Shown here: one piece after another, positions 1 through 5,524 of the stretch | Layout: the number at the start of each line of letters is the position of its first letter | Position numbering within the stretch: position 1 is the first letter of the stretch | Virus genome (UHGV): UHGV-1346966 | Reading direction: 5' to 3' (one strand) | DNA: 5,524 bases | Source of the DNA: a virus | Position numbers and translations under genes: made by a program | Notes under the pieces: model-generated | Seen by the model: only the letters and a program-made list of their open reading frames with translations | Databases searched by the model: none | What the model was told of the DNA's origin: nothing

Positions 1-181
1 TTGCTGGATCTGTCTCCGATTCCTCCTCTTTTGTAGGTTTTAGTATTTTGTTTCTTGTCAGGATGTCTTCTATCCTTCTGATTGCAAATTCTGTTTCCCA
101 TATTTCACGAATTAGTTTTTCTTTCTTTATGATTAAGTCTGCATATCCTTTACATATTTCCCTTTTTTCTCTTTCCGTCAT
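1..181 (-). CDS. Hypothetical protein, 3'-truncated at the window start. The ATG at 181..179 overlaps the last 10 codons of the Rep gene in the +1 frame. At least 60 codons are open down to position 2, and the product is a charged, helical-looking K/E/R-rich peptide (MTEREKREICKGYADLIIKKEKLIREIWETEFAIRRIEDILTRNKILKPTKEEESETDPA...). It sits where gokushovirus VP5 would be, downstream of VP4.
   Basis: Hand translation of the minus strand. An in-frame stop lies upstream at 208..206, the first ATG is at 181..179, and no stop follows through position 2. The ORF track omits it because there is no in-window stop. It is on the same strand as all the phage genes and is purine-rich in the same way. Confidence 0.3.
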   Translation of the reverse strand, partial: MTEREKREICKGYADLIIKKEKLIREIWETEFAIRRIEDILTRNKILKPTKEEESETDPA

Positions 182-1025
182 ATTTTTTGATTGATTGCCA
201 ATATTTTACTGCGTTTACATACTCCCTGTATTGCTCTATTGTTTCTACTTTGATGGGAGTTTTGTTGTAGTACTTTACTTGTTTTTCCTCCTTTATGATT
301 CGGAGGGCTTCGCGTTCCTGAACTGTCCATAATTTTTGTTTGTAGTACGTTGGTAGTGCGATTTTTATGCCTGAGTCTGTTCTGTACGTTTCTTCTGTAA
401 ATCTATCCTGGTATCTATGCCTTCTAAGTGAGTTCTCGCCTATGTATTCTTTTCCGATTCCTTTTGAAGTGAATATCTTCCCGTTGAACTCAGGATTGGC
501 CTCGTCTCTCTTCGTTACATATTTTACGATGTAGTTTATTGTTTTCTCGTTTACTTCATGCCCAAAGAATATCCAGCCGTACCCCCATTCTTTTTCGAAT
601 TGCTCCTCTGTTAGTTCTGTCCATATGAGGCCGTGCAGATGTATTCTTTTGGTATTGTCATGTCCCATTTCTGTGATCAGCCAGTGCTTGAGTGGTTTTT
701 CGTACTTTTTCCACCATCGCTTTCTGAATAGGCTGATCGCCCTTTGAGCTGCTTTGTTCGGTTCTTTTTCTTCATATTCTAGCTTTTTTAGGCTTTCTTC
801 AGAGAATGTCAGCGTTGCAAATATAATGTTTTTTGGATCTGATTTTATTTCTTCCATTAATCTTACTCTCCATTCATTTGCTTTTGCGCGTCTGCATTCT
901 TCGCAGTGTCCGCATGGAATTTGTATCCATCTTAGACGTCGGTCTTTTATTCCTTTACTGTTTTCGTTCGATTTGGCGTATCTTGGATTCTCGATGATAC
1001 TTGGATATAGGCACACTGTTTTCAA
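150..1025 (-). CDS. VP4: Microviridae replication initiation protein (VP4 / gpA-like HUH rolling-circle endonuclease)
   Basis: 291 aa. An N-terminal Cys cluster CGHCEEC with an upstream Cys (MKTVCLYP...) suggests a Zn-finger-like region. HUH motif IHLHGLIW. Tandem-tyrosine catalytic motif YIVKYVTK, compare phiX174 gpA YVAKYVNK. Size and position (after VP2) fit Microviridae Rep. The AAGGGGG 10 nt upstream of the ATG is the only SD-like element in the window. Confidence 0.85.
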   Translation of the reverse strand: MKTVCLYPSIIENPRYAKSNENSKGIKDRRLRWIQIPCGHCEECRRAKANEWRVRLMEEIKSDPKNIIFATLTFSEESLKKLEYEEKEPNKAAQRAISLFRKRWWKKYEKPLKHWLITEMGHDNTKRIHLHGLIWTELTEEQFEKEWGYGWIFFGHEVNEKTINYIVKYVTKRDEANPEFNGKIFTSKGIGKEYIGENSLRRHRYQDRFTEETYRTDSGIKIALPTYYKQKLWTVQEREALRIIKEEKQVKYYNKTPIKVETIEQYREYVNAVKYWQSIKKYDGKRKKGNM

Positions 1026-1055
1026 TTGAATTTTGCCCCCTTAAAATCATTTTTA

Positions 1056-2264
1056 CTACCATTTTGTTGTTACGGTCTTGTCCACTCCTTTAAATTTCAT
1101 TTCTGGATCATAGTGCTGCGTTACTGTTGATGAGTTCATGGGGGGAGTATTGTTCATCTTTTTTTCTGTGTATTCTCTGATCGCTTTTCCTGTTTTTCCT
1201 CCGATCACCATATTTCCTACTACTTGCGCGAGTTTGAGGATCGTGTTTGCTATTTCGGTCCAGTATTGGAGTTCTCGCAGGTCTGCGGTTGCTTCTTCGG
1301 TTCTTCTTTTTGCTTCGGCCACTTTCGCTTCTGCTTCTTGATTTCTGCCTGCTGCGTAAAAATATGCAGCTTGAGCCATTGCGCTGCATGCGTCCGCGTT
1401 TATTTTGTTGATTTCTGCCGATAGTTTTTCGTCTGCGTATATGCTCTCCAGAGTTTTGATCGCTGCTGTTCCTTCGAGGATTTGTTTTTCGGCTTTCATC
1501 ATATCGCCCTGGAATGATTCTTCTCCGAATACGATTTTACCGAATTTATCATCCTCTATTTCGAAGTATTTAGGTATTTCAATTTCTTTGCCGTCGATCG
1601 TTGTTTTTTCTGTGGGCTGCCATTTTACCATCTGGTCCCACAGCTGGTTTGCTGTGTTGATAAAGCCTTTCCAGCCTTCGAACATTTCTTGTTTTATCTG
1701 CCATATTCTTTTTTCGATTATTGTTGTGGTTTCCTCCCTGTTCTTGCTTGCCTCTGCTTCGAGTGCTTTTGCCTGTGTGTTGATCAGGTTTATCTCTGCT
1801 TCATTCTTCCGTTCATTCATTCGTACTTGTCGCAAGGACATCAGTGCCTGCAGTTGCATGTTCGGATCGGCCGCTGCTCCTGCGCCGGTCGCTCCTGTTG
1901 CTCCCATCGGAGCGCCTGTTGTTGATCCGGCTCCTCCGCCTCCGGCACCTCCCTTGCCGTACATCAGGCCGGGAGATAGTCCCGCTGCATCCATTTGTGC
2001 TACTTGGTTGGCATAGCTTTGGTCTTGGTAGGTTCTGTTGTATAATACCTGCTGCCTTTCGAACGCATTCTCCGCTGCCATTTCTCCGTATTTGTAATTT
2101 ATTTTGGCTGCGTTTTCCACCATCTCTTTCTGCTGCCTTATCTGTTTCCTCCTGCCTATGCCCAGCATGTTGAGAATTCCCGATGCGCCGCCTATTATTC
2201 CCGAGAGAGGGTTTGCGATGCCTTCTCCTTTTTCGAGTAATTTCAATAGATCTTCGAAGTTCAT
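1056..2264 (-). CDS. VP2: Microviridae minor capsid / DNA pilot protein (VP2, functional analogue of phiX174 H)
   Basis: 402 aa. It has the AAGLSPGLMYG motif that recurs in gokushovirus VP2 proteins. A Gly/Ala/Thr-rich low-complexity segment (GKGGAGGGGAGSTTGAPMGATGATGAGAAADP) is followed by a long predicted coiled coil (NERKNEAEINLINTQAKALEAEASKNREETTTIIEKRIWQIKQEM...), the same architecture as pilot protein H. It lies immediately downstream of VP1 and the small ORF, and upstream of Rep. Confidence 0.7.
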   Translation of the reverse strand: MNFEDLLKLLEKGEGIANPLSGIIGGASGILNMLGIGRRKQIRQQKEMVENAAKINYKYGEMAAENAFERQQVLYNRTYQDQSYANQVAQMDAAGLSPGLMYGKGGAGGGGAGSTTGAPMGATGATGAGAAADPNMQLQALMSLRQVRMNERKNEAEINLINTQAKALEAEASKNREETTTIIEKRIWQIKQEMFEGWKGFINTANQLWDQMVKWQPTEKTTIDGKEIEIPKYFEIEDDKFGKIVFGEESFQGDMMKAEKQILEGTAAIKTLESIYADEKLSAEINKINADACSAMAQAAYFYAAGRNQEAEAKVAEAKRRTEEATADLRELQYWTEIANTILKLAQVVGNMVIGGKTGKAIREYTEKKMNNTPPMNSSTVTQHYDPEMKFKGVDKTVTTKW

Positions 2265-2420
2265 TTTCGTTCTTTTTTTTAAAAGAATTTATACAATTGT
2301 TCTTGTTATATATGTATAAACGTCTACCGTTCTGTGCCACACGCATTTGCGAGGGTTAAAAGAGGGGGGGCGGCATCGACCCCCCTCTTTGATTTTTTGG
2401 TTGATCTTTATACGACTGCT
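2265..2420 (-). promoter_or_regulatory. Largest non-coding region in the phage block (156 nt). It contains a GC hairpin plus an AT-rich stretch (TATACATATATAACAAGAACAATTGTATAAATTC on the coding strand) and an A8 run just before the VP2 ATG. It is a candidate VP2/VP4 promoter and/or replication-origin region.
   Basis: No credible ORF on the coding strand. Only a 16-codon ATG ORF and a basic alternative-frame ORF (1813..2346) start here. Composition shifts sharply from an AT-rich background to a GC-only hairpin. No clean Bacteroides -7 TAnnTTTG or sigma70 -10/-35 element could be identified by eye. Confidence 0.3.
2359..2399. terminator. Perfect 11-bp GC-rich inverted repeat (AAAGAGGGGGG / CCCCCCTCTTT) with a 10-nt loop that can add 2 more bp. 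On the + strand it is followed by TTTGATTTTTT, and on the coding (minus) strand by a UCUUUU-type tract. It is a bidirectional intrinsic-terminator-like hairpin between the small post-VP1 ORF and VP2.
   Basis: Read directly: 2359-2369 aaagagggggg, loop gcggcatcga (c2371:g2378 and g2372:c2377 can pair), 2380-2390 cccccctcttt, then 2391-2400 gattttttgg. It is the only strongly GC stretch in an otherwise ~38% GC window. Confidence 0.5.
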
Positions 2421-2744
2421 TTAGCTTTTTTCGGGATCGGTTTTTACTTCTGTCCCGAAATCTTTTACAGCCTCGGTTTCACCTTTGCTTTTTGCTACTT
2501 GGCTTGCTTCGCTCTGGTTGATTTTATCCATCGCGTCTATTGCCACCTCAAAGCGGTCTGTGCGGATATCGTATTCTGGCAGCACACCGTCTTTTTTTTC
2601 TGTGTAGATTGTTGGGAATACTCCGTCTTCCATGCTGCTGGATTCTCCGTTGATTATTTTTCTCAGTTTCACCTCCCTTGGTTCTGCTTGGTATGTGAGG
2701 TTTGGATTGTTGATGCATCCTCTTCTGTTTGTTGCTGTTTTCAT
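2421..2744 (-). CDS. Small acidic hypothetical protein (107 aa) between VP1 and VP2. It may be an internal-scaffolding (VP3 / phiX174 B-like) protein.
   Basis: The ATG lies 4 nt after the VP1 stop (TAACACCATG), with the same strand and codon bias as its neighbours. The acidic C-terminal tail (EASQVAKSKGETEAVKDFGTEVKTDPEKS) is scaffold-like. The segment IYTEKKDGVLPEYDIRTDRFEV weakly resembles, from memory only, the conserved aromatic/acidic C-terminal coat-binding region of phiX174 protein B. The functional call rests on position only. Confidence 0.45.
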   Translation of the reverse strand: MKTATNRRGCINNPNLTYQAEPREVKLRKIINGESSSMEDGVFPTIYTEKKDGVLPEYDIRTDRFEVAIDAMDKINQSEASQVAKSKGETEAVKDFGTEVKTDPEKS

Positions 2745-2748
2745 GGTG

Positions 2749-4794
2749 TTATAAATTTGGAATTTGTTTTGCTGACATTACTCGGCGCGCTGTTACGTCG
2801 AATGCTACTTGTACCCAGAAGTTCTGTGAACTCAGTCTTGACTCTGCGAATATGTTGTTGTATATCGTAGGATCAATGTAAGTTGATGCGTTGTTGATTG
2901 TGTGATCAGAGTTTTCTTCGTACACTCTGTTCAAGCACATGAATGCTAATGGCATTCCTGCGGCGAATTCGCCGTATGTTTCGTTTACGTCTGTTGTGTA
3001 TTCGATCCATGATGGCTGTTTTCCTAATGACTGATATTTGAGTTCATGGTCCTCGATGGCTTCTGTACTCCACGCTGCTGCTTCTTCTGCGATCAGCTCC
3101 TGGAACCCGATTGCGTCTAATGTTGGCTTGTGGAAGTCATCCATGTTCTGTAGTCTTGTCCACCATTTGTTGCCTTGGCTGTAATCGATTCGAGGTGTGA
3201 TCGATCCCAAGGCCATAATCATGCTGGGTTCTGTACATTTGATTTTCAAGCCCCTTCCGGATTTGTACATGGTTGCAACTCCTCGTCCGGCAAGTGTTCC
3301 CAGTGGTTCTTCTTCTGTTGCTGAGTTTGATACGATTTCATCGAATGCAATTTCGCTCTGCATTCCGCCGCAGAATATAGGTGATTCAGGCAGCATTGCG
3401 CTTCTGATTCCGTATGTCGCTTCTCTCCATGCTTGATAGGTGCCGTCTGTGATGGCTACGCGGTTGAGCATGTTGAAAATCTTCTTCTGGAGGATCAGAG
3501 CATCCATCGTAAGTTTGCCATCGCTTACATCTACAGCTGTGATTGAATTAATTCCACCTGTTGTTCCATCGATCCATTCGGTATTCAGCCAGTTGTTGAA
3601 TCTGTCGCTGAGGTATGTTTTTACCGCCAACCCTGCTTGTGAGTACCATGCGTTTGAACTGTTATATTTTTCTCTGCGGTCATAGCTTGGTAGTCCTATA
3701 GTTTTTGTTGCGGCTCCGTATGGCATTGTAGCGCCTTCTACTATATATGCTGAGGTACTGGGTGCAGCTAAGATTTTATTTCGTTCTTCGTCGATGTTTT
3801 TTAATGGAAATGGTGTTAATTTGATTTTTTTGTTGTCCGGCATTGTCAAGTAGTTATTCCCTGCTATGTTTAGATTGTATGCAATGTTGATTGGCTTCTT
3901 GACTTGGTACACGTAAATGTTGGTCGCCTTTTTCGGGTTATCTGGTTTTTTGATTCCCATCGCTTCCGGATCTGTTCGCTCGAATATAAAGGCGTCTCCG
4001 AGTTTTGTTAGTTTGTTAATTTTTTGTGTAGGTTTTTCCGGATCATTCGTTAAGAATTGTATTTCATTGACTTCTTCAGGTGATATTTTTTCCTCGAATT
4101 CCAGTTTGATAAAACTCGGTGCTTGACTTGATGGATTGAGTGGGTATGCTTCACTTAAGTTTTCTGTCCACTCTCTATTCCAAGCAACTCCATCTCCTGC
4201 AGAGATTTTCTTCCAAATATGGTTTATTCCGGTGATTACGTATGCGTTTTCTTCTTGCTTGTTGGCGTAATAGTTTTTGAATATGTCCCAGTATGCCAGA
4301 TTGAATATTGCAGGAAAGGTTCGAATGTGGCTGTTAGTTTTGGAGTGTCCGAATCCTTTTATTCCTAAGTATGAGAGCAGCGAACTCGGATTTACTTGCC
4401 CTCTGTTGGTATCGTTTTCATAGATTGATGTGATAGCTGTGCTGACCCTGAATTGTGGCAGCAGTACCTTGCTCATGTTCAACCCTACTCCCAGGGCATT
4501 ATTATGCAGTGCTGCTATGTAGAGCCTGATCGGAATTACAAACACATCGATTTGATGTTTGAAGCTTCCGAATACAGGCCCGGTTGTTGGCAGGGTTTTT
4601 ACCTTCGTTGTGATGTCGACGTAGAACGTCGTTCCATCCAAACCTATCTGACACCAATAGGGAACGATCGTGCCGCATGCCTGTGATGTTCGGATTATCT
4701 TTCCCACGTTGTGAGATGATCTGCCGAAATTAGGCAGATATACTTCCATTTTGCTTTCGCTTCGGAGTCTGTCTCCTCCCAATGTTTTTTTCAT
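2749..4794 (-). CDS. VP1: Microviridae major capsid protein (VP1 / F-protein jelly-roll family)
   Basis: 681 aa. The N-terminal region (...FGRSSHNVGKIIRTSQACGTIVPYWCQIGLDGTTFYVDI...VFVIPIRLY) matches the conserved start of gokushovirus VP1 (R-S-x-F...G-x-L-x-P...PGDTF...FFVP-RL). The C-terminus ...FWVQVAFDVTARRVMSAKQIPNL is typical. It is the largest ORF, and its length fits the Alpavirinae-type VP1 with large insertion loops. Alternative start at the second Met (MEVYLPNFGR..., 15 codons in). Confidence 0.85.
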   Translation of the reverse strand: MKKTLGGDRLRSESKMEVYLPNFGRSSHNVGKIIRTSQACGTIVPYWCQIGLDGTTFYVDITTKVKTLPTTGPVFGSFKHQIDVFVIPIRLYIAALHNNALGVGLNMSKVLLPQFRVSTAITSIYENDTNRGQVNPSSLLSYLGIKGFGHSKTNSHIRTFPAIFNLAYWDIFKNYYANKQEENAYVITGINHIWKKISAGDGVAWNREWTENLSEAYPLNPSSQAPSFIKLEFEEKISPEEVNEIQFLTNDPEKPTQKINKLTKLGDAFIFERTDPEAMGIKKPDNPKKATNIYVYQVKKPINIAYNLNIAGNNYLTMPDNKKIKLTPFPLKNIDEERNKILAAPSTSAYIVEGATMPYGAATKTIGLPSYDRREKYNSSNAWYSQAGLAVKTYLSDRFNNWLNTEWIDGTTGGINSITAVDVSDGKLTMDALILQKKIFNMLNRVAITDGTYQAWREATYGIRSAMLPESPIFCGGMQSEIAFDEIVSNSATEEEPLGTLAGRGVATMYKSGRGLKIKCTEPSMIMALGSITPRIDYSQGNKWWTRLQNMDDFHKPTLDAIGFQELIAEEAAAWSTEAIEDHELKYQSLGKQPSWIEYTTDVNETYGEFAAGMPLAFMCLNRVYEENSDHTINNASTYIDPTIYNNIFAESRLSSQNFWVQVAFDVTARRVMSAKQIPNL

Positions 4795-4797
4795 GGT

Positions 4798-5103
4798 TTA
4801 TTCTTTTTGAGTGTTTTCCATTTGGTTTTTTACGTGTGTGAAGAATATGAGTGTTGCGGTTAGGATGTCCTCCCACTTTTTTTGAGCCAGATGTTCTTCG
4901 GCATCTTCTTTAGTGTCGAACTCTTTCCCGTTTACGAGTGCACCGCATGTTGTGATCACCCATTTGTTCTTCTTGTTGCGGATCAGTACGAACGGGCCGT
5001 TTTTCGATGCTTCTCTTTTTTCGATTTCGAGGTTTACATTTTCGATTTCTTTTTCTTTTTTTCTGCTTTCAGTAAGCAGCTGATCTCTGAATTTCTTTTC
5101 CAT
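4798..5103 (-). CDS. Hypothetical protein (101 aa) immediately upstream of VP1. It has a charged coiled N-terminus and a compact C-terminal half (PFVLIRNKKNKWVITTCGALVNGKEFDTKEDAEEHLAQKKWEDIL).
   Basis: The stop is TAA at 4800..4798 and the VP1 ATG is at 4794. Its ATG at 5103 is 1 nt after the stop of the preceding TM ORF (TAAcATG), so it appears translationally coupled within the capsid operon. No confident family assignment. The W-x-x-x-x-x-G-x-L-x-NGKEF-x-TKE-x-AE pattern vaguely resembles DUF1508/YegP-like small beta-alpha domains (unverified). Confidence 0.5.
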   Translation of the reverse strand: MEKKFRDQLLTESRKKEKEIENVNLEIEKREASKNGPFVLIRNKKNKWVITTCGALVNGKEFDTKEDAEEHLAQKKWEDILTATLIFFTHVKNQMENTQKE

Positions 5104-5104
5104 G

Positions 5105-5275
5105 TTATTTGATTTTTATTGTTTTTGACACTTCGATTGTGTCGATTTTGACGCCGTTTGCTTTGAGATGGTACTTGTTGGTGCATCCCTGTTCCATGAT
5201 TACAGCAGCTGCAGCGCCGATCGCTGCTGCTATCACCGCGATCCATTTTACGATTTTCTTTACTTTTTCATTCAT
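5105..5275 (-). CDS. Small membrane protein, 56 aa (MNEKVKKIVKWIAVIAAAIGAAAAVIMEQGCTNKYHLKANGVKIDTIEVSKTIKIK). It has a basic n-region, a ~20-residue Ala/Ile-rich hydrophobic helix and a short basic C-terminal tail. It is not in the supplied ORF track because it is under 60 aa.
   Basis: Hand translation. The ATG at 5275..5273 overlaps the TGA of the upstream ORF (ATGA). The TAA is at 5107..5105, 1 nt before the next ATG. The frame is the one that yields a protein-like sequence; the competing 70-aa frame at 5034..5246 is Ser/Arg/Lys low complexity. EQGC is a poor lipobox, so an N-terminal signal-anchor is more likely than a lipoprotein. Confidence 0.45.
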   Translation of the reverse strand: MNEKVKKIVKWIAVIAAAIGAAAAVIMEQGCTNKYHLKANGVKIDTIEVSKTIKIK

Positions 5276-5524
5276 AGGTCTAATGATTGTTGAGTTTCTC
5301 TGATTTTGATTATTACTATTCTTCTGATGATAGGTTCGTATATTTCTTTTTCTTTGTTGTATCTCCAGTTGCTCACTTCGTAGAATGGAATGCCGATTCT
5401 TTGTGGTTTATGAGCATCTACATATTTATCATCATATGTTTCTCCATCTTCTGTTACGTAGTATGTTCCTTCGTATCCAAATTCTTGTCGAATTACTCTT
5501 CCTACGCCGATCAGTTTTGTGAGG
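5272..5524 (-). CDS. Hypothetical protein, 5'-truncated at the window end. The C-terminal 83 aa are ...LTKLIGVGRVIRQEFGYEGTYYVTEDGETYDDKYVDAHKPQRIGIPFYEVSNWRYNKEKEIYEPIIRRIVIIKIRETQQSLDL.
   Basis: The frame is open from 5523 down to the TGA at 5274..5272. It is on the same strand as all phage genes and is translationally coupled (ATGA) to the TM ORF. The ORF track omits it because there is no in-window Met. No family recognised. Confidence 0.4.
   Translation of the reverse strand, partial: LTKLIGVGRVIRQEFGYEGTYYVTEDGETYDDKYVDAHKPQRIGIPFYEVSNWRYNKEKEIYEPIIRRIVIIKIRETQQSLDL

Follow-up and report, generated by a model that had tools for sequence, protein, structure and literature searches.

A probable complete circular microvirus genome from the gut, in a clade with Bacteroidales-integrated relatives

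Introduction

Nearly all microviruses have the gene order VP4-VP1-VP2 (PMC3394797), which therefore does not by itself discriminate between their lineages. The Alpavirinae with BMV1-7, proviruses of Bacteroides and Prevotella (Kirchberger Family 5), were compared by description with UHGV-1346966, the 5524-nt stretch of DNA analysed here (the window). In both, VP1, VP2 and VP4 are the only recognisable genes, and both have a conserved small ORF, for which a scaffold role has been proposed, an enlarged VP1, an association with Bacteroidales and no recombinase gene (PMC3091885, PMC3394797). The BMV1-7 genomes are larger (about 6.3 kb against 5.5 kb) and, unlike BMV1-7, the lineage of the window showed neither an integrated form nor a dif-like att site.

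Tortoise microvirus 7 (MK765557; ICTV Algophervirus faecalis, Lilleviridae, Alpavirales; Kirchberger Family 18), whose host is listed as Alistipes (Kirchberger Table S1), is close to the window in size (5554 nt) and in its layout of VP1, small ORF and VP2. The similarity of its VP1 is very low (27% over 135 residues), and the small ORF after VP1 shows none to the window's o107. Bacteroides phage phiHBP1 (PV598014) is the first cultured microvirus of Bacteroidota (PMC13064476); it too is a gut microvirus of Bacteroidales with the layout VP1, small ORF, VP2 ... VP4. It belongs to a different clade, grouping 100/100 with Tortoise microvirus 56 (Litenviridae); its VP1 is 22% identical to that of the window, in the C-terminal part only, and its 6319-nt genome carries an M15 peptidase that the window lacks. 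With phiX174 (Bullavirinae) the window shares genes on one strand, gene overlaps, a two-Tyr HUH Rep, an F-type capsid protein and an H-type pilot protein. Pairwise similarity between the two VP1 proteins was not detected, phiX174 D, G, J, C and E have no homologues in the window, and the phiX174 origin is inside gene A whereas the window's candidate is intergenic.

The closest annotated GenBank genomes are Bajarodmic virus 724 (PQ006946, rodent faeces, complete circular, 5528 nt, six genes annotated) and Microviridae sp. MG945452 (civet faeces). Identities to the window are 56% for VP1, 48-50% for VP4, 47-52% for o107 and 35-45% for o101, and both have its gene order and also the intergenic hairpin and box described below. 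For j64, j117 and o56, no homologue was detected in either genome, and the corresponding segment is filled by other small ORFs.

Results

The original prediction from the sequence placed the complete core of a Microviridae genome at 150-5275, with the hallmark genes VP1, VP2 and VP4 contiguous and co-oriented. These genes are real and so arranged, but the genome is the whole 5524 nt, and the window ends are spanned by two additional conserved genes of about 64 and 117 aa that overlap in different frames. All eight genes are on the minus strand (Table 1); relative to the window as shown, the coding and packaged strand is the complementary one. The order is VP4 (Rep), the overlapping j64 and j117, o56, o101, VP1, o107, a 156-nt intergenic region and VP2, leading back to VP4. 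The coding fraction is 96.3%, all gaps outside the intergenic region are 39 nt or less, and no host gene lies within the window. The near-absence of Shine-Dalgarno sequences that had been predicted was borne out, since no GGAGG-like motif occurs 5-12 nt upstream of any start; an AAGGGGG near VP4 is 19 nt away from its conserved start.

From sequence comparison, the window appears, with a probability of about 0.92, to be one complete unit of a circular microvirus ssDNA genome, arbitrarily linearised, from a gut clade with Bacteroidales-integrated relatives. In 21 IMG/VR relatives (83-95% nt identity) the circular unit, seen with terminal overlaps, is 5522-5535 nt, which the window length matches. 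Furthermore, the window ends adjoin each other in permuted relatives, the junction being contiguous in three of them (L024, L031, L027); the circularity of the window itself is thus read from its relatives rather than from its own reads or an end overlap. A Logan contig of 5555 nt with a 30-nt overlap (L086) repeats this series of genes, the 118-aa gene among them. Whether the genome is free or a prophage had been left open; the unit length of the relatives and the adjoining ends indicate a free circular genome, not a prophage fragment.

Table 1. Features of the window, with positions given on the window as presented
Feature	Position	Strand	Description	Evidence
j64, 5' part	1..181	-	ATG at 181-179; overlaps last VP4 codons
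j64, 3' end	5511..5524	-	Includes stop codon; other side of window junction
j117, 5' part	1..101	-	ATG at 101-99	Overlaps j64 in -1 frame
j117, 3' part	5272..5524	-	Stop codon 5274-5272	Gene crosses window ends
VP4	150..1016	-	HUH rolling-circle replication initiator, 288 aa	Pfam, PHROG, motifs, start analysis
VP2	1056..2264	-	DNA pilot protein, 402 aa, Gly-rich low-complexity segment	PHROG, conservation
Intergenic region	2265..2420	-	Sole sizeable intergenic region, 156 nt	Most conserved non-coding stretch, 22-genome alignment
Box	2300..2329	-	30-nt box CGGTAGACGTTTATACATATATAACAAGAA	Candidate Rep recognition and nick site
Hairpin	2359..2390	-	GC-rich AAAGAGGGGGG / CCCCCCCTCTTT then T-run, downstream of VP1-o107	Terminator-like
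o107	2421..2744	-	Clade-specific fourth core protein, 107 aa, motif DIRTDRFExA	Conservation, homologues
VP1	2749..4794	-	Major capsid protein, 681 aa, F-like jelly roll with large insertions	Pfam, PHROG, PDB, tblastn, 22-genome conservation
o101	4798..5103	-	Conserved 101-aa protein just upstream of VP1	Conservation, homologues
o56	5105..5275	-	56 aa: basic N-terminus, 18-residue hydrophobic segment, then Cys (lipoprotein-signal-like)	Conservation, hydropathy

The family matches of VP1, VP2 and VP4 are far beyond chance, and the virus belongs to the class Microviricetes (formerly the family Microviridae). The 681-aa ORF, predicted to be the capsid protein, matched Pfam Phage_F at 43.1 bits (cut-off 25; E 3.4e-11), PHROG 514 major head protein at 7e-41 and the microvirus capsid PDB 8DES at 1e-6, the Phage_F and 8DES matches falling in its C-terminal part. 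By tblastn it has full-length matches in 103 annotated microvirus genomes (best 56%). The pilot protein assignment of VP2 is likewise upheld by eight PHROG 'pilot protein for DNA ejection' families (best 3.7e-7); VP2 is 25-42% identical to annotated pilot proteins of relatives and intact in 22/22 relatives, with 102/65/316 variable sites per codon position. VP4 matched Pfam REP_ORF2-G2P (PF23343) at 44.2 bits (cut-off 27.8) and PHROG 942 replication initiation protein at 5e-32. The motifs FATLTF, HLHG(L/I)IW, YI(V/I)KY(V/I)TK and CGxCEEC are kept in all 22 related genomes, in agreement with the HUH Rep and YxxKYxxK site that had been proposed; the VP4 C-terminus varies between strains. The predicted 291-aa VP4 ORF (1025..150) does exist, but its TTG at 1025 is present in just 2/22 relatives, and the conserved start is the GTG at 1016, three codon positions past it (ATG in 11 relatives, GTG in the other 11).

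The small ORF noticed between VP1 and VP2 is a genuine gene, o107, which is intact in 21/22 relatives (variable sites per codon position 32/27/87). Homologues directly follow VP1 in 111 phage records and in all the Bacteroidales proviruses, and 2138 database proteins match. It is a clade-wide fourth core gene and corresponds in position to the Alpavirinae ORF for which a scaffold-like role was proposed; similarity to gokushovirus VP3 was not detected. On the other side of VP1, o101 is intact in all 22 relatives (38/22/63), and homologues 23-45% identical hold the same position in five further genomes (L001, L002, L003, L041, L077). The o56 gene is also intact in every relative (15/8/37) and its product reaches a maximum Kyte-Doolittle hydropathy of 2.33; at this position MG945452 has a 71-aa ORF with a transmembrane segment and a Cys, and o56 is a candidate membrane or lysis protein. 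In 22/22 relatives j64 is 61-65 aa with conservative substitutions, and its N-terminal ~50 aa are conserved (MTEREKxEICKGYADLIIKKEKLIREIWETEF...). The overlapping j117 is hypervariable between strains and is open in 22/22 relatives (117-120 aa), all of which keep its ATG via NTA-TGG codons of the j64 frame; on permuted contigs it is called as an intact 117-118-aa gene, with 2257 database proteins (751-1107 in L086). Homology lends no support to any role for the accessory genes.

The intergenic region is proposed to be a regulatory and origin region. Its hairpin is the only terminator-like site on the coding strand, with a DNA fold of -13.1 kcal/mol (z -5.3); across 22 genomes the stem is invariant and the loop variable, and at the matching position more distant members of the clade carry another GC-rich hairpin. 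The box has 29/30 positions identical in 22/22 genomes, whose overall divergence reaches 17%, and it recurs with 1-3 mismatches in the same region of genomes at 46-56% VP1 identity. The stem around the box does not reach significance in the window (z -0.8); in the Bacteroidales proviruses a long stem, internal to the provirus, has a box-related motif in its loop. The box is a candidate origin of viral-strand synthesis, and since the phiX174 origin is AT-rich an analogy is invited.

In an NJ tree of VP1 the window clade (100/100 bootstrap) takes in proviruses from Dysgonomonas, Phocaeicola and Paludibacteraceae contigs and joins Tortoise microvirus 7, the ICTV Alpavirales exemplar, at 90/100. 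The module VP1-o107-VP2-VP4 of these integrated relatives lies inside large contigs, and the closest of them have just 37-45% VP1 identity to the window. Bacteroidales are the putative host, against which stand this low identity, an 85%-identical genome that is a lone contig in an Acinetobacter lwoffii assembly, and one relative binned with a Faecalimonas (Firmicutes) MAG. The proposed Bacteroidetes-associated lineage is supported. The predicted order of VP1, small ORF, VP2 and VP4 was confirmed, but on its own gene order does not point to a lineage. The supplement of PMC9239249 points to the Family 4/18 group, a neighbour of Family 5, and the window clade more probably belongs to that group than to Alpavirinae sensu stricto (Kirchberger Family 5, BMV1-7).

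Discussion

The integrated relatives raise the possibility that the window is itself a provirus, or a provirus fragment, of a Bacteroidales chromosome. Related elements are flanked by direct repeats (20 nt in Dysgonomonas, spanning 6057 nt; 13 nt in Dysgonomonas sp. 521, 6002 nt; 19 nt in a Phocaeicola MAG, 6072 nt), and BMVs are described with dif-like integration (PMC3091885). This is nevertheless very improbable: the window is 96% viral coding sequence free of host genes, it has the length of its relatives' circular unit, and its ends split two conserved genes and adjoin elsewhere. None of ~60 close relatives retrieved was integrated, and the only long contigs (L018, L027) join inside VP2, as in a chimeric assembly, in L018 at a poly-G / Gly-rich low-complexity run. 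It is somewhat less implausible, though still unlikely, that the virus is temperate and that the AT-rich box is a dif-like XerC/D recombination site rather than an origin. The box is an imperfect AT-rich palindrome, it has TATATAACAA in common with the direct repeats flanking two Dysgonomonas proviruses, and dif-like sites were proposed for BMVs (PMC3091885). However, the provirus counterpart of the box is internal, between o107 and VP2, whereas the att repeats come after VP4, and thousands of contigs yielded no integrated copy of the close lineage.

Least probable of all is a classical gokushovirus of the Chlamydia / Bdellovibrio / Spiroplasma type. Phage_F and 8DES, a microvirus major capsid protein, do match the C-terminal part of VP1, the phiHBP1 paper puts neighbouring groups in a broad-sense Gokushovirinae (PMC13064476), and one suborder holds all these families in Kirchberger's scheme. 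Against this, VP1 aligns with Chp2 and phiMH2K over just 123-146 residues (26-27% identity) and gives no match to SpV4, and these three form their own 100/100 clade, outside that of the window. VP1 is also longer (681 aa against 533-565 aa), and the window has no homologues of VP3, VP5 or VP8; as predicted, nothing lies where Chp2 and phiMH2K carry VP3, between VP2 and VP4.

For a free circular microvirus, analogy with phiX174 and gokushoviruses suggests the following life cycle. The VP2 pilot would deliver the ssDNA, which the host would convert to a double-stranded replicative form. With the Tyr residues of its YIVKYVTK motif and with its metal-binding HLH motif, VP4 would then nick the viral strand and drive rolling-circle replication, for which the box may be the origin. 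The hairpin would end the VP1-o107 transcript, and 60 copies of VP1 would form a T=1 capsid with o107 probably an internal, scaffold-like partner. Because there is no peptidase gene in the window, the small membrane protein o56 may take part in lysis.

As a member of a lineage that is linked to Bacteroidales and very common in gut metagenomes, the genome was recognised correctly and is real, but it is an ordinary one. Public databases already contain hundreds of near-identical genomes, among them GenBank TPA entries named "Microviridae sp.". The same species complex contains IMG/VR UViG_3300030365_000010 (L004), with 94.7% genome-wide nt identity to the window, the TPA capsids DAV18053.1, DAT07891.1 and DAT67445.1, and hundreds of Logan/ENA contigs of about 5.55 kb; these uncultivated human- and animal-gut 'Microviridae sp.' have the same eight ORFs in a unit of 5522-5535 nt. 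The exact VP1 sequence of the window is absent from the record; it is 92-97% identical to more than 120 clusters.

Gene content and hallmark proteins

All the long open reading frames of the window are on its minus strand. The coding strand, complementary to the sequence as given, contains 40.7% A and 17.1% T. The original prediction described VP1, VP2 and VP4 as contiguous, co-oriented genes for the capsid, the pilot protein and the Rep, and this is borne out by Pfam Phage_F, REP_ORF2-G2P and PHROG matches that lie far beyond chance. VP1 matched Pfam Phage_F at 43.1 bits (cut-off 25), PHROG 514 'major head protein' at 7e-41 and PDB 8DES, a solved microvirus capsid, at 1e-6; a tblastn search found it in 545 phage records, microviruses without exception, with 103 full-length matches and a top identity of 56%. 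VP4 matched Pfam REP_ORF2-G2P (PF23343) at 44.2 bits (cut-off 27.8) and PHROG 942 'replication initiation protein' at 5e-32, so both proteins singled out for comparison with Microviridae families, the 681-aa protein and VP4, clear the Pfam thresholds. VP2 gave no Pfam match and matched eight PHROG 'pilot protein for DNA ejection' families (best 3.7e-7); its position downstream of the capsid gene and its size agree with the annotated pilot proteins of relatives. As had been expected, the ORF listing shows no VP3 between VP2 and VP4, and none of the starts is preceded by a Shine-Dalgarno motif at a distance where it could function. Starts of this kind are typical of Bacteroidota-type translation initiation, with which the window is therefore in keeping.

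Positions of features in the window, and contigs carrying integrated relatives
Feature	Position or contig	Strand	Size or remark
o56 ORF	5275..5105	-	56 aa
o101 ORF	5103..4798	-	101 aa
VP1 ORF	4794..2749	-	681 aa
o107 ORF	2744..2421	-	107 aa
Gap between o107 and VP2	2265-2420		156 nt
GC-rich hairpin and T-run	2359-2390	-	fold -13.1 kcal/mol, z -5.3
30-nt box CGGTAGACGTTTATACATATATAACAAGAA	2300-2329	-	29/30 positions identical in 22/22 genomes
T-run/A-run and GAACGAAA	just upstream of VP2 start	-	
VP2 ORF	2264..1056	-	402 aa
VP4 ORF as first read	1025..150	-	291 aa
j64	181..1 then 5524..5511	-	opens when window ends are joined
j117	101..1 then 5524..5272	-	opens when window ends are joined
Provirus, Dysgonomonas macrotermitis	265-kb contig		
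Provirus, Dysgonomonas sp. 521	73-kb contig		
Provirus, Phocaeicola MAG	44-kb contig		
Provirus, Paludibacteraceae MAG	104-kb contig		

The window thus carries eight genes, all co-oriented, on a unit of 5524 nt, within the 4-7 kb, one-strand pattern of microviruses, and the coding share of the genome is 96.3% once j64 and j117 are counted. Among the 22 genomes of the window lineage used for conservation counts, o56, o101, o107, VP1 and VP2 are intact in 21-22, with variation concentrated at third codon positions. A predicted F-type jelly-roll capsid, HUH Rep and pilot protein on a small one-strand genome are the features of Microviridae sensu lato (class Microviricetes), to which the window belongs on this evidence.

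The start of VP4 requires correction. The TTG at 1025 is found in only 2/22 relatives, the remainder having TTA or ATA; three codons further on comes the GTG at 1016, a position at which 11 relatives have ATG and 11 GTG, and the Rep of annotated relatives also begins at the position equivalent to 1016. Given this conserved codon and the annotated starts, VP4 is most likely a protein of 288 aa that starts at 1016. Its motifs CG(H/Y/C)CEEC, FATLTF (motif I), HLHG(L/I)IW (HUH) and YI(V/I)KY(V/I)TK are either unchanged or altered by conservative substitutions alone across the 22 genomes; the last of these, YIxKYxTK, is the two-tyrosine motif III and corresponds to the YxxKYxxK first noted in VP4. 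The C-terminus of VP4 (window 150-190, minus strand) occurs in three variants in the 22 genomes, one ending ...KKYDGKRKKGNM, one 3 aa shorter and one 15 aa longer, because of changes around the start of the overlapping j64.

Placement by capsid phylogeny

A neighbour-joining tree of VP1 (516 columns, 100 bootstraps) was built with exemplars of two of the five families of Alpavirales (Lilleviridae and Litenviridae). The window, its relatives and the proviruses form a clade with 100/100 support; Chp2, phiMH2K and SpV4 form a separate clade, also at 100/100, and pairwise VP1 matches to this group cover no more than 146 residues. Membership of the classical Gokushovirinae can be rejected on this separation, together with the failure to recognise VP3 or VP5 and the empty interval between VP2 and VP4. 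The description of the window as Alpavirinae-like rather than a classical gokushovirus therefore stands in its second part, and probably in its first part with Alpavirinae taken in a broad sense.

The window clade is joined at 90/100 by Tortoise microvirus 7 (MK765557), which is Algophervirus faecalis, Lilleviridae, Alpavirales in the ICTV classification (NCBI taxonomy dump of 2026). In the NCBI taxonomy, five relatives are listed as unclassified: bajarodmic virus 724, Dulem virus 222 and Tortoise microviruses 11, 13 and 19. A single group of the window clade with Tortoise microvirus 56 and phiHBP1 received only 14/100, and these two, phiHBP1 and Tortoise microvirus 56 (ICTV Litenviridae, Alpavirales), pair with each other at 100/100. 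The VP1 of phiHBP1, a cultured Bacteroides fragilis phage assigned to Gokushovirinae by its describing paper, is only 22% identical to that of the window and lies outside the window clade. In the GenBank record of this phage (PV598014) every ORF but VP1 is annotated as hypothetical.

According to Kirchberger et al. (PMC9239249), the human gut is rich in Families 4, 5 and 6, all of them associated with Bacteroidetes; the Alpavirinae, including BMV1, sit in Family 5, and Family 18 arises from within Family 4. Tortoise microvirus 7 is placed there in Family 18 with Alistipes listed as host (Table S1); the window's relatives do not occur among the Table S1 entries for Families 1 and 10-19, where MK765557 alone was found. 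We infer that the window clade is Family 4-like, and it probably falls within the present order Alpavirales.

Relation to known genomes

Bacteroidales-associated, Alpavirinae-like microviruses have been described since 2011-2012. No protein identical to the window's VP1 is on record, the nearest genome being 94.7% identical to the window. VP1 proteins 92-97% identical to that of the window fall into more than 120 database clusters, and the contigs that encode them, from Logan, ENA, JGI and NCBI, measure about 5.55 kb. One such cluster has 594 members, represented by the GenBank TPA entry DAV18053.1, 'MAG TPA: Major capsid protein [Microviridae sp.]'. It is clear from these clusters and from the nearest genome that the window is another strain of a heavily sampled, uncultivated gut microvirus whose lineage is already known. 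With hundreds of near-identical public genomes of the same species complex it carries little discovery weight; its value is as a clean, complete reference unit for one of the commonest gut microvirus lineages. The first reading was of a real finding and was essentially right in its interpretation. What is added here is circular completeness, the genes j64 and j117, the Rep start, o107 as a core gene, and the terminator-like and origin-like elements, which are of use for the synthetic resurrection of such phages and for gut virome annotation.

Circular completeness

Among annotated genomes the closest, bajarodmic virus 724 (PQ006946), is a circle of 5528 nt with the gene order of the window: VP1, a 109-aa ORF, pilot, Rep and two small ORFs. 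Dozens of close relatives are present in IMG/VR, as contigs of about 5.6 kb that are circularly permuted with respect to the window, and 21 of these have exact terminal direct overlaps that give unit lengths of 5522-5535 nt; aligned with the 5524-nt window over 5553 columns they are 82.6-94.7% identical to it. In three IMG/VR relatives (L024, L031 and L027) the homologue of the window's last bases runs straight into the homologue of its first bases, and the gene series of the window recurs on a Logan contig (5555 nt) whose ends overlap by 30 nt. The unit length of the relatives and this contiguous junction indicate that the window is one full genome unit, opened at an arbitrary point. The choice between a free circle and a prophage, left undecided in the original prediction, thus falls on a free circular genome and not a prophage fragment, the circularity of the window's own molecule being deduced from its relatives.

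An overlapping gene pair across the junction

When the ends of the window are joined, two further genes open, both of which a linear annotation would miss. The first, j64, encodes 61-65 aa in 22/22 genomes; conservation is good over the first 50 residues, and the substitutions seen in the protein are conservative. The second, j117, has an uninterrupted frame of 117-120 aa in 22/22 genomes, with a conserved C-terminal region of about 85 residues (...YEGTYYVTEDGExYD...RTGxxFYEVxxWxYN...IRRIV...). The N-terminal third of j117 shares its DNA with j64, read in the -1 frame, and shows the low conservation that overprinting leads one to expect. None of the 22 genomes has lost the ATG of j117, since in j64 a conserved tryptophan is preceded in every case by an NTA codon (ATA, CTA or GTA). 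Homologues of j117 number 2257 proteins, called as intact genes of 117-118 aa on permuted contigs, some under the name 'MAG TPA: hypothetical protein [Microviridae sp.]'. Neither gene had a tblastn match among 50,697 phage records, or a Pfam or PHROG match even at E = 10.

In the 22 genomes j117 is the most variable gene: about two thirds of its columns vary, with changes at all three codon positions, yet its frame is open throughout. The pattern is suggestive of diversifying selection, or of relaxed constraint, on a protein of no assigned role.

Small proteins

In 111 phage records and in all the integrated relatives a homologue of o107 comes immediately after VP1, and o107 thereby ranks as a fourth core gene in this clade. 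The conserved part of the protein reads E(G)ESIExK(L/V)RR...KEPI...P.IYT.(K/R)KDGV.P.YDIRTDRFExAxxAMDK. A VP3-like scaffold gene has been proposed at this position in the Alpavirinae by Krupovic & Forterre and Roux et al. (PMC3091885, PMC3394797). The window has the pattern they describe for that group, in which VP1, VP2 and VP4 alone are recognisable and a conserved unassigned ORF is the proposed scaffold gene. The small ORFs of the window had no Pfam or PHROG match, and neither the VP3 scaffold nor the VP5 of gokushoviruses was recognised among them. A 12-member o107 alignment was compared by hhalign with VP3 of phiMH2K and Chp2, with phiX174 B and with the ORF that follows VP1 in phiHBP1 and in Tortoise microviruses 7, 10 and 56; probabilities were at most 0.4%, and 0.2% against VP3, in a test of low power whose VP3 controls were equally empty. 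Similarity of o107 to VP3 was not detectable in it.

In the o56 protein a basic N-terminus precedes a hydrophobic segment of 18 residues, after which comes ...EQGC, resembling a lipoprotein signal. MG945452 has at the equivalent position a 71-aa ORF with a transmembrane segment and a cysteine. Whereas phiHBP1 encodes a peptidase, the window genome has no peptidase gene, and this, with the hydrophobic segment and cysteine, suggests o56 as a candidate membrane or lysis protein.

Integrated relatives and host range

A scan covering one genome for each prokaryotic species gave seven loci. In four of these, the VP1-o107-VP2-VP4 module is embedded in a large contig, with a VP1 37-45% identical to that of the window. 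The Bacteroidetes association claimed for the lineage is upheld by them, as the same four-gene module is integrated in contigs of 44-265 kb from Dysgonomonas (two), Phocaeicola and Paludibacteraceae. These proviruses support Bacteroidales as the host range of the clade and make them a candidate host group for the window virus itself; the scan found no integrated copy of the close lineage.

Three of the four proviruses are bounded by direct repeats about 6.0-6.07 kb apart. The candidate att repeat is AATGGTAATTATATAACAAA in Dysgonomonas macrotermitis (8675-8694 and 14732-14751, span 6057 nt), TAATAGTAATTAT in Dysgonomonas sp. 521 (2669-2681 and 8671-8683, span 6002 nt) and the palindromic GTATTCGCGCCGAATACAG in the Phocaeicola MAG (3041-3059 and 9113-9131, span 6072 nt). 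The two Dysgonomonas repeats are similar AT-rich imperfect palindromes and may be dif-like.

Scaffold_75 of Acinetobacter lwoffii SU1904 (NZ_JACWEU010000076.1, 5673 nt) is a whole genome of the window lineage, with a VP1 92% identical and 84-86% nucleotide identity, and has neither flanking bacterial DNA nor a terminal overlap; its presence there probably reflects contamination or carry-over and not an Acinetobacter host. A Firmicutes-binned contig of a Faecalimonas sp. MAG (JAZUCE010000122.1, 8309 nt) holds a 37%-identical relative with the full four-gene module, in an A-rich viral segment at about 1000-7500 flanked on either side by DNA of other composition; this may reflect either mis-binning of the contig or integration in a host outside the Bacteroidales.

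Two IMG/VR contigs join a relative of the window virus to unrelated DNA. In IMGVR_UViG_3300007105_000184 (L018, 11646 nt) the junction is near 5542 and the partner carries Bacteroidales-type tyrosine integrases, an ATPase and a zeta toxin; the contig begins and breaks at poly-G runs of a Gly-rich region. In IMGVR_UViG_3300007801_000137 (L027, 8554 nt) the junction is near 4620 and the partner carries a dsDNA-phage PAPS reductase and tail protein Z. Integration or embedding in a dsDNA phage was rejected for both in favour of probable chimerism: both joins fall inside VP2, that of L018 at a poly-G run, and L027 holds less than one genome unit.

The intergenic region and a candidate origin

The interval between o107 and VP2 is the sole sizeable non-coding stretch, and its conservation exceeds that of synonymous sites. 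It contains the only terminator-like site on the coding strand, the hairpin at 2359-2390, whose stem is invariant and whose loop is variable in the 22 genomes. Six more distant genomes (L001, L002, L003, L041, L074 and L076) have a different GC-rich hairpin at the equivalent place, and therefore the structure is conserved rather than the sequence; this hairpin is most likely an intrinsic terminator after VP1-o107. Rfam gave no match, and a sigma-70 promoter scan gave no excess over shuffle expectation.

The 30-nt box at 2300-2329 recurs with 1-3 mismatches in the equivalent intergenic region of genomes at only 46-56% VP1 identity, and it is proposed that it could serve as the recognition and nick site of the Rep; cleavage by VP4 within TATATAACAAG is what this proposal predicts. 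The Bacteroidales proviruses have a related motif, TATAT(T/A)A(T/C)CAAG, in the loop of a 9-18-bp stem (z -2.9 to -4.0); the stem-loop is significant only there, the fold around the box having z -0.8 in the window and -0.8 to 0 in close relatives. Alternatively, an attachment site might be considered, since the AT-rich box resembles the Dysgonomonas att core; however, the counterpart of the box is internal to the proviruses, and so it is not their att site. The joint reading, in which the box would be a Rep-recognised viral-strand origin of a large Bacteroidales-associated clade and j64 and j117 a genuine overprinted pair in which synonymous codon choice in j64 keeps the j117 start codon, is tentative, at a probability of about 0.35. 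To our knowledge, phiX174-type phages are the only ones with a mapped origin, and theirs is located within the Rep gene; an origin that is intergenic and defined by its sequence would, if true, be an arrangement unlike theirs.

Between the hairpin and the box, window 2341-2352 (minus strand) shows paired-looking variation among relatives, TCGCAAATGCGTG versus TCATAAATACATG, and could be a small stem with compensatory changes.
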